NCBI GenBank assembly: GCA_000004985.1
Contig: GG738886.1
Source of the DNA: Naegleria gruberi
Taxonomy: Eukaryota
Direction: 5' to 3' (one strand)
Length of the DNA stretch: 64,000 bases
Shown: one piece after another, positions 1 to 64,000 of the stretch
Position numbering within the stretch: position 1 is the first letter of the stretch
Layout of the letters: every line of letters starts with the position of its first letter
Notes under the pieces: generated by a model
What the model was told of the DNA's origin: nothing
Database searches by the model: none
Seen by the model: only the letters and a program-made list of their open reading frames with translations
Program-made: the position numbers and the translations under genes

Positions 1-1401
1 AGTACCAAAAGGTTGAGAATTGATTGAGTGGACAAGTGCCACTACATTTCCATCAGAATCAGCGACTGTCAAGGAATCAGAATGTCCCTTAATAATTGAT
101 TCGGATGGAGTCTTGTACATACACGGATTGTTGGGCATTGTTTCACATTTCTTGTAAAATTTGAGCCATCTGTTCAATAAATCCTCCTTATTGGAATTGA
201 AAATCAAATCATAAGCTTGACGAGCAGTTGTCTTGGAAAGTCGTCCTTGGAAAGATAGGTCAATATTTGGGAACATTGAAGCAAGTAATTGTGGCTTGAA
301 GTAATCAACTACCTGCACTAATCTTCCCCATCTAGCTATTTGAACCAATTGGTAAAGAGAGTTAGCGGATTCGTTGTATGGTTGAGTGTTGTTCAATAGT
401 TCAATTAAATTCATAGCCTCAATAATTGACATTCCACCAATGCTTGGATAATCAAGTCCATGAATTGTTAACTCTTCCAATTTGAATGTTCCATTCAATG
501 CCTCTCCCCAAATTGGCTGATACTGGATCATGTCTTGCATTGTAATTATTCCACCATATTGATTGACCTTAGTGACAAAATCTTTAGCCCACTCTCCTGT
601 GTACATGTAATCAGATCCAAATTGAGAAACATTTTTAAGAGTATCTGCCAATTCCAATTGTCTAAACAATTCTCCTTTCTTGTATGGTTGATTCGTATTT
701 GGATTTATGAATATTCTCTTTCCTTCCTCAAATTTAAAAATCTTGTAACCATCATATTTCAGTAAATATTCTATTTGTGAATCAGCAATGAATCCCTTCT
801 CTGAAAAATAAATTGCAGGTTCCAAAACAGTTTCCCATTTCAATTTTCCAAATTTCTTATGAGCAGATTCCATAGCTCTGAAAAATCCAGGAACCAAAAC
901 TCTATATCCCAAACAATTATCCAATTTTGAATTTACACACCTATTATCCGAATCATACTTGAGTGGTTTGTTAAAAACTCCATTCAATGAGTGAATTTTC
1001 CCACTCTTTGCATCATAGTACACCATCGCAGCCAACCCACCAAATGAAACATAACTCCCACCAGCAATAACAATCTGTGCCATTACTGCTCCTACAGTTG
1101 CATCCATGGCATTTCCTCCATTTTCCAATATAACAGTTGCCACATGAACAGCAAGTGCAGAAGAGGTTCCACTCACCAAACCCTTTCCATTCATTGAAAC
1201 TCCCTGTGGTTTATCATATCGATATCCAACCATGTTCAATAGCGAAGTGTAATGTTTAATGGTCTCCTCGGACCATGTAGATGGAGAAATATCTCCACAT
1301 ACCTGATGAACACAACAACAACAGCAAAATAAGATGATCATCAGATACACAAAGCATCTCACGGATGGGATAATAACTCGCCCAGGTTTGAGTTTGAACA
1401 T
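1..1401 (-). CDS. gamma-glutamyltranspeptidase (GGT family), partial; the C-terminal portion runs off the window start
   Basis: Continuous minus-strand frame from ATG (complement of 1399..1401) to position 1. It has no stop in the window, so it is absent from the ORF track. Translation starts MFKLKPGRVIIPSVRCFVYLMIILF (signal-peptide-like) and contains GGT hallmarks (GGNAMDATVGAVMAQIVIAGG; GHSDSLTVADSDGNVVALVHSINSQPFGT, the Thr-nucleophile region). Confidence 0.75.
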   Translation of the reverse strand, partial: MFKLKPGRVIIPSVRCFVYLMIILFCCCCCVHQVCGDISPSTWSEETIKHYTSLLNMVGYRYDKPQGVSMNGKGLVSGTSSALAVHVATVILENGGNAMDATVGAVMAQIVIAGGSYVSFGGLAAMVYYDAKSGKIHSLNGVFNKPLKYDSDNRCVNSKLDNCLGYRVLVPGFFRAMESAHKKFGKLKWETVLEPAIYFSEKGFIADSQIEYLLKYDGYKIFKFEEGKRIFINPNTNQPYKKGELFRQLELADTLKNVSQFGSDYMYTGEWAKDFVTKVNQYGGIITMQDMIQYQPIWGEALNGTFKLEELTIHGLDYPSIGGMSIIEAMNLIELLNNTQPYNESANSLYQLVQIARWGRLVQVVDYFKPQLLASMFPNIDLSFQGRLSKTTARQAYDLIFNSNKEDLLNRWLKFYKKCETMPNNPCMYKTPSESIIKGHSDSLTVADSDGNVVALVHSINSQPFGT

Positions 1402-1525
1402 TTTTTTGTAATGTATTTTGTTACAAGCTTCGAAATAATTGTTAACTCCTCATAACTATTATTTTCTAATTGAGGAATTGGGTGTTACATTTTAATTAAC
1501 CATCATTGATCGTAAAATGTAAAGA

Positions 1526-2095
1526 TTATTGTTGAAATTCATTTTCTAAAAAGTTTGAAAATTCTTGTTCCATTTTGAATTGTTTAAAAACAGTTCCCAA
1601 TCTAATAATTTCCTTTCGAATATCTTTTCTTGTTTCTGGATGAATATTATTCTTATTCTTTCTAAGAAATTCCATTTGTCTCTCTTGATTCAATAATTCT
1701 TGTGAGGAATTGTAGGCTCTATTTGCAGCAATCCAATCAACAACCATTTCAGTAACATAACATATTGGCATTCTCAGTGATTTGATGGCACCATTCGATC
1801 GATCACATGTAATCCAATATTCAAAGTGGTGAGGATTTCTATTTTGATGATGCAGAAAGCAATACTCCTTCAAATCTTCATTATTGCTTGTCGCCAAATT
1901 ATTAAATTGTAAATAGCCAAACCATTCGGAAGGTGAAAACTTGGACCAATCATGAATAATCAATTGGATAATACCCAATCCCATCATGTATCCATAGTAA
2001 AAAACAATTAATTTGTGATAAAGAATGGTACGAAGGAGTGAGAGATGTGTTTTCATTCGTTGTAATAACTTAAAGGGAGAAGAACAACAAGACAT
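1526..2095 (-). CDS. hypothetical small membrane protein (189 aa)
   Basis: ORF-track ORF with ATG start and a hydrophobic segment (LIVFYYGYMMGLGIIQLII). No recognisable family. It begins only 23 nt downstream of the stop of the PLD-like gene on the same strand. Confidence 0.45.
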   Translation of the reverse strand: MSCCSSPFKLLQRMKTHLSLLRTILYHKLIVFYYGYMMGLGIIQLIIHDWSKFSPSEWFGYLQFNNLATSNNEDLKEYCFLHHQNRNPHHFEYWITCDRSNGAIKSLRMPICYVTEMVVDWIAANRAYNSSQELLNQERQMEFLRKNKNNIHPETRKDIRKEIIRLGTVFKQFKMEQEFSNFLENEFQQ

Positions 2096-2118
2096 TTTTT
2101 CGAAATAATTTAAATAAT

Positions 2119-3498
2119 TTAATAGTTTCTAATGTTGATTGATTGTTTGATTGGGGAAGTTGAGGTGGATGGAGAATATGGATAACCTTGTTGATAATCA
2201 TTGTCCAAAACAGCAAGGAATTTCTTAAGGATGGCAGTTTGACCATCAATTCTCAAAGTGAAATCACGGTTGACATTTCTCCATGTGGAGCTATTACCCT
2301 TCTTTGGTGGGAAGACATAAGGTGGATTTGGATAATCAGAACCTCTCCAGTTACCAGTACTCATCATTAAAATGTTATCATCAATAACCCAATACTTTTC
2401 ATGTGAAAATTCCAAACATTGCTTGGCAGACAAGACAACATTAATATTGTTATCAACAAGCTTTCTATAACATTGATAAGCTTCAAGAGCTTCGGATTTA
2501 GCAAAGACATAGTGAGAAGCGAAAATCTTCAAATTGATACCCTTATTACCCAATTGGATAACATAATCACAGAGGTCAGGATGAGAAATTTCATAAATAC
2601 TAATCTTCAATGATTTTTTAACTTGATTCAAAGCAGACATCAAGAATCCATAAGCATAATCAGGACTAGCACTGATAGAAATATTGTAATTATCATTGAA
2701 TTCTTGAATATCACCAGAGGAAGCATCACAGTTTGCAAAGTGCATATTTTCTGGAATGGTGACAGTAGCAGTTGAGGTTTGAATCATATGAATATCACTT
2801 TTAGAATATTGACTATAATCAACATCCAATGGAACACCATGGAAGAAATCATATTCGAAAACTCCTTGAGAGAATTTAACAACACCAGCAGCATTATTGC
2901 ATTCATTAACCAAAATACCAGCTTCTCTGTTTCTTCTGAAACTAGTTTGAGAAAAGTTAATACTAGAAATGGCAGATTTACAACCATCAATAGTGATATA
3001 TTTGGCGTGTAAGAAAGTAGTGGTTGTGTAATATCTGACATCAGCACCTGCAATCTTTAAATATGTCAACAAGTCCATCTTTCCAGAACACATCTTGTCA
3101 TCATACTTGTTAGTTAAGAGACGAACTTTAACACCATGTTGAACAATTTGATTAATTAAAACTTGGAAAATTGGGAATTTTTCATTATTCAACAAGTCAG
3201 TAGCAGAACAACCCATACATCCATCTTTTGGATAGGTACATCCACTCCAACTGTCAAATCCTGGAATTGCAATATCAATAGTCTTCTTGGCACTCATCAC
3301 AAGTTCAGTCTCTTCCTTTGTAGAGTGATCCGGAGAGAAAAGAGGAGTTAAACCAATATTAGCACGAGGGATATTGAGAGGAAGGAAAGGACTATTGTAG
3401 GTGGTATTTTGTAAATCTGCCAACACGAGTTGTGTTGTTGTGAACAAAATTATTGCACACAACAAGGTGGCAAGAGAAATTTTGCTGATGGCTTTCAT
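2119..3498 (-). CDS. secreted phospholipase D-family protein with two HKD motifs
   Basis: 459-aa ORF with N-terminal signal peptide (MKAISKISLATLLCAIILFTTTQLVLA). Two HxKxxxxD motifs (HAKYITIDG and HEKYWVIDD), which define the PLD superfamily. Confidence 0.85.
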   Translation of the reverse strand: MKAISKISLATLLCAIILFTTTQLVLADLQNTTYNSPFLPLNIPRANIGLTPLFSPDHSTKEETELVMSAKKTIDIAIPGFDSWSGCTYPKDGCMGCSATDLLNNEKFPIFQVLINQIVQHGVKVRLLTNKYDDKMCSGKMDLLTYLKIAGADVRYYTTTTFLHAKYITIDGCKSAISSINFSQTSFRRNREAGILVNECNNAAGVVKFSQGVFEYDFFHGVPLDVDYSQYSKSDIHMIQTSTATVTIPENMHFANCDASSGDIQEFNDNYNISISASPDYAYGFLMSALNQVKKSLKISIYEISHPDLCDYVIQLGNKGINLKIFASHYVFAKSEALEAYQCYRKLVDNNINVVLSAKQCLEFSHEKYWVIDDNILMMSTGNWRGSDYPNPPYVFPPKKGNSSTWRNVNRDFTLRIDGQTAILKKFLAVLDNDYQQGYPYSPSTSTSPIKQSINIRNY

Positions 3499-3754
3499 CT
3501 TGTTTGCAATTTTATATTTTTTTAAAATGATGTGATTTAACGTTTAATTGTGTGTTAGATTCTTGTGGTCTTTTTGGTTGACGGAGCTTGAGAACGGATG
3601 TGGGGACTTTGTATCTTGACAGGAAAATATTGTAATGGGTAGGTCCTTCTTGAATATTATGGTTGGAGTTCATGAATAACGAAACAATAGTAGTATTAGA
3701 CGAACTCATCGTCTATTTCTTCCTCCCAAGCAAACTGTTCATCATATTCATCGA

Positions 3755-4288
3755 CTAGATAAATATTATCGTAGGTGAGATGAGATAATTGACTTGAAGA
3801 GGTGTTATGTTTAGCAGTCGAGAAGGAATTGAGCAATTAGGAAGCGTGAGCTTTCTTAACCTTTTCAGTTTTGTTGGATTTGAGAGACAGAATTGGATGT
3901 TATCTTTGGTAATTTGGTTATTATCTGCAATACTTAATTCAATCAAGTTTTGAAGAGAGTTTGATTCATGCAAGGAAATAATACTTTTCCCAGTCAATCC
4001 AGTGTCGTCCAAGAGTAAAATTTCCAGATTTTTCATATTTTCTCCTGAAACAATACAATCAACACCTTTGTCTCCTTATAATTCAATCTCAAATATTTTA
4101 ACTTTGTAAGGTAGGTGCTTTGAGTTTGTACAGATATATCCTGGCATGGATTTAAGGGAGAGATCGGTAAGGTGTGTAATGCACTTCCCACTAACTAGTG
4201 GCATGATGTGTCTTTCTTCAATAGTTGTACAATCAGAGATGTGCAATTGGGTTAGATTTGAGAAAGTTGGATTATTTGCAAATGTCAC
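3755..4288 (-). pseudogene. fragmented leucine-rich-repeat ORF pair (possible LRR pseudogene or mis-assembled gene)
   Basis: Two adjacent minus-strand ORFs (4076..4288 and 3755..4036) with LRR-like periodicity (LTQLHISDC.., LTDLSLKS.., LQNLIELSIADNNQIT, LRKLTLPNC). They are separated by a stop and a frame change. No clean GT..AG intron joins them. Confidence 0.3.
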
Positions 4289-4637
4289 TCTGCTAAACTA
4301 TCAAGGTCTTCCAAGTTTCTAATCACTTTGCTAGGGACAAGAGCACTTGCACGAAACCACACGGAACAAACTGCATGCACCCAATGCTAGGTACTCTATC
4401 ATCACAGCCAAGACATCCTCATTCAAATGCTGTATGTTGGTCATTTATTTTACTATAATTATTGGAAATGGTAATGTTTACAATAAATCAAAAGAGATTC
4501 AAACTGATTCTGAATCAAACAGCCGTGGATGCAGTGGAGGAGATACAATTTAGTATCTTACCCACAACGATCAAAAGACAGCAGAAATGGAGGTGGTTAA
4601 AATTCGCCAGAACTGAGAGCCAAGCCTTTTTAAAAAA

Positions 4638-7600
4638 ATGCCACAAGATAAAAGTGAACTTGACTGTGGTAAAGTACTTACTAATCAGGATAGTGGTGTT
4701 GGGTTTAGCACTATCAATACTAGTCCCCCGCATCAACAGTCGAGCGATTGTATTTCTAACATGAAGGAAAACCTAATTCCGGAGGTGAAGAATAATGATG
4801 AATTATCTGCATCATCTATTACTCTTGCTGTTCCGAACATTGATTGTGGAAGTAATACGACAAAGATGCCAACAACAAGTACTCTCGTTGTGGATGATAT
4901 CATTAAAAATAGGAGGAATATTGATGATAAAAGGTCTCTTGAAAATCGAGGAACGAGAACAGCCAGCCTGTCAATGCCAACAACTAATTATTTATTTCCA
5001 TCATCAAAAAGTAACTTAATTCCAATATTACCAAAAACTAAGGATCAGGAAAAGGAGAAAATGCAGAAAAACAAACTAACTTTTCAAAATTCGAGAAATT
5101 CTCTTTTTCAAAACTCTAACAAAACAACTTACACAAAAGTTGAAATGAACAAACAATCTAACGATAAGAGAGGACAAACGAAAATAGATCACCAACCCAA
5201 AAATCTAGAATTGCCCTCATTAGCATCAATTGTTTTAACACCAAATACTCCTAACTCGGTATCTAATGTCAATATTGAAACAGACGAATCAGAAATTAAC
5301 CCAATACTGGAATCAGTACCATTCTTTATATTTTTAAAAATTGGAATACTCAAGGAAAACTCAGAACCTAAATATTTAGAGGCTTATAGGGCTCTTTCTC
5401 AACAAAATCTATTCTTTATGACCTCTTGGTTTAGGTATTTTGGGATATATTTTGTTTTAGTATTTTTAACAATGTACAAGCTTGTCGGGATGCGAACAAT
5501 CTCTAGCTCTGTACTTTGCAACTTTTGCAGTGGAGGTTTTTAGTAATCTTTATCTGAATTATTTAACATGCTGTAAATCTCCAACTAGGGCAAGGAAGAA
5601 TGTAATTCATTTATGCAGAACAGTTCTGTCAACCTCTTATGGATTCATAATGCAAATGTATTACACTAAGCTATCCATATATATATTGACAATACTCAAA
5701 TTAATAATTTCTTGTCATATTTTTGGAGACCATCTTATCACCTCCTTAATATCTACAGTAATTTTCGTATCTGGTTCGCTTATTCCAATGATGATTTTGG
5801 GGTATCCAATAGAATCTATAGTAAGCAACGGGATAGTAATGACTTCCATAGCCATTATGTGCTTGTTCTTTTCAAAAATATATGCAGAAGAAAAAAGATA
5901 TCATTATAAACAAAGGTTTGCTTACATGCAGGAAAAGTATTTGAGCAATGAGAAAACTCACATGATTGCAAATATTTCACATGAAGCAAGGTATGTATTA
6001 CCAGTATCAGTTCGAATTAATTCAAATTCACATTTTGGAATTGTTTTAATTATTCCTATGTAGAAATCCATTGCATGGTATTATTGGAGCTTCAACAATT
6101 TTGAGACATGATATGGAAAAGAACAGTCATTCAGATAAAAGAAAAAAAAGAGGAAGAAAGAACAGCATTTTACAATCACCTTCTCATTCACCAATGAATG
6201 CAAAGAAAGGATTCTTACATGTTTCAAATGATGATGGACACTATTCGAGTGATTGTGAATCTTCATGTGGAGATTCAACAGCTGAACAACCGTATCTTGA
6301 ATTGGTGAATGATATTTATAATAATGCCAATTTGTTACTTCACATTTTCAGTACTTCACTTCAAATGACAAGTCTCGAAATGGGAAATATCAAATTGAAG
6401 AATGAACCATTCAATTTATTGGACACAATTGAATCAGTAATTTCAGTATTTTATAATATTGCAGCAGACAAGAATGTTTCACTTCACAGTTTTATTAATT
6501 TAAATTCTCTTCCAAACCAAGTGATAGGTGACCACGTTAGAGTTTCTCAAATATTAATGAACTTTGTGTCAAACTCTATCAAATATTCATCTAATGAGCA
6601 AGGAGAGAGTTCAGTAATTCTCAAGTGTGATATTTGTTCAGATGAAGAGCTCAAAAAGTTGAATGTTGAAAAAGAAAAAATAATTGAAATGTTAGACGAT
6701 AAGGAGGACATTGTTTTCGTTAAAATTGATTGTATTGATAATGGAAAAGGAATTGAAAAGGATAATATCAACAAGTTATTTAAAGCATTCCAAACTTTTG
6801 ATTTGAAATCAGCAAGTAACATGGACACAGGTGGAACAGTATTTGATCAATACTATTTGAAATCAATTTCAGGTAATACAAAAGGATCGAATGGAACGAG
6901 TTTACTATTGAGTAACAGAACAGGAGTTGGATTGAATATTAGCAAGCAACTTATTGAGAAGATGAAAGGATCTATTATAGTTAGCAGCGAAATAGGTAAA
7001 GGCACGACAATGTCTGTAATATTTCCTTTAAAGATAGCACCAACTCAATCTGCACAAAATCAAAGACTTGAAGAACTTAGTATAGATTTAGAAGATTTCA
7101 ACGTATTAATTATTGACAATGATGCACTCTTTTTGGATATAATGAAGGACTATGTTGCTCATATTTGTGCTAAAACTACGGTTACCACTGTTATAGACCC
7201 GAAAAGTATTACGGATATTGATGAGTCAAAACCATTGGTAGTAATTTATTCTGAACATCTCCATGCAGAAGTGAAACAAATCCTAAAATTGGTTTCTGTA
7301 GAAAAGATATTGATACCCATTGGATTGAGAGGAAGGACTAGAAAATATGCAACTATGAAGTATATTATCAAACCTGTAAAGGTTGACGATATGATAAGCG
7401 TATTGAACGAAAAACTCGACAAGCAAAAGAAGAAGATTAATTGTCAAAATATTATTACTCCACCTCCAGAGATAAATATCACAACTGATAATGTTCCAAC
7501 TATAGAGGTAGTAATACCAGAACCTGTACCTTCTAAACGAATACTGATAACAGATGATAATTTAATTAACAGAAAAGTGATGGAAAAGATGGTTCGATTG

Positions 7601-7915
7601 TTGGGATTTACTGAAGTTGATTGTGCATCGAATGGATTGGAATGTTTTGAAATGTACAAACAAAAACAATATTCAATCATTTTATTGGACTTGTTGATGC
7701 CAGTCATGTGTGGCAAGCAGAGTGTGAAACATATTCGAGAATTTGAAGAGAGTGAAGGAAGAAAACGAACACCAGTAATTGCCATCACTGCCAACATTTG
7801 GGAATCAGTTGATACTCTCTCACAACTTGGATTTGACTCTGTCATTTACAAACCAATCCTTATTGAAAAATTGAGGGAGGAAGTTGAACGGTTAACGCAA
7901 GAAAGCAACTCATAG
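4638..7915 (+). CDS. hybrid histidine kinase, copy 1 (HisKA H-box + HATPase_c + pseudo-receiver + C-terminal receiver domain)
   Basis: Low-complexity N-terminus, then TM segments. H-box ISHEA-R/NPLHGIIGAS is split by a 73-nt GTATGT..TAG intron (5991..6063), with the Arg codon split ag|a. N-box LMNFVSNSIKYS, G1 IDNGKGI, F FKAFQ, G2 GVGLNISKQLIEKMKGSIIVSSEIGKGTT. Receiver has ITDDN..., LLDLLMPVMCG (phospho-Asp) and YKP. Reading frame changes by +1 near 5470..5490 relative to copy 2 (ORFs 4638..5543 and 5482..6063 overlap). Confidence 0.85.
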
Positions 7916-8026
7916 CCCAAATATCAACAACCTACATAACAGTACCACATTTTTGGATGGTTTTTTTGGTGGATATAATTGTTTTTATTAAGGCCAAATA
8001 ATTCGCAAAATTAATATTTAAAAAAA

Positions 8027-11000
8027 ATGAATACATTGAAACCCCACAACGTGACTGGAACGAATTGTACCACGAGTTCTATCGGATCTTCATCCACAGT
8101 TGGAGACTTGGGAAATAGCAGTCTACAACAAATAAATCAAAAGTTTATTAGGGAAGATACAAAACCTACTCCTTCATTATCGGAAATCACTAATAATAAC
8201 AGAAACACAAATAATTTATTATCACCTTCTTCAACAACAAGTCCAACAAGTAGCAGAAGCATTCCAAAAACTAAATCTCCAATATCAAGATGGGATTCAG
8301 TACCTATTATCTCTTCGACAACTAACGTTTCAATAACAAATACTGAAGATATCTCTCCAAAGAGAAGTGAAAAACTCTCCCCAATAATTGTCCCAGAAAC
8401 AGCTGGTGTGTTTGAGGTGAGTTCAACACCCAGAAAGTCGTCCAGAATTAATGAACCACCACCCTCAACAAGAAACTCAATCATCCTCACACCAACAAAC
8501 TCCAAATTCATTTCTCAAACAAGCATACCTTTGGATGTGGACGATTCGAATGATAATAGTAATGAACAGATTCTTTCCTCAATTTCACTTTTTCAATTTA
8601 TCCAACTAATCATGCAAAAAAATCCTAACCCTAAATTTAGAGAAGCCCATCGACAAATTTCACAGCAAAATATTTATTCAATTACCAAATGGTTTAGCGT
8701 TTTGACTTTATATTTTTGTTTACTATTTATTGGAATGTACATAACATCAGAAAGTTCAGCATCTCCTATTGTATTTTTTGGCCTTTTTCCATTTGAAGTA
8801 GCCAACAATATGATATGCAATTATATAACTTGCTGTAAAGCTAGATCGGTTTATGCGAAAGCATCCATTCATATCTATAGAGCTGTTATCATTGCAACAC
8901 TTGCATTTATTTGGCAATATTTTTACCACGATATGCCTTTCTACCTGCTTACAATGATAAAACAAATCATTGCTTGTCACGTTTATGGAGAGGAAATTCT
9001 AATATCTTCAACTGCGTCTATAATCATTAGTACAGGAGCAATCTATCCACTCTATGTTCTGAATCAAGGAACAAAGAAGGTTATTGAGGTTTTCTTTTTA
9101 ATGGTGTCTGCTTCTGTGATAAGTTTGTTCTTTGCCTATGTTTATGCAGAAGAGAAGAGAAATCATTACAAACAAAGGTTTGCTTACATGCAGGAAAAGT
9201 ATTTGAGTAATGAGAAAACTCACATGATTGCAAATATTTCACACGAAGCAAGGTATGTAGTACAAGCATCATTTTCAATTAACTCCCATTTTTATCATTC
9301 CTATGTAGAAATCCACTGCATGGTATTATTGGAGCTTCAACAATTTTGAGACATGATATGGAAAAAAACAGTCATCCAGATAAAAGAAAAAAAAGAGGAA
9401 GAAAGAACAGCATTTTACAATCACCTTCTCATTCACCAATGAATGCAAAGAATGGATTCTTACATGTTTCAAATGATGATGGACATTATTCGAGTGATTG
9501 TGAATCTTCATGTGGAGATTCAACAGCTGAACAACCATATCTTGAATTGGTGAATGATATTTATAACAATGCCAATTTGTTACTTCACATTTTCAGTACT
9601 TCACTTCAAATGACAAGTCTTGAAATGGGAAATATCAAATTGAAGAATGAACCATTCAATTTATTGGACACAATTGAATCAGTAATTTCAGTATTTTATA
9701 ATATTGCAGCAGACAAGAATGTTTCACTTCACAGTTTTATTAATTTAAATTCTCTTCCAAACCTAGTATTAGGTGATCATGTAAGGTAAGTGAAATATCA
9801 ATGAGCTTCTAATCACGTCAGTAGAGTTTCTCAAATACTTATGAACTTCATATCCAATTCTATCAAATATTCATCTTCTGAATCTGGAGAGAGCTCAGTA
9901 ATTCTCAAGTGTGATATTTGTTCAGATGAAGAGCTCACATCACTGAACGTAGAGAAGGATAAAATAATAGAAATGCTTGATGATAAGGAGGACATTGTTT
10001 TCGTTAAAATTGATTGTATTGATAATGGAAAAGGAATTGAAAAGGATAATATCGGTAGCTTATTCAAAGCATTCCAAATTTTTGATCTCAAGAATAGTGA
10101 AAATATAACGGATACAAGTGGAACTGTATTTGACCAATACTATTTGAAATCAATTTCAGGTAATACAAAAGGATCGAATGGAACAAGTTACCTATTGAGT
10201 AACAGAACAGGAGTTGGATTGAATATTAGCAAGCAACTTATTGAGAAGATGAAAGGGTGCATTATAGTTAGCAGTGAGGTCGGAAAAGGAACAACCATGT
10301 CAGTGATATTCCCATTCAAAAAGAAAATTGACAATCCAAGTGTTGAACTTGTTATGCAATGTAAAGCATCGCTCAACACTTTCAAAGAGTTTGGAATCTT
10401 TTCATGTCATTATTATTGATAGTGAGACCCACTTTTTGAATCTTTTGGAGGATTATTTACATTTATTGAATCCTAATATAACTATTTTCAAATATGTGAA
10501 CACAGCTAGTATTAAGGAAATTGATTGTTCAAAATCATTGATTGTAATTTACTCTGAAAATCTTCACTATGAAGTCAAACACTTATTCAAGCAGTCAGTG
10601 ATGGAAAAAATTCTAATTCCAATAGGACATCGAGGAAAGATGAGAAGATTCACAAACATGAAATATGTAATCAAACCTCTTAAGGTTGATGAGTTGGTAA
10701 ATGTGTTGAATGAAAAAATTGAGAAACACAAAAAGAGAGTAAGCCATCAAACTACAGATTTTCCACCAGAAATTAAGGTCACAACAGAGAATATTGATTC
10801 TGTGCAGTCTTCTTCAAATAATATGCCTCTAAATGTTGAACCTCCTAGGGTTGAACCAATCACAGATTCCAAAAGAGTTTTAATAACAGATGATAATTTA
10901 ATTAACAGAAAAGTGATGGAAAAGATGGTTCGATTGTTGGGATTTACTGAAGTTGATTGTGCATCGAATGGATTGGAATGTTTTGAAATGTACAAACAAA

Positions 11001-11248
11001 AACAATATTCAATCATTTTATTGGACTTGTTGATGCCAGTCATGTGTGGCAAACAAAGTGTGAAACATATTCGAGAATTTGAAGAGAGTGAAGGAAGAAA
11101 ACGAACACCAGTAATTGCCATCACTGCCAACATTTGGGAATCAGTTGATACTCTCTCACAACTTGGATTTGATTCGGTCATTTACAAACCCATCCTTATT
11201 GAAAAATTGAGGGAGGAAATTGACAGGCTCCCAACCAACACCTCATAG
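8027..11248 (+). CDS. hybrid histidine kinase, copy 2 (tandem paralog of 4638..7915)
   Basis: Same architecture as copy 1. Intron 1 is 9253..9308 (56 nt, same position in the H-box). A second 36-nt in-frame GTAAGT..CAG intron at 9786..9821 is absent from copy 1. A +1 frame change falls between 10320 and 10390 (ORFs 9841..10419 and 10328..11248 overlap); a cryptic 37-nt GTTATG..AAG intron at 10351..10387 is an alternative. C-terminal receiver domain is protein-identical to copy 1. Confidence 0.8.
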
Positions 11249-11362
11249 TAATAAATTATGAGAAATTCTTAACTCGCTCGCATGTACTATAAACTTTATG
11301 CGCCCTTCTCCACTTTAATAGCATTCTTCACATAACTCCACACTAAACAAATTACAAAAAAA

Positions 11363-11818
11363 ATGAGCGATTTAGTAAGAATCTTCAAGTCAGATATTGT
11401 CAATGCTCCAATCGACCAAGTGTGGCAGTTGGTGAGAAGTTTTAATGGTCTTCCACAATGGGCAGCTGGTATTTCAGCAAGTATTATCGAAAATGGTAGA
11501 GAAGATAATTCCATTGGTTGTGTCCGATCATTATCTTTGGCTGGTGGTGAAGAACCAATCCGAGAGGAATTATTATCCTTTGATGAGAAGAATCACACCT
11601 ATTCATACACTATCCTTGATGGACCACTCCCATTCAAGAATTACAAACACTATTATTCAACTATTACTTTGCGTGAAATTACAGAAAGCAACACAACATT
11701 CATTGAGTGGAAATCGGAATTTTTCTGTCCTTTGGGTGAACATGATAGTGCCAAACCAATTGTGGAAGGAGTTTATGTTGGAGGAATTAATGCATTGAAA
11801 AAGAAATTCTCTCAATAA
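11363..11818 (+). CDS. SRPBCC / Bet v1-like (polyketide-cyclase-like) small ligand-binding protein
   Basis: 151-aa ORF, A-rich ATG context. The pattern (VWQLVRSFNGLPQWAAGISAS...WKSEFFCPLGEHDSAKPIVEGVYVGGINAL) fits Polyketide_cyc2/Bet v1-fold proteins. Confidence 0.65.
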   Translation: MSDLVRIFKSDIVNAPIDQVWQLVRSFNGLPQWAAGISASIIENGREDNSIGCVRSLSLAGGEEPIREELLSFDEKNHTYSYTILDGPLPFKNYKHYYSTITLREITESNTTFIEWKSEFFCPLGEHDSAKPIVEGVYVGGINALKKKFSQ

Positions 11819-12201
11819 TTGTGCTGAGAATAATTGTTTGTGAAATTTTGAATTTATATTAAATTTGTTCCTTGATTAATTTAATTGGAAATTATTTTCA
11901 TGTGTGATGATGGAAAATTTAATGGATTCTCTCAATGAGTGGAAGAATTGAGTTTTTAGCATGATGGCAGTTAAGGAATTGAAATTGAACTGTCAATTTT
12001 ATTGTAAGCTACAACAGAATTATTCGAATATGGTCAATATTTTGTAAAGAACATATAATATCCACAGGGGTGCCTTTTCGATTGGATTAGTTCTTGTATG
12101 GAAGTTTGTGATAATCTTTCATCTGATTCCCGCCAAACAAATTTTCAACCGTTACACAAATCTGCCAAGCATCAAATTTTCAAAAACAAAAAAAATACAT
12201 C

Positions 12202-14709
12202 ATGATTCAAGAGCACTTAAACGGCGACTCCACCTCTGTGGAAAGAACCGTTTTCCAACAAGATTCCTCACCCATCCGTCTTCGTTCATTAAAACCAAGT
12301 CACCAACTTTCTCCTTCGTATAAATCACCAAAATCACAAACACCTTCAAAAACTAAACTTTCACAATCTCCTCCACCTTCATCGAACAGTAAGAGAATGA
12401 TGAGAGCAAATCATGCTCGCTGTCAAGCTTTTGAAAAATCTCCAGATTTGCGAATGCAAAAAGTTTCACATGATAAGGAAAATCAAGAAATGGACATTAG
12501 TCCACATAATAACGAAACTATTCTTTCACCACCCAAGTTGGTGTTGAGTAAATCGAATTCTGGATTGAGAAAGCCACTGAGTCCAATTTCTCCTCAAATG
12601 ATGGAAGATTCTCCATTGGAAAATATTAAACGAAAGACACCTAATCGTTATTCACCTTATTTATTGAAATCTGTATTGAAGAATGCAAATTCACCACGAA
12701 ATGTTTCACCACTCGTTCGTAACAGTGCTACCTTTAAGAGAAAATCACCACACAATCGATCTACTCCAAATAATTATTCGAAACATTCGAATGATCCTAA
12801 TAGAATGAGTGAATCACCAGATGCAGACTGTATCCAATTAGAAACTCCACCTCACATCCTCCAACAAGAAGACAATAAGAAATTCATTGGTGAACAAAGT
12901 ACCATCCGTGTGAAACCAATCCAATTCCAAGCTCCAACCTCAAGTGCCAACGAACCATTCTCACCAATTGCCCAAACTAATCACATTCCACAACAAGCAA
13001 CATCTTCCACATTCAGATCACCATTCAAAACTCCAAGTTACATTAAAAAGAGACAAGCTCTTGCTGAGGATTTGGGAATGGCCTTTGAGGATAGTTATTC
13101 CAGATCTGCAAAGAAGAATGCTACCACTCAAAATCCACTTAAAAATCCATTCACACCAAATAGTTTTAAACAAATTAAGGTAATTCCTGATAAGGCATTT
13201 AGAATGATGGTTGGAAATACAGCTCAACAACAAGTGGTTGAAGAACCTAAAAAGAAGAAATCAATCATTCGTTCAATGAGAGATTATAGAAAGAATAAGA
13301 AGGAATCACTGAAAAGTAAATTGAGAGGTGATAGTCCACCTAAGGATTATTCCTCATCTACTGATTCATTAAAGAAGAGTAGATCTCCTGCCAGAAAGAG
13401 AAAGTTTGATGAAACTGAAGAAGAAATTCAAGGAGGTGCCACAGTTTTAAGTAATTTGGGTGTTCTCATTGATCAGTCAACTGTAACCAGTTCAGCACCA
13501 GTAGCCAACACTAACCAAAATGATTTCATGATTGCAGCAGATATCGAAATTGAAAGTGATGGAGAAGATGTTGTCATTGAAGAATTGGAACATGCAGCAT
13601 GTGAATCACCAACTAAGAAAATCAAATCAGAACAAGGTAGACCACTTTGGAGTAGATTAAAGAAGGCTCTCACAAAGAAGAAATCAAATCCAGAAGAAGA
13701 CGATGAAGAATCCAAACAACCAAAGAATACACTCAGAAGAAAGCTCTCTAAAAAGGGTCTTCAAGCATTCAGATCTAATCAAGTTCAACAAGTGCAAAAT
13801 AACTTGTCAAATCCTAATTTACTATCAACTCAAGATTTCAATAATGAAGGTCCACTGAGAAAACAAAGAAGTTTTGGAGAAAATTATTTTTCCTCAATGG
13901 TTCATGGAAGAAAGCAACAACAACAACAAATGGAAGAACAATCAGCTGATTTACACAATATTTCATTTGACGAAACTGATTTAAACAAACACAAGAATCG
14001 TCAATTCCAACTTCAAGATGATTTACAAGAACAATTTTTGAATAATATGAAAATGGTCAAACATACTGATTCTAATTTAAAGTCCTCATTCACTAACAAT
14101 ACAACCATTGCTGCCACTACTAACGAATGTGTGAAAAATTTCAAAATTCCATCACTCAATTTGAAGAATGTACCAACTTTACAATTAGCTCCAAAAGAAG
14201 AAAAGCCAACTTTCACATATTCTTTCGTTGAGATTATTAACACTCCACATCATAGAGAATACTTTACAAAACATTGTATTAATGAGTACAATTCAGAAAA
14301 TATTGAATTTTGGTGTGCTGTCAGATTAGAATATTCCTATTTAAGAGATAGATCACAAAGATATCAAATGGCTATCAAACTTCTCAATGAATACGTTGAT
14401 TTATCAAGTGATAAGGCATTAAACATTGATAAGAAATCCATTCTTCAAGTCAAGACAAGAATCAATGACGAAACTGATGACCTCTCTGATTTATTCGATT
14501 CCATTACTAACCATGTAGAAACTGTAATGATGGACTCTTTCAAGAGATTCCAACTCCTTCCAATCTACCAGGAAATGATTGCTCACCACAAAACCATCAT
14601 CTCTGAGAATAACAAGACAGATTTGGATACTCCTAGAGGAACCAACTTTAAGAATAAGATGTTTAGTTTCCTTTCTCCAAAAGGTCTCATCAAACAACAA
14701 CATGATTAA
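12202..14709 (+). CDS. RGS-domain protein with long Ser/Pro/Asn-rich low-complexity N-terminus
   Basis: 835-aa ORF. C-terminal RGS domain (FVEIINTPHHREYFTKHCINEYNSENIEFWCAVRLEY...MMDSFKRFQLLPIYQEM). Confidence 0.8.
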   Translation: MIQEHLNGDSTSVERTVFQQDSSPIRLRSLKPSHQLSPSYKSPKSQTPSKTKLSQSPPPSSNSKRMMRANHARCQAFEKSPDLRMQKVSHDKENQEMDISPHNNETILSPPKLVLSKSNSGLRKPLSPISPQMMEDSPLENIKRKTPNRYSPYLLKSVLKNANSPRNVSPLVRNSATFKRKSPHNRSTPNNYSKHSNDPNRMSESPDADCIQLETPPHILQQEDNKKFIGEQSTIRVKPIQFQAPTSSANEPFSPIAQTNHIPQQATSSTFRSPFKTPSYIKKRQALAEDLGMAFEDSYSRSAKKNATTQNPLKNPFTPNSFKQIKVIPDKAFRMMVGNTAQQQVVEEPKKKKSIIRSMRDYRKNKKESLKSKLRGDSPPKDYSSSTDSLKKSRSPARKRKFDETEEEIQGGATVLSNLGVLIDQSTVTSSAPVANTNQNDFMIAADIEIESDGEDVVIEELEHAACESPTKKIKSEQGRPLWSRLKKALTKKKSNPEEDDEESKQPKNTLRRKLSKKGLQAFRSNQVQQVQNNLSNPNLLSTQDFNNEGPLRKQRSFGENYFSSMVHGRKQQQQQMEEQSADLHNISFDETDLNKHKNRQFQLQDDLQEQFLNNMKMVKHTDSNLKSSFTNNTTIAATTNECVKNFKIPSLNLKNVPTLQLAPKEEKPTFTYSFVEIINTPHHREYFTKHCINEYNSENIEFWCAVRLEYSYLRDRSQRYQMAIKLLNEYVDLSSDKALNIDKKSILQVKTRINDETDDLSDLFDSITNHVETVMMDSFKRFQLLPIYQEMIAHHKTIISENNKTDLDTPRGTNFKNKMFSFLSPKGLIKQQHD

Positions 14710-14848
14710 GAGTGAGCTACTTTAGTGTTAGTTCACTACCTTTCTCAAATATATTGTAAAGTATTTAACAATTTGTCACATTTCTTTTTGTATGTTTGAA
14801 TTTGGCGCCAAAATTGTTTACAAGTTTTTAAAAATAGTTGAAAAAAAA

Positions 14849-16554
14849 ATGCTCTCCACTGATCAGGCAAGACAATATCAAGCAGCACAGAAGAATACAA
14901 AGGCTGCCAATAGTAGTAAAGTCAATAACAATATTAGTACTACAACAACAAGCAGTACAAGGAGTAATTCATCAGCTTCACCTTTGGATGCTAGTAATTA
15001 TTTTAACAACACAACGGGAAGAGAAAAGTTGGATATCACAAAGGAGGAAATAGATAAGATTGAAAAATGTATGAAGGACCCTGAGTTTTTAAAGTTGTTT
15101 GAGGAATATGTGAATGAAATTTCCGATCCTAATGCATTGAGGGAAACTGACATGTATATTAAACAATTGGAGAAGGAGGGAACAAGTTTACCCAAGTCAA
15201 TAGTCATTCCGAAGGCTGTAAGTATGAACGTGATGATAGAATTATGTTAATAGATGTAGTGTTTTTGTATTCAATGTGGAACTGAAGATAAGAAGGGGAA
15301 GAACTATATTGTAAATGTTTGTTCGAGTGATAGTGTTGAAATTCACAAGGAAGAGAAATCTAAAAAAGGCGAAAAATGTAAGTTGTGACAATTCAATTAA
15401 GGTCTTATCCAAAACTTTCAGCTGGTACCCAATTTAGTGTTCCATTGGTCGTCGGAAATCCAAAAGTTGAGGAAAAACAAGTCGTTCTCGATGTCATTTT
15501 TAACACAAAAACTTGTGAAAAGGCTGATAAGGATGTTTTGTTTAAGGATTTTATCTGTGGAATGGCTTTGGACTATGTGGAGAAGAAATGTAATGTTAAA
15601 TTGAAAAAGCAATATTATACAATGATGCTTGGAGTTAAAAGTGTTGGAGAGCCATCAGCTCTGACAGTTCAAGCCCCTGGTCAAAAAACTGATAAGAACG
15701 ATCCATTAGCTCCTCAAAGCGTGCTTAAGGATATTCAGGAAAGTAGAGAAAAGGCCAATCAAATCTACTCTACAGAACAAAAGGAACTGAAATTGACCAA
15801 AGAAGACCCAACTCCTAAGAAATCAAACCTCATTCAAGAAGTTAATGATCCAATAACTCCAAAGTATGAAATTGTATACAGGAATAGTTTTGATATGTCA
15901 GAATATACATATTCAACTCCAACAGCTACAAATAGAGCAAAACCAGCTGAGATTGGAATTAGAATATTCCTTCCAATGTTGGATAGTATATCAGGAGTGG
16001 ACCTGGATGTGTCTGAAAACTTTTTGAAATTGGATTGTACACATCCTCAAAAGTATCATTTGGATCTTCATTTGCCGTACAGTGTGTTGAGTGACAAGGT
16101 TTCCGCCAAATTTGAAAAGAAAACCAGAACTTTGAAAGTCAACTTAATTGTCACACCTGACCCAGTGCAGAAAGTTGTCTTTGATGAGATTCCAAAAGAA
16201 CAGGAAGAGGAAGAGAAAGTTACAGTTGTGGAAGAATTAAACAAGGTTGAAGAAGTTGCAGAAACTGTCACAGAAATCCCTCAAACAGAATTTAAACTTT
16301 CTAAAGCGCCATCTCCAAATCAATTCTCTTCGTTCGTTCAAAAGATTCCTCAAGAAATTGATATTGCTGCAACTGAATTGAAACCTGTAAATATCCATGC
16401 CGAACCACCAAAAACCCAAATTGTAAATAGAGTTGAAAGGAATGATACCACAACAAAGAAGAGTGTATCATTTGCTCCACCAGTCAGCGAAGAAGTGAAA
16501 CCAGTCCAACAAGCAAGCGAGTTCAAAAATAAGTATTTATTTGAACTGGACTAG
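14849..16554 (+). CDS. PIH1-domain protein (PIH1D1/Kintoun family), 3 exons
   Basis: join(14849..15217, 15260..15377, 15422..16554). Exon 1 has the PIH1 N-motif (KDPEFLKLFEEYVNEISDPNALRE). A 118-nt middle exon missed by the ORF track encodes CFCIQCGTEDKKGKNYIVNVCSS (cf. PGFCIKT..GKVFINIC). Exon 3 has VPLVVGNP...VVLDVIFN and a C-terminal CS-like region. Donors are GTAAGT at 15218 and 15378; acceptors are TAG at 15259 and CAG at 15421. Confidence 0.75.
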
Positions 16555-16748
16555 TTGACTAAATATTGCCAATAAAATATTTAAATAATTTTTTTGTGGA
16601 TTTATTTAAGTCGCCAAATACACAAAATTATTGGAGACTTGTGCTACAGAAATGGGTGAAGCAAATGAATCCACAACTCTTGAGTATTTACAATCTTCTT
16701 TTTCCATTCTGACTGTTCTGGAAACACATTTAAAATACATTGCATCAC

Positions 16749-18704
16749 TTATTTGATAATCTTTTCAGCAGCTTCCTTAATCTTACCCAAACGGCTTTGA
16801 ATATAAGCCATTCTGAGAGTCTTATCTCTAGCTAAGAAAGGTCTAGCACTGACAGCAAATTGGAAACGAGGATTAAGTTGTCTAGCAATACCTTCGACAA
16901 CGACAGTACTGATGACAAGTGTAGAGAAAGTAGATTCAATAGGAACACGATATTGTCTACCAAGAGTCAACACAGTTTCCATAACCTTACCAACTTGAAT
17001 TTCTTCAATTGGCTTATCCAAAACGAATGTAATAAGTTCAGCCATTTCCTTCTTGAATTTTTCAGCATTTTCTGGTGTCAAAGAATAACCAGTATTTTCA
17101 CGAAGCTTTCTAGAACGTTCAATCATCAATTGAGCAGCATAATAACCTTCACCTCTGATAATAGCAGAGAAGAGATCAATAAAGTTTTGACGATCTTCTG
17201 ATGACAATTGAGTAACCATACCAGCATCCAAAACAACCAACATTGGCTCATTGGTTTCCTTGTTAATTCTAACCATCAAATTACCAGGGTGCAAATCAGC
17301 ATGGAGCAAGTTGTCATGCAACATCATCTTTAAGAAAAGGTCGGTACCAAGTTCGGCAACACGATGTCTTTGGTTGGTTTGTTGAAGTCTTTGTTGTTCC
17401 TTTTCATCAATTTCTCCTTCAACTTCTCTACTAACAGGTTTGTTGCCCTTTTCATGAACAAGTTCATCTAAAATTTGTTCTGGTTTTGGAACAGGATTTG
17501 GGATTGAAATTTCACGATCAATACGAGCTTGATCCAAATAATGTTGAATAGAAATACCAGGTTCAAAACTTTCAATAAGAATGCTTGGAGTATAGAAATA
17601 TGGAGTTGGGAAAATGATAGTAGACTTAAAGTCTTGGAAGTTCTTTTGGAAGGCCTTAAGATTTTCACCTTCAAATCGGAAGTTGGTTTGAAGTTTCATA
17701 CACTTTGTAAATTCTTTAACATTTTCTTGAAGTTGCAACCAACCCAATGATGGAAGGAATCTACTAGTCAAAACACAGAACAATTCCAAAATCTTTAAAT
17801 CTTGAAGAATTTGTGTTTCAACATAAGGATGTCTAACCTTGATGGCAACATCCTTGATTTCTTCCTTCTTTGTGTGATCATTAAATCTCTTCATTTTGCC
17901 TCTGTAAACTTGACCAATAGCACCACTTGCCAAAGGATGGTTACTATCAATCCAAGTAATGATATCTTCATCTTTTCCTTCTCTCTTACGATATTGATCA
18001 TTAACAAGTTGTTTAACGTTTTTAACATGATGTTTTGGAGCATTAGAGTGGAGAGCAGCAAAGTGTTTACAAATGTGAGGATCGAGTAAATCAGCTCTTG
18101 TTGAAAGCCATTGTGAGAATTTGATGAAACAAGTACCTCCGTCCTTCAAACTTTGAACAACACGCATAAAGAATGCTTCATCAAGATCCTTTTCAGCCTT
18201 GTCCAACATTTCTGCTCCATTTTCAAATTTAATCCTAGTGTATAAAAATCTATAGAAAGGCTTTAGGATGAGATAATGCCACATTGAATAGAAAACGAGT
18301 GGTGAAAAGATGGTAATAATTTCATTCAAACGTTGTCCAATATGAATTAAATAGTAAATACGATGGAAAAGAGAGTGAGTAAATCTATCATATAATAATT
18401 GACCATATTTGTCGCTGTTGATGAGTGTTGGTGTATCAAAGGCATGTTCAGGAACTGCAGGAGGTTGTGCTTCTTCTGATTTTGGTCCAAATAACAAATT
18501 CAACCATCTACTCTTTCTACGGATGACTCCAAGTTCTTCTTCGGTTTCCTTTTCGTAAGCCTTAGCAACAGCTCCAACTGTAAGAGCTGAACCAACTACC
18601 ACTGAACCAATTAGAAATTTTCTACCATATCCACTACTTTTGGCAGCTTCAGCAGTTGTCTTTAATGGTTGTTGCACACCACGACGAAGGAGGTGCTTCC
18701 ACAT
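16749..18704 (-). CDS. ABC1/ADCK (UbiB/Coq8-like) atypical protein kinase, probably mitochondrial
   Basis: ORF 16749..18770. The track start is TTG, so I use the first ATG at 18704 (MWKHLLRRGV.., presequence-like). ABC1 motifs: FIKFSQWLSTRADLL, ASGAIGQVYRG, VAIKVRHP, LHADLHPGNLMV. Confidence 0.85.
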   Translation of the reverse strand: MWKHLLRRGVQQPLKTTAEAAKSSGYGRKFLIGSVVVGSALTVGAVAKAYEKETEEELGVIRRKSRWLNLLFGPKSEEAQPPAVPEHAFDTPTLINSDKYGQLLYDRFTHSLFHRIYYLIHIGQRLNEIITIFSPLVFYSMWHYLILKPFYRFLYTRIKFENGAEMLDKAEKDLDEAFFMRVVQSLKDGGTCFIKFSQWLSTRADLLDPHICKHFAALHSNAPKHHVKNVKQLVNDQYRKREGKDEDIITWIDSNHPLASGAIGQVYRGKMKRFNDHTKKEEIKDVAIKVRHPYVETQILQDLKILELFCVLTSRFLPSLGWLQLQENVKEFTKCMKLQTNFRFEGENLKAFQKNFQDFKSTIIFPTPYFYTPSILIESFEPGISIQHYLDQARIDREISIPNPVPKPEQILDELVHEKGNKPVSREVEGEIDEKEQQRLQQTNQRHRVAELGTDLFLKMMLHDNLLHADLHPGNLMVRINKETNEPMLVVLDAGMVTQLSSEDRQNFIDLFSAIIRGEGYYAAQLMIERSRKLRENTGYSLTPENAEKFKKEMAELITFVLDKPIEEIQVGKVMETVLTLGRQYRVPIESTFSTLVISTVVVEGIARQLNPRFQFAVSARPFLARDKTLRMAYIQSRLGKIKEAAEKIIK

Positions 18705-19613
18705 TTTTTTTATCGGCTTTTTTGTTTGCACATTTGCGTTGAAGAGATTCAAAAGCCCTGTTTCACTCAATCTTTGTTAATTGTGCGTTAAATTGGAATA
18801 TTAGATAATCATCATGATTGAATTTTATTAATACTATCATATTCTACTATCAAAATTGATGAGGAGAGTTTTTGATTTATTTGAAGCATAGATGACGTAT
18901 TCAAGTATTAAAAATACACAACTAAGAGATTGAATGTTCTTGCTCAATGCACATTTTCCTCTTCTTGATGTTACCGATTGCATTCCCCTCAAGACAACAA
19001 AATTGATTGACTATTAGACAACAACGAGATAAATGATTCTTTTGTTGTTGTAAAATAACAAGGAGTCAGACGAGCTGCTAAATTGTCTACAGGTATAATT
19101 CTGTTACTACAATAACGGAAAAGAAAGCATTCATCATTAACGCAATCATTCAATTATTCTCTCTATTTTGATTGACTTTATCATCTTTGAATGAAATTGT
19201 GGTTTTTCATTTTTAATAAAAATAATTTCAAAAAATTATTTTACACCTTAACCTTTTTCGTTTTCATTTGAAGCCTTCCAAAAGAACAATTCACAATTTG
19301 AATGGCTTCATTGTCATAGTACTTACTAATGAACCTTAAAATTTTCAAGTTTGTTTGTTTGGAATATTACAATACGATTAAATTAACAATAAAAAATTAA
19401 CTATCAGTCATCCATCATTTCAAACTATTTAACCGGTTCAATATTGAATCGTCCCAAATTGTTATTTTACAATAAATTCATCTCTCTATTACATCAACAC
19501 AATAAACTTGTCCCAAATTCAAATCATAACTCAATCCATGTAAGCAGCCAGCGATAAACTATATTCATAACCCAGGGCTTTGTATTTTTCAAATGTCACC
19601 AGCACTATAAAAA
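18705..19613. promoter_or_regulatory. ~0.9-kb divergent intergenic/promoter region between ABC1 kinase (-) and Sec7 gene (+)
   Basis: Longest non-coding interval in this compact window. No ORF with any recognisable domain. AT-rich with T/A runs. Confidence 0.35.
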
Positions 19614-22600
19614 ATGTCAATCAGACAAAAACTCTTCCCTCAGCGAAAGCGAATGTCTGGTATTTTTGAATCAGAGCACTCGCCAACTGACGTGGACAGC
19701 CTAAAGAAAAATAGACGAGTTTCGAACGCTTCAGATATGATGTTGAGTCATCCTCCAATCGATCAGCACACCTCCAACCTTCTCAACACTAGTCTCTGTA
19801 ATAATCCCTCCATGTCAGAAGATTCACTCTCTCGAAAAGTTACCATTGGATCATCGACTTGTATTGATAGTAGTACTGGTAGCAGCGAGGTTGATTCATC
19901 ACCAAATAATAATGGTAATACACTCGATATCAAGAGCAGTAGAGGGAAACAAGAGCAATCATCCACAGTGATGATCGCTACTGCTCCTCCTGCTGGTTCT
20001 GATGCGGTAAATGATGATGTTGCTTCTTCTGGCTCATCCAAAAACAGCCTAAAAAACGAAGAGAAAAATGCTTCATTGTTGCCACAACAAGACTCATCAT
20101 CAACAAGTATAAAATCGGACTCATCTTCTCTCAATAACAACAACAATAATAATAATATTAGCAATAATAGTTCAGTATCATCATCATCATCCGCCTCAGT
20201 AGTAGATAATATTGAAGACGATATGACAAAAAACAGATCACTCACATATGCTGTTGGTGATTCCAAATTTAAGGGAATTGGCCCTAATGATGTTAAATCA
20301 CCACAATCACAGAATGCTACTACAGTTTCAACCTTTCTTACCGATGAACAACCATCTACTATTTCTCCAACAACTGCTATGAATAATAGATTCCAAGGAA
20401 TCAGTTCAAAAGACGCCAAACCTACAACCACAACAAGTACTACATCCCAACCAAAGCATGCTAATCCTCCACCAATACAAACAACATCATCCGTATCAAA
20501 TAATGGTAAATCATCAACTCCTACAAATAACAAGCCAGCATCATCAAAACCAGTAGAAAAACCAAGAGTTTCTCAAGACCTTTCAAGAGAAGCAGCTTTA
20601 AAGAAGAAAGCAACAGGAAAAAGCTTAACAATGCCATCTTCATCACAAAACAAAATTGTAGTGATTGGTTGTAGAGGTATTGGTAAATCCGAAATGGTGT
20701 ACAAGTTTTTACACAATGAAATTCGTTTTTATCATCAATTAAAGAAAGATAAGGCTCATCTACTTGAAGAACTTAAAGGTACTTTGGCTTCCGAACAAAA
20801 GACTATTAACGAGAAAAAAACACAATCAGCGTCCAACCAACAGAATGCTACTACCACACCAACAAATAATTTACCATCATCATCGACATCATGCACAATA
20901 ACACCTAAAACTGAACCTTCTCCAACAAAAGTTCAAGACAATTTACCAATAGATCCAGGTGCAATAGTGGAAAATGAAATTGAGTGTGCTCTCAAACCAT
21001 CAGACTCTTTAGAAGTTAGAAAACTGAAATTACTTTTAATGAAGAAAGACCAAGAAATTAAAAAACAAAAAGAAGAAATGGAAAATACCATTCAAGAACT
21101 TTCAAGTATGTGGAAAAAGGAGAGAACAGAAAAGGTCGAACTTGAAGAAGAGTATGTCGAAAAGGAAAATGAGTTGAATCATTATATTTCAGTTGTTGAA
21201 CAGATTCATCACTTGATTAATTTGGATCCAAAGTCAGATGAAATTCCAGAAGCAATTTCTTTCAAACTTCCTGAAAATCCTAATAATGGAATTTTGAGTC
21301 CAAACAGAAAGAGAAAGACCAGTGCCCATGCTGGAGTTATTGCTGCAACACCAAAACAAAATTTATCAACACTTCCACCATCTACTCCAAATGTTGTAAC
21401 ACCAATGAATAATAGAAATAGTCACAATAATAACCACAACGACGACTTCTTTGATCTCCAAAACTTCAACCCTAAAGACCCTGTACCAGTAACACCAATG
21501 TCTTCCCAAAGAAAGGCAAGACATGTCAGAACGGAAAGTACTTTCCAAAAGCTAAGAACAAACCAATATCAAGTTGTTGCTCAAGATTTAAGAAAATCAA
21601 TTGAAGAAGATATTGACGCAGATGTTTCTGATCCAGAAACAAACAGCATTGCTTTAGCTGCAAACGAAACTGATGAGACCACGGACGAAATTAACATGTT
21701 CTTGGCAGATTTTAATAGAACCGAGGAATCCAATTTTGTATTGACAAACAATCCATCCATGAATAGAATTCAAGCTCCACAAGTGAAGAATTCCCTTTCC
21801 AATTCGGAAGATAGTGCTGGAGATGAAGATACCGAGAATGATTATTCAGAAAGTAGTGATATTACTTCTGTTTCATCAACTGCTAGTTCTAACCATTCCC
21901 TTGTTAAAGCTCAATCAACAATGGATGTAAGAGGTGATAGAGGACAACCAGTAGTAGCTAACAGTTTAATTTTACCAAATGTTGGAAAGTCAAAATCTCC
22001 AACAATTGTACAATCTACAGATTACAAGTATGACGAGAACTTGTTTGTAAAATTATTAACCCCAAGTTTCCACCTTACTGAGGGTTTGAGAAAGTTTAAT
22101 ACCGGTAAACCAAAAGATGCTCTCAAGTATCTGATAGAAAATGCAATTTTGCCTGATCCAGAAGCTGGGTTAACTGAAACTAAGGAAAAACCAGAGGCAG
22201 TAATTTCTAGATTTATGGCCATTGCTGATTCTTTGAATAAGGAAAAACTCGGAGAATTTTTGGGAGATGAAAGGAATAATGTCTATCTGGAAGAATTTGT
22301 CAGATTCCATGTTCAAGAGCTGTACAATGAAGAAAAGAAACAAGGTGATGACACTTATTTGAGCAAGTTTGATCGTGCTCTTCGTTCATTTTTCATTCAA
22401 TTCAAATTACCAAAAGAAGGACAACAAGTTACCAGAATTGCAGAGGTCTTTGCCAATGTGTATAGTGAAAATAACAAGAATGATGGAGAACTCAATGGTA
22501 ATGGTGATGCTTGCTATTTACTTGTATGTTCAATGCTCATGGTGAATACACAATTACACAATCCAATTGCGAATATCAAGTTATCGAGAGAGCAATTTGT

Positions 22601-23588
22601 AGAATTATTCTCACAATTCAAAGATATTAACATGAACTTTATTGGATCATGTTACGATACCATCGCAAGAAATGCTATGGTTCTCTATGATGAAGAAGTT
22701 GATTCTGAGGATAGAACAAATTTCGAGTCAGACGATCAGATCGATTTATTCTTCAAATGCTACAAACCAAGAGCAGCATTGCCAGCTTCAGCTAGTGATT
22801 CTCAAATAACAGTTCACAGAGCTATCAAATCTCTGAGTTTGGATGGAGACAAAGTTAAGGAATTGATGGAAAGTGCTATTACATTCTTCTTCAAAGCCAA
22901 AGTTATACATGATGGAGTCATTAATAGAATTCAAATCAAGGACTCTGATCCAAATCTCGAGTTAACAACCACAGAAACTATTACTGAGTCTGGTTTGACA
23001 ATAACAAAAGTCAAGCTCAGGGATCCAACAGAAATTAATAATGAGGCAAAGACTGGTAATTACTTTATCTGTGCTTATAGTGTTGCTGATCGCACAAGCT
23101 TTTTGATTGTTGAGCATATCATCAAAGCAATTAGAAAGGCCAAGAGAAGAGAAAGAAAGGCAGAAAAGAAGAAGAATAAGTCTTCCAAGACAAAGCCTCA
23201 ATATAGCACCTTAACTGGTTCAGTTACCGAGGAATTACTACAAATGCTCAATGGAGATGATAGTGACTACAATAATGACAAGTTTATGGTTCTTGTGGGC
23301 TGTAAAGCTGATGTTCCAGATGACCAAAGACAAGTTTCAAAGAAAGAAGGTGGTGAACTAGCTCTCAAGTACAGTATTCCATTCTTTGAAGTTTCTAATG
23401 GAGATATGTTTGGAATACGGAAAGTTTTCTTGAATGCTATCGATTCCATCAAGAGACAAAATGCTTCATACGTGGATGCAGTCAAACAAATGAATGACTT
23501 CCACAAGAGAATGAATATTGCAAAGCAAAACAAGAAAGGCCAAATAGATGTTAACTCTCTTGCTATACTGCCAAAGTGTTACATTTAA
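19614..23588 (+). CDS. Sec7-domain ArfGEF-like protein (1324 aa, single exon) with Ras-like GTPase motifs flanking the Sec7 domain
   Basis: Sec7 core: LSKFDRALRSFFIQFKLPKEGQQVTRIAEVF...CYLLVCSMLMVNTQLHNP (Glu finger present). A P-loop-like segment KIVVIGCRGIGKSEMVYKF lies ~aa 345. C-terminal to Sec7 are Ras-like G3-G5 segments: KTGNYFICAYSVADRTSF, MVLVGCKADV, FFEVSNGDMFGIRKVFLNAI. The N-terminus has long poly-Asn/Ser tracts. Confidence 0.85.
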   Translation: MSIRQKLFPQRKRMSGIFESEHSPTDVDSLKKNRRVSNASDMMLSHPPIDQHTSNLLNTSLCNNPSMSEDSLSRKVTIGSSTCIDSSTGSSEVDSSPNNNGNTLDIKSSRGKQEQSSTVMIATAPPAGSDAVNDDVASSGSSKNSLKNEEKNASLLPQQDSSSTSIKSDSSSLNNNNNNNNISNNSSVSSSSSASVVDNIEDDMTKNRSLTYAVGDSKFKGIGPNDVKSPQSQNATTVSTFLTDEQPSTISPTTAMNNRFQGISSKDAKPTTTTSTTSQPKHANPPPIQTTSSVSNNGKSSTPTNNKPASSKPVEKPRVSQDLSREAALKKKATGKSLTMPSSSQNKIVVIGCRGIGKSEMVYKFLHNEIRFYHQLKKDKAHLLEELKGTLASEQKTINEKKTQSASNQQNATTTPTNNLPSSSTSCTITPKTEPSPTKVQDNLPIDPGAIVENEIECALKPSDSLEVRKLKLLLMKKDQEIKKQKEEMENTIQELSSMWKKERTEKVELEEEYVEKENELNHYISVVEQIHHLINLDPKSDEIPEAISFKLPENPNNGILSPNRKRKTSAHAGVIAATPKQNLSTLPPSTPNVVTPMNNRNSHNNNHNDDFFDLQNFNPKDPVPVTPMSSQRKARHVRTESTFQKLRTNQYQVVAQDLRKSIEEDIDADVSDPETNSIALAANETDETTDEINMFLADFNRTEESNFVLTNNPSMNRIQAPQVKNSLSNSEDSAGDEDTENDYSESSDITSVSSTASSNHSLVKAQSTMDVRGDRGQPVVANSLILPNVGKSKSPTIVQSTDYKYDENLFVKLLTPSFHLTEGLRKFNTGKPKDALKYLIENAILPDPEAGLTETKEKPEAVISRFMAIADSLNKEKLGEFLGDERNNVYLEEFVRFHVQELYNEEKKQGDDTYLSKFDRALRSFFIQFKLPKEGQQVTRIAEVFANVYSENNKNDGELNGNGDACYLLVCSMLMVNTQLHNPIANIKLSREQFVELFSQFKDINMNFIGSCYDTIARNAMVLYDEEVDSEDRTNFESDDQIDLFFKCYKPRAALPASASDSQITVHRAIKSLSLDGDKVKELMESAITFFFKAKVIHDGVINRIQIKDSDPNLELTTTETITESGLTITKVKLRDPTEINNEAKTGNYFICAYSVADRTSFLIVEHIIKAIRKAKRRERKAEKKKNKSSKTKPQYSTLTGSVTEELLQMLNGDDSDYNNDKFMVLVGCKADVPDDQRQVSKKEGGELALKYSIPFFEVSNGDMFGIRKVFLNAIDSIKRQNASYVDAVKQMNDFHKRMNIAKQNKKGQIDVNSLAILPKCYI

Positions 23589-23797
23589 TAAATGTTGAAT
23601 CCTTTTTCTTTGCACTTCCTTTTTAACAAAAATTACAGGATTTTCTCTAAGATCAAGATATTATCTGTTCTTTTCAGTTCGAAAAAAAAGAAATAAAAGC
23701 AAATCATGAGTTTGTTTCCTGCTAGCCAGCAAACAAAAAGACAAAATGGAACGAAGAAGTTTCAGATTCAGCCTCTCTTCAATTCTCAGCAGCCATC

Positions 23798-24994
23798 ATG
23801 AATAATCCGGATATTATTCATCAAGTATTAAACTTTTTAAACGATGGTTCCGAGGAGATGATCAAAGATTACATGTTGGTTTCTTCCGAGTGGATGAAGG
23901 CTGTTCGTAATTTAGATTTATTTATTGCAGTTTATCGGAAGAATATAAAGAAGGAACAAGTAGAATTAATGATGAAAAGTACTTGTTTGAAGAATTTGAC
24001 CAAGTTGACTATTAAATTTACTGATTTGGATGGGGTAAAGGCATTTTGTGATAATTTTGCCTTCGATAGATTGACTAGCTTGGCTGTGAACGATAGTAAA
24101 CTTGGAGTTGAAGGCGCCAAGTTGATTGCACAATGTCAAAAATTGAGTAATTTGAAAGAGTTGAATGTTAGTGTGTGTGATTTGCATTGTGAAGGTGCTC
24201 AAGTGATTGTTTCAAGTCCAGTGTTTAGCAAATTGACTAGTTTGGATCTGGGTTGGAATCAGATTAAAGATGAAGGCATAAAATCATTGGCAATGAGTGA
24301 ACACATGTCTAACTTGACTCAATTAGACCTCTATCTCAATCTATTTGGAGGAGATGGCTTATCAGCAATGGCTACTAGTCCATACCTGACTAATCTTACG
24401 GATCTGAAAATGGCAGAGCTATTTCTTGGTGAAGGAATTGATTCAATTTGTGATGGTAAATCCCTTTCTAATCTAACGAGATTGGATTTGACAGAAAATG
24501 ATTTATATGAAGGTGCCATTACTGCTTTGAATAAGAGCTTGACAAAGATTACTGATCTCAATTTAACTAAGAATAATATTGGAGATGAGGGAATTGAAAT
24601 ATTGGCCAACAGCAAGTTTGCATCCACTTTGAAAGTGCTCAATATTACTGACAATGTCCTCAACCCAGCATCTTTTAAAGCAATTTCAAATTCTCAATTC
24701 CTTTCCAATTTGGAAGTATTGAATGCCTCCTCGAATTTCAGAGTAAAGGATGAAGGAGCCAAACTCATTGCCAACAGTCCAACACTTTCAAATTTGACTG
24801 AACTCATTTTGGAGGATGACAGTATTGGAACTGAGGGAGCTTGCGCAATTGCCAATAGTCAGTATTTGACTAAACTGAAGAAATTGAATCTTTCATTTAA
24901 TAAGATTGATGAGGAAGGTGTGAAGGCAATTCAAAACATGAATATCCAAGCCAAAGTCGGTAACGACAAAGCTAAGGGTTGTCCACAGCAATAA
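23798..24994 (+). CDS. F-box-like / RNI-type leucine-rich-repeat protein
   Basis: 398 aa. N-terminal F-box-like segment (IIHQVLNFLNDGSEEMIKDYMLVSSEWMKAV), then ~12 ribonuclease-inhibitor-type LRRs (LSNLTQLDLYLN.., LTNLTDLKMAE.., ITDLNLTKNNIGDEGIEILA..). Confidence 0.8.
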   Translation: MNNPDIIHQVLNFLNDGSEEMIKDYMLVSSEWMKAVRNLDLFIAVYRKNIKKEQVELMMKSTCLKNLTKLTIKFTDLDGVKAFCDNFAFDRLTSLAVNDSKLGVEGAKLIAQCQKLSNLKELNVSVCDLHCEGAQVIVSSPVFSKLTSLDLGWNQIKDEGIKSLAMSEHMSNLTQLDLYLNLFGGDGLSAMATSPYLTNLTDLKMAELFLGEGIDSICDGKSLSNLTRLDLTENDLYEGAITALNKSLTKITDLNLTKNNIGDEGIEILANSKFASTLKVLNITDNVLNPASFKAISNSQFLSNLEVLNASSNFRVKDEGAKLIANSPTLSNLTELILEDDSIGTEGACAIANSQYLTKLKKLNLSFNKIDEEGVKAIQNMNIQAKVGNDKAKGCPQQ

Positions 24995-25390
24995 ATCGAT
25001 TTGTTGCTGAATCTACATTTTCATTCATCCGATTTTGCTCATGGTTGTGTGTTTACAGATCTGTTTTCCTTCCAATACCACAACTGGAAACAATCACCCT
25101 TCGTGGAAGGACCTTTTGTTGATTGAATTGATTTAGAAATTGTAAATTACTCACCAGATATGTTAATGAAATATCAGCATTGTATAACCATTGAAACAAC
25201 AAATGTTGCTTTCGAATAATTGTTTCCTTGATGATTGTATGTTGCATTCCTGACATTTTAAAGACGCATCTAAATTGTCAACCTCAAAACAACAACCGTT
25301 ACCTTTCGCAAGTGCAAAATCAGCTCCTTTCATGAGTTCTTTTAGAACTTTATTTTCACGAAATGACAGCTGTCTTTTATCAACAAAAAA

Positions 25391-26572
25391 ATGCACAAAC
25401 AGATATCTTTATTCTTGTTAGTTTTATTCTTGCTGGTTTCTTCAGCATCATTCAAACATACCCATTTCACAAAGGACATGATTGACTCTCTCAATCAAGA
25501 TCCATCTGTCAAATGGGAAGCTGCAAATTATGACCAATTTGCAGGTAAATCATTTGCTGAATTGAGAAAATTATTAGGTGGTAAGAGAGGTGAAGAAAGC
25601 TCGAGTGAAGAAGCAAGATATAATACCAGAGATGTTAAATCGACTGTTGCCATTCCTGATACTTTTGATTCTAGAACTAAATGGCCACAATGTATTCATG
25701 GTATTAGAAATCAAGGTGTAAGTAATATTCATCCATAGCATGTTGTTTAATATTGTAAAAAAAGCAATGTGGATCATGCTGGGCTTTCGCAAGTAAGTAT
25801 TAAGTTTTCCTCTGTTGTTGCTCATCTTTGACAACAATTATTACAACAAAATATGATGTGAATATTGACATGAATAACATGAAAATAATAGCTACTGGTG
25901 TTTTCTCTGATCGTTTGTGTATTACTACTAACAACGTTTCAAATGTTGTTATCAGTCCTGAAGTAAGTTAATGTAAGCTAACAATAACATAACATTCGTC
26001 CAGTTTCTTATTGAATGCGACAAGACCAGTTTTGCATGTCAAGGCGGTTATGGTTATTATTCATGGAAATTCTTCATGAATACTGGTATCCCATTAGAAT
26101 CCTGTGTTCCATACACTAAAGATTCCCTTGTTTATGGTAACACCACCAACGCTCAATGTAGATCAACTTGTACTGATGGTAGTCCACTTAAATTATACAA
26201 GGCTGCTAGTGCTTATTATATTTACTCTCCAATTACCAATTATCAAACTGAAATTATGACTAATGGACCAGTTGAAGCTGATTTTGATGTGTAAGTTTTC
26301 TAATTTTAGTAATGTGAAATTTTAATTTTTTTTAGATATTCTGATTTTTATTCATATAAATCTGGTATTTATCAAAAGACAGCAGGAAGTACCTATGTTG
26401 GTGGACATGCTGTTAAGGTTCTTGGATGGGCTTCTGATTCTAATGGAACTCCTTATTGGATTGCTCAAAATCAGGTAAGTTTCGAATAGAAATTAACAAT
26501 TAATAGAAATAATTTAAAACACAATAATAGTGGGGAACATCATGGGGTATGGGAGGCTATGTATGTTTTTAA
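25391..26572 (+). CDS. cathepsin B-like papain-family cysteine protease, >=6 exons
   Basis: Proposed exons: 25391..25717, 25765..25792, 25892..25962, 26004..26290, 26336..26474, 26531..26572 (stop, or spliced onward). Junctions rebuild NQG|QCGSCWAFA-TTGVFSDRLCITT (active-site Cys), GPVEADFDV|YSDFYSYKSGIY, GGHAVKVLGW (His), and IAQNQ|WGTSWGMGGY (Asn). Signal peptide is MHKQISLFLLVLFLLVSSASF. Donors are GTAAGT or GTGTAAGT. Confidence 0.8.
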
Positions 26573-26669
26573 TTTGATTTGAAAAATTAATTAACTTTTT
26601 CTAGTTGTAAGTAATTTGTAATTTACTTTTTTGTAAATTTATTATCAACCTTAACAGTTATATTTATAG

Positions 26670-27844
26670 AGGAAATTCTACTTTGAATTGTAAATTTGAT
26701 AATTACATGATTGCTGGAACTGTCTCACCACCAACATGTTATGGTAAAGCTCAAAGTGATTCTTCAGTTTGTAATGGACATGGTCAATGTGTTGGACCAG
26801 ATACTTGTTCATGCTCAAGTGGATGGGGTGGCACTTATTGTAATATTACCAGTTGTAATGGAATTGTTTTGACTGATTCATCAGTTTGTAGTGGTCATGG
26901 CCAATGTGTTTCTGCTGAAAATTGTGTTTGTAATAGGTAGGTTTTTTCACTTGTTGTGTGATTTTTTTAACACAATTGGTTGAAGTGGTTGGAGTGGAAC
27001 TTATTGTGCTGAAACTACCTGTAATGGTATTTCATCTGCCAATTCATCTGTCTGTAGTGGACATGGTACATGTACTACCAAGGATACTTGTACATGTAAG
27101 ACTGGTTATGGAGATCAATATTGTCAATCATTCATTTGTTATGGATTGACTGGTTCCAATGCTGCCGTTTGTTCTGGACATGGTACATGTTCTGCTTATA
27201 ATACTTGTAAATGTAATACTGGATACTCTGGTTCTCAATGTCAAAACTATACCTGTAATGCCATTGCCCAAAATAATGCCAATGTCTGTTCAGGACATGG
27301 TTCTTGTGTTGATTACAATACTTGTAAATGTTCAGGTGGATACACAGGTACTTATTGCTCACAAGTTGCTTGTAATGGAATTCTTCCAACAGATTCATCT
27401 GTTTGTAGTGGCCGTGGTAAATGTGTTGGTCCAAACAATTGCACATGTACCAACTCAACTCAGTATGGAGGTGAATTCTGTCAAGTTCCAAAATGTGGTG
27501 GAATTTTGGCAACAGATTCTTCAGTTTGTGGTGGAAAGACCAATTATGTTTGCTCTGGTGTAAATACTTGTACATGTAAGACTGGATATACTGGAGCTAA
27601 TTGTAACTCATTCTCATGTTTTGGAATTGATTCCAACTCAACAAGTGTCTGTGCAGGAAGCGGAAAGTGTGTTGCATTGGATACTTGTCAATGCACTGAT
27701 GGAACTTCAGGCAATTGTACTTCCTCAACTAGTACAGATTCCAGCACAAGACAATCACATGCCTCTAATCAATATGGCCAAACCATGTGGATCCAAATTG
27801 TATTGTGTACTGTCTTGTTATGGATTGGAGCTATTGTTTTTTAA
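26670..27844 (+). CDS. tenascin-type EGF-repeat (CxGHGxC) membrane-anchored region; probably downstream exons of the cathepsin B-like gene
   Basis: Open frame from ~26670 with no in-frame ATG and no signal peptide. It begins NCKFDNYMIAGTVSPP, which resembles the cathepsin B C-terminus HCGIESEVVAGIP. About 11 EGF-like repeats follow (CNGHGQCVGPDTCSCSSGWGGTYC...). A 49-nt intron at 26937..26985 (ag|GTAGGT..GAAG) restores ...CVCN-S-GWSGTYC. C-terminal hydrophobic tail IQIVLCTVLLWIGAIVF (TM or GPI signal). Stop at 27842..27844. Confidence 0.7.
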
Positions 27845-28211
27845 ATATTCAAAGATTGAGAATAAATTAGTTGTGTGAAATAAGCTTCCAGAACTTAATT
27901 ATGGTTCGATGGCAAGTAGTTTATAGAGTTCAACCTGTAATCCCAACCTTAAAAGCTCTAAGGAAATGTTGAATTTCCTTCATTGATAATTTTCTTTGCA
28001 TATTCCTCTCTCCTGTGTTCATTATCATGCATTTCGAAAGGGAGAGAGGATTAGCAAGTGCAAACTTTGGTCTATTCGATTTTACACAACAAGAAATATC
28101 CTATAGTTGTTCAACATGATTCCTCTGATTTATCCACCGATTGCACCATGATCTCAAAGAATAATTCATTCGCCCAATGAAGATGTTCCAAAGTCTTAAA
28201 TTATCATAATA

Positions 28212-30089
28212 TTAAAAATCATTACACAATTTCAATATTTCCTTATCATTTCTCAAATCAATGGATGCATATTTCAGTGCACTCTTATTTTGTTTGACTG
28301 CAAATGAAACTATTCCTCTATCACTTCTGAGTTTTAAACACATTTCACGTAACAGATTGCCATCTCTTTTCACAACTCGAATCACAAATACTCTATCTGA
28401 GACCTTTAATTTACCAGCACTGTAGAATGCATTAATAGCATCAGTTTTTAACGCTTCCATCAAAATCTCTCTATCTATTTGATGTTTTCTTGGAAAATTT
28501 GGCAAATAATTCCCAGATTGTTTGACTAGTTTCTGAAAGCAAAATAGTCTGTCATTAATCAATCTTTTAGATATCTGACTAAAATTCAACATGACGTTTC
28601 AGCAGCTTTGAGAACAATTTGTTCATCATCCCAAAACTCTGCTGTGCAAGAATTGATTGCATCTCCATCTTGTGTGACTGCAGCCAAAACTATTTCTCTA
28701 TCTGTTTGAAATTGTTCACCAACATAATACAATATCTCACCACATCTTGTTACAGCTTGTAATACAAATTCTCTGTCTTGTTTAAATTCATTTGGGATTG
28801 CATTCATTGCTTCGTACAGATTAAAACATCCTGAGGATATTTTAATTGATTCCAATAATACCTCTCTGTCGTGTGTGAATTGATCTGGAATATTCTCCAA
28901 AGCAAAACCAGTCTTTGCAAATGATTGGATGAATTCAATGTCATTTCTCAATCTATCAGAAATATATGTAATGGCCAAACCAGAAGATTTGAGTGCCAAC
29001 TCAGCAATTTCCTTGTCATCTCTCAATTCAGTTGATGCAAATTGGAAACAGGACCAATTTTTCATAACAAGCATTTTCACAAATTCCTTATCATTTTTCA
29101 ATTCATCAGATGCGTGTTGAAAAGCTTGTGGATTTTGTTGAATAGCTTCCATAACAATCTCTCTATCATTTCTCAATTCCTTACACGCATATTCTAGTGC
29201 TTTCACACCGTCCAAATTTGATATTGTGAGCAGAAACTCTCTATCATTCGTAAATGCCCTACTTGCACTGTTAATTCTGGCAAGAGATTTTGAAAATGCT
29301 TTAAAAATCACATCTCTATCATTTCTCAATAATTGGGATGATTGAAAATATGCATTTGGCTTTGATTCTAGAGCTAGTAAGACAATTTCCTTATTATTTT
29401 GCAATTCTTTGGACGCAAACTCTAGGGCATCACCATTTTCTTGTACAGCAGTTCTAACTATTTCAATATCATTTCTAAATGTTTCAGATACAAATTTAAG
29501 AATTGGTCCCCAAGTACTAACAGCTGTCATTACAATTTCCCTGTTTCTTTTCAATTCTTCAGATGCGTACGAAAGAAAATGACCCTTATGTTGCACAGAA
29601 GTTTTTACAATTTCAAAATCATTTCTCAATTCTTCTGAGGCACATCTGATGCTTCCATTTTCCTTGACAGCTGCCATGACAATTTCTCTATCATTTCTGA
29701 AAACATCATCCACATAATTGAGTGTCTCAAGACCACTATACTCTGTTGTAGTCAAAACAAACGATCTATCCTTCCACAATCCAAATTTTCTAGCCAAAAT
29801 ATCAAATTTATCACAAGGCAAATCGAATATTTTGTCATGAATAAAAGTTCGATCTCTAATCAATCAATATTGGAAAATTAATTGGTTGATTTTCATTGTT
29901 AAATTCTTCTCCATGATCAAAAAACTCCCAAACAGAATCATCACTTCTCCCGAAACAATATTCAAGTATTGGTTTTAAAATGGTGTCGTGTTTGTCATTG
30001 GGTGGAATGTCTGCAATTTTTGTGGAGAGTAATTGGGAAGAGAGGGACAAATCTAAAAAACACTGATGGTTATTCTTCATCATTGGCAT
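28212..30089 (-). CDS. DUF4116-repeat protein (RNDREIV..A..NG.AL.YAS repeats), gene model interrupted by two frame changes
   Basis: Three overlapping minus ORFs (29856..30089, 28586..29863, 28212..28592) all continue the same ~25-aa repeat pattern. The junction at ~29859..29866 is a tandem ATCA|ATCA (tgat|tgat on the coding strand); removing one copy restores ...NFPILIRDRTF. The junction at ~28586..28595 needs a -1 shift (...AAETS/MLNFSQISKRLINDR). Confidence 0.65.
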
Positions 30090-30581
30090 TAAAACCCTCG
30101 ACTACGTTTTTTTTAATACCATTACAAAATGTGAAAAAATCAAAAGCCACCCCAAGGTTTGTCCATCCTCAATATGTAATGTGTGAAGAAATTGAGCACA
30201 ATGAGGTCAATTCAGCTCTCAAAAGTCCACTTAACTCGTTTATAAATCATTCAAGTTTTTTCATTCGAATTTTCATGTGAAATTTTCACACTTTACATTG
30301 TAATCATTATTCCTCTTCTCATTTGATAACCAAAAGATTTGGTCAATTTTCACAAACACTATCCACGTACCCACCTCAACGCGCAAAATTGTCCAAATTT
30401 GTAGAAAAACGAGTACAGTGCGCAATAAACCAAGAATAAAAAAATATCTCAAAGCCTTTCGAGTTTTGCATTTGGTAGGTTTTTATGATGGAATGAAGGC
30501 TTTGATAACACTTTATTGTGCTGAAAATGATGGAAATATTACATTGATGACTGATACAATATGTGATGATTGATAATTGTG

Positions 30582-31787
30582 ATGATGACAATAGAAATGA
30601 CCGATAATATTGAAATTGGAAAAGTTGTTGAATTGGATTATAATGATCTTGTTAATGAAGTTGATTTGAGTGAAAAGATTGAAGAAGCCTATGGTCCTGA
30701 AGGTTTGGGTTTGTTGGTCGTTTCCAATGTTCCAAAAGTTTTGGAATTGAGAGAAACATTGTTGCCACTTGCTCACAAGTTTGCAATGCTTCCAGATGAA
30801 TCTAAAGAAAAGTACGAACACAAGGGATCTAATTATTCATTTGGTTGGTCATATGGCAAGGAATCTTTCAATGGAAAGGTGAGTAATTTTAAATTATCGG
30901 ATCATGAATTTTGTGTTTTTTAAAATTGTTTCGGAATTAATTTTCACATCAGACTGATGTCTTCAAGGGAAGCTACTATGCCAATCCTGAAGTTGATGTA
31001 CCAACTGAAGATAAGGAAATTCAACAAAAGTATCCATTCTACTGCACACCAAATATTTGGCCAAAGGAAGATTTGCCAGAATTGGAATTTGCCTTCAAGA
31101 ATATGGGTCAACTTATTGTTTCCGTTGGTCACCTTATTGCCAAGCAATGTGATAGTTACATTCAAAAGAAATGTCCAACCTGTCAACCAAACAAGCTCTA
31201 TAATATTATCAGCCAAAGCAAGAATACTAAATCAAGACTCCTCTATTATTTCCCAAGATCTCAAGAAGATGTCAATGCTGATGAAAATGTTGAAAGTGAT
31301 GATGGTTGGTGTGGACTTCACTTGGATCACGGTTCTTTGACCGTAAGTAGTAGCATTAGTATTTCAGTATAATGATTCTAATATTCATAATAATAATAAT
31401 CATCATCAATAGGGTTTAACTTCTGCCATGTACTTTAGAGATGGACAAGTTGTTCAAAATGACGATCCAAAGGCTGGACTTTACATTAAGGGAAGAAAAG
31501 GAAATTACATTAAGGCCACCTATAGACCAGACCAATTGGCTTACCAAATTGGTGAAAGTGCCCAAATTCACAGTGGTGGTTTATTGCAAGCCACTCCTCA
31601 TTTGGTTCGTGGTCCAAGATCTGTTGGTATTGCCAGAGCTACTCTTGCCAACTTTATGCAACCTGCTTACAATGACATGATGGACGTTCCAGCTGGAAAG
31701 ACTGTTGCTGATTGTAAGATTAAGCATATTGAAGAAGGAATGACATTCCACGATTTCTCTGAAAAGAAGTTCAAGGAATATTATTAA
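30582..31787 (+). CDS. 2OG-Fe(II) oxygenase superfamily protein, 3 exons
   Basis: join(30582..30878, 30953..31342, 31413..31787). Donors are GTGAGT at 30879 and GTAAGT at 31343. The joined product contains GWCGLHLDHGSLT-GLTSAMYFRDGQVVQ...LVRGPRSVGIARATLANFMQP, the His-x-Asp...His / RxS 2OG-oxygenase core. Confidence 0.8.
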
Positions 31788-31804
31788 ATTTTTTCACATT
31801 CTAT

Positions 31805-32170
31805 TTATTTCTTCTTGGTAACTGTTGACTTTTTTGTGGCAGTAGTGGACTTTTTCTTGACAACAATATCGTCTGGTTTAACATCCATGGCAACAACTTT
31901 AGTTTTTGTGGTAGTTGGTGTTGTTGTTGTAGTTTTTGTTGTTGAAGGAGTTGTTGTTGTGGTGACGGTAGCTGGAGTGGTAGTAGTTGGTGTGGTTGTT
32001 GAAGAAGATTCGGAAGAGGAAGCAGTCTTTAAAAGTTCGGAAGCTGTTTGAGCAGTGATAGAAAACTCAGTGTCAAGATAGGCCTTGTTTTGCAACTTCT
32101 TGATTCCTCGATTGTCCTTCTTTGAGTGGACGGCTTGTCTCTTGGCTCCTTTTCTTGAGTGTTTTGGCAT
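31805..32170 (-). CDS. small basic protein with Thr-rich tract (hypothetical)
   Basis: 121-aa ORF with A-rich ATG context. Lys-rich N- and C-termini flank TTTPTTTTPATVTTTTTPSTTKTTTTTPTTT. Its 3' end lies 18 nt from the stop of the convergent 2OG-oxygenase gene. Confidence 0.4.
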   Translation of the reverse strand: MPKHSRKGAKRQAVHSKKDNRGIKKLQNKAYLDTEFSITAQTASELLKTASSSESSSTTTPTTTTPATVTTTTTPSTTKTTTTTPTTTKTKVVAMDVKPDDIVVKKKSTTATKKSTVTKKK

Positions 32171-32402
32171 TTTTTATTCTCGTGTTGATGAAACCGTTAC
32201 CAAAGTTATTTGAACATCAGATGATGAATTTAATAAAATTGAAAATTGTTACTATTATTTAATATTTGTATCGGAAGACGGACCAAGTTGTGCAAAACAA
32301 ACACTACTTGATCATGCTAGAAAAATATTATTCAAAGTGATGATGATAATTTTTTCCTTACTGTATCGGATCCGTAAATAGCTTCATCATCCTTATAAAA
32401 AA

Positions 32403-32936
32403 ATGAAATGCTCTGTTAAGGCCCAATTTTTCTTGTTGGCTTTGATCGTTGTTGCAGTTATTGTGATGATGATTGATTCAACTGTTGCTCAAACAACAAC
32501 AACAACACCTCAACCAGAAAAAAAGCAACCACTCTCAAAGGATTCATACACAAAGATGGTTCAAACCTTGGATTCCTTAATGAAGAAACTTCATAATCAA
32601 AAGATTGTTATTGATAAGGAAGTTAATGATGCTAAAGCTGAATTGGAATTGGCAATGAAGGAAGAAGAAGAAGCTAGAAAGAAGTTTGAAGCTTTGCAAA
32701 AGGAACATTTGATTGCAAAGAAAAAGACTGAAGAACAAGGGACAAAAGTTAAGGAATTAATTAATAACATTACCAAGGCTCAAAAGAATACCAAACAATC
32801 ATTATCCGATTATAATAGAATTGCTAGAGATGGTCCAAATATGAAGGACAGGTCTTCGTTGAAAAAGGATAAGCAACAATTGAAATCAATCAATGACAAG
32901 ATGCAAAACTTGATGGACACTAGAAAGGCCAAATAA
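32403..32936 (+). CDS. secreted coiled-coil protein (hypothetical)
   Basis: 177 aa. Signal peptide MKCSVKAQFFLLALIVVAVIVMMIDSTVA, a TTTTTPQPEKK linker, then a heptad-rich charged region. Confidence 0.55.
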   Translation: MKCSVKAQFFLLALIVVAVIVMMIDSTVAQTTTTTPQPEKKQPLSKDSYTKMVQTLDSLMKKLHNQKIVIDKEVNDAKAELELAMKEEEEARKKFEALQKEHLIAKKKTEEQGTKVKELINNITKAQKNTKQSLSDYNRIARDGPNMKDRSSLKKDKQQLKSINDKMQNLMDTRKAK

Positions 32937-32937
32937 A

Positions 32938-34288
32938 TTAATTATTGGCTAATTTATTGGAAATCAAACGTTGAATTTGTTGAGAGATTTGTTCAGTGGA
33001 ATCAATTCCCAATATTTGTAAACAATCCTGTCGAAAATTAAGGTTCTTTGAATTGTTGATAATGCTAGCAATGGAATCAGATAGAATTGGTGAGTAAAAG
33101 TTTCTAATCATGAATAGCTTCTTCTCTTGTTTGGAGAGAAAATCATCTGGGAATTTGTTTTTGGCATGTTGAAACAAATTATTGCTCAGAGTTTGAAACA
33201 TTGACGTATTGAGCTTGTATTTTGTTGTGCATTGGGTTTGAATATTAACTGTGAGCAGTAGAGATGAGATGGTAGGGCTGGTAAATGTTACATTAGGAAA
33301 GCAAATTCTGTGTTGGAAATGTTAAATGATTCTAAATAGTTTCAAATTAACTTACAGTGTTGAATGTGTGCTATTCAAGTTAGTGAATTTAATTCCATAC
33401 TTTTCCGTATTGGAAAAGAGAAGATGAAAGAGTTTTCTACTTTCATTACTGTCATTGTAAGAGCTCTCTTTCACAATCACCGTATCTTGGTTATCAACTC
33501 TAATTTCACACAACCTGTCTTTTGCAGATACAGTTTCAAGAAGAGCGAGAGCATCCTTAGAGCTTAATAACTGTCCATTCTTCAAAAAACAAATCCAAAT
33601 TTTGATCTTATTCTTGCTATTCTCCCTATCTAGAATATTTGATTGGCTGCTGTGTTGATTATTTCTCCCAACTGAAATGAATCCATTTAGGTTTGTTTTC
33701 TTAATCTCTGGTTTCACGCAAGAAATATTCGAAAGATCAGACGACCAATCCATATCATACAATTCAAAATCTTGACTATATCCAGAGAGTGCTCCCAATT
33801 CCATTCTACAAGTCTCCAAATCCTTTTCGTTCTCAACCAACAAATGAATTGCCAAACTATTCTCCTCAATAAATAAACTTTCCACCAATTGATCATGAAT
33901 CAACTCTGAATGTGCAGGAAGATCATTCAAAAGGCTTGAATTGTGAGTGATTACAGTCATTCCTCCACTCAATTCTGCATTCAAAGATGACAGCCATAAT
34001 TCCTTCAACAATTCCTCTCTCACGCTGACAGAAATCAATCCGACAATAACATTAGCCTTCTCATCCTTCAACATTTCCTCTCTCTTTCGTTTCTTCTTTG
34101 ATTCAGGGTTCACTTCATTCTGATGAAACCTTTCGAATCGAATTAATGGTTTGAAATGCCTTCCATCCGAATCATCCTTGCAACATTCCCTTCTCATCAA
34201 ATCAACAATCTAAATGTTTACATTTTTCAAACAAGCCTTTGAAATTGCAACTACTTACCCTCAACACCACCTCGTAACCAATCGATTC
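32938..34288 (-). CDS. conserved hypothetical protein, 3 exons (joins three ORF-track fragments)
   Basis: join(34288..34253, 34209..33356, 33307..32938) on the minus strand. Exon 1 is MAESIGYEVVLR with a GTAAGT donor. Exon 2 is ORF 33352..34200, extended 9 nt upstream to the acceptor. Its stop lies inside a ct|GTAAGT donor, and a 48-nt intron leads in frame into ORF 32938..33201. Total 419 aa. No family recognised. Confidence 0.6.
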
Positions 34289-34559
34289 AGCCATTTTTTT
34301 TGTATTAGTAATTAGAAACAGAACGCGAATGAATGGATTAGCCTTCATCAAGCCTTGTGAAAAACAACCTCAATAAAACACGTGTGAAATTAGAAAGTAT
34401 GTGGATGAAGCAGTTTGGCTGGGAATGTTTAAGTTGATTGTTAGAATTACCAATAATTCAAGTTTCTGAGTGAAACTAAAGTTACCTAAACTAGCATATC
34501 AACATCTCTAAAATAGACAGTTTCAATTCCATGTCATTAATCCACACAACACTAAAAAA

Positions 34560-35006
34560 ATGTCACTCAATTCACTCTACACAATTTATGGAGCAAAAAG
34601 TTTACTTGCTGGATCGGTGTCTTGGCAGTTTCCTCTCCTCATCAATTCCATGTTTTTAAAGTGTTCTACCGGGAGTGGTATCAACCTCCTAGTGAGAAGT
34701 GTCGGAATTAGACAAATGGCTCTTGGTGGCTCGTTGATATTAGTGACGACGACGAACCATGCTGCTGCTGCTGGTTCATCTTCCCAAGATGATGAAAGAG
34801 ATTATGATAGTATGAAGAAATTATTGGTGAAATTGAATGTGTTTGTGGATATTGTGGAATTAATGAATCTTTTGATTGAATATAGAAAAAAAGAGTTGGA
34901 TTGGACAACTATTTCAGTATTAGGAGTAAATCATCTTGTTAGTGCATTATTTGGAGGGTTGTTATTGTTTGTGGATTCGAATAATAATAAAAATCAAAAG
35001 AAATAA
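34560..35006 (+). CDS. hypothetical small membrane protein (148 aa; FUN14-like is only a guess)
   Basis: A-rich ATG context. Two Gly-rich hydrophobic segments (GSLILVTTTNHAAAAG, LVSALFGGLLLFV). No firm family assignment. Confidence 0.35.
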   Translation: MSLNSLYTIYGAKSLLAGSVSWQFPLLINSMFLKCSTGSGINLLVRSVGIRQMALGGSLILVTTTNHAAAAGSSSQDDERDYDSMKKLLVKLNVFVDIVELMNLLIEYRKKELDWTTISVLGVNHLVSALFGGLLLFVDSNNNKNQKK

Positions 35007-35034
35007 ATTAAATAGTATTATTAACAATTGGGGT

Positions 35035-36354
35035 TTAAGTGTACATGTAGAATTCTTCCTTCTCTTGATCATTTTCAAATACAGGAACAAAATCAATAGT
35101 TTTAACTTCAGAGAAACCTTCATCCTCACTTGGTTCTTCCAATTTCTTATTATAAGTATTGTAACCAACTCCTGGAACGTGTGGATGACCTCCCTTTGAT
35201 CTATTTTCACGAAGAACATTGAGATGTTCTGCCAATTCTCTTTCAACATTGAAAGAGAAACATCTAATTGGAATTTCAAATTCTTCAGCAATATCAATAT
35301 AATTCTTTCTAGAATCGGCATCTGGATTAGTATTATCTACAACAACTGATTTACCCTTTTGAATTGCTTCTTTACATGCCTTAACACATTTTGGAATAGT
35401 ATTGAGAGTATCTCTATTTACATGAACATAACCTGCAGGAATGAAAAATCTTTTAGCAAAAGTTGTTTTTCCTGAAGCTGGCCAACCTTGGAAAACTACA
35501 ATTTCTTGTTTTGATGAAATTAAATCTTCCTTCTTATATGCACTCTTGGTTGATTTAAATTTCTTAATATCATAACCATCAAGACTCCAAGTTGGATATT
35601 CTTTTTCTCCCAAGAAATAAGGTTCTGGTGTGAAAAATTTAATTCCAAGATTGAGTGCAAACTTTCTATCACCACAACTATGATCTTTCTTAATTTTCTT
35701 ATTATTAGAATCCTTTCTTTCAGGTCTACCAGCAGCATCTCCAACATATAGACTTGTTGATTTATCCAATGAAATATTCTTTTGATGTTTTGGAATAATA
35801 GTATCTGCCAAATAATTCCACATACCAGTGCATGGTTTTCTCATATGATTATCTGATAATGCAGCAACAACAAGTATTGGAATTTCACTACCAATAGCTT
35901 CATTAATAAAACCTTCAATTCTTTTTTCCAAATCTTTCTTTGTCAATTTACCCTTCTTTACACCATTTTGATTAGTGAAAATAACTAAAAGTTTCTTATT
36001 CTTTTCATGTTCTTCTTTCAATTTTGTTGAAACACTCTTATGGAATAATTTCCAATCGGATGGACCTGTTGCAAAGGCTTTACCACTCTTTGTTACAACC
36101 AATGTAGAATCAAAGTCATAACCAGCAACTCCTAAAAGTTGAGCATTATCAAATTTTGTTGAAGCAAAGTTCTTATGAACAAAATAATAAACTTCATTAT
36201 CATCATCCGAGTACCATGATCCTAGTGATCCTTTTGATTGTTTAGCTACTGGTTCATCATCACTCGATTCATCTAAACTAGCGTCTGATTCGTAATCAGA
36301 ATCATTTTCTTCATCACGTTTTCTCTTGGTGTCGGCTTTCTTTCCTCTTGGCAT
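35035..36354 (-). CDS. polynucleotide kinase 3'-phosphatase (PNKP)
   Basis: ORF 35035..36405 starts at TTG; first ATG at 36354 (MPRGKKADTKRKR). HAD-phosphatase motifs AGYDFDSTLV (DxDxT) and VGDAAGR, plus kinase Walker A GWPASGKTT. Confidence 0.85.
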   Translation of the reverse strand: MPRGKKADTKRKRDEENDSDYESDASLDESSDDEPVAKQSKGSLGSWYSDDDNEVYYFVHKNFASTKFDNAQLLGVAGYDFDSTLVVTKSGKAFATGPSDWKLFHKSVSTKLKEEHEKNKKLLVIFTNQNGVKKGKLTKKDLEKRIEGFINEAIGSEIPILVVAALSDNHMRKPCTGMWNYLADTIIPKHQKNISLDKSTSLYVGDAAGRPERKDSNNKKIKKDHSCGDRKFALNLGIKFFTPEPYFLGEKEYPTWSLDGYDIKKFKSTKSAYKKEDLISSKQEIVVFQGWPASGKTTFAKRFFIPAGYVHVNRDTLNTIPKCVKACKEAIQKGKSVVVDNTNPDADSRKNYIDIAEEFEIPIRCFSFNVERELAEHLNVLRENRSKGGHPHVPGVGYNTYNKKLEEPSEDEGFSEVKTIDFVPVFENDQEKEEFYMYT

Positions 36355-36562
36355 TTTATATTGTTTTTTTGTGTTGATTTGGTGAATAGTAATTGCTTCT
36401 TGCAAGAGATTTAAACGTCATAATTTTGGCGGGACAGGTTAAAAATTCCAAATAAAAGAAGAAACAAAAAATGCTGTAATTAAATGGATTTTTTTTGGTA
36501 AGATGATGGTTTACAATCTGGTTTAACTGAGGTTTTAAGATTGTAAAATACAATTTGTGAAT

Positions 36563-39500
36563 CTACTTTCTCTTTTTTCTGCTCTTTTGTTCTTCATCTA
36601 CTTGTCTCTTGGAGGCCAATGTCTTTTTATCGGCATATTGAATGAGAATTTCACTAATTTCTGGTGATGAAATTTCTAGACAATTCTTTCCATTTAAATT
36701 TTTCAAACTCATATCTGTATTTGGAGCAAGTGATTTGATTAAATTCTTTGATTCACTTCTGATGGCAGAAAATATTGGAGTTTCATGATTGGCGTCTAAC
36801 AAATTCAATACTTGTTTTTTGGAGGCAGCAGAAAGTTTGGAGAGTAAGGAAATAATGACTGAATATTTGAAGGATTGTAGCTCTCTCTGACCAACATTGA
36901 AATAAATTGGTAAAGAGCAATCACACATTAAGTGCATAATTGTCTTTTCTGATTCCTTCTCCTTTCTCGAAAGGAATTGAAGAATCTCTTTTTCTGTTTT
37001 CAACTTTTCTTGAACTTTTTTAAGAGGATAACCTTTCAATAAACACACTTCCAACATGCTTAAATGATAGGTAATTGGTTCATGAATAGTGTTGTACATT
37101 TTTCCAACAAACTTAATAGTAGAAGGTTTGATTCTGATAATATGACTATTAAAAAATTCTTGTAATTCACTATTTTCTTTTCTTTTCGCAATTTGTACAA
37201 TACATTTTTGTTCCAAAATATCAGAATCAATAAAATCTTCAATGTATGGTTCTAAATCTGAAAAATTACTAAAGTCAGTGAAATTGAATATATAACCTGA
37301 AATTAATTTTTTATCCTCTTGTCCTAAATTTCGTTCACTAAGCTTTTGCTTCAAGCTCTCCTCTAAAATGTGATATTGCAAGTTTGCAGTAGCAATTTCA
37401 ATGATAGTAGACTTGCAATCTTCCAATGACGCACCTAAATAATTAATAATGTTTTTAGCTACATCGTAATGCCCGTATTTGATAGCCAACATCCAAGAAT
37501 TCAATTCAGTAATACTACTCTTCTCTTCCAAATACTCATTCTTATAACCTAAGAAACCGAATCCATTTTTTGCTGCAAGAGAAACATTATTGAGTCGGCC
37601 TTCTGTTTCATCAAAAAAATACACATCTCTCCATATAGCCCTATTCAAAATATAGCTCTTTCTTCCAATCAAGCCAAGATCAATAATAGTACTACTTTCA
37701 ATGCCAAGCATTAAATATGCATGTATAGGAGTAGTAGTAACTTCACCAATCTCATCAGAACTCATTGTAATCTCAATTTCAAGGCAATTTTTTAAAACTT
37801 CTAAATTCTGTTTAAAAATAAGGAAATAATCTATTGATTGCTCAAAAGCAGCCATCAAGAGTAATTTAGCTCCATTAATAAAGGATTCTCCCTTCTTGAA
37901 TTCAAAAAACTTTGATTTAACATCTAAATTGGAGAGAGCATATTCCAAGTCACAACCCTCTTTAACAAGCATATAGCTTAAATTTTCTGAGTTTTCTAAA
38001 GACTTGCAGAGCAGAGTTTTACCTTTTGCATCTCTGACTTCCAAATCCTTCTTTAGTTTCTGAAGCAATGAGGTGGATTCCAATACTTTTTTGTCAACTG
38101 CAAACAATGCTGGCATACCATCATTATTCTTGTGGGTAACATCAATTCCCAAAGTGGTAATACAATATTCTATAATATCCATTGAACTTTTAGAGAGCAC
38201 ATGAAGAAGATTACCACCATCACTGGTTCTATAATGTTTCAATTCTTGGTTATTGTTTTGGTAAATCTTATTGAAAAACTTTAAAAATTCCAGAGCATTA
38301 TAGGAACCATATGACTTTAATCTGCTTGCCCATTGTTCTATAGTGTCCAACCCATGTGAATTTTTCTTTTCCAAAGTTTCCAGCTTAATGGTTTCAAACA
38401 ACGGCAAAAGGTGTGTACTAGTAGTTGGGAAACTATTCAATAGGGATCCTTCTGGACTGGTATAGTTAATGTCAACTCCTACAATCTCTACTAAAAACTT
38501 TGCAGTATCTAGTGGAAGAGAATTGTAGCTATATCTGTATGATTTACATAAAACATAAAAAAGATTTAGATCAGCCTTGGTGCCCTCTATTATACCATTA
38601 CTATTTCCCAAATTAATAAGAGTGGGCTCTCTTTCTAATGCTTTTTTAAACAAGGATATTCTTTCATTTGAAATAAGACTTGCCAATGGATTTGTTGCAT
38701 TTTCTATTATTAGCGGAATGTACTTATTCTCTATAACTTGGTTCAGTAGATGATCATTACCATGTATAAATATTCTATTGAACATAATATTATCCATTTT
38801 GTATCTCAAATGAGGTTCTAGATCATTGTTATCAACAAACTTTTTGTAAAACTCATTAAATGTTAAATCATTACTATATAATTCACTTTCGAAATTAGAC
38901 AATTTTACAGGAATTTCCTGAGCTTTTGCATATTCAATAATTATATCAAACAACTCATCATTTTTCAAAGAGTCCACAATCTTGAATGGGTGCAGTAGAT
39001 TCCAGTTAATATTTTCCTCATAAACCAGCATGTCCCAATACTCTAATACATTATCGTATTCATTGATGGGTTTCTCAGACTTTACATTGGAGAACCTTGA
39101 CAATATATTTGAAGCTACATTATGATACTTTAAATTAATAGATTCTAGAGAACTCATAGGTATTTCGTTCTTCTTGGGTTTTCCATTAATATAATTAATT
39201 AGGTTGTTATTATGATTGTAATAGTAATAACCATCATTTTCAGTTGATCCATAAATATTAATAGTCTTTAGATAGGAGGGATGTTTACTCTTTTTGTGAC
39301 ACTCCATTAATAGATTCAATAGGTCCATAAATCCTGTTGCTACTGCAACGCATTCCAAATCAAAAAATTCAAAGGTTTCAATCTTGTTAGGTTGTTGAAA
39401 GAATATTTCCCATCCACTTTGACAAACTCTCAACTTGGTAAAATTTGGAAAATAACCGGCCATCTGTTTCAACTTGGTACTTTTAAACTTTTCAATTTGA

Positions 39501-39808
39501 TACTTTTCTCTGGTCAACAAATCAAGAACCTTCACCTTTGGAAAGAATACCTTCTCCAAATTATTCTTCCAAAATCTATTTACAGCTCTCATATTCAATT
39601 GATCAGGATAAACCGGAACAAAATCCAAAATATATTGCATTAAATCTTCATTCACTTCCTGTCCCCACAAATTAACATAAAAATCCTGATCCACCATATC
39701 ATCAGCAACAATATTGTTTTGTGATTTTTTGGTGGAACGAGATTTCCTCTTGGGAGTTGTGCCAGCCTTGTTTATTGTTTCCTTCTTGCTGGCGCGTTTT
39801 GGAGGCAT
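36563..39808 (-). CDS. large F-box-like / ankyrin-repeat-containing protein (1081 aa)
   Basis: Basic N-terminus, F-box-like segment (LMQYILDFVPVYPDQLNMRAVNRFW), ankyrin-like repeats (SDGGNLLHVLSKSS.., NDGMPALFAV..., DAKGKTLLCKSLEN). Confidence 0.6.
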   Translation of the reverse strand: MPPKRASKKETINKAGTTPKRKSRSTKKSQNNIVADDMVDQDFYVNLWGQEVNEDLMQYILDFVPVYPDQLNMRAVNRFWKNNLEKVFFPKVKVLDLLTREKYQIEKFKSTKLKQMAGYFPNFTKLRVCQSGWEIFFQQPNKIETFEFFDLECVAVATGFMDLLNLLMECHKKSKHPSYLKTINIYGSTENDGYYYYNHNNNLINYINGKPKKNEIPMSSLESINLKYHNVASNILSRFSNVKSEKPINEYDNVLEYWDMLVYEENINWNLLHPFKIVDSLKNDELFDIIIEYAKAQEIPVKLSNFESELYSNDLTFNEFYKKFVDNNDLEPHLRYKMDNIMFNRIFIHGNDHLLNQVIENKYIPLIIENATNPLASLISNERISLFKKALEREPTLINLGNSNGIIEGTKADLNLFYVLCKSYRYSYNSLPLDTAKFLVEIVGVDINYTSPEGSLLNSFPTTSTHLLPLFETIKLETLEKKNSHGLDTIEQWASRLKSYGSYNALEFLKFFNKIYQNNNQELKHYRTSDGGNLLHVLSKSSMDIIEYCITTLGIDVTHKNNDGMPALFAVDKKVLESTSLLQKLKKDLEVRDAKGKTLLCKSLENSENLSYMLVKEGCDLEYALSNLDVKSKFFEFKKGESFINGAKLLLMAAFEQSIDYFLIFKQNLEVLKNCLEIEITMSSDEIGEVTTTPIHAYLMLGIESSTIIDLGLIGRKSYILNRAIWRDVYFFDETEGRLNNVSLAAKNGFGFLGYKNEYLEEKSSITELNSWMLAIKYGHYDVAKNIINYLGASLEDCKSTIIEIATANLQYHILEESLKQKLSERNLGQEDKKLISGYIFNFTDFSNFSDLEPYIEDFIDSDILEQKCIVQIAKRKENSELQEFFNSHIIRIKPSTIKFVGKMYNTIHEPITYHLSMLEVCLLKGYPLKKVQEKLKTEKEILQFLSRKEKESEKTIMHLMCDCSLPIYFNVGQRELQSFKYSVIISLLSKLSAASKKQVLNLLDANHETPIFSAIRSESKNLIKSLAPNTDMSLKNLNGKNCLEISSPEISEILIQYADKKTLASKRQVDEEQKSRKKRK

Positions 39809-39985
39809 TTTTTTTGGTGTTTTATTGGAAATTGTAACACAACATGTCGTTTACAATTTCATTTCCTGTAATAAGAATATTATGAACTTTTCAGAGAACC
39901 AAAGATTCGAATAATTGTTGAATGAGATTCTGTATTGGATTCAGGAGTTTATCTTCGTTGTAAAGTTTCAAATCGTCAAAAAAAA

Positions 39986-41784
39986 ATGATCTCACATGCA
40001 ACACCTGCTACTACGCCCCCTCAAAATTCCAAACCAAAAAACAGGAAAAAAATCGAGAAGGATTTTTCATTCCTGATCGAAAATTTCGGATATGAATTTT
40101 TTGTGAGTTATTTTCTGGCAGAGTTTTTCTCTCCGAAGGAATTGATTATGAAATTTACAATTTTGAATAGAAAGATGAGGAAATTAATTATGCAAAATTC
40201 AAAATTATGGAAAAAACAATTTGAATTCATGTATCCGAATTTGATTGGAATGGTGGAAAGTTGGATGGAGATGAAATGGTGGAATGATGAGAGGGAGGAA
40301 AGGTTGACTAGTATTTTAAATGAAGATTCGTTTAGATTTTATCAAATATATTCCAATGGTTCAAGAAAGGCCATTGAAAAGGATGTTAATATTGTCAAGA
40401 CGAGTTGTAAAAGTCAATTGGTTCATTATGTGAGTGCAATTATTTTAGATCACATGTTTTATGAAACCAATTTCAATTCAGAGTATACGTGGAATCAAAA
40501 CTCGATTGAAAATTTCAAATATCATCGAGTGAATTATTCAATTTACTTGAAATTTTTCAAATTCTTTTACTTACTAATTGAAACAAAGCAATTGAAAACT
40601 GGATTAGATGTATGTGTCAGTTATCTCATTAATTGTTTGGATACAAAAAATAGGAGTATCCAAAAACTATTCAAGAATATGATCACTGATTTGTACTTTA
40701 AAAGTAGCTTTCCATGTTCTGCTTTCTATTTGTTTGCCAGAGGATATTCCACTGCGAAAGCAAGTTTGATAAATGAGGAAAAGGGAATTTTTGAACTTCC
40801 CTTACTGGATTTTAGTGTAGAGACTGGACATAGTGATCCTTCTTTCAGAGTTTATCCTTGGATTCCACTAGATCAAATAGATGCAAATGTGAATGATTTG
40901 CAATGTAGAGTTGTTGTATTGAATGAAGAATATACATATGTCTATCCAAGAGATACTGCAGAGATGTTAAAATTATTCGAAAGATTTTGTGCCAATATTG
41001 AGGAAACATCTTACTCAATCATGATTAATAATATGCTGGAGAGATATATTGGACTAGACAATTACTTAGACACTCTCCAACGTCATACTGTCTGCCATCA
41101 TGAACATTTCAGGAGAGTAAAATGTGTAAATCCCACCAAAAGTGCAAGAATTTACTTTCAATCGCAAGTTGACAAGTATTCGAAACAAATTTTTGAAAAA
41201 TTTAAAGGTGTTAATGAAGAACTAGCTTGTGTATATTTATCCAAATTTCCATTCAGTAATGAGGTTGAATACTTGCTTAATACACATATTGGTGAACTAC
41301 TCGAGAATATTCCAGAAGATTTTTCTACCTTCTTTCCAAGTTTTACTGCTCAACGAACCAAATTGAAAGAATCCTATAGAGGAACATTTGGAGTGGATGG
41401 ATTCTTAATTAGAGCAATTGATAAGTGTTTGAGGAGATACTTGCATTTATTTGTGCTTTCTGAACCAACCCTAACTCTTGCAACAAAATCAGGCTCATTT
41501 TCTTCCAGTAAGTTATTGAATTGTTTTGAGAATTAATTTTCACATCTAAAGTTCAAAAAATGGTCTATAATCAACTGAAGAATATCATCTATCCCATCTT
41601 TCTCATGCTCCTTCCACATGTTTCAAATTTAATCTCATTCAGAATTGAACAATTCCAGGGAAAACTGTCTAATGAAGAATTGAATCAAAAACAAGAAGTA
41701 ATTCTCAAATCGATGAATCATTGCTTTGGACAGCTAAACTTTTTAAACAAGCCTCTCATTGATTTCTCTTCCGAGTTGAGATGA
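39986..41784 (+). CDS. F-box-like hypothetical protein, 2 exons
   Basis: join(39986..41507, 41552..41784). Track start is TTG; first ATG is 39986 in an aaaaaaaaATG context. F-box-like FLAEFFSPKELIMKFTILNRKMRKLI. A 44-nt GTAAGT..AAAG intron (41508..41551) joins ORF 39935..41536 in frame to ORF 41560..41784 (split Ile codon a|tt). Confidence 0.6.
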
Positions 41785-41863
41785 TAATCTTCATAACTAT
41801 TAAGGAAGAAATCATTGCAAAAGAGGAAGAATAAAAATTACTGTAATTATTTGAAGCTTTATT

Positions 41864-43213
41864 TTACAGGTCATTCGATGAAAATAATGAATCAAAAGCA
41901 CAGTCACCTTGTTCTAAAAGGAATGATTGTTTGTCGCTTGTATCTTGTTGTTGATTATTATATTCTGTTGCTGGTTTTTCAAGAGTGAGTGGACTTGTTG
42001 GTCTCACATCAATATGATTCCACCTCGACAAGTATTGAGAGTTTTGGGCAGAGTCGTTCAATAATTCATAAAATTCTTGTTCAGTGCTCATTGAATCTTG
42101 TGGTATAATGTCATTTGTTGATAACATTGGATCATTAGGGAAGAATGGAGTGGTAAACATTTGATTATTGTGAGCCATCTGCTGTGTAATTGCCTGGCTC
42201 ATAAGGTTTTGGAATTCAGTTTGGAATTGAGCAATGATTTGCTGTTGCATTTGCTTAAAAAGTTCACTACCATTTTGTTGTAATAATTGTTGTAAAAGAT
42301 GAGCAACAACAGAGGAATCTTGCTTCTTGAGCTCTGCAGAAAGGGTATTCATAGTATCTACAAGGGAGTTGAGTAATTGACTTGCCATAATATTATCAGC
42401 AGGTTTCAATTCTGGAGGAATATAAGTATTGTTGCATTGATTTGGTTGGGCAGTATTTGTTTGATTTGTAATTGTAGTGTTGTTGTTATCTTGTTTCTGT
42501 TTCTTTGATGATGATTTGTTTTCTTTTCTCTTTCTCTTGTTTGTCTTTTCATCTGATGATCCATCAGTTGAATTGATTGAAGAGTCATCTTCACTATGAG
42601 TTGCATCTTCCTCATCTTCGTGAAGTATGAAATGCTCTGTTGGACTCTTGAAGGAGACAACTTGTGGAGTACTGGTTTTTTGACCACCCTTGTTATTAAG
42701 ATCAATCACAAAGTAATTATCTGTGAAATGATCACAACTTTTGAGTTGTTTTCTCAACTTGCATAACCTCTTATTGACTGTACGAGGTGCTCCATTAAAA
42801 TTAGAGGCTGGTTTTGATGAATTTGCATTGGCTGTACATTCTTGTTGTTTCTGATGATCGGATTCATTACCAGCTTCACTTTCATCAACAAAGGTAATTT
42901 TGGATTTTGGACTCCTCTTTTTCTTGTTGGTTGCTGTTGTGGTTGTTGTAGATGTTGTCGTTGTATTCACACACTCCTTGTCTAATTTGAAAGAAGTTGT
43001 TGAAGAACCATTGGAATTGTATTTCACCTTTGTTCTAGGCTTTTTTGTTTTTGTTGTCTTGCTGTTGGTTGGTGATGAAGACTTGTCAACTTCAGTTGGT
43101 TGTTGAATATGTTGTTCTTCTTGTTGTTGCAAGGAGAGGTTAGTGGAGGAGGTGATGGCTGTCATGATTGAGTGTAATATATCAAGTGATGAAGTTAAAC
43201 TATTGATGATCAA
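41864..43213 (-). CDS. Gln/Asn/Thr-rich low-complexity protein (hypothetical, transcription-factor-like composition)
   Basis: 449-aa ORF. Track start is TTG; first ATG at 43165. Poly-T/N/Q tracts and a Q-rich C-terminal region. No domain recognised. Confidence 0.5.
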   Translation of the reverse strand: MIINSLTSSLDILHSIMTAITSSTNLSLQQQEEQHIQQPTEVDKSSSPTNSKTTKTKKPRTKVKYNSNGSSTTSFKLDKECVNTTTTSTTTTTATNKKKRSPKSKITFVDESEAGNESDHQKQQECTANANSSKPASNFNGAPRTVNKRLCKLRKQLKSCDHFTDNYFVIDLNNKGGQKTSTPQVVSFKSPTEHFILHEDEEDATHSEDDSSINSTDGSSDEKTNKRKRKENKSSSKKQKQDNNNTTITNQTNTAQPNQCNNTYIPPELKPADNIMASQLLNSLVDTMNTLSAELKKQDSSVVAHLLQQLLQQNGSELFKQMQQQIIAQFQTEFQNLMSQAITQQMAHNNQMFTTPFFPNDPMLSTNDIIPQDSMSTEQEFYELLNDSAQNSQYLSRWNHIDVRPTSPLTLEKPATEYNNQQQDTSDKQSFLLEQGDCAFDSLFSSNDL

Positions 43214-43693
43214 TAATATGAACTGTTGGAAGTTACTTTAGTGGTGAGTGTGGTGGTATGGATAGGTATGATTCTTTTTATCTCGTGTTAGGATCAAAAG
43301 ACAATGCAATCAGAAATAACGTATATTGGTTGCTGTACGGGATAATAATGTATAGTGGATAATGATAGACAATAATAATAATGGCTTGTTAGTACTATAA
43401 AATGTTAGGATCGCAGTTGTTTTGGTTTACTTTGGTAAGGTTGCAGAGTACTTTCTTCTCTGCGTCGGTAAGATCCTATTATGTTGTTTTTTTTGTCTGT
43501 GTGTTTTGAGTCGCTATGAGTGATATTGTTTTATGGCGAATGATGTTATGTGTTTTGGAATCTTCGTTTGAGTTGATGGCGGTGATCAACAATATTCTCT
43601 CTCTATTGTACTGACCACCAGTGATGTGTCTCGTATGAATTCGCTCAATAGAGCAGGTGCAAACTCGCGTGTAACTCGTATTTTTTATTATTT

Positions 43694-44797
43694 TCATTCG
43701 TTATTGTCACTCTCCGATTCATCTTCTTCCTTGTCATCCTTCGTTTGGAAATTGTCAACCAATTCGACAGTGACGTTACCTGCTTCCGTTGCTGGTTGTG
43801 GAGATGAATATTCGATGGGTTGTGTGTTTGGTTGAGTGTGTTCTGTTGCATTTGAACTGTCAATCTTCTTCTTCTTTGAATAAACCATCACTGCCCTCGC
43901 AGGTTTAACAATGTCAACTTTCTTGTCACATACAATCACAAAAATCTTGTTTCCATCAGAATCCATTTCCGTTTCAATCGGCGCCAAAGTTTGCATATCT
44001 CCGTCTTTTGGAATGTATTGTTTCAAAGTGTACAGTGAGGTCGTACCACTTTGCTTTTCGTGTATGACACCAACGTCAAACTCAATTTCATCTAATACCT
44101 TTTGCATCGTTTTTGAATCTAATATCGTTTCAATGGAAACATCAATCAACAATTGCCTTTCTTTTCTACTAACACCTTGAAAAACAAATTTCAAGTGTGA
44201 AGGGTAACGAATCGCAAAAATATGCTTGGTTGCAGTTTCGAAATGATGAAACGCTAACAAGTCGGTTTCATATTTGACTGTTTTAGTGATGTGTGATTTT
44301 GATGGAGTGCGAAATAATGATTCTTCTGATGAGTCTTCAGATGATGATGAATCATCTGTGTTCGTTTCGTATTCACTTTCGTCTTCCTCTTCGTCATCAT
44401 CAACAACTTTAGGTGCTTCTAACTTTCGTTTCTTTGCTTCCTTGACACGTACCAATTCATCAGCATATTTTGCGGATTGTTCTTCAAAGTATGCCTTTTT
44501 GTTCTCCATTTCAATTGATGACTTGTCTTTAATTGTGCTTTTGTATTTTCGTTGAACTTGAGACCAACTGTAACCGTTTTCGTTCGCGAACGCAACAAAA
44601 GCGTCTTTGTTTGTTTGATAAACTTTACCTCTATTTGCGAGCCAGAAGAGGCGTAATCTTTCTGTATCAACTTCTTGCCACTTTTTGGACTTCTTTTTCT
44701 TCAGTGACTGGGCTGTATCAACAGTACTACTATTGGCAACAGAGCTAGAAGTCGGGGCTTGTACTTTTTCTGTGTTCTTCCTCTTCTTGGTGCCCAT
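43694..44797 (-). CDS. Harbinger-associated Myb/SANT-like DNA-binding protein
   Basis: 367 aa. N-terminal KKWQEVDTERLRLFWLANRGKVYQTNKDAFVAFANENGYSWSQVQRKYKSTIKD (Myb/SANT-like Trp spacing), acidic stretch, atypical codon usage. Confidence 0.65.
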   Translation of the reverse strand: MGTKKRKNTEKVQAPTSSSVANSSTVDTAQSLKKKKSKKWQEVDTERLRLFWLANRGKVYQTNKDAFVAFANENGYSWSQVQRKYKSTIKDKSSIEMENKKAYFEEQSAKYADELVRVKEAKKRKLEAPKVVDDDEEEDESEYETNTDDSSSSEDSSEESLFRTPSKSHITKTVKYETDLLAFHHFETATKHIFAIRYPSHLKFVFQGVSRKERQLLIDVSIETILDSKTMQKVLDEIEFDVGVIHEKQSGTTSLYTLKQYIPKDGDMQTLAPIETEMDSDGNKIFVIVCDKKVDIVKPARAVMVYSKKKKIDSSNATEHTQPNTQPIEYSSPQPATEAGNVTVELVDNFQTKDDKEEDESESDNNE

Positions 44798-44863
44798 TTT
44801 TTTTTCAATTTCGAATATCGTTTTTCACAAAAACATTCGTGTTCACTTTTGAATTATGAAAAA

Positions 44864-45748
44864 ATGCAAAACTTGTTTTCTGTGTTTCGATCATACATGC
44901 CAAAAGCAACTGAAGAAACATTCAAAGCGTTTTTTGCATTCAATCCTAAGGAATTACAAATTGTTTATGACACGTTTGTTGGTAGAGTAATAGCACCAAA
45001 GTGGTTTCTAATCACCTTAGAATGGTTAACGAATTATCCTAAACATCATGTACAACATGTTTATTGGAATATTTCTAGAAGAACACTTGTTGGAAGATTA
45101 TGGAAGACGGTTTTGTTTCTCTCTCGTCTTCTCCCTGATTTTGATTTTGATGATAGACTAGAAGAAGAACCAGCAAAACGAATTTTCAAAGATATCAAGT
45201 GTATCGTTGACGGTGTTGAAATTAGAATACGTCGCCCATCTAAAAGACGATTCACTAAAAAACAAAATTGGATCCACCAGAAAACATTTTTCTCAAACAA
45301 GAAGAAAATGCATGCGATGAAATATCAAGTGGTTGTCACTCTCCGTAAAGGGAAGATTATAAATGTCAGTCGTGCGTATAGAGGACGTGTTCATGATAAA
45401 AAGATATTTGATGATTACATAAGGGAACACGGTCACGAATTTGGTGAACAAGAACATCTTGGTGACCTTGGTTATGTTGGAGTACCAGAGATATTTACAC
45501 CTTTCAAGAAACCGCGGGGTGGTGAATTAGAACAGTATCAGAAAACAATTAACAAAGTCATTGGTGCTGCGCGTGTAACTGTTGAAAATGTGATTGGTCG
45601 TATCAAACGATTTGACATACTTAACCACACATTTAGGCACCCACTTGTCAAACACGAAGATGTGTTCATCATTTGTGCGAAACTGGCGAACTTACATCTT
45701 CGCTTTCATCCCGTTCGAAAGTGTGACGAACCGCTCTTGGACGTTTAA
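44864..45748 (+). CDS. Harbinger/PIF DDE transposase (DDE_Tnp_4)
   Basis: ORF 44759..45748 starts at TTG and overlaps the Myb-like gene; first ATG at 44864. Catalytic triad context is intact: CIVDGVEIRIRRP (D), HLGDLGYVGV (D), ARVTVENVIGRIKRFDIL (E). Confidence 0.8.
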   Translation: MQNLFSVFRSYMPKATEETFKAFFAFNPKELQIVYDTFVGRVIAPKWFLITLEWLTNYPKHHVQHVYWNISRRTLVGRLWKTVLFLSRLLPDFDFDDRLEEEPAKRIFKDIKCIVDGVEIRIRRPSKRRFTKKQNWIHQKTFFSNKKKMHAMKYQVVVTLRKGKIINVSRAYRGRVHDKKIFDDYIREHGHEFGEQEHLGDLGYVGVPEIFTPFKKPRGGELEQYQKTINKVIGAARVTVENVIGRIKRFDILNHTFRHPLVKHEDVFIICAKLANLHLRFHPVRKCDEPLLDV

Positions 45749-47022
45749 TAAAAATAAAAAATAACGTTTATTTAAAAGGTTGCACCCGCTCTAATCTAGA
45801 AATTATAAAGTATTTAATAAAATGGGCTCTTTTTGTTCTAATAATTACGATTTCAACAACATATTTGGCGTTAGCAAGAAAAAGACTTAACAGTTTCCAA
45901 TTTAGCTCTTGGCATTTTTTCTCAATGGTATGAGATATACTACTGTAATGTCTGTTTCCTTATATCCACATGTTCTTGTTCGAGTGCAAATACTTGTTCA
46001 ACGACCTTTTTTGAGTAGTAATGCAACAAGAGATGAGGTGTGGAGTGTAAAATTGAGGTCAAATGAATGGTGATGTTGTTTCGGGTATGAGCAATAGATA
46101 TTTACTTTATGAAATGTTTTGAAGATATTTGCATGAAAATCTTGTCGTGAGCATCAACTTCCTAACATGTAGAAAATAAAAACAATTATTTCCGGGTATT
46201 GATTCTCTTGATACAGCAACAACCATTTCACATTCGCCAAGTTTGCCGAGATTATTAATACTCGTTGTTTCATCATTTTGGGAAGACAGATATATTTGGG
46301 CAAAATGAAAAAATTGTACATTTTAAAATCGAGATACCTGATGCCTGACGTCTTGGAACCTACCACAAACATGGACAAAAATACAACCCAAATTTCACAA
46401 AGATAACGCTAATACAACATCCAAAAACCAATCCACTATTTTCCAAATTCATATCCATTCCTCATCTCATTGTAATATGAACAAAGTCACTTTACATACA
46501 AAATCTAAAATCAAACATTCCGAATTTTTCAAGATCAACACACTTCATGATCACTAGAAAATGTAATGGTTTTTGTTTAAATGGAAAAATCTGATGGACA
46601 TCTTTTGAACAGATTTCTGAAGAGATGTTTCAAGATGTGTGTTGTATAAACATTATTACGCTTGTATTGGTAATTAAATCACCATCCATCTACAGTTTAA
46701 TACAATTCAAAGTCATCATGAAAAATCAAAAGATTTTCCTCATTTTCCTCATTGGGATTCCAATATGGAAAGAGTTATTAAGTATCCAATTTTGTAGACA
46801 TTTAGTTGTAGTTTCAAGAATCTACAAGATGTCATCTCCATCAACACTTGGTTATTTCATACATTGGATTTTATACATTGTAAACACTTATTTTCAATTA
46901 AAATCAAGTCATATTTGAAACCTTCCTTAATTGGTATGCACATTTTCAATACAAATTAAATATTAAATATTATTAATAATTGAAAAATATTTAAATTAAA
47001 TATTCTTCTTTTAATTAAAAAA

Positions 47023-48766
47023 ATGTTTCAACACTCGGTACCGAGTGAAGTTATTTTCCATGTGGCTGAATTTCTCGACTCGTTGCGTGATATTGCTCAT
47101 TTACTATTACTTCTCACCACTGAATATTCTACTTATTTTTCCTTTCATGATGGAAAAGAATTAGTAGAACAGAAAAGCAATATACAATTCTATTGGAAAA
47201 CCCTACTAGCCAATGTATTGATGGCTCACATTGAACAATTTGTTACAAGAGTTCGATCGGAGAATGATTTGAAAAAGATTAAAGAAATTAAAAAGAAAGG
47301 CTTGGCAAATTATCATCAATGTTCTGAAATTGTTCTCAAGTCGAGTGTGAGGAAAAGATTCCGATCGCTCGAGTTGAAAATTGGGGAAATGATGGAACGA
47401 TATTATGTTAGAATTTTGAATGAACAATTTGGAATAGAATCAAAGTTTGATATTTTGGAGTGTGTAGAATTGCTGACGAGGAAACGATCTAGGCAATTTT
47501 ACTCTAATTTCTTTGGGGCAATTGTGAAGAATGATAATCATGAGGAGTTTTTGAGTTCTTTGAAAGCTCTTATTAGAAGAGAAGCATTGAAATGTTATGA
47601 AAAGAATATGTTGAAAAAATTGATCAATTCTACACAATTGGAGAGTATTACCAATTCAAATTCTGAAATTATTACTGATATTTTACGTGATGGGATTGAA
47701 TTATCACCCGAGTATGCTGTTATCTTGCCAGATATCATCAAGATTTTGAAAATTAATTTATCTATTCTGCAAGTGGCAAAATTATTCACACACCTAATTG
47801 GATCTGATTTGTTAGAAACTTTTATTATGGGAAATGATTTTGAAACGATGAGTAATGAATGCATTTGACATTATTTTAAAATATGGCAAAAAGCACAACT
47901 CAATTAAGGAGATTCAGGCTTTTAAAAATTTTGTCCAAACACACGATCCATCTCTTGAAATATGGAATCATATTAAGGACGAGACAAATAGAATTGTGAA
48001 AAACCAGGAATTGATTCTAACTGATGCTCAATTTCAATTTCTTGATATTTTAGAAATTGAATCCATATGCATTGGGAATTATAAACACAGTCCAGCCAGA
48101 TTTCAGCTTATAGAATGGTTAAGAGGAAAACAGTACAGAATCGATAGAAGTGACTTGTTGAGTATTTTATTCACACCAACACCAGAATATCACTTTAGTG
48201 AATATGTGAAATTGTATCAATTTTGTAAATTGGAGTATAATTTCAGTATTTATGAGGAATATGAGTCGAGTAATTTAGTTTGTCATTTTTTCAAATCATG
48301 GAGATCAACTAATGCCAATTTATTCTTCGAGGGAATTATTCCTGATGAACTAATAATGGTAGAGCAGATATCAAGCAGATATTTATTGAGAGATTGTGTG
48401 GCTACATACTTGGATCGTATCTATTATTCTAAAAATCCAAAACCTATCATTGACTATTTACAAGACAAGTTTTATCCTTCAATATTTGATATTGATTTTC
48501 TAGTGAGTATGATCAAAAGAAAAAAGTATGCATTAGATTCTTTGAATTCCAACTACTTGTGTGAATACATACTTCCTCTTATCAAAATTAATGGAATTTC
48601 ATTTCAAGATCTGGCTGTTGGACTCATTTCTGAAAGTGGCGATGTCTTTCAAGATTGCATCTATTCTAAATATCAACAACACACAGATGAATATATCATG
48701 GCTCTATATCTTGCCTGTGTTAATATTAAGCAAATCAAAGCAGAGCAAAACCCTCTATCTCAATAA
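47023..48766 (+). CDS. hypothetical protein, gene model needs a +1 frame change at ~47852..47868
   Basis: ORFs 47023..47868 and 47855..48766 overlap by 14 nt in adjacent frames (...FETMSNECI* / MNAFDIILKYGKK...). No usable intron was found. Skipping one nt at the TGA gives a continuous ~580-aa protein. No domain recognised. Confidence 0.5.
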
Positions 48767-49480
48767 TTGAAGTATTGTAATAGTTTCATAATAAAATTCC
48801 TCTGAAAGAGTTTCCAATTCCGACACAGCCTCATGAAATGCTCGTTCAGCCATTTGCCTACCTAACTCATAATCTTTCATTATTTCCGTACAGAATACAG
48901 AGAAATTCAGAATTAATCCCAATCTGACTGGATGTGTAACAGGAAGAAAATTCTCAGCCATGCTTTTAGCCAAATTGTAGGTCTCTAAACAATTCTCAGT
49001 TACCTTCTTTCCAAATTCATTTTCATCATTGATAAATAACTCTGCAATATATCTATAGTAATCTGCCTTCATCTTTTGAAAGAAAACTGCAGAAACATTA
49101 TCAGATTGGTTGGATGGTATCAAATGTTGATCCAATAATTGCAAAACCTCATTGCCAAGATCCACAATTTCATTTCTGATTTTAATTCTGTAATTCTTGA
49201 TCATTTCCGATTGAGATGTATTTTCATATTTCAATTGCAATGAACTGATGATTCTCCAAGCATTTCTTTTACTACCCATCATGTTTTTATAGGCCACGGA
49301 GAGTAGAGATCGTTCATCAGGTGACAATTCAACATCCGATTGAACTATCTCTTTTAAGAGTTGTGCTATTTCTTCATTGATGGTTTCATCATTCGAAATT
49401 TTAATTTCAATGATTGGTACTGTTCTTCTTACCTTCATATCTCTCTGCTTGGTCGAAAACTTTGGCAAGGAACAAAACAT
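48755..49480 (-). CDS. divergent 14-3-3 family protein
   Basis: 241 aa. 14-3-3 signature 1 RSLLSVAYKNMMGSKRNAWRIISS. Also MKADYYRYIAEL, HPVRLGLILNFSVFCTEIM, and C-terminal LSEEFYYETITILQLLR, ending before the usual DNLTLWTS tail. Its 3' end overlaps the convergent gene 47023..48766 by 12 nt. Confidence 0.8.
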   Translation of the reverse strand: MFCSLPKFSTKQRDMKVRRTVPIIEIKISNDETINEEIAQLLKEIVQSDVELSPDERSLLSVAYKNMMGSKRNAWRIISSLQLKYENTSQSEMIKNYRIKIRNEIVDLGNEVLQLLDQHLIPSNQSDNVSAVFFQKMKADYYRYIAELFINDENEFGKKVTENCLETYNLAKSMAENFLPVTHPVRLGLILNFSVFCTEIMKDYELGRQMAERAFHEAVSELETLSEEFYYETITILQLLR

Positions 49481-49685
49481 CCACTCTAGAGTTATGCATT
49501 TTGTCTATTTTTTTTGTTATGAATTTTTATATAAAGGCATCACTTAGAGTTGTCATCGTTATTGATTAGCTTTCTTTATAGAGAAGCACAAGAATTCATA
49601 TGTTGATAGTAGGAACTAGGCATTGTAGAGAAGATAAAACTGTTGAAAAAAGGGGCATTAAGGAAAAACAAAAAGAAGAAAAAGC

Positions 49686-49766
49686 TGCAGAAGGTGGGAT
49701 TTGAACCCACGAAGCTTGCGCAGTAGAACTTGAGTCTACCCCCTTTGACCACTCGGGAACCCCTGC
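49686..49766 (-). tRNA. tRNA-Leu (anticodon CAA), class II with long variable arm
   Basis: Reverse complement reads GCAGGGG TT CCCGAGTGGTCAAAGGG G GTAGA CTCAAGT TCTAC TGCGCAAGCTTC GTGGG TTCAAAT CCCAC CTTCTGC A. Anticodon loop CU-CAA-GU. T-loop GTTCAAATC. The acceptor stem has two G-U pairs. Overall very similar to eukaryotic tRNA-Leu(CAA). No intron. Confidence 0.85.
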
Positions 49767-49880
49767 TTCACATCCGTTGTTCAAAATTTGTTTTTCTTAA
49801 AGAAATTGGCAAATATTCCCATCTGTTCACACAAGTTCTTTCTTGTTCGCTTCTAGCATAATCACAAAAAAATTCAACAC

Positions 49881-51408
49881 ATGACCAACAATAAGAACAC
49901 CAACAACAAACAAAAGAAGACTACCAAAAAGAAGAAGGGAATTTCATTAGATGACTTTTACAAATCGGCCAGTGCAGAAAAATTGCAAAATAATAGGAAA
50001 ATTATTAATCATCAATTTATTCCAATTGAGTTCCGATCTGATGAGGAGTATATTCTAAAATGTGTGGCCAAGAATTGGGCAATTCTTCGCTATGCATCTG
50101 ATGAGTTGACTACTTCCAAGGAATTTATGATGAAATGTGTTAAAATTTCTGGTCAATCATTTAGTTATGCTTCTAGTCAACTGAGAAATGACAAGGAATT
50201 GGTTATGGAAGTGATTAAACAAGGAAGGGAGAACTTGTATTATATTTCACAGGAATTGAGAAGTGATAGGTAGGTATAGAAAGCATTAAGTTAATAATTT
50301 ATTAACAAAAATCTCTTTCGTATTTAGACAAGTCGTTTACGAAGCTGCTATTCGAAACGAGAGTGCACTTTTTTATGCCTCTACTGAGCTACGAAATGAT
50401 AAAGAGTTTGTGAAAGATCTTGTGAGATTGAACGGTTTAATACTTGAATATGCCTCTGATGAGCTACGTAATGATAGAGAGGTGGTTATTAATGCCATTT
50501 CACAGAATGGACTAGCTCTAAAATTTGCATCCAATCTGTTGAAGAGTCAGGATGATATTGTTGAGCTAGCTTTCAGTCAAAACAAGTTGGCTTATCAATT
50601 TGCATATCCACCAAGAAAAGCAACAGATTTTTTCACAAGTGATGAATTGAAAAATGATAGAAATGTTGCATTGCAAGTGGTTGCCCTGGATGGTCTTTTA
50701 CTTGGTCAATTGAACGATAATTTTAGGAATGATAGAGAAATTGTGTTGAAAGCTGTTGAAAATAATGGAATGGCATTGAATTTTGCTTCTGAAGATTTGA
50801 GAAATGACAAGTCAATCATTCTGGAAGCTGTCAAAATTAGACAGAATGAAATTGGCAGGAAACCAATTGCTGCGTATGAGGTTGATCAAGCTAAACCTTT
50901 TGAATTAGTTTCAGATGAGTTAAAGAGTGATAAGCACTTTATTTTACAAGTCATTCAAAACAATCCTCACACATTTAAATATGTCTCCAATGAATTGAAA
51001 TGTGACACTGAATTCATTTTACAAGCTTTCAAGCAACATTCTTACAAAATCATGCACTATATTTCCAAAGATCTTCGTCAAGAAAGTACATTCCAATTGA
51101 AACTCATTCGTGATACTCTTGAAGCATTAGGATACATACCTGAAGGAATCACCAATAAGGAAGTAGTTTTAAAAGCCATTGAAAAAGATGGAAGAGCTTT
51201 GAAATGGGCTTCTTATGAGTGGCAGAATGATAAGCAAGTGGTACTAATGGCCATCAGAAGAAATGGCTATGCTATCAAATATGCTAGTGAAATATTACAA
51301 AAAGAACGTGATTTGATTTTGGAAGCTGTAAAGCAGAATGGATATTGCAGAGAATTTTCAACGGAATTACTAGATGAAAGAATGAAATATTGCTATCCAG
51401 ATTTGTAG
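49881..51408 (+). CDS. DUF4116-repeat protein, 2 exons
   Basis: join(49881..50269, 50328..51408). A 58-nt intron (GTAGGT at 50270 to TAG at 50327) splits an Arg codon ag|a. Exon 2 continues the repeat (QVVYEAAIRNESALFYASTELRNDKEF...). About 14 repeats in total. Confidence 0.8.
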
Positions 51409-51704
51409 AATATGTAATCCAAATTTCTAATTAATCACAGCAATTCATTAACTATTTCAATTATTCCAATAATTCAATTAATCTTTGTAATTTGACATGT
51501 TTTGGTACTTCATTATATTGTTTCAACAAGGGGACAAATTCTTGCTAGTTGCAAGTCTTAAATTTCAACTTGGAAAATATAACTCCTTCCAATCAAAGTA
51601 ATATAACGCTGTGGTTATCAATAGTAATATAAGCGAATGTTAGTTACAATTTTTCTTTCCAAAGTTTTACATTAAAATTGTTAATAAATCAAAACTTTAA
51701 AAAA

Positions 51705-52928
51705 ATGGGGTCCAAGTCATCACACCCAATGAACAAGCCATCTCAAATCGGAGAGTCAATAACAATTCAACAAGAACAGTCAACTAGAGAAGAAAGTTGG
51801 ATTATTTTGGGAACAGCTGATAGTGGAACTTCAACGTTTTATTATATGATTGAACGTATTTTGAGTAATAATCGACACTATTCGAATCGAAATGAGTTTA
51901 ACCATGATTTACAATTAGTTTGCTTCTTGATGATTAAAAATTTGTGGACTATTTTGGAAAGTGAAAGGAGTAGAATAATCGACTTGATTCCAAAGAGTTT
52001 CGGACCATGTTTGGAGAATTTGAATGATAAATCAAATATTGATCAATCACAAATTTCAGAATTTGATTATTGTGAATTATTGATGTATATTTGGAATATT
52101 CCATTCTTTAGAGATTTATTCGAAACTAAATGGAATGCTATTAGTCCTAACATTTCCGAAAATTTCAAAGATCCCAACATTAATTATTACCATGTATTGA
52201 GCTTATTAATTTTGGAAAATTTAGAAGAATTAATTTCCAGAATCAAATCAAAAACCGAATTCTTTCCTTTGGCTCTATCCTATGAAATTACAAAGGGAGT
52301 ACGAGAGTTCAGATACAATAATATACTTGTTAAGAATGCTGGAGGATCTAGAGGTCAAAGAAAGAAATGGTTGTGTTGTTTCAATAATCAATCAATTGCC
52401 ATTTTTATAATATCACTTGCAGAGCTAGATCAATACACAGTTGAGGACACACAAACATTGAGGATACAAGAGTCGAAACTGTTGATGGAAGAGTTGATAA
52501 ATACGCGTTTTTTAAAAACAGCAAGGAAAATTGTAATCTTTACAAAACCAGATATTCTAATTAAGAAATTGCAAAAAGGACATTCCATTCATTTGGGAAA
52601 TTACAAAATGAGACCTGAATTTAAAGAAATTATTAATAAGCATGAGCTGAAGAAGGTTGTAAACTCAATAGTTTCTCATTATTTGAATTTCGAAAATGAG
52701 ATTGAATTTAAAAAGATTCATTCCTTTCATATTGTGAATACGACAGAATTGGAAGAAGTGAATTGTGTAATGGAGAGAATATTGGATCATAATTCGAAAA
52801 ATGCATTCATTTCTCCTTGTCTCTTGCATGGCTATAGGAAACCCGAACAGTTTGAAAGAGAAATGCAGGAGAGATTATTTTGGAAATGTAGAGAACAAAG
52901 ATTATCAGATATAAGGGTTTTAACTTGA
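51705..52928 (+). CDS. G-protein alpha-subunit-like protein with degenerate GTP-binding motifs (probable pseudo-GTPase)
   Basis: Starts MGSKSS (N-myristoylation consensus) in an aaaaaaATGG context. The fold pattern matches G-alpha (helical-domain insertion; FDVGGQRSERKKWIHCFE region conserved as NAGGSRGQRKKWLCCFN). But P-loop GAGESGKS is GTADSGTS (no Lys), DVGGQ is NAGGS (no catalytic Gln), the switch I Arg is missing, and NKKD is TKPD. Confidence 0.75.
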   Translation: MGSKSSHPMNKPSQIGESITIQQEQSTREESWIILGTADSGTSTFYYMIERILSNNRHYSNRNEFNHDLQLVCFLMIKNLWTILESERSRIIDLIPKSFGPCLENLNDKSNIDQSQISEFDYCELLMYIWNIPFFRDLFETKWNAISPNISENFKDPNINYYHVLSLLILENLEELISRIKSKTEFFPLALSYEITKGVREFRYNNILVKNAGGSRGQRKKWLCCFNNQSIAIFIISLAELDQYTVEDTQTLRIQESKLLMEELINTRFLKTARKIVIFTKPDILIKKLQKGHSIHLGNYKMRPEFKEIINKHELKKVVNSIVSHYLNFENEIEFKKIHSFHIVNTTELEEVNCVMERILDHNSKNAFISPCLLHGYRKPEQFEREMQERLFWKCREQRLSDIRVLT

Positions 52929-53178
52929 ACTACTTGAAAATTAACACAATCCATTTGAAAAGCATAAAACTCTCCCGTATATTCATCCAAACACAATCCT
53001 GAAACACCCGTGAGAACTCACAATTATGAGAATGTACTATTTCTAAATTGTCTCTAGCATTTGAAAGGATAATGTGTCGATTCAATTCGTCATGTATAAT
53101 TGAATAGAATTATGTGGTGTCCTTCATGGATGTATGAAACAATCAAATTGAGAGCTTGTTGGACTTCAGATTAAAAAA

Positions 53179-54877
53179 ATGACTCAACTTGTTCTAATAG
53201 ATTTTCACACTCCATGATTGGACTAATTTTCACAAATTAAAAGAAAAATTCATCAAACAAGAAAAAGGACTCGTAAATTGGCTGAACGAAACTTTAAATA
53301 TAAAATCGGACAAGTTCAATCTAGACGAATATTGTTTTTTAAAAATCGAATATGCATTCGAAAGGGATGTTGTTTCGAGTCTAATTAGAAATAATGACAT
53401 TAGAATACCTAGTTGTTTCGGATGGAGGACAGATCTTGAATTTTTGAAAAAAGCTGCACTTTCAGGTTATACAACAGCTAGAAAAGAAATTGAGGAGCTA
53501 GTTACTGATGAGGAGGTTTGGAGATTTCTTGTTAAAACGTATAATTGGACTGGATTTAGAGATGAATTGACATTTAACAAGGAGTTTATGTTGTTTGCTA
53601 TTGAGGAAATGATTGTTAGTGCCGAAAGTTTATTGGAAAGGTGTAACGAAAGTTTCAGAAATGATCCAGAGACTGTAAGGAGTGTATATTTTGCACATGT
53701 TGTGACTCGAACATATTCTTTAGCGGGTTTTTCAGATGATGAATATATCGGAAATCCCTTCGATATTTTGCAAACTCAAACCTATCTCTATTCACATCGG
53801 TCAATTGTTGAAAATTTGAGAAATGACCCTATTTTCATTTTGGATTGTGTAAAGAAATTTGGAAGAGTTTTGGCATTTCTTGATTTGAAATACAGATCTG
53901 ATAGAAATTATGTGCTGGAAGCTATTAGACAGATAGATGGTGGAACTTATTGTTATCACAAAGGATTATTGAGATTCGCCTCTGAGGAGTTAAGAAATGA
54001 CAGAGAAATTGTTAAGGTGGCTGTGCAAAACTGGGCCTCATGTTTCCAATTTGCATCAGATAATCTCAGAAGGGATGAAGAGGTAATTCGTGAACTCATT
54101 TCAATTTCATCAGGAAATGTTTTAGAGTATGCTGAAGAAAGTATTTTGAAAAATGTAGAACTTGTACTCTTTGGATTGGAATCGGATGCTGGTTGTTTTG
54201 AATTATTTGATCAGAGTTTACAAAATGATAGAGATTTTATACTAAGATGTGCAAAAATCAATGGTAACATACAAGTTCCAGATATGTTTTCTAGTGATAG
54301 AGAAATTATGAAAACTCTATTAGAAACTTGTTTGAGGAATCGCCAAAGTGAGAATGATATTTTTTACACAATTGATGAATCTCTGTTTATGGACATTGAA
54401 TTTGTTAAGGAGCTAGTTGATCTTTATGAAATATATCCAGACACTCATTTTCCAACAAGGTTATGCAAATTTATTAATGAAGAAATAATTTGGAAAATAA
54501 TTCAACAATCTGCAAAAAAGGGGCTAATGAGATATGAAATTCGTGAGATATCTGATGTTTGGAAAGATCCATTGTTTGTGAAAAAGGTTCTCGATCTTGG
54601 AATTAAATTATCACGAGTTGATTATACAGCATTCGCTGACGATTTGAAATTAAGGATATGGAAAGACGAAACCAATATTTATTCGTTTCCATTCAAAAAG
54701 AGCAGTATGGAATTTCAAAGACAAGCTGTCAAGCTCAAACCTGAATGTATTTACGGTTCCTACTATTTTCAAACAATTTGTGGATATAGTGAAGATCGAG
54801 AAGAATTGTTGAGGTTGAGAGCAAACAGATTGGAATATTTACAATTCCACCTCCCAAAAAGATTTGATACTTGGTGA
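53179..54877 (+). CDS. DUF4116-repeat protein; N-terminal start unclear (frame change near 53201..53217)
   Basis: ORF 53444..54877 has a TTG start; the same frame is open back to 53201 with no ATG. An ATG at 53179 in the +1-adjacent frame (MTQLVLIDFHTP*) could serve if one nt is skipped near 53215. Body carries DUF4116 repeats (RNDREIVKVAVQNWASCFQFASDNLRRDEEV...). Confidence 0.65.
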
Positions 54878-55138
54878 GCATGTTAAACTTGTTGACTCTC
54901 AATTCTTAATTACTTAATTATTGAACTAATTCATGCCCACCACTTTCACAAATTTCCTTTTCTAGACAATTTTATTGTAAACAATTGTGATTGAAAAAAT
55001 CACAATTCTACATTTTTCACACCAAACAGCTGTACCACCAATTGAACAATGTCTCTTTCAACAACAACATTTCAATAATTGTTCAATATTATTATTATTT
55101 AAATATATTGCAAGTTAGTTTGAAAATATTAAAAAAAA

Positions 55139-56413
55139 ATGCAAAGACTTTCCCGCCATCTTTTCAAGCCTTGTTCCACAACAAATTCCTCATCCTCGCT
55201 TCTCTCCGGCAATAAGAGAGCAGCCTCTCTTCTCTTGAAGAATTTTATCTACATCAATACACAAGCACAACAGCAACAACAACAACGCTTCTTCTCATCA
55301 AGTATATTGTCTAGAAATAATGTTAGTAGTGTTGTGCCTCCTCCTCTAACAACAGAAGTTGCTACCGCTGCTGCTAATACCACTACTTCTCAAACATTGA
55401 ATACAACAACAACATCAACAGTCGATGCTGCTTCTGTTGCTGCTACTACTACACAAAAGAAGGCTTTTGATGAACCACTTCACGGACAACAAAGTTTTGA
55501 TTTGGATGATTTTGAAGATGACGTTGCTGGACAACAATTGGAAGCTGCAGAAAATATGAGTGAAATGTTTTCATCAATTACCGATTATTTGAATCCTTCT
55601 AAACTTCTTGAAGCTTGTATTATTGCTCTTCATGATGCTGGTTTGCCATGGTGGGGAAGTATTGCCACTGTTGGTTTTGCTCTTCGTCTTGTCATGTCTC
55701 CTCTTAACGTTATGAGTATGAGATCAAGTACTATTATGAGCAAGTTGGGAACATCTTTAACAAATTTGAAAAAGGACCAAGTTGACCCAAAGAAATCACC
55801 AACTGAAAGAGAACATGCCAGAAAGACTTATGAAGAAATTACAAAGAAGGAAGGTTTCAAAATGTCTCACATGTTTTTACCATTATTACAATCACCTATT
55901 TTTATTGCCTTCTTCTTCTGTATCAATAGAATGGTTAGAGAAATTGAAGGTTTACAATGGGGAGGTATGCTTTGGTTCAATGACTTGACTGTCAAAGATC
56001 CAACCTATGTTCTTCCAATTATTTCAGCTTCATGTTTTATGGCTGTTTTCCTTGTCAATACATTCCTTAGAAGTTCAGGATCGGGAAGAATTCAATCTCT
56101 GATTGCTGTTGGTATGGGTGTTTTCTCATTTGCATTGGTTCCATTCACTGGCAGACTTCCAGCTGCTCTTTTCATGTATTGGATTCCATCTAACTTTTTC
56201 CAAATTCTCTTCTATTTGCTCATGTCTAGAAAGCCAGTAAAGGCCTTCTTTAAGATTCCAGAAGTTGATCCAACAAAAGGAAGTAAGGGAGCTATGGGTA
56301 AGGCTGAAAAGGTTTTGGAAAAGTTCTTCCCATCGAAATCAAAGACTCCTTCTATTACCCAAACTAAACTTTTGACAAGACAAGCCCTCGATCAAACCAA
56401 ACGTAAGAATTAA
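55139..56413 (+). CDS. Oxa1/YidC/Alb3-family mitochondrial inner-membrane insertase
   Basis: 424 aa. Presequence-like N-terminus with poly-Q/T. Core LPWWGSIATVGFALRLVMSPL, GMLWFNDLTVKDPTYVLPI, ALFMYWIPSNFFQILFYLLMS. Lys-rich C-tail. Confidence 0.85.
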   Translation: MQRLSRHLFKPCSTTNSSSSLLSGNKRAASLLLKNFIYINTQAQQQQQQRFFSSSILSRNNVSSVVPPPLTTEVATAAANTTTSQTLNTTTTSTVDAASVAATTTQKKAFDEPLHGQQSFDLDDFEDDVAGQQLEAAENMSEMFSSITDYLNPSKLLEACIIALHDAGLPWWGSIATVGFALRLVMSPLNVMSMRSSTIMSKLGTSLTNLKKDQVDPKKSPTEREHARKTYEEITKKEGFKMSHMFLPLLQSPIFIAFFFCINRMVREIEGLQWGGMLWFNDLTVKDPTYVLPIISASCFMAVFLVNTFLRSSGSGRIQSLIAVGMGVFSFALVPFTGRLPAALFMYWIPSNFFQILFYLLMSRKPVKAFFKIPEVDPTKGSKGAMGKAEKVLEKFFPSKSKTPSITQTKLLTRQALDQTKRKN

Positions 56414-56451
56414 ATTTTCAAATAGGAATTATAGGAATAAATATTTACTCA

Positions 56452-59400
56452 TTAAAGATATGAAAAGCATTTACATTTGCAATCACTGACAGGACATTCG
56501 TCATGATGCTTAAACCAATCCACTAAATGTTTTACGTGACCACCATGTTTACATCTTGTGCACCATGAAAAACAGAAATCCATTTCAGTTGTTTGGTTAT
56601 TACCCATAGAATGAGATGGTGATCCAAATGACATTAAGCAAACAGCACATTTTGGAAGTGGCTTTCTACAAGAAGGACAACTGGTTGTTTTTGGCATTGA
56701 GGAAGTATTACCATGTTTTGTGGCTAATTGAGCTTGTCTACCACCCTTACTGGCCAGTAAACTAGAATGATGGAGGGATTGAGAACAGAATGCACACTTA
56801 ATCGACACACTTGGTTGAAGAAGAGGTGCTGTTCCAGAGAAGGCGATCGATTGGGGATGGTGGTGTGGTCCTTCATGATTAATTATATTTTCTCCTCTCA
56901 CGGCTTGCTGTATGCTTATATCTAAGAATGCTCTTTGCTCCCACATCTTCCATCTATCCAATAAATCTCTATAATTTTCCATCCAAATGTCTGAGTATGA
57001 AACATTGTTAGAAAACTTGGAAGTGATTGCTCGATTAAATGCTAAACATGCTGTTTGAACATCTCCCGTCCTATCTACATATTGTTGCATCAACTTGAAA
57101 CTATCAATGGTTTGTAAACCTGTAATAATCAGTCCTTGAATATCCGCCGTGGCAAATGCCTTTTCTTTAAGTGAACTGATATACTTGCCAAGTTCAATAT
57201 CATTGAGATAATAACAAGCAAATGCAATTCTATCACTAACTGGTATGGCTTTTTGATCCAAAACATAATCAACGTTTCTAGGTTCCGAAAGTAAGAACCC
57301 AAAAGCTGCTGACAAGTATGGATCTTTCAGTTTTGGATACAAATTCTTATAAACATTTTGGAATTCTTCTCGTCTGTTTTCATTATAGCCTCCCAAAGCA
57401 TATGCCAAGAACATATAATTACTTCTCTTATCATTATCGCTTAATAACCCCAAAACATTAGCAGCAGTTTTGATATCCAAGTTGAAAATAGCAATTGCTA
57501 CACTTCTTTCATCTAACTGGTCTGCAGGTATTTGTGAATTTTTCAAATTACTTAAATATTCTTGATCCCAGCCACACACGTGCAAACAAATACTTCTTTG
57601 TGGACTTTGATATCTTATTGTTGATCCAAACTTGATTGCTTCAGATTGAGGAGGGTAGATCATATTCTTAGCTGTATTTATATTGGTTGGATACGAATAT
57701 GGAAGTGGCTTGAATGGTAAAATGTCATTTCCAACTTCTTGACCAGTATTTTGATATAAAAGAATAGATGAATCTAGAATGGCTTGGATACCTGTATAGT
57801 AGTGTTCACTTGGTTGTTGTCTATCGTTACGAATATTCAACTCTTTCATTTTGTTAATCCACGACCAAATAATCATTCCATCTGTATCTTTTAAGGATTT
57901 AGAAACTTCAATATTTTGTTTCACATCAACACCAATTCCCTTCTTGGCTCTTTCTTTCATAATACTCATAATATCATTCGATTGGGTGAAATCATTCTCT
58001 ACTACCTCATTATAGTGTGCTGATACTATTTCTTCGTTACATGAAATTGAGAATTTGACAAAATCTTTGAGGAGAGTATATTGGACTGTACCTGTTGAAG
58101 TTGACAACAGAAGGCATCTTGGAATAGTTGGGTGGAAGGAAAATGATGATATCGAGCCGTTAGATGAAAAAACTGATTTGTGGTTAGAAATTTTGTATTT
58201 CACAGACTTGGATTGTTCTGAAAGATCGCAAAGTTTGACAGTATTTGAATCCCTAATAAAGAAACATTAGCAAAAAAATATTGTTATGAAATGCTACTTA
58301 CTTTGTGAGTACACCAATTACATTCTTGTGAGATGTAGACCATTGAACTTGTGAAATTACTGGAGGAGCTTTTTGAACTAATTGTTGAGGTAAAATATTT
58401 GCAATATTGAGTTCTCTAACTGGATTTGGCATTTTTCTCATATCCCAAATCTTGACAACACTATCCTCAGAATATGTTGCAAATTGATTATTGTCGAAAG
58501 GATTAAAATGAATTCCCAAAACTGACTTGTTATGAACAGCAAAATTCTTTGGAGGTTTGTATGTCTTCATTGATGATGCATATTCTCTTAAATCAAATAA
58601 ACGAATATACTTCAAACTAGTACCTAAAAGGAAGCTAGAAGGTTGTCCTGGAATCCATGAAATACTAGTGGCACCTTCACCTGGACATAATTCATAAAGA
58701 GGTTTTGTCACTACCTTAGTTGTGAAATATGTTCTTGATGGTAATTGCAAAGAATTAGAGATGGTATGTTGTTTTTTAACAGGATTTACAAATGAACCAG
58801 TATGTAAACCACTTAATCCACCGTAATCACTACTAACAGTACTTTCAGTATCAGAAATAATACTAGCTGAAGAATTCAATCTATTTACATCCCAAATTGC
58901 AACACAATTTTGTTTTGGTACCTTGTCATAACCTGCTGCAATTAAATTAGTATCCACACTATTCCAATCAATACATCTACAAGGAGGTGATGAAGTTTTT
59001 CCTCTATTGGCTGGGTCTGTTCTTGTAAATTCAGCAAAAACATGTTGATCACTTTGAACATTATCAAACAAAATTGATCCATTAGACAATCCAACAGCAT
59101 GAATATCTCTATCCTCTGGAGACCAAGTACTGCACTATTCAAGTGTTAAAAAACAGTCAATAATAAGACTAAAAAACATACCAAAGCTTCGGATTGAAGA
59201 GAAGTTGTAGAAATTGATGTGAATTCTTGTTTTGTATCAAATTGAATTGGTTTTTCTTCAAGTAAATTATTCAATATCTGTTAATAACAATCGGATCACA
59301 ATAAATTTCAATTATCCTTCGTTACTACATTTTAAATTGATGTAACTACTTACTCTTTCATCAATTTTATAATAGTAAACATCTCTGCCCGATACTACAG

Positions 59401-59518
59401 AAAACCAATTGATTGTATTTGGATTCCATGAAGCAACCGATTGTGATCCATTCAAAAGAGAGAGTGATTGTGAGGAAGAATTTGGAAATATTGGAGGAGA
59501 AAGCACCGACGATAACAT
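56452..59518 (-). CDS. MIOS-like GATOR2 subunit (WD40 repeats + C-terminal RING-like zinc finger), 4 exons
   Basis: join(59518..59354, 59277..59182, 59134..58302, 58252..56452) on the minus strand. Donors are GTAAGT, GTATGT, GTAAGT. Exon 3/4 junction: ...NVIGVLTK|DSNTVKLCDLSEQ, restoring a WD40 repeat. C-terminus CAVCLMSFGS...CFSWCTRCKHGGHVKHLVDWFKHHDECPVSDCKCKC matches the MIOS/WDR24/WDR59 zinc-finger layout. Confidence 0.75.
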
Positions 59519-59940
59519 TTTCCAAGATATATATGATATTAATCAAAATTAAAAATCTAAATAATTCCGCAAACAATTAAAAATCCAGATCCAACTTTGT
59601 CCAGTTATATTGTTGTTTGATTATGTTAATAATAATAAATCAATCGCTGTGATGATGAGATTGTTCTTGCTGTGATGATGACGCTGAAAAATCGCCTCTC
59701 CAACAACAAGAATCAAAAAAAGGCTTTTTTTAAATTATTAAAAAAAATTAACCCGAGACCAAACTCCATTGTCCTGTTGTTGTGCATTCTCGCGAAGTTT
59801 TTCATTCTCCTTGTTGAATAATAATTTTTAAAAACCAACAACACAAATCGGGAGTTTTTCATCAAGATTGTATTGGCTTTTTGTATATAAAGATTAATTG
59901 TAAATAATAATATAGATAATATCAAACAGGAATTTAAAAT

Positions 59941-60393
59941 ATGGAGGATCAATCAACTTCTAGTGATATAAATACAAATTATTCAGATAATCAGAGTGAT
60001 ATTATTGATAGTCACAAAATTATAAAAAAGAAAATCTATGATGAAACGGAGGATGAAAGTAAACTGAGGTTTGAAATGGAATTGGAATTTGTTCAATTAT
60101 TAGCAAATGCCTCGTATTTACAATACCTGGCTCAATACAAATATTTTGAAGATCCTGGATTTATAGAATATTGTAAATATTTACAATATTGGAAGAACCC
60201 TGAATATGCTAGATTTGTCAAATATCCATATAGTTTATTCATTTTGGATAGAATTGTAAATGATGAACAATTTAGAGAGGATTGCAAGACAGCTCATTTC
60301 AGAGATATGCTTCATCAACAAATGCTTCGTCACTGGGGCTTTTATAGGAAAAATAGAGAGGAGGCAATCAAACAAGCACAATCATTCGAGTAA
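59941..60393 (+). CDS. Mediator complex subunit Med31 (SOH1)
   Basis: 150 aa. RFEMELEFVQLLANASYLQYLAQYKYFEDPGFIEYCKYLQYWKNPEYARFVKYPYSLFIL matches the Med31 core closely. Confidence 0.9.
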   Translation: MEDQSTSSDINTNYSDNQSDIIDSHKIIKKKIYDETEDESKLRFEMELEFVQLLANASYLQYLAQYKYFEDPGFIEYCKYLQYWKNPEYARFVKYPYSLFILDRIVNDEQFREDCKTAHFRDMLHQQMLRHWGFYRKNREEAIKQAQSFE

Positions 60394-60406
60394 TTCAATA
60401 AATAAT

Positions 60407-61975
60407 TTATTCGATCATGATTGGTTTTGCTGAGAGAGCTACTGCTTTTTGAGATTTCTTGTCCTTAACAAGAATTCCCTTTCCAGCAACGAGATGAGCT
60501 CCTCTTTGGAGTGGGAATAGTGGAATAAATACGTGTCTTGATTTTAAAGGTTGCAATTCTCCAACAGCTTGGAGAGATGATCCATTAATTGCCAATGGAT
60601 ACATCTTGTCACTATCCAAATGAATACTCAAATCCATTACATCTTTGGAATAATTAGTAATTTCACATACAGCATAGAATGGTGTATAGAGTGTAAAGCT
60701 TTCTTGAGTATTATTATTATTATTTGATCCCAGAATGGTAAATTCGTCAGGTATAGATGAAGTAAATCCAATAATTGAAGCTTCCAGGTCTTGTTTTGGT
60801 ATTAATTTGTGAGGAATAGGGTTTGTTAAGAGCATACCACATTCTCCCATGGTATTCTTCCATTGGAGAGATATTTTACCAAGAAAGACAGAATTTTGTG
60901 TTACATTCATAGCTCTATTCTTTGAGTTTGGAACGAGTTCGAATAAAAATCTCTTTGATTCTCCTCTCAATAATGGATGTTCAAAGTAATTTTCGGAAGT
61001 ATTATGAACTGATTGATCCATCAATTCATATCCAAAATTTGGTTCAAATTTTACAGATTCAATATACAAGGATGGTGTTTGTGTTAAATTTTGTAAATCT
61101 AATTGTACAAAAACATGGTTTCCAAAAGTGTTTACCTTAACTTTCATACCAAGAGGATCATAGACTTTGAATGGAAAATGTTTTCTAAAGCTTCTCACTC
61201 TTCCCTCTTCAGGATCATAATATGAAACTAGACATGTCAAAACTGTCTTGTCCTCATCATCTTGAATGTCATCCGATGAAGTTAATGGGTGTTCAATAAT
61301 GAAATCCTACTCATCACAATAAATCCACAACAATTATAATAAATTAATTCAAAATTCCAATAATAAATAGTAAATTTCCAATTATTATTTCATCAGCATC
61401 ATCATGACAATTATTAAACTAACCTTGTTTGTCTTGGATCCGAGTTGATCCAAAGGAGTTGAACTAATATCTAATAGTGTTTGCTTTGTTGTTTTTCCTT
61501 TTCCTGTAACCAATTCAGCAGTCACTGAAATATTTTGAATAACTTTGTACGATTCATTGTGAAGAGAAATGTAACACTTGAGATGTTCTCCAACATAGAT
61601 AGCACCTGGAGCACTTGGTAAACACCAACCATCATTATAACCCAAACTATCAAATATAATACAGCGATCCAAAAGACTTTTTCCATTATCTTCAAGGCCA
61701 GGAATTTCAATGAGTGTATCTTCCTTTTGTTGTTGTTGCTGAGAAGCTCTCAGAGGCATTTCATTCCCATAGATTGATTTTACATCCGACACATAATTTG
61801 GCGTCTTGTAAAATAATTTATAATCACCAAGAGCATCAGTCTTTTCGGGAAGAATCGGAACAGTGAGAGAAAAATCAGGTTTCTTCAATCTCATCAGTTT
61901 GATGCTGATTGGATGAGGTGTCTCAACCATCGGTTGCAACATGACTGATTGTCTTCCATACAATTGATCAGACAT
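60407..61975 (-). CDS. TRAPPC13-like (DUF974) trafficking protein particle complex subunit, 2 exons
   Basis: join(61975..61424, 61306..60407). Donor aag|GTTAGT; 117-nt intron; acceptor TAG|GATTTC. Joined protein ...LDQLGSKTNK|DFIIEHPLTSSDDIQ...TVLTCLVSYY. Exon 1 matches the TRAPPC13 N-terminus (IKLMRLKKPDFSL; IYVGEHLKCYISLHNESYKVIQNISVTAELVT). Confidence 0.75.
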
Positions 61976-62181
61976 TTTTTTTAGATATTTTCAAATTTTA
62001 AATAAAAAGCAAAACTTTAAGCTGTTTTTTAGTTCACACAAAGAGTAAGGCACATGTTCATTATTGGTGTGCATAAATACATAATCATGAATTTGTCAAC
62101 CATCACAACACTGTCACATCACTAACAAAGGTCAGCTCTATATTTACTTACTTTAAAATTACCAAAAAAATAACTTTAAAA

Positions 62182-63837
62182 ATGCAACAAGCAACTTCAA
62201 GTCTAGAGGCTAACAAAGACAATGATAATCAACAAGACTCCACCTCACCATCATCCCATCAGTCTTTTCCATTAAATTCTAACAATGTTTCGAATAGGAG
62301 AACAACAATCACAGAAGAGTTGTTTAATCGTGGAGTTCTCTACGGAAAAGAGAAGGAATATGAAAAAGCCTTTCAATGTTTTATGAAAGTTGCTGAAGAG
62401 TGTGAGTGTGCTGATACACAATTTAAAATTGCTTATTATTATCATATTGGTTTGGGTGTTGAGAAGGATATTCGAAAGGCTTTCGAATGGTATTTGAAGA
62501 GTGCAGAGAATGGTTTTGCCAAAGCACAGTGTAATGTTGGATTGCTGTATCGTTTTGCAGAGGGAGTTGAACAGAATCTACCGAAAGCTTTCGAATTCCA
62601 TTTAAGGGCTGCTAAACAAGGTATAACAACCTCTATGCTTGCTGTTGCTTGTTCATACGAGTTGGGAATGGGAATAATGAGAGATATTTCGAAATCATTT
62701 GAATGGCTTTTGAAAGCTGCTGAGAATGGTGATGTAGGCGCTCAATATTATGTCGGCCATGCATATGAGATTGGAGAGGGTGTTGAACCAGATGATACAA
62801 AATCATTTGAATGGTATTTGAAAGCAGCTGAACAAATGGACGTAAGAGCACAATTAGCAATTGGCATTTCTTTTTATTGTGGAAGAGGAGTCACGGAAAA
62901 TCAAAGAAAATCATTCGAATGGTTTCTGAAAGCTGCTGAACAAGGTGATAAATCAGCACAATTTTATGTTGGATGTGCATACGATTCTGGAGAGGGTGTT
63001 GAGAAGAATAGGTATAAAGCATTTGAATGGTATCTTAAATCGGCTGAGAATGGTCATAAAGATGCACAATTCAATGTTGTTTATGCATACGAAAAGGGAG
63101 ATGGGGTTGAAGAGTGTTTCAGCAAAACAGTGTTTTGGTTAGCGAAAAGATTGAATGGTAATTTTCAATTCATTGAAAACCCTGAAGAGCAATTTGGATT
63201 AAAGGATTTTTTGTCTGAAGATTTGGCACATTTTGAGAATATCACTGAACCTGTGATTGTCAGATTTGAAGAGAGGGATTTTACAATTTCCTACGAGTTG
63301 TTGAAACATTCAAAATACTTTTCAACAATGTTGAATTTAAACTGGAATAGGTTTAATGAAAATGAGAACAAACATATTGTGCTCGATTTGAGATCTATTC
63401 AATCTGAAATATTTCAAGAACAACTTGATTGCAGTCAGATATTTGAGAATTATATTAATTGCTTAAGAGGTGGATTACCAACTAGTTGCGAAATGCAGTT
63501 GCCAGTGATTTATTTGGCAAGATATTTGGGAGATGATTCGTGTATTTTAAAAATTATGAAGAAGTCGAGTTTGTTAATGAGGTATTATTTTCTATTTCAA
63601 TTGGAAAGTCATACTAAACTTCATGTAGCCTTGGCAAGTTGTTTCTCTTCCAAACTAGCACCTACAAGAGACCTTTCAGAGGGTGTACTTGAAACACTAC
63701 TTGTTCAAAGTGAATTATCTTGGCCTGCGAAAGAAAGGATTTTTGGAGAGTATAGTCAAAGATTCAAAACACCAATTTCGTTAACGTTCAGTAAGTCATT
63801 CATTATTAACAATTATGATATTAAGCTTAATAGATAG
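62182..63837 (+). CDS. Sel1-like repeat (SLR/TPR-like) protein with C-terminal BTB/POZ domain
   Basis: 551 aa. About seven Sel1 repeats (KAFEWYLKSAENG..AQ..VG..Y..G.GVE.D..KAFEW...), then a BTB-like segment (PVIVRFEERDFTISYELLKHSKYFSTMLNLNW...HIVLDL). Confidence 0.8.
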   Translation: MQQATSSLEANKDNDNQQDSTSPSSHQSFPLNSNNVSNRRTTITEELFNRGVLYGKEKEYEKAFQCFMKVAEECECADTQFKIAYYYHIGLGVEKDIRKAFEWYLKSAENGFAKAQCNVGLLYRFAEGVEQNLPKAFEFHLRAAKQGITTSMLAVACSYELGMGIMRDISKSFEWLLKAAENGDVGAQYYVGHAYEIGEGVEPDDTKSFEWYLKAAEQMDVRAQLAIGISFYCGRGVTENQRKSFEWFLKAAEQGDKSAQFYVGCAYDSGEGVEKNRYKAFEWYLKSAENGHKDAQFNVVYAYEKGDGVEECFSKTVFWLAKRLNGNFQFIENPEEQFGLKDFLSEDLAHFENITEPVIVRFEERDFTISYELLKHSKYFSTMLNLNWNRFNENENKHIVLDLRSIQSEIFQEQLDCSQIFENYINCLRGGLPTSCEMQLPVIYLARYLGDDSCILKIMKKSSLLMRYYFLFQLESHTKLHVALASCFSSKLAPTRDLSEGVLETLLVQSELSWPAKERIFGEYSQRFKTPISLTFSKSFIINNYDIKLNR

Positions 63838-64000
63838 TAATATACTCCATCTTTCCTTTAAGAGTTACCCAAGCTCGATAAAACGTACAGTAAAAAACGA
63901 AAATGTCACCTTTAAATTGAAAAAAGGAAAAGAGGATGAATTCAAAAAGTTGATAATCACTAGCTCTAAAATAATTAATTTCTTTGGAAACAATGCTAAA

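What the first reader, a model, noticed from the sequence alone, without database searches (positions are those of the whole stretch)
4638..11248. Tandem hybrid histidine-kinase paralogs with patchwork near-identity
Two adjacent genes share one architecture: TM region, H-box split by an intron at the identical codon, HATPase, pseudo-receiver, receiver. The H-box/early catalytic block and the C-terminal receiver domain are ~98-99% identical at the nucleotide level, including third positions. The low-complexity N-termini and the middle of the kinase core are strongly diverged. This mosaic is what ongoing gene conversion, or duplication followed by relaxed divergence, would leave. The receiver domain is kept identical, which suggests both kinases signal to the same downstream phosphorelay partner.
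Basis: seen in the sequence. Interest (0 to 1): 0.55.

Follow-up and report, generated by a model that had tools for sequence, protein, structure and literature searches.

The report
Gene conversion between tandem Naegleria kinases
Two neighbouring sensor-kinase genes of the amoeba Naegleria gruberi are old duplicates that keep copying stretches of sequence onto each other; this is a clean but ordinary case of gene conversion, and in this assembly both copies also carry frame-breaking changes that the reference gene models hide.

Summary
The window is Naegleria gruberi. The genes are NAEGRDRAFT_51156 (4638-7915) and NAEGRDRAFT_51157 (8027-11248). Both have a multi-TM region, HisKA, HATPase_c, a CheY-fold pseudo-receiver and a receiver, with the H-box intron in the same codon.

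Identity is a mosaic:
- 97.9% over 475 nt (6044-6518).
- 98.5% over 336 nt (7547-7882).
- 94.9% over 117 nt (5881-5997).
- Three HATPase patches at 96-100%.
- About 50-60% elsewhere.

Synonymous divergence is saturated in the diverged parts (dS 1.6-3) and 0.07-0.11 in the tracts. The clustering is significant (runs test z = -7.2). N. lovaniensis has one gene at the syntenic locus. The best reading is an old lineage-specific tandem duplication followed by repeated interlocus gene conversion. "Recent duplication plus relaxed divergence" is rejected.

- Gene 2 has a second, 39-nt intron. It is ancestral, and gene 1 has lost it precisely.
- Gene 1 has a +1 frameshift in TM1.
- Gene 2 has a 2-nt deletion relative to another strain.

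Receiver identity comes from conversion, so it does not show a shared downstream partner. This is a new example of a known process; interest is modest.

The parts
4638..7915 (+). Gene 1, hybrid histidine kinase NAEGRDRAFT_51156 (XP_002674047.1). Exon 1 is 4638-5990, intron 1 is 5991-6063, and the fused exon 2/3 is 6064-7915.
   Evidence: ORFs and three-frame translation; 100% match to P0001; Pfam.
5470..5543 (+). +1 frameshift inside the first transmembrane segment of gene 1. Frames 0 and 1 overlap here. The segment is 109 nt where gene 2 has 108 nt of coding sequence.
   Evidence: Three-frame translation aligned to gene 2 and N. lovaniensis. The reference models P0001 and P0004 both jump from the donor at 5435 over the TM region.
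5991..6063 (+). Gene 1 intron 1 (73 nt, phase 2, in the Arg codon of the H-box HEAR|NPLHG). Its core, 5998-6043, is diverged from the gene 2 intron.
   Evidence: N. lovaniensis has an intron at the same site and phase.
5881..5997 (+). Conversion tract A1 (partner 9143-9259), 94.9% identical, dS 0.36: an older or partial event.
6044..6518 (+). Conversion tract A2 (partner 9289-9763), 97.9% identical, dS 0.068. It includes a fast-evolving disordered insert between the H-box and the N-box.
   Evidence: The insert is not conserved in N. lovaniensis.
6540..6541 (+). Site in gene 1 where ancestral intron 2 has been lost precisely.
6601..6969 (+). HATPase mosaic. Patches H1 6601-6653 (96%), H2 6698-6769 (100%) and H3 6831-6969 (96%) are separated by blocks of 68% identity whose synonymous sites are saturated.
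7091..7420 (+). Pseudo-receiver domain of gene 1 (partner about 10394-10723 in gene 2). Not converted: 49% amino-acid identity, dS 1.6.
7547..7882 (+). Receiver conversion tract (partner 10883-11218), 98.5% identical with no amino-acid difference. It coincides with the Pfam Response_reg domain (about 7541-7885).
8027..11248 (+). Gene 2, hybrid histidine kinase NAEGRDRAFT_51157 (XP_002674048.1). Exons are 8027-9252, 9309-9785 and 9825-11248.
9253..9308 (+). Gene 2 intron 1 (56 nt), at the same codon and phase as in gene 1.
9786..9824 (+). Gene 2 intron 2: 39 nt, GT..AG, phase 2, contains an in-frame stop. It sits in the Arg codon of GDHVR|VSQ at the N-box and is absent from gene 1.
   Evidence: It is identical in the independent contig L001. 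N. lovaniensis has a 59-nt intron at the same site and phase.
10355..10362 (+). 2-nt deletion in gene 2: the window reads ATGCAATG where strain L001 reads ATGCAGAATG. This shifts the frame between HATPase and pseudo-receiver.
   Evidence: P0002 is a continuous 470-aa ORF across this point.

Best explanation
The two genes come from an old tandem duplication in the N. gruberi lineage. It happened after the split from N. lovaniensis, which has one gene at the syntenic site.

Since then the copies have diverged to saturation at silent sites. The exception is those segments that stayed similar enough to pair. There, non-reciprocal homologous recombination between the misaligned neighbours (interlocus gene conversion) has repeatedly overwritten one copy with the other.

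At least five or six tracts of different ages remain: A1, A2, three short HATPase patches and the receiver.

Tract edges sit where homology stops:
- the diverged, indel-bearing core of intron 1;
- the site where gene 2 has a 39-nt intron and gene 1 has none;
- the fast-evolving linkers around the receiver.

What is shown and what is inferred:
- Shown: the mosaic, the synonymous-site contrast, synteny with a single-copy orthologue, and the intron loss.
- Inferred: the mechanism (heteroduplex formation and repair or gap repair, mitotic or meiotic), the number and order of events, and that heterologies set the tract borders.
For: - dS by segment: TM 1.9, pseudo-receiver 1.6, linkers 2.3-3.2, against A2 0.068, the receiver tract 0.11 and A1 0.36. 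In 45-nt bins the HATPase alternates between dS 0 and saturated.
- Clustering of synonymous differences among conserved codons: 129 runs against 183.5 +/- 7.6 expected, z = -7.2, no permutation of 100,000 with as few runs. It is also significant inside the catalytic core alone (p = 5e-5).
- Tract A2 is 98% identical across a disordered insert that N. lovaniensis does not conserve. Protein-level constraint therefore cannot explain the identity.
- Single-copy orthologue in synteny in N. lovaniensis, with PLD upstream and RGS and PIH1 downstream. Willaertia also has a single copy.
- In unconverted regions gene 1 and gene 2 are closer to each other (36% and 49% amino-acid identity) than either is to N. 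lovaniensis (16-22% and 35-36%).
- An independent metagenome contig reproduces the gene 2 mosaic at 99% identity, so it is not an artefact of one assembly.
- Differences between that strain and the window are concentrated inside the tracts: 11 of 13 substitutions in 48% of the length, p = 0.008.
- A second gene-1-type copy (P0004) carries the gene 2 state at one of the few tract-A2 amino-acid differences.
- Both of the last two points fit exchange that continued after the strains or haplotypes separated.
Against: - With only two paralogues and no second species carrying both copies, the classical test cannot be run. That test is phylogenetic incongruence between tracts and flanks (GENECONV on several taxa).
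- The tracts largely coincide with the conserved domains, so part of the pattern at non-synonymous sites is ordinary constraint.
- Read depth could not be checked.
- The strain evidence rests on one short contig that may itself be chimeric across the repeat. Without the receiver tract the enrichment is only p = 0.055.
Confidence: 0.85

Rival explanations
1. Recent duplication followed by relaxed or accelerated divergence of some modules. On this view the near-identical blocks are simply the parts that have not yet changed.
For: The diverged parts (low-complexity N-terminus, linkers, TM sensor region) are the kinds of sequence that evolve fast at the protein level.
Against: - Synonymous sites in the diverged parts are saturated (dS 1.6-3.2), while neighbouring tracts have dS 0.07-0.11. 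Neutral sites cannot differ about 20-fold within one young duplicate.
- Conserved HATPase codons a few nucleotides from a 72-nt identical block differ at almost every third position.
- The copies differ by loss of an ancestral intron.
Confidence: 0.03
2. Assembly artefact: reads from the two paralogues or from two haplotypes were merged, producing falsely similar blocks.
For: - N. gruberi NEG-M is heterozygous, and a gene-1-type copy sits on a separate 11.9-kb scaffold.
- Read depth could not be examined.
Against: - The tracts are not identical: 1.5-5% differences are spread along them.
- An independent metagenome assembly reproduces gene 2 from tract A2 through the receiver at 99% identity, including the patches and intron 2.
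- P0004 independently shows tract A and the receiver joined to gene-1-type flanks.
Confidence: 0.03
3. The tracts were homogenised through spliced RNA: cDNA-mediated conversion. This would also explain why tract A2 is almost exactly exon 2 of gene 2 and why gene 1 lost intron 2.
For: - Tract A2 (9289-9763) nearly fills exon 2 of gene 2 (9309-9785).
- The intron-1 core between A1 and A2 is diverged.
- Gene 1 lacks intron 2 precisely.
Against: - The 80 nt around the intron-loss site are among the most diverged parts of the kinase core (73-80% identity, dS about 0.9). A cDNA of gene 2 would have left identity on both sides.
- Identity of tract A2 starts about 20 nt inside intron 1 (6044), which a spliced template cannot supply.
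- Gene 1 keeps intron 1.
- Heterologies acting as tract barriers explain the same borders more simply.
Confidence: 0.05
4. Selection on the nucleotide sequence itself (codon use, mRNA structure, an embedded element) keeps the blocks identical.
For: The tracts overlap conserved domains. There is no amino-acid change in the receiver tract.
Against: - GC3 and codon composition of the tracts are unremarkable.
- The same domains in N. lovaniensis are only 52-60% identical at the protein level.
- The disordered insert is as identical as the catalytic motifs.
- No further copies of these blocks occur in the window.
Confidence: 0.02

Closest known systems
Interlocus (ectopic) gene conversion with concerted evolution of tandem duplicates, as in primate gamma-globin genes, tubulin genes and yeast paralogues (my own background knowledge)
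   Same: Old duplicates; discrete tracts of tens to hundreds of bases with near-zero silent divergence set in diverged sequence; tracts of different ages; borders at heterologies.
   Different: Nothing in principle. I found no report of it for these genes in two papers I searched by keyword: a survey of eukaryotic histidine kinases (PMC6324907) and the Naegleria pangenome paper (PMC9928731).
Membrane-bound hybrid histidine kinases of Naegleria gruberi (24 counted in PMC6324907)
   Same: Multi-TM N-terminus with no known sensor domain, HisKA, HATPase_c and a C-terminal receiver.
   Different: - This subfamily carries an extra CheY-fold pseudo-receiver between the kinase and the receiver. It is shared with other Naegleria and Willaertia paralogues.
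- The two reference models lack the TM region. Model 51156 (gene 1) also lacks the H-box, and model 51157 (gene 2) keeps the H-box but skips exon 2 and the pseudo-receiver start. They were spliced around frameshifts.
Pseudo-receiver domains such as CikA PsR (PDB 5jyu); the ETR1 receiver domain (1dcf) is another close structural match
   Same: CheY-like fold (TM-score 0.6-0.77 to receivers) without the phospho-acceptor Asp.
   Different: Sequence relation to any receiver is barely detectable (E about 0.04-0.05). Its role here is unknown.
Precise intron loss in one paralogue (models: reverse transcriptase, genomic deletion, double-strand-break repair; PMC3652778 abstract)
   Same: Exact removal of a phase-2 intron with the reading frame intact. 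The intron is retained in the sister paralogue and in the orthologue.
   Different: The mechanism cannot be assigned. The upstream intron 1 is retained and the flanks show no sign of recent conversion.

Membership tests
Hybrid histidine kinase (two-component sensor) | HisKA dimerisation/phospho-acceptor domain with the H-box histidine | tested here: met
   Pfam HisKA, E = 1e-7 in both genes. The motif ISHEARNPLHG is split by intron 1.
Hybrid histidine kinase (two-component sensor) | HATPase_c catalytic domain | tested here: met
   Pfam HATPase_c, E = 2e-16 (gene 1) and 2e-13 (gene 2). By my reading of the alignment, the N-box is QILMNF.SNSIKYS, G1 is DNGKGI and G2 is TGVGLNIS.
Hybrid histidine kinase (two-component sensor) | C-terminal receiver with the acidic pocket, phospho-acceptor Asp, Thr and Lys | tested here: met
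   Pfam Response_reg, E about 1e-17. D9, D53, T86 and K107 are invariant in the family alignment.
Hybrid histidine kinase (two-component sensor) | Uninterrupted reading frame giving a full-length protein | tested here: not met
   Gene 1 has a +1 frameshift at 5470-5543. Gene 2 has a 2-nt deletion at about 10358 relative to L001. Whether these are real alleles or consensus errors is untested.
Hybrid histidine kinase (two-component sensor) | Autophosphorylation and phosphotransfer activity | not testable with these tools
   Needs biochemistry.
Interlocus gene conversion between paralogues | Paralogues anciently diverged outside the candidate tracts | tested here: met
   dS is 1.6-3.2 in the TM region, pseudo-receiver and linkers. 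The flanks are unrelated.
Interlocus gene conversion between paralogues | Discrete tracts with far lower silent-site divergence, more clustered than chance | tested here: met
   dS is 0.07-0.11 in the tracts. Runs test z = -7.2, p < 1e-5.
Interlocus gene conversion between paralogues | Identity extends into sequence that is not under protein constraint | tested here: met
   The disordered insert in tract A2 and the last 20 nt of intron 1 are included. The intron core is not.
Interlocus gene conversion between paralogues | Tree incongruence between tracts and flanks across taxa that carry both copies | not testable with these tools
   N. lovaniensis and Willaertia have a single copy. No other N. 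gruberi-clade genome was reachable.
Interlocus gene conversion between paralogues | Tract content varies between strains or haplotypes (ongoing exchange) | tested here: inconclusive
   L001 differs from the window mostly inside tracts (p = 0.008, or 0.055 without the receiver). P0004 shares one gene 2 state. L001 may be chimeric.
Pseudo-receiver domain | CheY-like fold | tested here: met
   AlphaFold model with pLDDT 93.7. The top 50 PDB matches are almost all receiver domains.
Pseudo-receiver domain | Phospho-acceptor Asp missing | tested here: met
   In the profile-profile alignment to the family's own receiver, the Asp column falls in a gap. The end of strand 3 reads VIYSE or IIYQE and varies across homologues.
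Unitary pseudogene | Loss of coding constraint (dN/dS near 1) | tested here: not met
   Within the tracts dN/dS is 0 to 0.12. In the diverged regions dN is far below dS. Any disruptions must be recent, allele-specific or errors.

The most novel reading that the evidence does not exclude
The near-identical tracts may act as recombination anchors that let whole modules move between the two kinases, or change copy number, in natural populations.

The metagenome contig L001 joins a gene-2-type HATPase, pseudo-receiver and receiver to a gene-1-type tail, then the intergenic spacer, then a gene 2 N-terminus. If real, this junction has one of two origins. It could be the product of unequal crossing-over in the receiver tract, giving a three-gene array. 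Or it could be a conversion of at least 1.6 kb that replaced the middle of gene 1.

Either would be direct evidence of ongoing homologous exchange in a lineage whose sexual cycle has never been observed.
Probability: 0.2. Interest if true: 0.5.

Novelty: new member of a known kind. Interest (0 to 1): 0.28.

Why it matters
- It documents interlocus gene conversion, with tract borders and relative ages, in a heterolobosean. That is useful background for the debate on recombination and sex in Naegleria.
- It shows that paralogue identity in a signalling domain need not mean shared function.
- It flags three reference gene models (NAEGRDRAFT_51156, 51157, 76511) as mis-spliced. All three skip the transmembrane region, and 51156 also lacks the phospho-acceptor histidine. 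This affects published counts and classifications of Naegleria histidine kinases.
- The process itself is textbook, so a specialist would not be surprised.

Tried and rejected
- Searching for further strains or species carrying both copies. A scan of JGI metagenome contigs with six peptide patterns found no relative. A second protein search with the gene 1 N-terminus and TM region returned only P0004 and P0003. P0004's contig could not be fetched. A multi-taxon conversion test was therefore impossible.
- A third copy in the window as a possible donor: none at the DNA or protein level.
- GC-biased conversion: GC3 of the tracts (0.23-0.34) is no higher than in unconverted parts.
- A small intron rescuing gene 2's frame at 10328-10419. 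By hand-reading the sequence, I found only 16-, 25- and 46-nt GT..AG candidates with poor donors. L001 is a continuous ORF there, so a deletion is the simpler reading.
- A 23-nt intron for gene 1's frameshift has the wrong length class. A 109-nt GT..AG span (5435-5543) does restore the frame, but it removes TM1, which is homologous coding sequence in gene 2 and N. lovaniensis. I kept it only as an untested possibility.
- Pfam and sequence profiles alone did not establish the pseudo-receiver (E about 0.04-0.05). The structure prediction did.
- cDNA-mediated conversion was considered because tract A2 nearly matches exon 2. It was rejected because the flanks of the intron-loss site are diverged and identity begins inside intron 1.
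Full report
**Source and genes.**
- The window has 31-36% G+C and short GT..AG introns.
- A protein search identifies it as Naegleria gruberi. Gene 1 is 100% identical to P0001, on a 358,576-bp scaffold. Part of gene 2 is P0003, on the same scaffold.
- The accessions are NAEGRDRAFT_51156 / XP_002674047.1 and NAEGRDRAFT_51157 / XP_002674048.1.
- A third N. gruberi model, P0004 (NAEGRDRAFT_76511), lies on an 11.9-kb scaffold. It is gene-1-type throughout and is probably the other haplotype.

**Checking the observation.**
- A global alignment of 4638-7915 with 8027-11248 shows a sharp mosaic.
- Near-identical tracts:
  - A1, 5881-5997: 94.9%.
  - A2, 6044-6518: 97.9%.
  - H1, H2 and H3, within 6601-6969: 96.2%, 100% and 96.4%.
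  - Receiver tract, 7547-7882: 98.5%.
- Between these tracts identity is 68-80% inside the kinase core. It is about 50-60% in the N-terminus, TM region, pseudo-receiver and linkers. The 5' flanks and 3' tails are unrelated.
- Exact runs reach 170, 142 and 116 nt.
- No other copy of these blocks exists in the window.

**Architecture.**
- Both genes have HisKA, HATPase_c and Response_reg, preceded by several hydrophobic segments.
- The 110-residue segment between kinase and receiver is conserved in Naegleria and Willaertia homologues. By sequence it matches receivers only weakly (E about 0.05).
- Its AlphaFold model is confident (pLDDT 93.7). Its PDB matches are nearly all receiver domains, including ETR1 and the CikA pseudo-receiver. 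The phospho-acceptor Asp is not there. 'Pseudo-receiver' is therefore correct.
- Intron 1 interrupts the Arg codon of HEAR|NPLHG in phase 2 in both genes. The same holds in the N. lovaniensis orthologue.
- In Willaertia the intron sits four codons further on, in phase 0.

- *A second intron in gene 2.*
  - It lies at 9786-9824: 39 nt, GT..AG, phase 2, with an in-frame stop. It sits in the Arg codon of GDHVR|VSQ.
  - It is identical in an independent contig.
  - N. lovaniensis has a 59-nt intron at exactly this site and phase. The intron is therefore ancestral, and gene 1 has lost it precisely (site 6540|6541).
- *A frameshift in gene 1.*
  - The reading frame shifts by +1 within TM1 (5470-5543). 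The two frames together align without a gap to gene 2, but the segment is 109 nt against 108.
- *A deletion in gene 2.*
  - Gene 2 has a 2-nt deletion at about 10358 relative to the metagenome contig L001, where the ORF is continuous.
- *Effect on the reference models.*
  - The reference models avoid these breaks with long artificial introns. All three lose the TM region.
  - Model 51156 also loses the H-box. Model 51157 keeps it but skips exon 2 and the pseudo-receiver start.

**Why gene conversion.**
- Nei-Gojobori estimates by segment:
  - dS is 1.9 in the TM region, 1.6 in the pseudo-receiver and 2.3-3.2 in the linkers.
  - dS is 0.068 in A2, 0.11 in the receiver tract and 0.36 in A1.
  - In the HATPase domain, 45-nt bins alternate between dS = 0 and saturation even where the amino acids are conserved.
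- Among 571 codons with the same, degenerate amino acid, synonymous differences form 129 runs against 183.5 +/- 7.6 expected. This gives z = -7.2, and no permutation out of 100,000 gave as few. The result holds within the catalytic core alone.
- Tract A2 includes a disordered, lysine/serine-rich insert that N. lovaniensis does not conserve. Constraint on the protein therefore cannot be the cause.
- A recent duplication with relaxed divergence is excluded by the saturated silent sites.

**Age and polarity.**
- N. lovaniensis has one orthologue in conserved synteny. PLD lies upstream (window 2158-3417, minus strand). RGS (12412-14691) and PIH1 (15026-16551) lie downstream.
- Willaertia also has one copy.
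- In unconverted regions the two N. gruberi genes are closer to each other than to N. lovaniensis: 36% against 16-22% in the TM region, and 49% against 35-36% in the pseudo-receiver.
- The duplication is therefore specific to the N. gruberi lineage, but old. The tracts are much younger and of unequal age.

**Tract borders.**
- A2 begins 20 nt inside intron 1, after a diverged core with a 17-nt indel. It ends 22 nt before the intron-2 presence/absence site.
- The receiver tract matches the Pfam domain borders (about 7541-7885) and is flanked by unalignable linkers.
- I infer that conversion is confined to stretches that remain homologous and stops at heterologies.
- A cDNA-templated route was considered. 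It does not fit, because the sequence around the intron-loss site is among the most diverged in the core.

**Evidence from another strain.**
- L001 is a 2,518-bp contig from ENA sample ERZ929261. It matches gene 2 at 9568-11223 with 99.0% identity. It then continues into a gene-1-type tail, the intergenic spacer and the gene 2 N-terminus, matching 7547-8730 at 96.5%.
- This could be a de Bruijn-graph chimera, because exact repeats exceed the k-mer of 127 suggested by the contig name. It could also be a real product of unequal crossing-over or of a long conversion. I cannot decide between these.
- Independently of that question, 11 of the 13 substitutions between L001 and the window's gene 2 fall inside the tracts, which make up 48% of the compared length (p = 0.008). 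Without the receiver tract the figure is p = 0.055.
- P0004 has Asn in NAKNGF, as gene 2 does, where the main-scaffold gene 1 has Lys.
- Both observations suggest, but do not prove, that exchange continued after the strains or haplotypes separated.

**Function.**
- Within the tracts dN/dS is 0-0.12, so the lineages have been under purifying selection. The frame disruptions must be recent, allele-specific or consensus errors.
- Identity of the receiver follows from conversion. It gives no independent support for a shared phosphorelay partner, although that remains plausible.

**Comparison with what is known.**
- This is standard concerted evolution of tandem duplicates.
- Keyword look-ups in the eukaryotic histidine-kinase survey found only a count of 24 N. 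gruberi kinases, mostly membrane-bound, and no mention of this pair (PMC6324907).
- The Naegleria pangenome paper lists recombination and mismatch-repair genes but no such case (PMC9928731).

**Verdict.** This is a new example of a known kind, of modest interest.

Noticed in passing
window 4638-7915 and 8027-11248: The reference protein models XP_002674047.1 (882 aa), XP_002674048.1 (465 aa) and XP_002668571.1 (572 aa) are spliced around frameshifts with artificial long introns. All three omit the transmembrane region. XP_002674047.1 also omits the H-box histidine, and the other two skip part or all of the HATPase and pseudo-receiver region.
   Followed up: yes
window 5435-5543: A GT..AG-bounded span of 109 nt would restore gene 1's frame if spliced, at the cost of deleting TM1. 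Both JGI models use the donor at 5435. Possible intronisation of a frameshifted coding segment, or coincidence.
   Followed up: partly
window 9786-9824; L002 11914-11972; L003 about 11048-11099: - Intron 2 is only 39 nt in N. gruberi gene 2, against 59 nt with a TACTAAC box in N. lovaniensis.
- Willaertia lacks it.
- Willaertia's H-box intron lies four codons downstream of the Naegleria site, in phase 0 (intron sliding or independent gain).
   Followed up: partly
L001 1320-2518: The metagenome contig joins a gene-2-type body through the receiver to a gene-1-type tail, the spacer and a gene 2 N-terminus. This is either an assembly chimera across the repeat or a real unequal-crossover or long-conversion product.
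   Followed up: partly
one search hit list: N. lovaniensis has a 41%-identical syntenic orthologue (P0005). The best N. fowleri hit is only 32% and pairs with a different N. lovaniensis paralogue. The orthologue may be missing from N. fowleri.
   Followed up: no
window 11363-11818: An intronless 151-aa SRPBCC / Polyketide_cyc2 gene lies directly downstream of gene 2. At the syntenic N. lovaniensis position there is instead an acetyltransferase and a 713-aa gene.
   Followed up: partly
window 26737-27459: Tandem 117-nt units encode cysteine-rich EGF_2 / teneurin-like EGF repeats, followed by a C-terminal hydrophobic segment.
   Followed up: partly
window 62476-63110: 108-nt units encode at least six Sel1 repeats in a 551-aa ORF.
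   Followed up: partly
window 5991-6063 vs 9253-9308: The core of intron 1 is about 48% identical with a 17-nt indel, although both flanking exon stretches are 95-98% identical. Conversion has skipped the intron, so A1 and A2 are probably separate events.
   Followed up: partly

What the first reader, a model, noticed from the sequence alone, without database searches (positions are those of the whole stretch)
19614..23588. Sec7 ArfGEF domain embedded between halves of a Ras-like GTPase motif set
The 1324-aa single-exon protein has a canonical Sec7 domain with its Glu finger. It also has a good P-loop-like segment KIVVIGCRGIGKSEMVYKF about 750 aa upstream of the Sec7 domain. Ras-like G3-to-G5 segments lie downstream: KTGNYFICAYSVADRTSF (cf. 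RTGEGFLCVFAINNTKSF), MVLVGCKADV (cf. LVGNKCDL), FFEVSNGDMFGIRKVFLNAI. The DTAGQ switch II is degenerate (DPTEIN). A small GTPase split by a coiled-coil plus GEF insertion would be an unusual self-contained GEF-plus-GTPase-like module. The alternative is that two separate degenerate GTPase-like segments match by chance.
Basis: partly seen in the sequence, partly recalled or inferred. Interest (0 to 1): 0.6.

Follow-up and report, generated by a model that had tools for sequence, protein, structure and literature searches.

The report
ArfGEF inserted inside a Ras-like domain
A Naegleria gruberi gene encodes an Arf-activating (Sec7) protein whose single Ras-like GTP-binding domain is written in two pieces about 715 residues apart, with the Sec7 domain and a coiled coil sitting in the gap, an arrangement conserved across heterolobosean amoebae and, as far as I could find, not described before.

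Summary
Window 19614-23588 (+) is one 1324-aa ORF, identical to N. gruberi NAEGRDRAFT_80719. It has a canonical Sec7 domain (Pfam E 9e-36, Glu finger E935) and a Ras-family match in three collinear stretches.

Residues 346-370 match Ras beta1/P-loop/alpha1. Residues 1089-1283 match Ras beta2 to alpha5. The roughly 715 residues between them replace switch I, the site where G-alpha carries its helical domain.

The same split layout occurs in Naegleria, Willaertia and Percolomonas and in two proteins of unknown origin. Each full-length member has exactly one Walker A motif, always upstream of Sec7. A family-only profile of the joined pieces hits KRas at E 1.5e-24 across the junction, and the N piece adds about 23 bits.

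The P-loop lies about 455 aa upstream of Sec7, not 750. The G3 equivalent is IKD(1110)SDPN, not DPTEIN.

The G domain is Ras-like, not Arf-like. It lacks T35, G60 and Q61 equivalents and has Arg at position 12, so it probably binds nucleotide without cycling. Its role in controlling the GEF is inferred.

The parts
19614..23588 (+). Whole gene: single-exon ORF of 1324 aa plus stop (N. gruberi NAEGRDRAFT_80719)
19614..20648 (+). N-terminal Ser/Asn/Thr-rich, poorly conserved region (residues 1-345), low confidence in the model. It carries two conserved short motifs, [KR][FY][KQ]GI, at residues 218 and 259.
20649..20723 (+). G-domain N piece (residues 346-370, NKIVVIGCRGIGKSEMVYKFLHNEI): beta1, the P-loop/G1 GCRGIGKS (Arg354 at Ras position 12, K358, S359) and alpha1
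   Evidence: Pfam Ras positions 1-24. Invariant in orthologues. Model pLDDT 92, DSSP strand plus helix. Adds about 23 bits.
20724..22877 (+). Insertion of about 715 residues (371-1088) that replaces switch I: helices, disordered linkers, the Sec7 domain and a short conserved helix (1078-1086) leading into beta2
   Evidence: Alignments A3 and A4. Model secondary structure.
21009..21218 (+). Predicted 70-residue helix (residues 466-535), E/K/L-rich, probable coiled coil; conserved (MWKKERTEK...LE.EY) as far as the Percolomonas homologues
21510..21608 (+). Conserved basic helix RKARHVRTESTFQKLRTNQYQVVAQDLRKSIEE (residues 633-665); function unknown
   Evidence: (block 641-660 is 92% identical).
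22071..22676 (+). Sec7 ArfGEF domain (Pfam residues 820-1021; the folded unit in the model spans about 808-1050)
   Evidence: Pfam E 9.4e-36. ARNO E 7e-16. Foldseek TM 0.78-0.80 to ARNO Sec7. Model pLDDT above 90.
22416..22418 (+). Catalytic Glu finger E935 (LPKEGQQV)
   Evidence: Aligned to ARNO E156. The motif LP.EGQQV is present in all family members that include this region.
22878..23462 (+). G-domain C piece (residues 1089-1283): beta2 ITFFFKAKVI, beta3 VINRIQIKD with D1110 = Ras D57, degenerate G3 (DSDP, no Gly), alpha2, beta4 YFICAYS, alpha3, beta5 with G4 LVGCKAD (K1231, D1233), alpha4, beta6 with G5 EVSNG, alpha5
22956..23024 (+). Hairpin of about 20 aa inserted in switch II, specific to the Naegleria clade (residues 1115-1137); its end, RDPTE, was mistaken for DTAGQ
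   Evidence: Absent in P0012, whose switch II has exactly Ras length. Strands E788-794 and E800-806 in the model.
23175..23279 (+). Insert of about 35 aa between alpha3 and beta5 (residues 1188-1222)
23463..23585 (+). Conserved C-terminal tail ending LPKCYI (residues 1284-1324). The Cys is at -3, so this is not a CAAX box.

Best explanation
The gene encodes a heterolobosean ArfGEF in which one Ras-type G domain is encoded discontinuously.

Layout:
- Residues 346-370 supply beta1, the P-loop and alpha1.
- Residues 1089-1283 supply beta2 to alpha5.
- About 715 residues have been inserted at switch I: long helices (probable coiled coil), disordered linkers and a catalytically intact Sec7 domain.
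- In the folded protein the two pieces come together, in cis or possibly in trans within a coiled-coil dimer. They form one Ras-like fold that closes the insertion into a loop.

Inferred from sequence:
- The domain can still bind a nucleotide. G1 is intact, the Asp57 equivalent is kept, G4 is CKAD (as in fungal Rho1), and G5 is EVSN.
- It cannot cycle like Ras. It has Arg at position 12, no G60 or Q61 equivalent, a shortened and rebuilt switch II, and no switch I Thr.
- It therefore behaves as a pseudoGTPase-like regulatory or targeting module of the GEF, comparable in role to the G-like domain of AGAP ArfGAPs.

Inferred by analogy only: nucleotide occupancy bridges the two pieces, and so could set the position or accessibility of the Sec7 domain.

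The Sec7 domain is expected to activate separate Arf-family GTPases, not its own G domain.
For: Shown by computation:
- Pfam Sec7 and Ras both score above their curated cutoffs, and Ras matches in three collinear stretches.
- The N piece matches Ras profile positions 1-24 and the C piece matches the rest. Spliced together they score 58.1 bits against 43.9 for the C piece alone.
- The spliced sequence aligns end to end with Rit1 and KRas.
- A family-only spliced profile hits KRas, RalA, Rit1 and Rap2 at E 1e-24 to 1e-22, with a single stretch running across the junction.
- The N piece contributes about 23 bits compared with deletion or shuffling.
- The split architecture is conserved in N. lovaniensis, a close relative of N. 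fowleri (P0154; the N. fowleri RefSeq model itself is truncated and lacks the N piece), Willaertia magna, Percolomonas cosmopolitus (a complete transcript) and two proteins of unknown origin. Each has one Walker A motif, upstream of Sec7.
- The N piece is a conserved island in divergent flanks.
- The C piece has no P-loop of its own and begins exactly at beta2. D1110 equals Ras D57 and is near-invariant.
- The AlphaFold model with a 44-sequence alignment gives the N piece pLDDT 92, with a DSSP beta-strand whose only possible partners are strands of the C-terminal domain.
- CKxD as G4 occurs in bona fide Rho1 GTPases in the same alignment.
Against: - The docking of the two pieces appeared only when small-GTPase homologues spanning the split were in the alignment. 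With four orthologues alone the model was uninformative, with mean pLDDT 40. The model therefore shows compatibility and is not an independent test.
- No coordinates or PAE were available to me.
- An ad hoc HMM of 32 mostly Rho/Rab N termini scored the N. gruberi N piece at only 4.7 bits, although it scored P0011, P0007 and P0156 at 18-25 bits.
- Percolomonas-type members have lost NKxD and SAK (AVDFSED, SVHL) yet keep the P-loop, so guanine-specific binding cannot be general for the family.
- Nucleotide binding, lack of hydrolysis, GEF activity and any coupling between them are untested.
Confidence: 0.75

Rival explanations
1. Assembly in trans. The N piece of one chain completes the C piece of a partner chain, so the split G domain acts as a dimerisation clasp, with the coiled coil bringing the chains together as in Rad50/SMC heads. 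This is a variant of the best explanation rather than a contradiction of it.
For: Long conserved helices lie directly after the N piece (residues 371-404 and 466-535). The 715-residue tether permits either topology.
Against: Nothing here distinguishes cis from trans. The monomer model docks the pieces in cis, but it could not have shown trans assembly.
Confidence: 0.12
2. Two independent relics. An ancestral Ras-coiled-coil-Sec7-Ras protein lost most of its first G domain and the start of its second. The surviving P-loop segment now does something unrelated, such as binding phosphate or a partner protein, and the C-terminal domain is an incomplete pseudoGTPase.
For: Tandem Ras-Ras proteins exist (P0021). 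The first AlphaFold run did not dock the pieces. The N piece also weakly matches AAA-type P-loop profiles below cutoff.
Against: - A 25-residue beta-strand/loop/helix cannot fold alone, yet it is invariant in orthologues and kept in homologues about 25% identical.
- The C piece starts exactly at beta2 and lacks the central beta1 strand of the sheet.
- The two pieces are exactly complementary and collinear with Ras.
- Such an origin would in any case be one route to the split domain.
Confidence: 0.08
3. Self-contained GEF-GTPase pair. The Sec7 domain exchanges nucleotide on the G domain of its own polypeptide.
For: Only the physical linkage of a GEF and a G domain.
Against: - The G domain is Ras-type, with no Arf-family profile match at E<=10. 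The best structural and sequence neighbours are Di-Ras, Ras, Ral, Rit and Rab.
- It has no switch I, and switch II is degenerate and carries an insert.
- From established Sec7-Arf complex structures (for example 1R8Q and 1RE0), Sec7 binds switch I and II and relies on the Arf interswitch toggle.
Confidence: 0.03
4. Chance. The P-loop-like segment is a fortuitous Walker A match in a long low-complexity protein.
For: The N piece alone is below Pfam's gathering score (16.9 bits, E 0.005). One ad hoc HMM gave 4.7 bits.
Against: - Conservation island.
- Presence in every full-length family member, at the same position relative to Sec7.
- About 23-bit contribution in register.
- No other comparable match in the six-frame translation of the 64-kb window.
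Confidence: 0.01

Closest known systems
Heterotrimeric G-protein alpha subunits (helical-domain insertion)
   Same: A Ras-like G domain interrupted between alpha1 and beta2, at switch I, by an inserted domain (established knowledge of G-alpha structure). The insertion site here maps to Ras residues of about 27-36.
   Different: The G-alpha insert is a helical lid of about 120 aa, and switch I (Arg/Thr) and G3 are kept. Here the insert is about 715 aa, contains an independent catalytic domain (Sec7) and disordered linkers, and switch I, G60 and Q61 are lost. There is no sequence relationship to G-alpha. The nearest relatives are Ras, Ral, Rit and Di-Ras.
AGAP1-3 (ArfGAP with GTPase-like domain, ANK repeats and PH domain)
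   Different: AGAPs are GAPs, not GEFs. Their G-like domain is contiguous and N-terminal. They belong to a different lineage (metazoan). No orthology is implied.
Rad50/SMC-type split P-loop ATPase heads
   Same: The Walker A piece and the rest of the nucleotide-binding domain are separated by hundreds of residues that include long coiled-coil helices, and they reassemble into one domain (established knowledge).
   Different: They are a different P-loop class (ABC ATPase, not the TRAFAC/Ras-like GTPase class). The insert is an antiparallel coiled coil with a hinge or hook, not a catalytic GEF. This is an analogy only.
Cytohesin/ARNO-type Sec7 domains and lineage-specific ArfGEFs (TBS, ARCC) of Pipaliya et al. 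2019 (PMC6727740)
   Same: The Sec7 domain is closest in sequence and fold to cytohesin/ARNO and BIG Sec7 domains. As in TBS (TBC-Sec7), Sec7 is combined with a domain from another GTPase system in a non-opisthokont lineage.
   Different: There are no PH, HUS/HDS, TBC or ankyrin domains. The Sec7 lies inside a G domain. This architecture does not appear among the domain layouts the main text of that survey lists, in the passages I read. Its supplementary tables were not available.
PseudoGTPases and non-cycling small GTPases (Rnd, RGK/Gem, p190RhoGAP pG domains; PMC5593906)
   Same: A G fold with an incomplete catalytic motif set, embedded in or acting on GTPase regulators. GEM and the p190RhoGAP N-GTPase domain are structural matches.
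   Different: Those domains are contiguous. Here G1 is intact while G2 and G3 are lost, and nucleotide binding is untested.
Circularly permuted GTPases (YlqF/YjeQ type) and engineered insertions (LOV2-in-Rac1, 5hzh)
   Different: Circularly permuted GTPases reorder the motifs (G4-G5-G1-G2-G3) without a large insert. The LOV2-in-Rac1 protein is artificial and its insertion is at another loop.

Membership tests
Sec7-domain ArfGEF | Sec7 domain profile match above the curated threshold | tested here: met
   PF01369, 123.6 bits against a cutoff of 22, positions 4-182 of 183. PDB ARNO E 7e-16.
Sec7-domain ArfGEF | Catalytic glutamate finger in the FG-loop motif | tested here: met
   E935 in FKLPKEGQQVTR aligns with ARNO FRLPGEAQKIDR. 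It is conserved in all family members that cover this region.
Sec7-domain ArfGEF | Sec7 all-helical fold | tested here: met
   Model pLDDT above 90 over the domain. Foldseek TM 0.75-0.80 to ARNO, cytohesin-1, BIG1 and Sec7p.
Sec7-domain ArfGEF | Nucleotide-exchange activity on an Arf-family GTPase | not testable with these tools
   Needs a biochemical assay.
Ras-superfamily small GTPase (PF00071 type) | Profile match above the curated threshold | tested here: met
   49.6 bits against a cutoff of 21.6, three stretches. Family profile against KRas E 1.5e-24.
Ras-superfamily small GTPase (PF00071 type) | G1 / P-loop GxxxxGK[ST] | tested here: met
   GCRGIGKS at 352-359. There is one per full-length family member. 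Position 12 is Arg, not Gly.
Ras-superfamily small GTPase (PF00071 type) | G2 / switch I threonine | tested here: not met
   Switch I is replaced by the insertion of about 715 aa. No conserved Thr aligns with T35.
Ras-superfamily small GTPase (PF00071 type) | G3 DxxG(Q) | tested here: not met
   D1110 (= D57) is kept, but the motif is DSDP, with no G60 or Q61 equivalent.
Ras-superfamily small GTPase (PF00071 type) | G4 [NT]KxD | tested here: inconclusive
   The motif is CKAD (K1231 and D1233 kept, Asn replaced by Cys). CKxD also occurs in fungal Rho1 sequences in the same alignment. It is lost in Percolomonas-type members.
Ras-superfamily small GTPase (PF00071 type) | G5 SA[KL] | tested here: inconclusive
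   EVSNG/EVSNH: Ser is kept and Ala is replaced by Asn.
Ras-superfamily small GTPase (PF00071 type) | Complete G fold (six-stranded sheet with beta1 central) | tested here: met
Ras-superfamily small GTPase (PF00071 type) | Contiguous domain of about 170 aa with a C-terminal lipidation motif (CAAX, CC or CXC) | tested here: not met
   The domain is split by about 715 aa. The C terminus is LPKCYI with Cys at -3.
Ras-superfamily small GTPase (PF00071 type) | GTP binding and hydrolysis cycle | not testable with these tools
   Needs biochemistry. The sequence predicts binding without canonical hydrolysis.
Arf/Arl/Sar family (the natural Sec7 substrates) | Arf profile (PF00025), N-terminal amphipathic helix, interswitch toggle | tested here: not met
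PseudoGTPase (G fold lacking catalytic competence) | G fold with loss of residues needed for hydrolysis or switching | tested here: met
   By sequence only: R354 at position 12, and no T35, G60 or Q61 equivalents.
PseudoGTPase (G fold lacking catalytic competence) | Demonstrated absence of GTPase activity | not testable with these tools
   Needs an assay.

The most novel reading that the evidence does not exclude
The split G domain is a nucleotide-gated intramolecular (or dimer-forming) clasp. GTP binding bridges the P-loop piece and the base-binding piece. Because the whole Sec7 module hangs from what used to be switch I, clasp closure or opening directly sets ArfGEF activity or membrane access. 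That would be a one-polypeptide link from a Ras-like nucleotide sensor to Arf activation, built by a natural domain insertion of the kind protein engineers make artificially.
Probability: 0.15. Interest if true: 0.8.

Novelty: new variant of a known kind. Interest (0 to 1): 0.6.

Why it matters
Small Ras-like G domains are treated as compact, contiguous units of about 170 residues. G-alpha is the classic natural exception, with a modest helical insert. This family shows that the fold tolerates a roughly 715-residue insertion at switch I that carries another catalytic domain, and that evolution has kept this layout across deep heterolobosean divergence.

If the two halves associate in a nucleotide-dependent way, the family would be a natural example of allosteric control by domain insertion, and an unrecognised way to regulate an ArfGEF.

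There are also practical consequences:
- Domain-based annotation sees only 'Sec7 plus partial Ras' and misses the P-loop.
- The N. fowleri RefSeq model is truncated and lacks it.
- The family adds a lineage-specific ArfGEF class to surveys of the Arf system in a group that includes a lethal human pathogen.

Tried and rejected
- AlphaFold on residues 330-1324 with only the four orthologues gave mean pLDDT 40 and no usable G domain. I discarded this model.
- A word-indexed homologue search with the C piece alone returned nothing, not even the protein itself. I treated this as an index limitation, not as evidence.
- An ad hoc HMM of the first 26 residues of 32 retrieved GTPases scored the N. gruberi N piece at only 4.7 bits. 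That HMM was dominated by Rho/Rab GDGxxGKTCLL sequences, so I replaced it with the Pfam result and the family-profile control.
- The afdb50 library was unavailable.
- Eight literature searches found nothing on this protein or on a naturally split Ras-like domain. The supplements of the ArfGEF survey were not held.
- I considered that ITFFFKAKVI might be a substitute beta1 inside the C piece and rejected it. It aligns with Ras beta2 (SYRKQVVI), most clearly in P0012 (SYRNRFII), and is followed by a tight turn and beta3.
- I considered a CAAX lipid anchor and rejected it, because the Cys is at -3.


Full report
**What is there**

Window 19614-23588 (+) is one open reading frame of 1324 codons. 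Its product is identical over its full length to the N. gruberi hypothetical protein NAEGRDRAFT_80719, which carries precomputed Pfam hits to Sec7 and Ras. The window has about 34% G+C and is densely packed with ORFs whose products match eukaryotic signalling and repeat families.

Pfam finds:
- Sec7 at residues 820-1021 (E 9.4e-36).
- The Ras family PF00071 at 49.6 bits (cutoff 21.6), in three separate stretches.

The Sec7 domain aligns with ARNO, cytohesin and BIG1. It has the catalytic glutamate, E935, in FKLPKEGQQV.

**The two G-domain pieces**

I scanned the pieces separately against Pfam:

| Query | Ras profile region | Score |
|---|---|---|
| Residues 343-402 | positions 1-24 | 16.9 bits, E 0.005 |
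| Residues 1072-1324 | the remainder | 43.9 bits |
| Both joined | whole profile | 58.1 bits |

The joined sequence aligns end to end with Rit1 and KRas in the PDB. Aligning the joined pieces of all family members with HRas, Rap1 and a protist Ras gives this map:

| Ras element | Residues here | Sequence or note |
|---|---|---|
| beta1 / P-loop / alpha1 | 346-370 | NKIVVIGCRGIGKSEMVYKFLHNEI |
| beta2 | 1089-1098 | ITFFFKAKVI |
| beta3 | 1102-1110 | VINRIQIKD; D1110 = Ras D57, near-invariant |
| beta4 | 1150-1156 | YFICAYS |
| G4 | 1230-1233 | CKAD |
| G5 | 1261-1263 | SNG |

The gap therefore falls at switch I (Ras residues of about 27-36). From established knowledge, this is where G-alpha subunits carry their helical domain.

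RDPTE closes a roughly 20-residue hairpin that the Naegleria clade has inserted into switch II. In the relative P0012, switch II has exactly the Ras length. The P-loop is also about 455 residues upstream of Sec7, not 750. It is about 740 residues upstream of beta2.

**More than chance**

- Among the N. gruberi, N. lovaniensis and Willaertia magna orthologues and an environmental one, the N piece is invariant (NKIVVIGCRG[IV]GKSEMV.KFL.NEI). The 20-residue blocks around it are only 18-35% identical.
- An exhaustive profile search of 1.8 billion representatives found further members with the same order of parts. These are P0007, the Percolomonas cosmopolitus protein P0156 (a complete transcript), P0008 from an unknown organism, and fragments P0011, P0012 and P0155.
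- These members are only about 25% identical to the Naegleria protein in the G pieces. Even so, every full-length member has exactly one GxxxxGK[ST], always upstream of Sec7, and none in the C piece.
- A profile built from the joined pieces of family members only, with no Ras sequences, hits KRas at E 1.5e-24. RalA, Rit1 and Rap2A score at about 1e-23 to 1e-22. One alignment stretch runs across the junction (profile 3-121 against Ras 4-118).
- That profile scores HRas at 77.9 bits. It scores HRas without residues 1-36 at 53.8 bits, and HRas with a shuffled N terminus at 52.8-55.1 bits. The N piece therefore adds about 23 bits in register.
- Orthology of the environmental copy is supported by a conserved upstream ABC1/UbiB kinase gene.

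**Structure**

- With four orthologues only, AlphaFold gave nothing useful, with mean pLDDT 40.
- I then built a 44-row alignment of family members plus 32 small GTPases retrieved with the family profile. MAFFT placed the GTPase N termini on residues 347-370 and their beta2 onward on residue 1088 onward.
- With this alignment the model reached mean pLDDT 65.5. The Sec7 domain and most of the G domain scored above 90. The N piece scored 92, as a DSSP beta-strand (346-352) followed by a helix (358-367).
- All other strands in the model lie in residues 1090-1259, so the beta1 strand must pair with them.
- The C piece corresponds to at most about 131 residues of Ras. Such coverage therefore requires the N piece to sit in the beta1/P-loop/alpha1 position.

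Caveat: the alignment that produced this model already encoded the correspondence. The model shows that the split sequence is confidently compatible with one G fold. It is not an independent proof, and I had no coordinates or PAE.

**What kind of G domain**

- The nearest relatives are Ras, Ral, Rit, Rap and Di-Ras, and then Rab. No Arf profile matches.
- G1 is intact, but position 12 is Arg in the Naegleria clade and in P0011, Ser in the Percolomonas type, and Ala in P0008. It is never Gly.
- Asp57 is kept. Gly60 and Gln61 are absent, and switch II is rebuilt. No Thr35 equivalent is conserved.
- G4 is CKAD. The same Cys variant occurs in bona fide fungal Rho1 proteins in my alignment.
- G5 is SN[GH].

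From established knowledge of Ras, G12R and the loss of Q61 abolish hydrolysis, and G60 and T35 sense the gamma-phosphate. I therefore infer that the domain may still hold a nucleotide and Mg2+ but cannot switch or hydrolyse canonically.

Percolomonas-type members have also lost NKxD and SAK while keeping the P-loop. Phosphate binding, not guanine recognition, appears to be the conserved feature. I cannot explain this further.

**How it most likely works**

- Shown by computation: one polypeptide, a catalytically equipped Sec7 domain, and a Ras-type G fold whose first 25 residues are encoded about 740 residues upstream of the rest, conserved across Heterolobosea.
- Inferred: the pieces co-fold, closing the insertion into a loop, and the G domain serves as a non-cycling regulatory, targeting or assembly module for the ArfGEF. 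The G-like domain of AGAP ArfGAPs and the pseudoGTPase domains of p190RhoGAP (PMC5593906) are comparable.
- Speculative: a bound nucleotide would bridge the P-loop (N piece) and the base-binding motifs (C piece), and the Sec7 module hangs from the former switch I. Nucleotide occupancy could therefore gate the GEF. The coiled coil could also make the assembly occur in trans, giving a dimer clasp as in Rad50/SMC.
- Unlikely: the Sec7 domain acting on its own G domain. That domain is not Arf-like and lacks the switch surfaces that Sec7 domains bind.

**Comparison with what is known**

Eight literature searches found no description of this protein or of a naturally split Ras-like domain. The pan-eukaryotic ArfGEF survey (PMC6727740) describes GBF1, BIG, cytohesin, EFA6, IQSEC7 (BRAG), FBX8, TBS and ARCC. 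In the main-text passages I read, this layout does not appear among the domain architectures it lists. Its supplementary tables were not available.

I file the protein as a Sec7 ArfGEF, since the sequence, motif and fold criteria are met. Its G part is a Ras-superfamily-derived, pseudoGTPase-like domain that fails the G2, G3, contiguity and lipidation criteria of a canonical small GTPase.

**Verdict**

The finding is real and the main interpretation is right. The motif map needs correcting, and the 'self-contained GEF-GTPase pair' reading should be dropped. It is a new architectural variant, a Ras-like G domain split at switch I by an ArfGEF-bearing insertion. It is restricted, as far as seen, to Heterolobosea and two unplaced sequences, and its mechanism is untested. 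Interest 0.6.

Noticed in passing
window 20265-20279 and 20388-20402 (residues 218-222 and 259-263): Two copies of a short motif, [KR][FY][KQ]GI (SKFKGI..ND and NRFQGISSKD), are conserved in all five Naegleria/Willaertia orthologues inside an otherwise divergent low-complexity N-terminal region. It may be a repeated docking motif.
   Followed up: partly
P0005 / P0154 (Naegleria fowleri FDP41_003600; no window coordinates): The N. fowleri RefSeq/GenBank model is only 609 aa and starts inside the insertion, so it lacks the P-loop piece. A 1569-aa ENA member of the same 90% cluster has the full architecture, so the N. fowleri gene model is probably truncated.
   Followed up: partly
window 23463-23585 (residues 1284-1324): The C-terminal tail is highly conserved and ends LPKCYI, with Cys at -3, which is not a CAAX box. 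The relative P0155 ends LPICYID (Cys at -4), and the Percolomonas-type members end FYVK or FYVQ. A conserved hydrophobic-Tyr-[IV] C terminus of unknown role.
   Followed up: partly
window 16749-18770 (-) and locus L001 983-2950 (-): An ABC1/UbiB atypical kinase gene lies upstream of, and divergent from, the Sec7 gene both in the window and in the environmental orthologue's contig. This is conserved synteny.
   Followed up: yes
window 19763-20533 (-): A 256-aa antisense ORF overlaps the Ser/Asn-rich 5' part of the gene. Its translation is low-complexity (poly-L, poly-D, poly-V), so it is most likely a by-product of the sense strand's composition and not a gene.
   Followed up: no
window 28586-29863 (-): A 425-aa ORF made almost entirely of nine DUF4116 repeats (Pfam E 4e-111).
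   Followed up: no
window 6071-7915 (+), 12202-14709 (+), 23798-24994 (+): The neighbourhood is rich in signalling genes: a hybrid histidine-kinase-like protein (HATPase_c plus receiver), an 835-aa RGS-domain protein, and an RNI-type LRR_6 protein immediately downstream of the Sec7 gene. There is no evidence of a functional link.
   Followed up: no
family members P0007 / P0156 (Percolomonas type): These keep a perfect P-loop (GTS[SA][VI]GKT) but have lost NKxD (AVDFSED, AIDFNDD) and SAK (SVHL, SVCI). After alpha1 they also retain 'SDPY' / 'NDPY', which resembles the Ras switch I 'YDPT'. This hints that the ancestral insertion point lay just after G2.
   Followed up: partly
tool behaviour: The word-indexed protein search with residues 1072-1324 returned no hit at all, not even the parent protein that the full-length query had found. 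Negative results from that tool should be read with care.
   Followed up: no

Follow-up and report, generated by a model that had tools for sequence, protein, structure and literature searches.

The plus-strand interval 25391-27844 of the N. gruberi window (the whole stretch of DNA that was analysed, 64,000 nucleotides) raises a question of gene structure: do a cathepsin B-like protease and an array of EGF units, between which an in-frame stop codon is found, belong to one gene, and by which splice are they joined? The preliminary description of this DNA had proposed a single gene for a membrane-tethered, EGF-stalked protease. The interval is indeed a single gene, NAEGRDRAFT_70754 of Naegleria gruberi NEG-M, in which the protease domain, EGF array and anchor are encoded in a single reading frame. 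The 673-aa product of a model with nine exons and eight short GT..AG introns, including an exon of only 2 nt, is identical over its full length to EFC41310.1 (XP_002674054.1, UniProt D2VP73). The gene model is therefore already known from GenBank, whose annotation implies the microexon; being a computational prediction, it does not constitute independent experimental support. Other ORFs of the window likewise match N. gruberi NEG-M proteins exactly. In the clustering at 90%, a 72-aa fragment (P0137) stands as representative for the 673-aa protein.

A Pfam search of the conceptual fusion, suggested as a check in the preliminary description, returned a complete Peptidase_C1 domain (PF00112, E=2.8e-53) together with EGF_2 (E=5.2e-26), so the resemblance to the protease and EGF families is not due to chance. 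The best sequence match of the protease part is to procathepsin B structures (E=2.9e-52), and the top 25 PDB matches are all cathepsin B or procathepsin B. Structure comparison using Foldseek also places procathepsin B zymogens at the top (TM 0.87), and the AF2 model has a pLDDT above 90 over most of the protease domain, with 93-96 for residues 271-300, including strand 294-298.

Exon 1 (25391..25717) begins with the start ATG at 25391 and a signal-like segment, the putative signal peptide (aa 1-20, 25391-25450), continues through a cathepsin-B-type propeptide (aa 21-87), and reaches the start of the mature domain, with the oxyanion-hole Gln108 at 25712-25714. Procathepsin B structures align from about residue 22-30; the Pfam search gave no match to the propeptide family PF08127 at E<=0.01, so the evidence for the propeptide is this alignment. 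After intron 1 (25718..25764, 47 nt, GTAAGT..AAG), the 28-nt exon 2 (25765..25792) encodes QCGSCWAFA with the catalytic Cys114 (25777-25779). Intron 2 (25793..25891, 99 nt), exon 3 (25892..25962, 71 nt), and intron 3 (25963..26003, 41 nt) lead to exon 4 (26004..26290, 287 nt), which is followed by intron 4 (26291..26335, 45 nt). Exon 5 (26336..26474, 139 nt) carries GGHAV with the catalytic His262 (26406-26408), as well as Asn283 (26469-26471), and intron 5 (26475..26530, 56 nt) separates it from exon 6 (26531..26560), whose 30 nt encode WGTSWGMGGY. The motifs on which the preliminary description had built its reconstruction (QCGSCWAFA, GGHAV, NQ, and WGTSWG) are thus found in the exons 25765-25792, 26336-26474, and 26531-26560.

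The catalytic residues of human cathepsin B have their aligned counterparts in Q108, C114, H262, and N283, the last three of which are invariant in alignment A1, and the GGHA, NxWG, and GYFxIxRG motifs are present. Judged by these alignments, the product is a papain family C1A peptidase with a predicted intact Gln108/Cys114/His262/Asn283 active site. Exon 4 is the expected place of the occluding loop, the defining feature of cathepsin B, but the loop is absent: the human loop aligns to a gap and DSLVYGNTTNAQC, and there is no His-His pair. For this reason it is classed as cathepsin B-like rather than as cathepsin B proper, and endopeptidase activity is expected, without dipeptidyl-carboxypeptidase activity. 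The C.HH motif is likewise missing from 94 of the 98 related C1 domains collected.

The difficulty lies at the end of the protease domain. Reading through from 26531 leads to the TAA at 26570-26572, as had been noted. Beyond it, a frame is open from about 26611 and reads YIYRGNSTLNCKFDNYMIAGTVSPP, then the EGF units; the earlier remark that this frame lacks its own start codon and signal peptide also stands, no ATG occurring before 26707. The idea that the missing cathepsin C-terminus heads the EGF frame is right in substance, although this terminus begins earlier than the NCKFDNYM named at the time and includes YIYRG from 26658. To connect both parts, the reading frame seems to need a 2-nt exon, TT, at 26605..26606, which on homology, splice-signal, and frame arguments is probably real. 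The inferred microexon would be preceded by intron 6a (26561..26604, 44 nt, GTATGT..TTAAC..TTTTTCTAG), containing the in-frame TAA, and followed by intron 6b (26607..26657, 51 nt, GTAAGT..CAG). Its two nucleotides, with T26658, would form the TTT codon of Phe295 (TT/T). Exon 8 (26658..26936) then encodes the last protease strands, (F)YIYRGNSTLNCKFDNYMIAGTV, to aa 318 (26727), along with EGF unit 1 and the greater part of unit 2.

Several observations point to this exon. Among 35 in-frame GT/GC..AG splice models that were enumerated and scored with a custom HMM of C1 domains, the one with the TT exon came first (284.2 bits), and it is the sole one in which both donors are consensus-like. Peptidase_C1 is then matched over 1-218/220 (181.7 bits), and both Phe295, invariant in alignment A1, and a gapless GYFYIYRG are restored; procathepsin B structures align gaplessly through ...GYFYIYRG...AGT. 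A canonical acceptor and donor directly flank the two nucleotides (TTTTTCTAG/TT/GTAAGT), and the resulting introns of 44 and 51 nt are in keeping with the other six of the gene, which all measure 41-56 nt apart from intron 2 (99 nt). Introns of about 50 nt are usual in this organism, and splicing is presumably defined across introns. In the window, 6 of the 22 GTAAGT sites fall in this gene, on the plus strand. AGNNGTAAGT is expected 1.31 times by chance in 128 kb. A consensus polypyrimidine-TAG acceptor and a GTAAGT donor exactly 2 nt apart, the sole spacing that repairs the frame, have a chance expectation of about 1e-3 in this interval. The mRNA junction would read ...GGGAGGCTAT/TT/TTATATTTATAGAGG... 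(TAT/TT/TTAT), with GGTATGGGAGGCTATTTTTATATTTATAGAGGAAATTC as its diagnostic k-mer and VLGWASDSNGTPYWIAQNQWGTSWGMGGYFYIYR as the junction peptide; intron retention has the diagnostic k-mer GGAGGCTATGTATGTTTTTAATTTG. Other single-intron junctions were rejected for a poor donor, a lower HMM score, or a product absent from the protein collection, among them a GC donor at 26556 and a GTTTTT donor at 26565 joined to 26611, which adds a 17-aa insertion. A junction-centred homology search with 36 candidates gave nothing useful.

The alternative that fares best against these data, although it is unlikely, is that the locus is a recent frameshifted pseudogene or carries an assembly error of 1-2 nt, the true intron being the 97-nt interval 26561-26657 and the TT exon an artefact of the gene predictor. 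Such an intron would resemble intron 2 (99 nt) in length, 2-nt exons are extremely rare, and the product is labelled in GenBank only as an uncharacterised "predicted protein". This reading can be confronted with a near-identical environmental allele, the ENA metagenome contig L006, which covers 25600-26659. All six of its exon substitutions relative to N. gruberi are synonymous (P about 1e-4 under neutrality), and all of its indels fall in inferred introns; the coding sequence is therefore under purifying selection, contrary to what is expected from a pseudogene. The allele is also 100% identical over 26579-26659, intron sequence included, which makes a random sequencing error unlikely but, for the same reason, lends no specific support to the microexon. 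Its introns all measure 41-55 nt: intron 1 has 55 nt, intron 6a 47 nt (3 extra nt), and intron 2 only 48 nt, so an interval of about 100 nt fits two introns better than one. The rarity of the frame-repairing acceptor and donor spacing (the chance of about 1e-3 given above) also counts against an artefact, as does the downstream coding frame of more than 1.1 kb, which is intact and contains its own correctly phased intron.

The splice put forward in the preliminary description, a 125-nt intron from the GTATGG at 26547, within exon 6, to the AG at 26670-26671, keeps the same fused gene and yields a 663-aa protein reading ...WGTSWG/NSTLNC... (cDNA junction TCATGGG/GAAATTCT, diagnostic k-mer ACATCATGGGGAAATTCTACTTTG). 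Both sites exist as described, and the intron is canonical GT..AG, in frame, and stop-free, without recourse to a microexon. The cost is the deletion of ten conserved residues, MGGYFYIYRG, that is, of a core beta-strand in the AF2 model and of the invariant F295/I297/G300. The Peptidase_C1 match falls to 197/220 and 167.3 bits, against 218/220 and 181.7 bits with the TT exon, and the custom C1 HMM score to 263.1 bits, against 284.2. At 125 nt, the intron would exceed all others of the gene in length, and its donor is unlike theirs (five GTAAGT, GTATGT, and GTAGGT). In L006, moreover, a T>C change at 26548 turns GTATGG into GCATGG, so that the donor GT becomes GC; if the position is coding, the change is synonymous (GGT>GGC). 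As the 663-aa product is also absent from the protein collection, in which the microexon product is present, this splice is very improbable.

Least credible of all is a division into two units, a short secreted cathepsin B-like protein of 297 aa ending at the TAA at 26570-26572 and an independent EGF/anchor gene downstream. Read-through from exon 6 does reach this stop, and even the truncated product has a Peptidase_C1 score of 173.1 bits. However, its match covers 200/220, about 20 positions short of the complete fold, and the residues that it lacks are exactly those found, in frame, where the EGF frame begins. The latter encodes disulfide-rich extracellular modules, yet it lacks a signal peptide and contains no ATG upstream of 26707. 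Moreover, the two parts lie only ~100 nt apart with no AATAAA after 26572, neither the 297-aa nor an EGF-only product is in the collection, and the same fusion occurs in one ORF in two other eukaryotic sequences (P0058 and P0024).

The nine-exon model with the TT exon is thus retained. By exact look-up, the products of five alternative splice models were absent from the protein collection. The sole matches of the exact-product look-ups were the genome scaffold and a single metagenome contig, also genomic, and no N. gruberi transcript was found; the same look-ups for P0136 and the downstream ORFs (232, 85, and 77 aa) returned no transcript or further allele contigs.

The stalk had been described as ~11 CxGHGxC EGF repeats, a count that has to be lowered. 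Eight six-cysteine units are found in residues 322-632, with a 39-aa period, and only five of them contain GHG. They fit the pattern C-x(4-14)-C-x(3-8)-C-x(3-8)-C-x-C-x(5-13)-C, and Pfam matches EGF_Teneurin (E=4.6e-18) in addition to EGF_2, which identifies them, at the level of sequence profiles, as a predicted tenascin/teneurin-type array. Tandem Repeats Finder detected no DNA-level tandem array in the EGF region; the units have diverged at the nucleotide level. This region holds one more intron, missed in the first reading: intron 8 (26937..26985, 49 nt, GTAGGT..AAG), within unit 2. Exon 9 (26986..27844) carries the remainder of EGF units 2-8 (to 27718); these are followed by a Ser/Thr-rich spacer (27719-27784), a hydrophobic tail of 19 aa (27785-27841), and the stop TAA (27842-27844). 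An AATAAA hexamer at 27861..27866, 17 nt past the stop codon, may serve as a polyadenylation signal.

The hydrophobic C-terminal anchor of the preliminary description corresponds to this tail. Since the 19-residue segment ends the protein, with no cytoplasmic residues after it, a GPI signal or a tail-less transmembrane anchor is suggested. Small omega-site candidates (S645-H-A647 or A647-S-N) are found 8-10 aa upstream of the tail, and AF2 predicts a helix at 653-672; to judge from this model, a tail-less type I transmembrane helix is as compatible with the tail as a GPI signal.

A mechanism can be proposed on this basis. The zymogen would enter the ER, where it would be disulfide-bonded and glycosylated (the protein contains 11 N-x-S/T sequons), and would be fixed to the membrane through a GPI anchor or a tail-less transmembrane helix. 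Removal of the propeptide would activate the enzyme. A semi-rigid stalk would then hold this endopeptidase some tens of nm away from the phagosome membrane or the surface of the amoeba, where prey or matrix proteins could be digested on contact rather than by a freely secreted enzyme. A nine-exon gene with a 2-nt exon, a product combining protease, EGF array, and anchor, and this surface role are together the best explanation of the locus, and a likely one. The balance tips only slightly in favor of the more specific proposal, namely a constitutive 2-nt exon, a GPI-anchored, EGF-stalked, loop-less cathepsin B acting in a contact-dependent manner at the surface or in the phagosome, and a heterolobosean habit of combining a common EGF stalk with different enzyme or lectin heads.

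If this is correct, a papain-fold endopeptidase would be made part of the cell surface through an EGF stalk and anchor at its C-terminus, a design familiar from metalloproteases, and the searched literature contains no description of such tethering for cathepsin B-like enzymes. In the pathogenic relative N. fowleri, a role of cathepsin Bs as virulence factors is under discussion, and a surface-tethered form in the non-pathogenic model species N. gruberi would offer a tractable route to contact-dependent proteolysis during feeding. The gene also provides splicing and annotation work with a concrete candidate for a 2-nt exon which, if real, would be one of the shortest spliceosomal exons known and, to our knowledge, the first reported outside plants. 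The practical impact is modest: the gene model is already deposited, the searches revealed no close ortholog, and the function is a prediction.

The architecture is rare, as had been supposed, and undescribed: literature on Naegleria cathepsin B, microexons, EGF-fused cathepsin B-like proteases, and the gene accessions gave no account of the gene or of its architecture, the text matches to EGF in PMC11964265 being to eGFP and unrelated. In the homology and metagenome searches, other Naegleria species yielded no ortholog that combines the two domains, and none appeared from any source at >50% identity. The junction peptide, scanned against metagenomes, retrieved GC-rich EGF proteins (L003 and L004) and a plain cathepsin B (L005), but again no ortholog. 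An exhaustive representative protein search was dominated by giant EGF proteins, and a Pfam scan of ten candidates from it gave no new C1 and EGF fusion, only P0024 again. Two other eukaryotic contigs with Peptidase_C1, EGF units, and an anchor were found, both from unrelated environmental eukaryotes and both with the same architecture in single uninterrupted ORFs: P0058 (ENA contig L001, GC 0.26) and P0024 (Logan contig L002, GC 0.32). As in the N. gruberi protein, tenascin-type EGF units come directly after Peptidase_C1, and the C-terminus carries a hydrophobic segment. The P0058 junction, GGYFWIRKGTNECGIEDYMVCPNVPPSCFGK, closely parallels that of N. gruberi. Nevertheless, both are only 31-36% identical to this protein, and P0024 differs from it by a true transmembrane helix and a cytoplasmic tail. 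Their C1 domains group neither with that of N. gruberi nor together, each being nearer to ordinary cathepsin Bs, so this combination of cathepsin B and EGF units may have arisen more than once.

Among known systems, the closest are human CTSB and the procathepsin Bs of Trypanosoma congolense, T. brucei, and Schistosoma (5fpw, 4i04, 1pbh), which have a similar active site and short proregion. The N. gruberi protein differs from them in its lack of the occluding loop and in about 355 extra C-terminal residues (eight EGF units, spacer, and anchor). The Giardia cathepsin B group shares the combination of a cathepsin B-like sequence and no occluding loop, its members hence being endopeptidases (PMC10454693). 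These loop-less enzymes are, however, soluble or secreted single-domain proteins, and neither an EGF stalk nor a C-terminal anchor has been described for any of them.

For the microexon, the nearest parallels are the constitutive 1-nt exons of plant APC11 and VPS55, which have canonical introns on both sides and were validated by RT-PCR and RNA-seq (PMC4674806, PMC8831610). Like the TT exon, they are shorter than a codon, have a strong GTRAGT donor, are needed for the frame of a conserved protein, and are easily overlooked or wrongly modelled. The TT exon differs in its length of 2 nt, in its heterolobosean setting with ~45-55-nt introns, and in being predicted from genomic sequence.

Among membrane-tethered metalloproteases, meprins and ADAMs, which contain EGF modules, and the GPI-anchored MT-MMPs have a zymogen protease head joined to the membrane anchor through a spacer that is cysteine-rich or made of EGF modules, and proteolysis is thereby restricted to the cell surface. 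The predicted design of the N. gruberi protein is the same, but the catalytic class, the fold, and the evolutionary origin differ, so that the comparison is one of analogy only. TINAG and TINAGL1 are cathepsin B-like non-peptidase homologues with N-terminal EGF-like or cysteine-rich modules, which are secreted as matrix components and have lost the catalytic Cys. They share with this protein a cathepsin B-like domain, EGF-like modules, and an extracellular location (predicted here), whereas in the N. gruberi protein Cys114 is intact, the EGF array is C-terminal, and a predicted anchor is present.

The cathepsin B-like protease and the EGF repeats that follow it (25391-27844, + strand) very probably belong to one fused gene, NAEGRDRAFT_70754. 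The observation made in the preliminary description is real: by direct reading and by three-frame translation, the cathepsin B-like motifs are found where it placed them (QCGSCWAFA in a 28-nt exon, GGHAV and NQ in the exon ending at 26474, and WGTSWG in the exon starting at 26531), the ATG at 25391 leads into a hydrophobic, signal-like segment, and reading through the exon from 26531 leads to an in-frame TAA at 26570-26572. The downstream frame, open from about 26611, lacks both a signal peptide and any ATG upstream of 26707. It reads through YIYRGNSTLNCKFDNYMIAGTVSPPTCYGK into cysteine-rich repeats and closes with a hydrophobic 19-mer before the stop codon (27842-27844). The single-gene architecture is supported, the fused 673-aa product being the deposited protein. 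The repeats, previously counted as about eleven, amount to eight six-cysteine EGF units (residues 322-632, with a period of 39 aa), and the EGF part holds one further intron (26937-26985).

The splice originally proposed, from a GTATGG donor at 26547 to the AG at 26670-26671, keeps the frame but deletes MGGYFYIYRG; it is unsupported as the true junction, and should be replaced by a model with two introns and a 2-nt exon. Exon 6 (26531-26560) encodes WGTSWGMGGY and stops at a complete codon (phase 0) before a GTATGT donor, after which the two plausible acceptors, 26657 and 26669, are each short of two bases. The dinucleotide TT (26605-26606), with a polypyrimidine-TAG acceptor immediately before it and a consensus GTAAGT donor immediately after it, would supply exactly this number and divides the 97-nt interval into introns 6a (44 nt) and 6b (51 nt); five of the six other introns of the gene are 41-56 nt long, and intron 2 is 99 nt long. 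The resulting protein reads WGMGGY-F-YIYRGNSTLNC. For the motif AGNNGTAAGT, only 1.31 occurrences are expected in 128 kb (both strands), and the protease gene holds, on its + strand, six of the 22 GTAAGT sites in the window. We consider this TT microexon likely; the simplest splicing route would be intron by intron.

Splice models were enumerated exhaustively by pairing GT or GC donors with AG acceptors, allowing at most one internal exon (up to 40 nt) and keeping those in frame and free of stops (n = 35); they were scored with a custom C1 HMM built from 94 homologous domains. The TT microexon model ranked first, at 284.2 bits (Pfam Peptidase_C1: 218/220 positions, 181.7 bits). The second-ranked model (278.7 bits) requires the poor donors GTTTTT and GTAATT. 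A product truncated at the TAA reached 267.1 bits (200/220, 173.1 bits with Pfam), and the splice from 26547 to 26672 263.1 bits (197/220, 167.3 bits). The junction of the TT model is gapless in the alignment to procathepsin B structures, and Phe295 (codon TT|T), I297, and G300 do not vary when the protein is aligned to human cathepsin B and three further homologues.

An independent, near-identical environmental allele (L006), a 1,019-nt ENA metagenome contig reached through a 72-aa fragment, spans window positions 25600-26659, with 98.6% identity over 25877-26659 and 93% over 25600-25798. Its six substitutions in 677 nt of exons are all synonymous and at third positions (probability about 1e-4 under neutrality), its indels (+8, about -51, -1, and +3 nt) all fall inside the inferred introns, and the gene is under purifying selection. 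At 26548, a synonymous T>C change (GGT>GGC) turns the donor GT of the originally proposed splice into GC. All introns of the allele measure 41-55 nt, and the 99-nt intron 2 is only 48 nt there; the junction interval of about 100 nt, therefore, suits two introns better than one. TAG-TT-GTAAGT is unchanged, as is the whole of 26579-26659; this identity speaks against a random assembly error but does not single out the microexon. Intron 2 (25793-25891) displays a large length polymorphism for such close strains, while introns 1 and 6a are longer in the allele by 8 and 3 nt, respectively.

The TT-exon product is identical over 673 aa to EFC41310.1 / XP_002674054.1 / UniProt D2VP73 ("predicted protein NAEGRDRAFT_70754"), and was the only one present among six candidate products looked up by exact sequence. 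The fused gene and, implicitly, its 2-nt exon are, therefore, already in GenBank, as a computational prediction only. The gene model is, accordingly, no novelty, but its protein is uncharacterised. No paper naming the gene by any of its accessions was found in the literature searched. The annotated protein was missed by the first homology search because its 90% cluster (P0136 / P0137) is represented by the 72-aa fragment, an ORF called in prokaryotic style on exon 4 in a metagenome contig. Other eukaryotic genes may be masked by fragment representatives in the same way.

The surrounding window is AT-rich (GC about 0.34), and seven intron-less ORFs in it exactly match N. gruberi NEG-M proteins (EFC41378, EFC41306, and others; UniProt D2VP64 to D2VP91), which are encoded on a 358,576-bp scaffold. 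The neighbours of the protease gene are an LRR_6 protein (23798-24994, +) and a DUF4116-repeat protein (28212-29863, -). The LRR_6 ORF directly upstream (398 aa) has, unlike most large ORFs of the window, no exact counterpart in the protein collection; presumably, the deposited model starts elsewhere or contains an intron. The DUF4116-repeat protein consists of two adjacent ORFs in different frames, overlapping by 7 nt (28586-29863, -, with 10 repeats; 28212-28592, -, with 3), a split that could reflect an intron, a frameshift, or two genes. A 77-aa ORF with a GTG start (25163-25396, -) overlaps the start codon of the protease gene; it lacks Pfam matches and is unlikely to be a gene. The sole RNA gene detected in the window by ARAGORN or Rfam (gathering thresholds) is a tRNA-Leu(CAA) (49686-49766, -).

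The protein comprises a signal peptide (residues 1-20), a propeptide aligning to procathepsin B proregions (21-87), a protease domain (88-318, with Q108, C114, H262, and N283), the EGF array, a Ser/Thr-rich spacer (633-654), and a hydrophobic tail formed by its last residues (655-673). In the AF2 model, pLDDT exceeds 90 across most of the protease domain (95 for strand 294-298), confidence is lower and variable in the EGF array, and residues 653-672 are helical. The top Foldseek PDB matches are procathepsin B zymogens (5fpw, 4i04, 1pbh; target TM-score 0.87). The exopeptidase activity of cathepsin B is defined by an occluding loop with a His-His pair. Both are absent from the protease domain in the alignment with human cathepsin B, and the C.HH motif is missing in 94 of 98 domains, a set that contains human CTSB and the domains of the three fusion proteins. 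With no cytoplasmic residues, and with small residues 8-10 positions upstream of it, the tail would fit a GPI signal; a tail-less transmembrane helix would also be compatible, and we lean slightly towards GPI.

Among the best 120 matches of a word-indexed search, two proteins join Peptidase_C1 to these EGF families and end in a hydrophobic C-terminus, each as a single uninterrupted ORF: P0058 (455 aa, on L001, ENA metagenome, GC 0.26), whose junction (GGYFWIRKGTNECGIEDYMVCPNVPPSCFGK) parallels that of N. gruberi, and P0024 (846 aa, on L002, Logan assembly, GC 0.32). An exhaustive search of 1.84 billion representatives returned no close full-length ortholog, and the candidates checked yielded no additional C1-EGF fusion; with two examples found besides that of N. 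gruberi, the architecture is rare. By a crude distance analysis, the protease domains of the three fusion proteins form no group of their own, each being nearer to ordinary cathepsin Bs; the fusion may, therefore, have originated repeatedly. In heterolobosean and environmental matches, this EGF array is preceded by many other heads (NHL, Kelch, jacalin, kinase, and a weakly metallopeptidase-like domain), which suggests a generic surface stalk. The protein with the last of these heads, P0008 (eukprot gene4934-8531_t, 1,029 aa), has a zinc-metallopeptidase-like head with HELGHGFGLYH (Reprolysin_4, 23.9 bits; Peptidase_M43, 22.1 bits) ahead of a long run of such EGF units, and its C-terminal tail is hydrophobic; it represents a second protease type built on the stalk-and-anchor design. 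Protist and metatranscriptome cathepsin B-like domains also occur in many other fusions (e.g., P0001, P0025, P0041, P0054). P0001 (600 aa) has two protease domains in tandem, and other fusions bring in saposin domains (PF03489/PF05184) or, at the N-terminus, an ML/MD-2 lipid-binding domain (PF02221). The loop-less cathepsin B domain seems to be recruited often when domains are shuffled.

One reading frame carries the protease, the EGF array, and the terminal hydrophobic segment, and the protease domain is complete and apparently active. The protein would be synthesized as a zymogen, folded in the ER, anchored via GPI or a transmembrane helix, and activated by removal of the propeptide, to act, on the cell surface or within phagosomes, as an endopeptidase kept off the membrane by its EGF stalk. 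Cathepsin B-like endopeptidases without the loop are known in Giardia (PMC10454693). Among the points open to testing, the proposed 2-nt exon is of greatest interest; exons shorter than a codon have validated precedents in plants (PMC4674806, PMC8831610).

What the first reader, a model, noticed from the sequence alone, without database searches (positions are those of the whole stretch)
43440..46380. Compositionally foreign Harbinger/PIF DNA transposon, apparently intact
A Myb/SANT-like ORF (minus) and a DDE_Tnp_4 transposase with all three catalytic residues in context (plus) start 66 nt apart. Both use CGN, GCG, CCG and ACG codons that host genes avoid. The flanks are more GC-rich than the surroundings. 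This points to a recently acquired or recently active element. It sits between a Q/N-rich protein gene and a 1.2-kb gene-free interval, 45.75..47.0 kb, that may hold its right end or remnants. I could not find TIRs or the 3-bp (TWA) TSD by eye, so the boundaries are open.
Basis: partly seen in the sequence, partly recalled or inferred. Interest (0 to 1): 0.6.

Follow-up and report, generated by a model that had tools for sequence, protein, structure and literature searches.

The report
Intact IS5-like (Pangu/Harbinger) transposon in Naegleria

Summary
The window is Naegleria gruberi NEG-M. The two divergent ORFs are real and start 66 nt apart. The plus-strand ORF (44864-45748) is a DDE_Tnp_4 transposase with an intact D-D-E triad. 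The minus-strand ORF (43694-44797) is the annotated 'predicted protein' NAEGRDRAFT_51168.

A 17-bp terminal inverted repeat (15/17) sits at 43649-43665 and 45777-45793. Each arm lies exactly 28 nt beyond its ORF's stop codon, and the pair is flanked by a 3-bp AAT direct repeat. An environmental relative (42% identical transposase, same gene pair) has an unambiguous 25-bp TIR with the same TAGAG terminus and the same AAT flanks.

An ANT duplication, an AG-initial TIR, a motif-less second ORF and IS5-like affinity match the 'Pangu' group of the PHIS superfamily, not canonical TWA PIF/Harbinger.

The foreign composition is real: CpG o/e is 1.11 against 0.42±0.10 for host DNA.

ORF1 has no Pfam Myb match. 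It models as a homeodomain-like N-terminal domain plus an HSP20/alpha-crystallin-like beta-sandwich. It belongs to a tiny Naegleria-restricted family, with stand-alone members in N. fowleri and in a metagenome contig.

Copy number and activity could not be tested. Verdict: new member of a known kind.

The parts
43649..45793 (.). Whole element, 2145 bp, with termini TAGAG...CTCTA. About 93% of it is coding.
   Evidence: Bounded by the TIR pair. CpG o/e is 1.11 and dinucleotide delta* is 0.171, against host 0.063±0.023.
43647..43649 (.). Left copy of the candidate 3-bp target-site duplication, AAT. Its last T can equally be read as the first base of the TIR.
   Evidence: Sequence ...GCTCAAT|AGAGC. 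The same AAT|AGAG junction is present in L001.
43649..43665 (+). Left terminal inverted repeat core, TAGAGCAGGTGCAAACT. The whole 45-nt end (43649-43693) aligns with the right end.
   Evidence: 15/17 match to the reverse complement of 45777-45793. A match this good was seen in 0 of 400 shuffles and 1 of 400 random genomic pairs of 120-nt zones. The arm lies 28 nt from the ORF1 stop codon.
43694..44797 (-). ORF1, the accessory protein (367 aa; NAEGRDRAFT_51168 / XP_002674129.1). It has a homeodomain-like N-terminal domain (about residues 40-95), an acidic linker, and an HSP20/alpha-crystallin-like beta-sandwich (about residues 179-300).
44798..44863 (.). 66-nt AT-rich spacer between the two start codons. 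It is presumed to be a shared bidirectional promoter (inferred).
   Evidence: Sequence. The relative L001 has the same divergent layout with a 115-nt spacer.
44864..45748 (+). DDE_Tnp_4 / IS5-like transposase (294 aa) with catalytic D116, D201 and E241. It is not annotated in the public protein set.
   Evidence: Pfam 6.9e-31; NCBIfam IS5_4 2.5e-15, below that model's cut-off. (triad invariant). (exact sequence absent from the collection). (relatives).
45777..45793 (-). Right terminal inverted repeat core. The reverse complement reads TAGAGCGGGTGCAACCT.
   Evidence: The arm lies 28 nt from the transposase stop codon, mirroring the left arm exactly.
45793..45795 (.). Right copy of the candidate target-site duplication, AAT.
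   Evidence: Sequence GCTCT|AATCTAG.

Best explanation
This is one structurally complete autonomous copy of a cut-and-paste DNA transposon of the PHIS (PIF/Harbinger-ISL2EU-Spy) superfamily in Naegleria gruberi. It is best placed in the IS5-like 'Pangu' group.

Proposed mechanism, by analogy with PIF/Harbinger elements, where both element-encoded proteins are needed (PMC2836001):
1. The 66-nt central spacer drives divergent transcription of both genes (inferred).
2. Each 45-nt end doubles as the 3' untranslated region of one gene (inferred).
3. The ORF1 protein binds the ends through its homeodomain-like domain (inferred).
4. ORF1 recruits or assembles the DDE transposase, plausibly through its HSP20-like beta-sandwich (inferred).
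5. The transposase cuts at the AGAG...CTCT termini and integrates at ANT sites, giving a 3-bp duplication. Here that duplication is AAT (shown as sequence, not as an event).

Its CpG-normal composition in a CpG-depleted genome, the intact ORFs, the intact duplication and the apparent absence of close paralogues suggest a young, low-copy arrival, possibly by horizontal transfer (inferred).
For: - Transposase: DDE_Tnp_4 at 6.9e-31 with an invariant triad.
- TIR: 15/17, P<=0.0025 in the zones next to the stop codons, both arms exactly 28 nt from a stop codon.
- Duplication: AAT direct repeats flank the AGAG...CTCT termini.
- Independent confirmation: locus L001 comes from a lake metagenome (PMC12352040). 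Its transposase is 42% identical, and its ORF1 homologue is 29% identical over the C-terminal domain, in the same divergent layout. It has a TIR of score 47 against 22.8±2.8 for shuffles, the same TAGAG terminus and the same AAT flanks. The element is CpG-richer than its CpG-poor flanks.
- Subgroup: Pangu is defined by an ANT duplication, a TIR of 11-40 bp starting AG or GG, two ORFs with no known motif in the second, and a clade next to IS5 (PMC4482050).
- IS5 affinity: the next-best transposase hits after the two protist relatives are bacterial IS elements at about 35% identity, and the NCBIfam IS5_4 model is matched.
- Composition.
- No synteny between copies.
Against: - Only one copy is visible in the 64-kb window, and the rest of the genome could not be searched.
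- No empty site was available, so AAT is a candidate duplication supported by two loci only. Its inner base is ambiguous with the TIR.
- The TIR has 2 mismatches in 17.
- Placement in the Pangu clade was not tested phylogenetically.
- Han et al. screened N. gruberi and reported no PHIS family there. That fits a single or low-copy element but is not positive evidence.
- CpG-rich sequence extends about 365 bp left and 600 bp right of the TIRs. This is not explained by the 2145-bp element.
- No expression or transposition data are available.
Confidence: 0.78

Rival explanations
1. The pair is domesticated or immobilised, like HARBI1/NAIF1, HDP1/HDP2 or ALP1/ALP2. The two transposon-derived genes now serve a host function and no longer move.
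For: - ORF1 is annotated as an ordinary single-copy gene, with no close paralogue in N. gruberi.
- Stand-alone intact ORF1 homologues exist in N. fowleri and in an environmental Naegleria-like contig. They have no transposase remnant and no TIR. The environmental one has host-like CpG.
- The pair is conserved at 42% and 29% identity in another organism.
Against: - TIRs and a flanking 3-bp repeat are retained here and in L001.
- Composition is strongly non-host.
- There is no synteny with the N. fowleri or environmental loci.
- The non-coding ends are minimal and symmetric, as in a mobile unit.
Confidence: 0.1
2. The transposon is only a passenger inside a larger foreign island (about 43.28-46.4 kb), for example an older insertion of viral or other horizontally acquired DNA. 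The true mobile or foreign unit would then be wider than the TIR-bounded element.
For: CpG o/e is 0.99 in 43214-43648 and 0.74 in 45794-46400, against 0.3-0.7 for most intergenic regions of the window. N. gruberi is reported to carry methylated TE and viral-derived regions (PMC12344493).
Against: - No outer inverted or direct repeats.
- No protein or DNA similarity of the flanks to the element.
- No Rfam or tRNA feature.
- CpG counts in the flanks are small (12 each).
- A few other intergenic or 5' regions also reach about 0.8-0.95.
- L001's flanks are CpG-poor immediately outside its TIRs.
- No relative was found in viral contigs.
Confidence: 0.07
3. The element is an old, silenced resident. 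The unusual CpG content reflects local mutational or chromatin conditions rather than recent arrival, and the element is intact only by chance or through weak selection.
For: Deeply diverged ORF1 paralogues (27-33% identity) in N. gruberi and N. fowleri show that the family has been in Naegleria for a long time. The TIR is imperfect.
Against: Both ORFs, the catalytic triad, the TIRs and the 3-bp repeat are all intact. The dinucleotide signature differs from the host even without CpG (0.137 against 0.062±0.023). Published N. gruberi methylation shows no CpG preference, so a local methylation effect on CpG is not expected.
Confidence: 0.05

Closest known systems
Pangu group of the PHIS transposon superfamily (Han et al. 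2015, Mob DNA 6:12, PMC4482050). Several of its families are filed in Repbase as 'Harbinger-N_CCri'.
   Same: - 5'-ANT-3' 3-bp duplication (AAT here).
- Short TIR (17 bp; Pangu range 11-40) beginning with AG.
- Two ORFs: a DDE_Tnp_4 transposase with no extra domain, and a second ORF with no recognisable motif.
- Affinity to bacterial IS5.
   Different: - Shorter than any listed Pangu family (2145 bp against 2.5-5.5 kb).
- The host is a heterolobosean. Pangu was reported from animals, fungi, a heterokont and algae, and none was reported in the Naegleria genomes that were screened.
- Apparently single-copy.
- Clade membership was not tested by phylogeny.
Canonical PIF/Harbinger elements (PIF, Ping/Pong, Harbinger3_DR)
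   Same: DDE_Tnp_4 transposase plus a separately encoded DNA-binding accessory protein, short TIRs, a 3-bp duplication, and two-protein transposition (PMC2836001).
   Different: The duplication is AAT, not TWA. The accessory protein has no Myb/SANT/MADF profile match and carries an HSP20-like C-terminal domain. The transposase's nearest non-family hits are bacterial IS5-type elements.
Bacterial IS5-family insertion sequences (NCBIfam NF033581 transpos_IS5_4)
   Same: Catalytic core similarity (E 2.5e-15; about 35% identity to metagenomic bacterial IS transposases). ANT-type target, according to PMC4482050.
   Different: - The score of 56.6 bits is far below the family cut-off of 140.
- The bacterial elements are single-ORF and carry an HTH_Tnp_4 N-terminal domain, which is absent here.
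- This element sits in a eukaryotic chromosome with a second gene.
Domesticated Harbinger pairs (vertebrate HARBI1/NAIF1; Arabidopsis HDP1/HDP2, PMC5339849)
   Same: A transposase-derived protein paired with a DNA-binding partner. The HDP1/HDP2 complex also contains alpha-crystallin-domain proteins (IDM2/IDM3), which is a loose parallel to ORF1's HSP20-like domain.
   Different: Those genes have lost their TIRs and duplications, are syntenic across species and are host-like in composition. None of this holds here.

Membership tests
PHIS / PIF-Harbinger superfamily (sensu lato) | DDE_Tnp_4-type transposase with a complete D-D-E triad | tested here: met
   Pfam PF13359 at 6.9e-31, positions 1-158 of 158. 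D116, D201 and E241 are invariant.
PHIS / PIF-Harbinger superfamily (sensu lato) | Terminal inverted repeats bounding the element | tested here: met
   17-bp TIR, 15/17, P<=0.0025, placed symmetrically 28 nt from each stop codon. The homologous element L001 has a TIR of score 47 against 22.8±2.8.
PHIS / PIF-Harbinger superfamily (sensu lato) | Second ORF encoding a DNA-binding accessory protein | tested here: inconclusive
   The ORF is present and its pairing is conserved in L001. A DNA-binding role is inferred only from a homeodomain-like N-terminal domain: PBX1 at E 5e-4 by profile, and Foldseek E 0.3-0.5.
PIF/Harbinger sensu stricto | 3-bp TWA (TAA/TTA) target-site duplication | tested here: not met
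   The flanks are AAT/AAT in the only register that gives a direct repeat. The TAGAG and GAG registers give CAA/ATC and ATA/TAA.
PIF/Harbinger sensu stricto | Accessory protein with a Myb/SANT/MADF domain | tested here: not met
   No Pfam hit for any of the 7 family members at E<=10. The best structural and profile matches are homeodomains.
Pangu group (PMC4482050) | 5'-ANT-3' target-site duplication | tested here: met
   AAT at 43647-43649 and 45793-45795. AAT also flanks L001's element. No empty site was available to confirm it.
Pangu group (PMC4482050) | TIR of 11-40 bp, usually starting AG or GG | tested here: met
   AGAGC... when the duplication is read as AAT; 16-17 bp. Definition taken.
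Pangu group (PMC4482050) | Two ORFs: a DDE transposase without other domains, and a second ORF without known motifs | tested here: met
Pangu group (PMC4482050) | Transposase falls in the Pangu clade adjacent to bacterial IS5 | tested here: inconclusive
   Indirect only. After two protist relatives, the next hits are bacterial IS transposases with HTH_Tnp_4, and there is an NCBIfam IS5_4 match. No Pangu reference sequences were available for a tree.
Pangu group (PMC4482050) | Repeated family in the genome, with paralogous empty sites | not testable with these tools
   The N. gruberi genome outside the window could not be retrieved. There is only one copy in the window.
Domesticated Harbinger-derived gene pair (HARBI1/NAIF1-like) | Loss of TIRs and duplication; fixed syntenic orthologues; host-like composition | tested here: not met
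   TIRs and duplication are present. The N. fowleri ORF1 homologue is non-syntenic and unpaired. CpG and codon use are non-host.
ISL2EU / Spy groups | ISL2EU: 2-bp AT duplication plus a YqaJ ORF. Spy: no duplication, insertion between AAA and TTT, single ORF. | tested here: not met
   The flanks are ...CTCAAT / AATCTAG and the element has two ORFs with no YqaJ hit. Definitions taken.

The most novel reading that the evidence does not exclude
The accessory protein may define a previously undescribed, Naegleria-lineage-restricted family, with a homeodomain-like DNA-binding domain fused to an HSP20/alpha-crystallin-like beta-sandwich. Under this reading it began as the partner of an IS5-like (Pangu) transposase and has been exapted repeatedly as a stand-alone host gene, for example N. 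fowleri FDP41_012129 and the environmental homologue in L005. The copy in this window would be a recent horizontal arrival that has not yet drifted towards the host's CpG-depleted composition.
Probability: 0.25. Interest if true: 0.55.

Novelty: new member of a known kind. Interest (0 to 1): 0.35.

Why it matters
**Annotation.** An unannotated transposase gene, and a 'predicted protein' (NAEGRDRAFT_51168) that is really a transposon gene, can now be labelled with exact element boundaries.

**Host range.** It extends the IS5-like Pangu group of eukaryotic transposons to Heterolobosea (Discoba), a lineage in which a survey of 836 genomes reported no PHIS element.

**Tool potential.** At 2.1 kb and about 93% coding, with its ends placed, it is a tractable candidate for an excision assay. 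N. gruberi has few genetic tools, so it could in time serve as a transposon tool.

**Composition.** The sharp CpG contrast is a simple marker for recently acquired DNA in this genome.

**Accessory protein.** Its unusual predicted architecture, and its stand-alone relatives in N. fowleri, are a small lead on transposon-protein domestication in a deep-branching eukaryote.

Tried and rejected
- The generic repeat finder on 42800-47200 gave no convincing TIR. A gapped local alignment of wide flanks gave the true pair, but with a non-significant score (z about 2). The pair became convincing only with the positional test and the homologous TIR in L001.
- No outer TIRs or direct repeats were found beyond the element.
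- No other copies, fragments or MITE-like derivatives were found in the window (blastn word size 7, and tblastn).
- There is no synteny with L001, L003 or the N. fowleri locus L006.
- The viral-contig scan found no relatives. The metagenome scan added only one partial locus, L008.
- The word-indexed protein searches with ORF1 returned only ORF1 itself (single sequence) or ORF1 plus P0022 (profile). The exhaustive HMMER search was needed to find relatives.
- DNA for the N. gruberi paralogues could not be fetched, so their genomic context is unknown.
- Pfam and NCBIfam gave no hit for ORF1.
- A PDB profile search with the transposase found nothing meaningful.
- The AFDB fold library was unavailable.
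- Methylome-paper supplements and a literature search by locus tag returned nothing.
- The TIR and duplication of the bacterial IS in L004 were ambiguous. The candidate inverted repeat in L003 is low-complexity and only marginal (z about 3.5).
- GC content alone does not distinguish the region.
Full report
**Source and setting.** The window is from Naegleria gruberi NEG-M. Three ORF products match annotated N. gruberi proteins exactly: NAEGRDRAFT_51168, 70764 and 70769, all on a 358,576-bp scaffold. The region is gene-dense and about 34% G+C.

**The observation.**
- ORF1 (43694-44797, minus, 367 aa) and the transposase ORF (first ATG at 44864, stop at 45746-45748, plus, 294 aa) are intact and divergent. 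Exactly 66 nt separate their start codons.
- The plus ORF matches Pfam DDE_Tnp_4 end to end (6.9e-31). D116, D201 and E241 are invariant among eight aligned relatives.
- The exact transposase sequence is absent from a collection of 15 billion proteins, so the gene is unannotated. ORF1 is annotated as a 'predicted protein'.

**Composition.** I measured codon use against 28 other ORFs of at least 200 aa in the window.

| Measure | ORF1 | Transposase | Host ORFs |
|---|---|---|---|
| CGN share of Arg codons | 0.50 | 0.60 | 0.20±0.13 |
| NCG share of A/P/T/S codons | 0.18 | 0.25 | 0.058±0.048 |
| Leave-one-out CAI (z) | -1.7 | -2.8 | n/a |
| CpG o/e | 0.98 | 1.11 | 0.40±0.16 |
| GC3 | 0.36 | 0.31 | 0.28±0.045 |

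- GC3 is barely different, so the signal is really CpG.
- For the whole 2145-bp element, CpG o/e is 1.11. In 289 host windows of the same size it is 0.42±0.10, with a maximum of 0.73.
- The Karlin dinucleotide distance is 0.171 against 0.063±0.023. It remains an outlier with CpG removed (0.137 against 0.062±0.023).
- Both strands and the non-coding ends share the signal, so it is a property of the DNA and not of codon selection.
- Published methylomes show very low methylation in N. gruberi with no CpG preference (PMC12344493). The host's CpG depletion is therefore a genome signature of unclear origin, which the element has not acquired.
- Plain G+C does not single out the region.

**Ends of the element.**
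- The generic repeat finder gave nothing convincing.
- A local alignment of the flanks picked out TAGAGCAGGTGCAAACT (43649-43665) against the reverse complement of 45777-45793, TAGAGCGGGTGCAACCT.
- Tested only within the 120 nt beyond each stop codon, a 15/17 ungapped inverted match occurred in 0 of 400 shuffles and 1 of 400 random genomic pairs. The two arms lie at identical offsets, 28 nt from their respective stop codons.
- The full 45-nt ends align, including an inner T-rich block next to each stop codon.
- Reading the termini as AGAG...CTCT, both sides are flanked by AAT (43647-43649 and 45793-45795). No other register gives a direct repeat.

**Independent support from a relative.**
- The closest transposase is P0001 (42% identity), on a 3.2-kb contig of an Ohio lake metagenome.
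- That contig (L001) carries the same divergent pair, and its ORF1 homologue is 29% identical over the C-terminal domain.
- It has an unambiguous TIR, TAGAGTCTGTAAAATTCC[T/C]GTTTTT, with score 47 against 22.8±2.8 for shuffles.
- It has the same TAGAG terminus, the same AAT|AGAG...CTCT|AAT junctions and a similar length of 2175 bp.
- The element is CpG-richer than its nearly CpG-free flanks.
- Two diverged elements that share terminus, junction and layout make the boundaries secure. No outer repeats exist in the window, and the 45.8-47.0 kb interval holds no remnant, RNA family or tRNA.

**Classification.**
- Han et al. 2015 (PMC4482050) split the PHIS superfamily by target-site duplication.
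- Their 'Pangu' group has ANT duplications, TIRs of 11-40 bp usually starting AG or GG, a DDE transposase without extra domains, a second ORF without known motifs, and a position next to bacterial IS5 in the tree.
- The present element meets each of the features that can be read from sequence.
- Its next-best hits after two protist relatives are bacterial IS transposases at about 35% identity. One of them sits in a clearly bacterial 37-kb contig. It also matches NCBIfam IS5_4, below that model's cut-off.
- It fails the canonical PIF/Harbinger criteria of a TWA duplication and a Myb/SANT accessory protein.
- N. gruberi and N. fowleri were among the 836 genomes screened, but no PHIS family was listed for them.
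- Clade membership was not tested by phylogeny, because no reference sequences were available.

**The accessory protein.**
- ORF1 has no Pfam or NCBIfam match, even at E=10.
- An exhaustive HMMER scan of 1.84 billion representatives found only six relatives. Three are further N. gruberi proteins: NAEGRDRAFT_62561, 72928 and 61592, at 27-33% identity. One is N. fowleri FDP41_012129. The other two come from metagenomes.
- AlphaFold models from this thin alignment are of moderate quality: pLDDT 70-88 in the folded parts and low in the linkers.
- The N-terminal domain is a three-helix bundle. The family profile matches PBX1/Extradenticle homeodomains (E 5e-4 to 1e-2) with a sensible alignment through helix 3. 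Foldseek's best, non-significant hits are TALE homeodomains and a SANT domain.
- 'Myb/SANT-like' is therefore right only at the level of the homeodomain-like fold class.

**Relatives without a partner.**
- The N. fowleri homologue (L006) and an environmental one (L005, Naegleria-like at 34% G+C) stand alone. The L005 homologue has host-like, low CpG.
- Six-frame HMM searches find no transposase remnant within the fetched DNA, and no TIR flanks them.
- Conversely, two transposase relatives lack an ORF1 homologue nearby (L003, L008).

**Mechanism.** By analogy with PIF/Harbinger elements, which need both proteins (PMC2836001), I infer the following.
- The central spacer drives divergent transcription.
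- ORF1 binds the ends.
- ORF1 recruits the transposase, which cuts at the termini and integrates at ANT.
- Shown: the sequence anatomy, the catalytic triad, the TIRs and the flanking repeat.
- Inferred: DNA binding, protein-protein interaction, promoter function and current activity.

**What could not be settled.**
- Copy number and activity are open, because genomic DNA outside the window was not retrievable.
- Indirect evidence for a single or low copy number: ORF1 was gene-called here, yet no other annotated N. gruberi protein is more than about 33% identical to it. The PHIS survey also reported nothing in this genome.
- The CpG-rich stretches just outside the TIRs (o/e 0.99 and 0.74, against a typical 0.3-0.7) remain unexplained.

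**Verdict.** This is a real, structurally intact, compositionally foreign transposon. It is a new member of a known kind, of moderate interest.

Noticed in passing
window 43214-43648 and 45794-46400: The DNA just outside the TIRs is also CpG-rich (o/e 0.99 and 0.74; 12 CpGs each), against 0.3-0.7 for most intergenic regions. There are no outer repeats and no similarity to the element. It could be the promoter of the neighbouring Q/N-rich gene, older foreign DNA, or chance.
   Followed up: partly
L006 10001-10984 (N. fowleri VFQX01000013.1) and L005 1626-2771 (ENA metagenome contig): These are intact stand-alone homologues of ORF1, with no transposase remnant, no TIR and no synteny with the window. 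The L005 copy has host-like low CpG. They are candidates for domesticated accessory-protein genes.
   Followed up: partly
L008 1-1655 (VFQM010031116.1): A transposase relative (43% identity) has an in-frame TGA at a position where two of three homologues have Trp, which suggests a host with UGA=Trp. It is followed on the same strand by a different second ORF with AT-hook-like GRKPK/RGRPPK motifs.
   Followed up: no
L003 505-1489 (JGI metagenome 3300002220): A transposase relative (44% identity) has no ORF1 homologue upstream. It is bracketed by a marginal, low-complexity inverted repeat (z about 3.5) and lies next to a PALP-domain gene. It may be a one-gene version of the element.
   Followed up: partly
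window 28586-29863 (-), 50410-51408 (+), 53444-54877 (+): Three genes made almost entirely of DUF4116 repeats (Pfam E down to 1e-115) lie within 26 kb of each other.
   Followed up: no
window 47023-47868: The neighbouring gene NAEGRDRAFT_70764 has the next-highest ORF CpG o/e in the window (0.81) and a high share of CGN/NCG codons. It has no Pfam domain. Its end overlaps the start of the next ORF (47855-48766) by 14 nt.
   Followed up: no
window 49686-49766 (-): A tRNA-Leu(CAA) gene lies next to a 14-3-3 gene (48755-49480). The simple ORF translation of the 14-3-3 gene is not in the protein collection, so the annotated model probably differs, perhaps by an intron.
   Followed up: no
window 43649-43693 and 45749-45793: Each 45-nt end of the element contains an A/T-rich AATAAA-like block immediately after the stop codon of the adjacent gene. 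The transposon ends apparently double as 3' UTR or polyadenylation regions.
   Followed up: no
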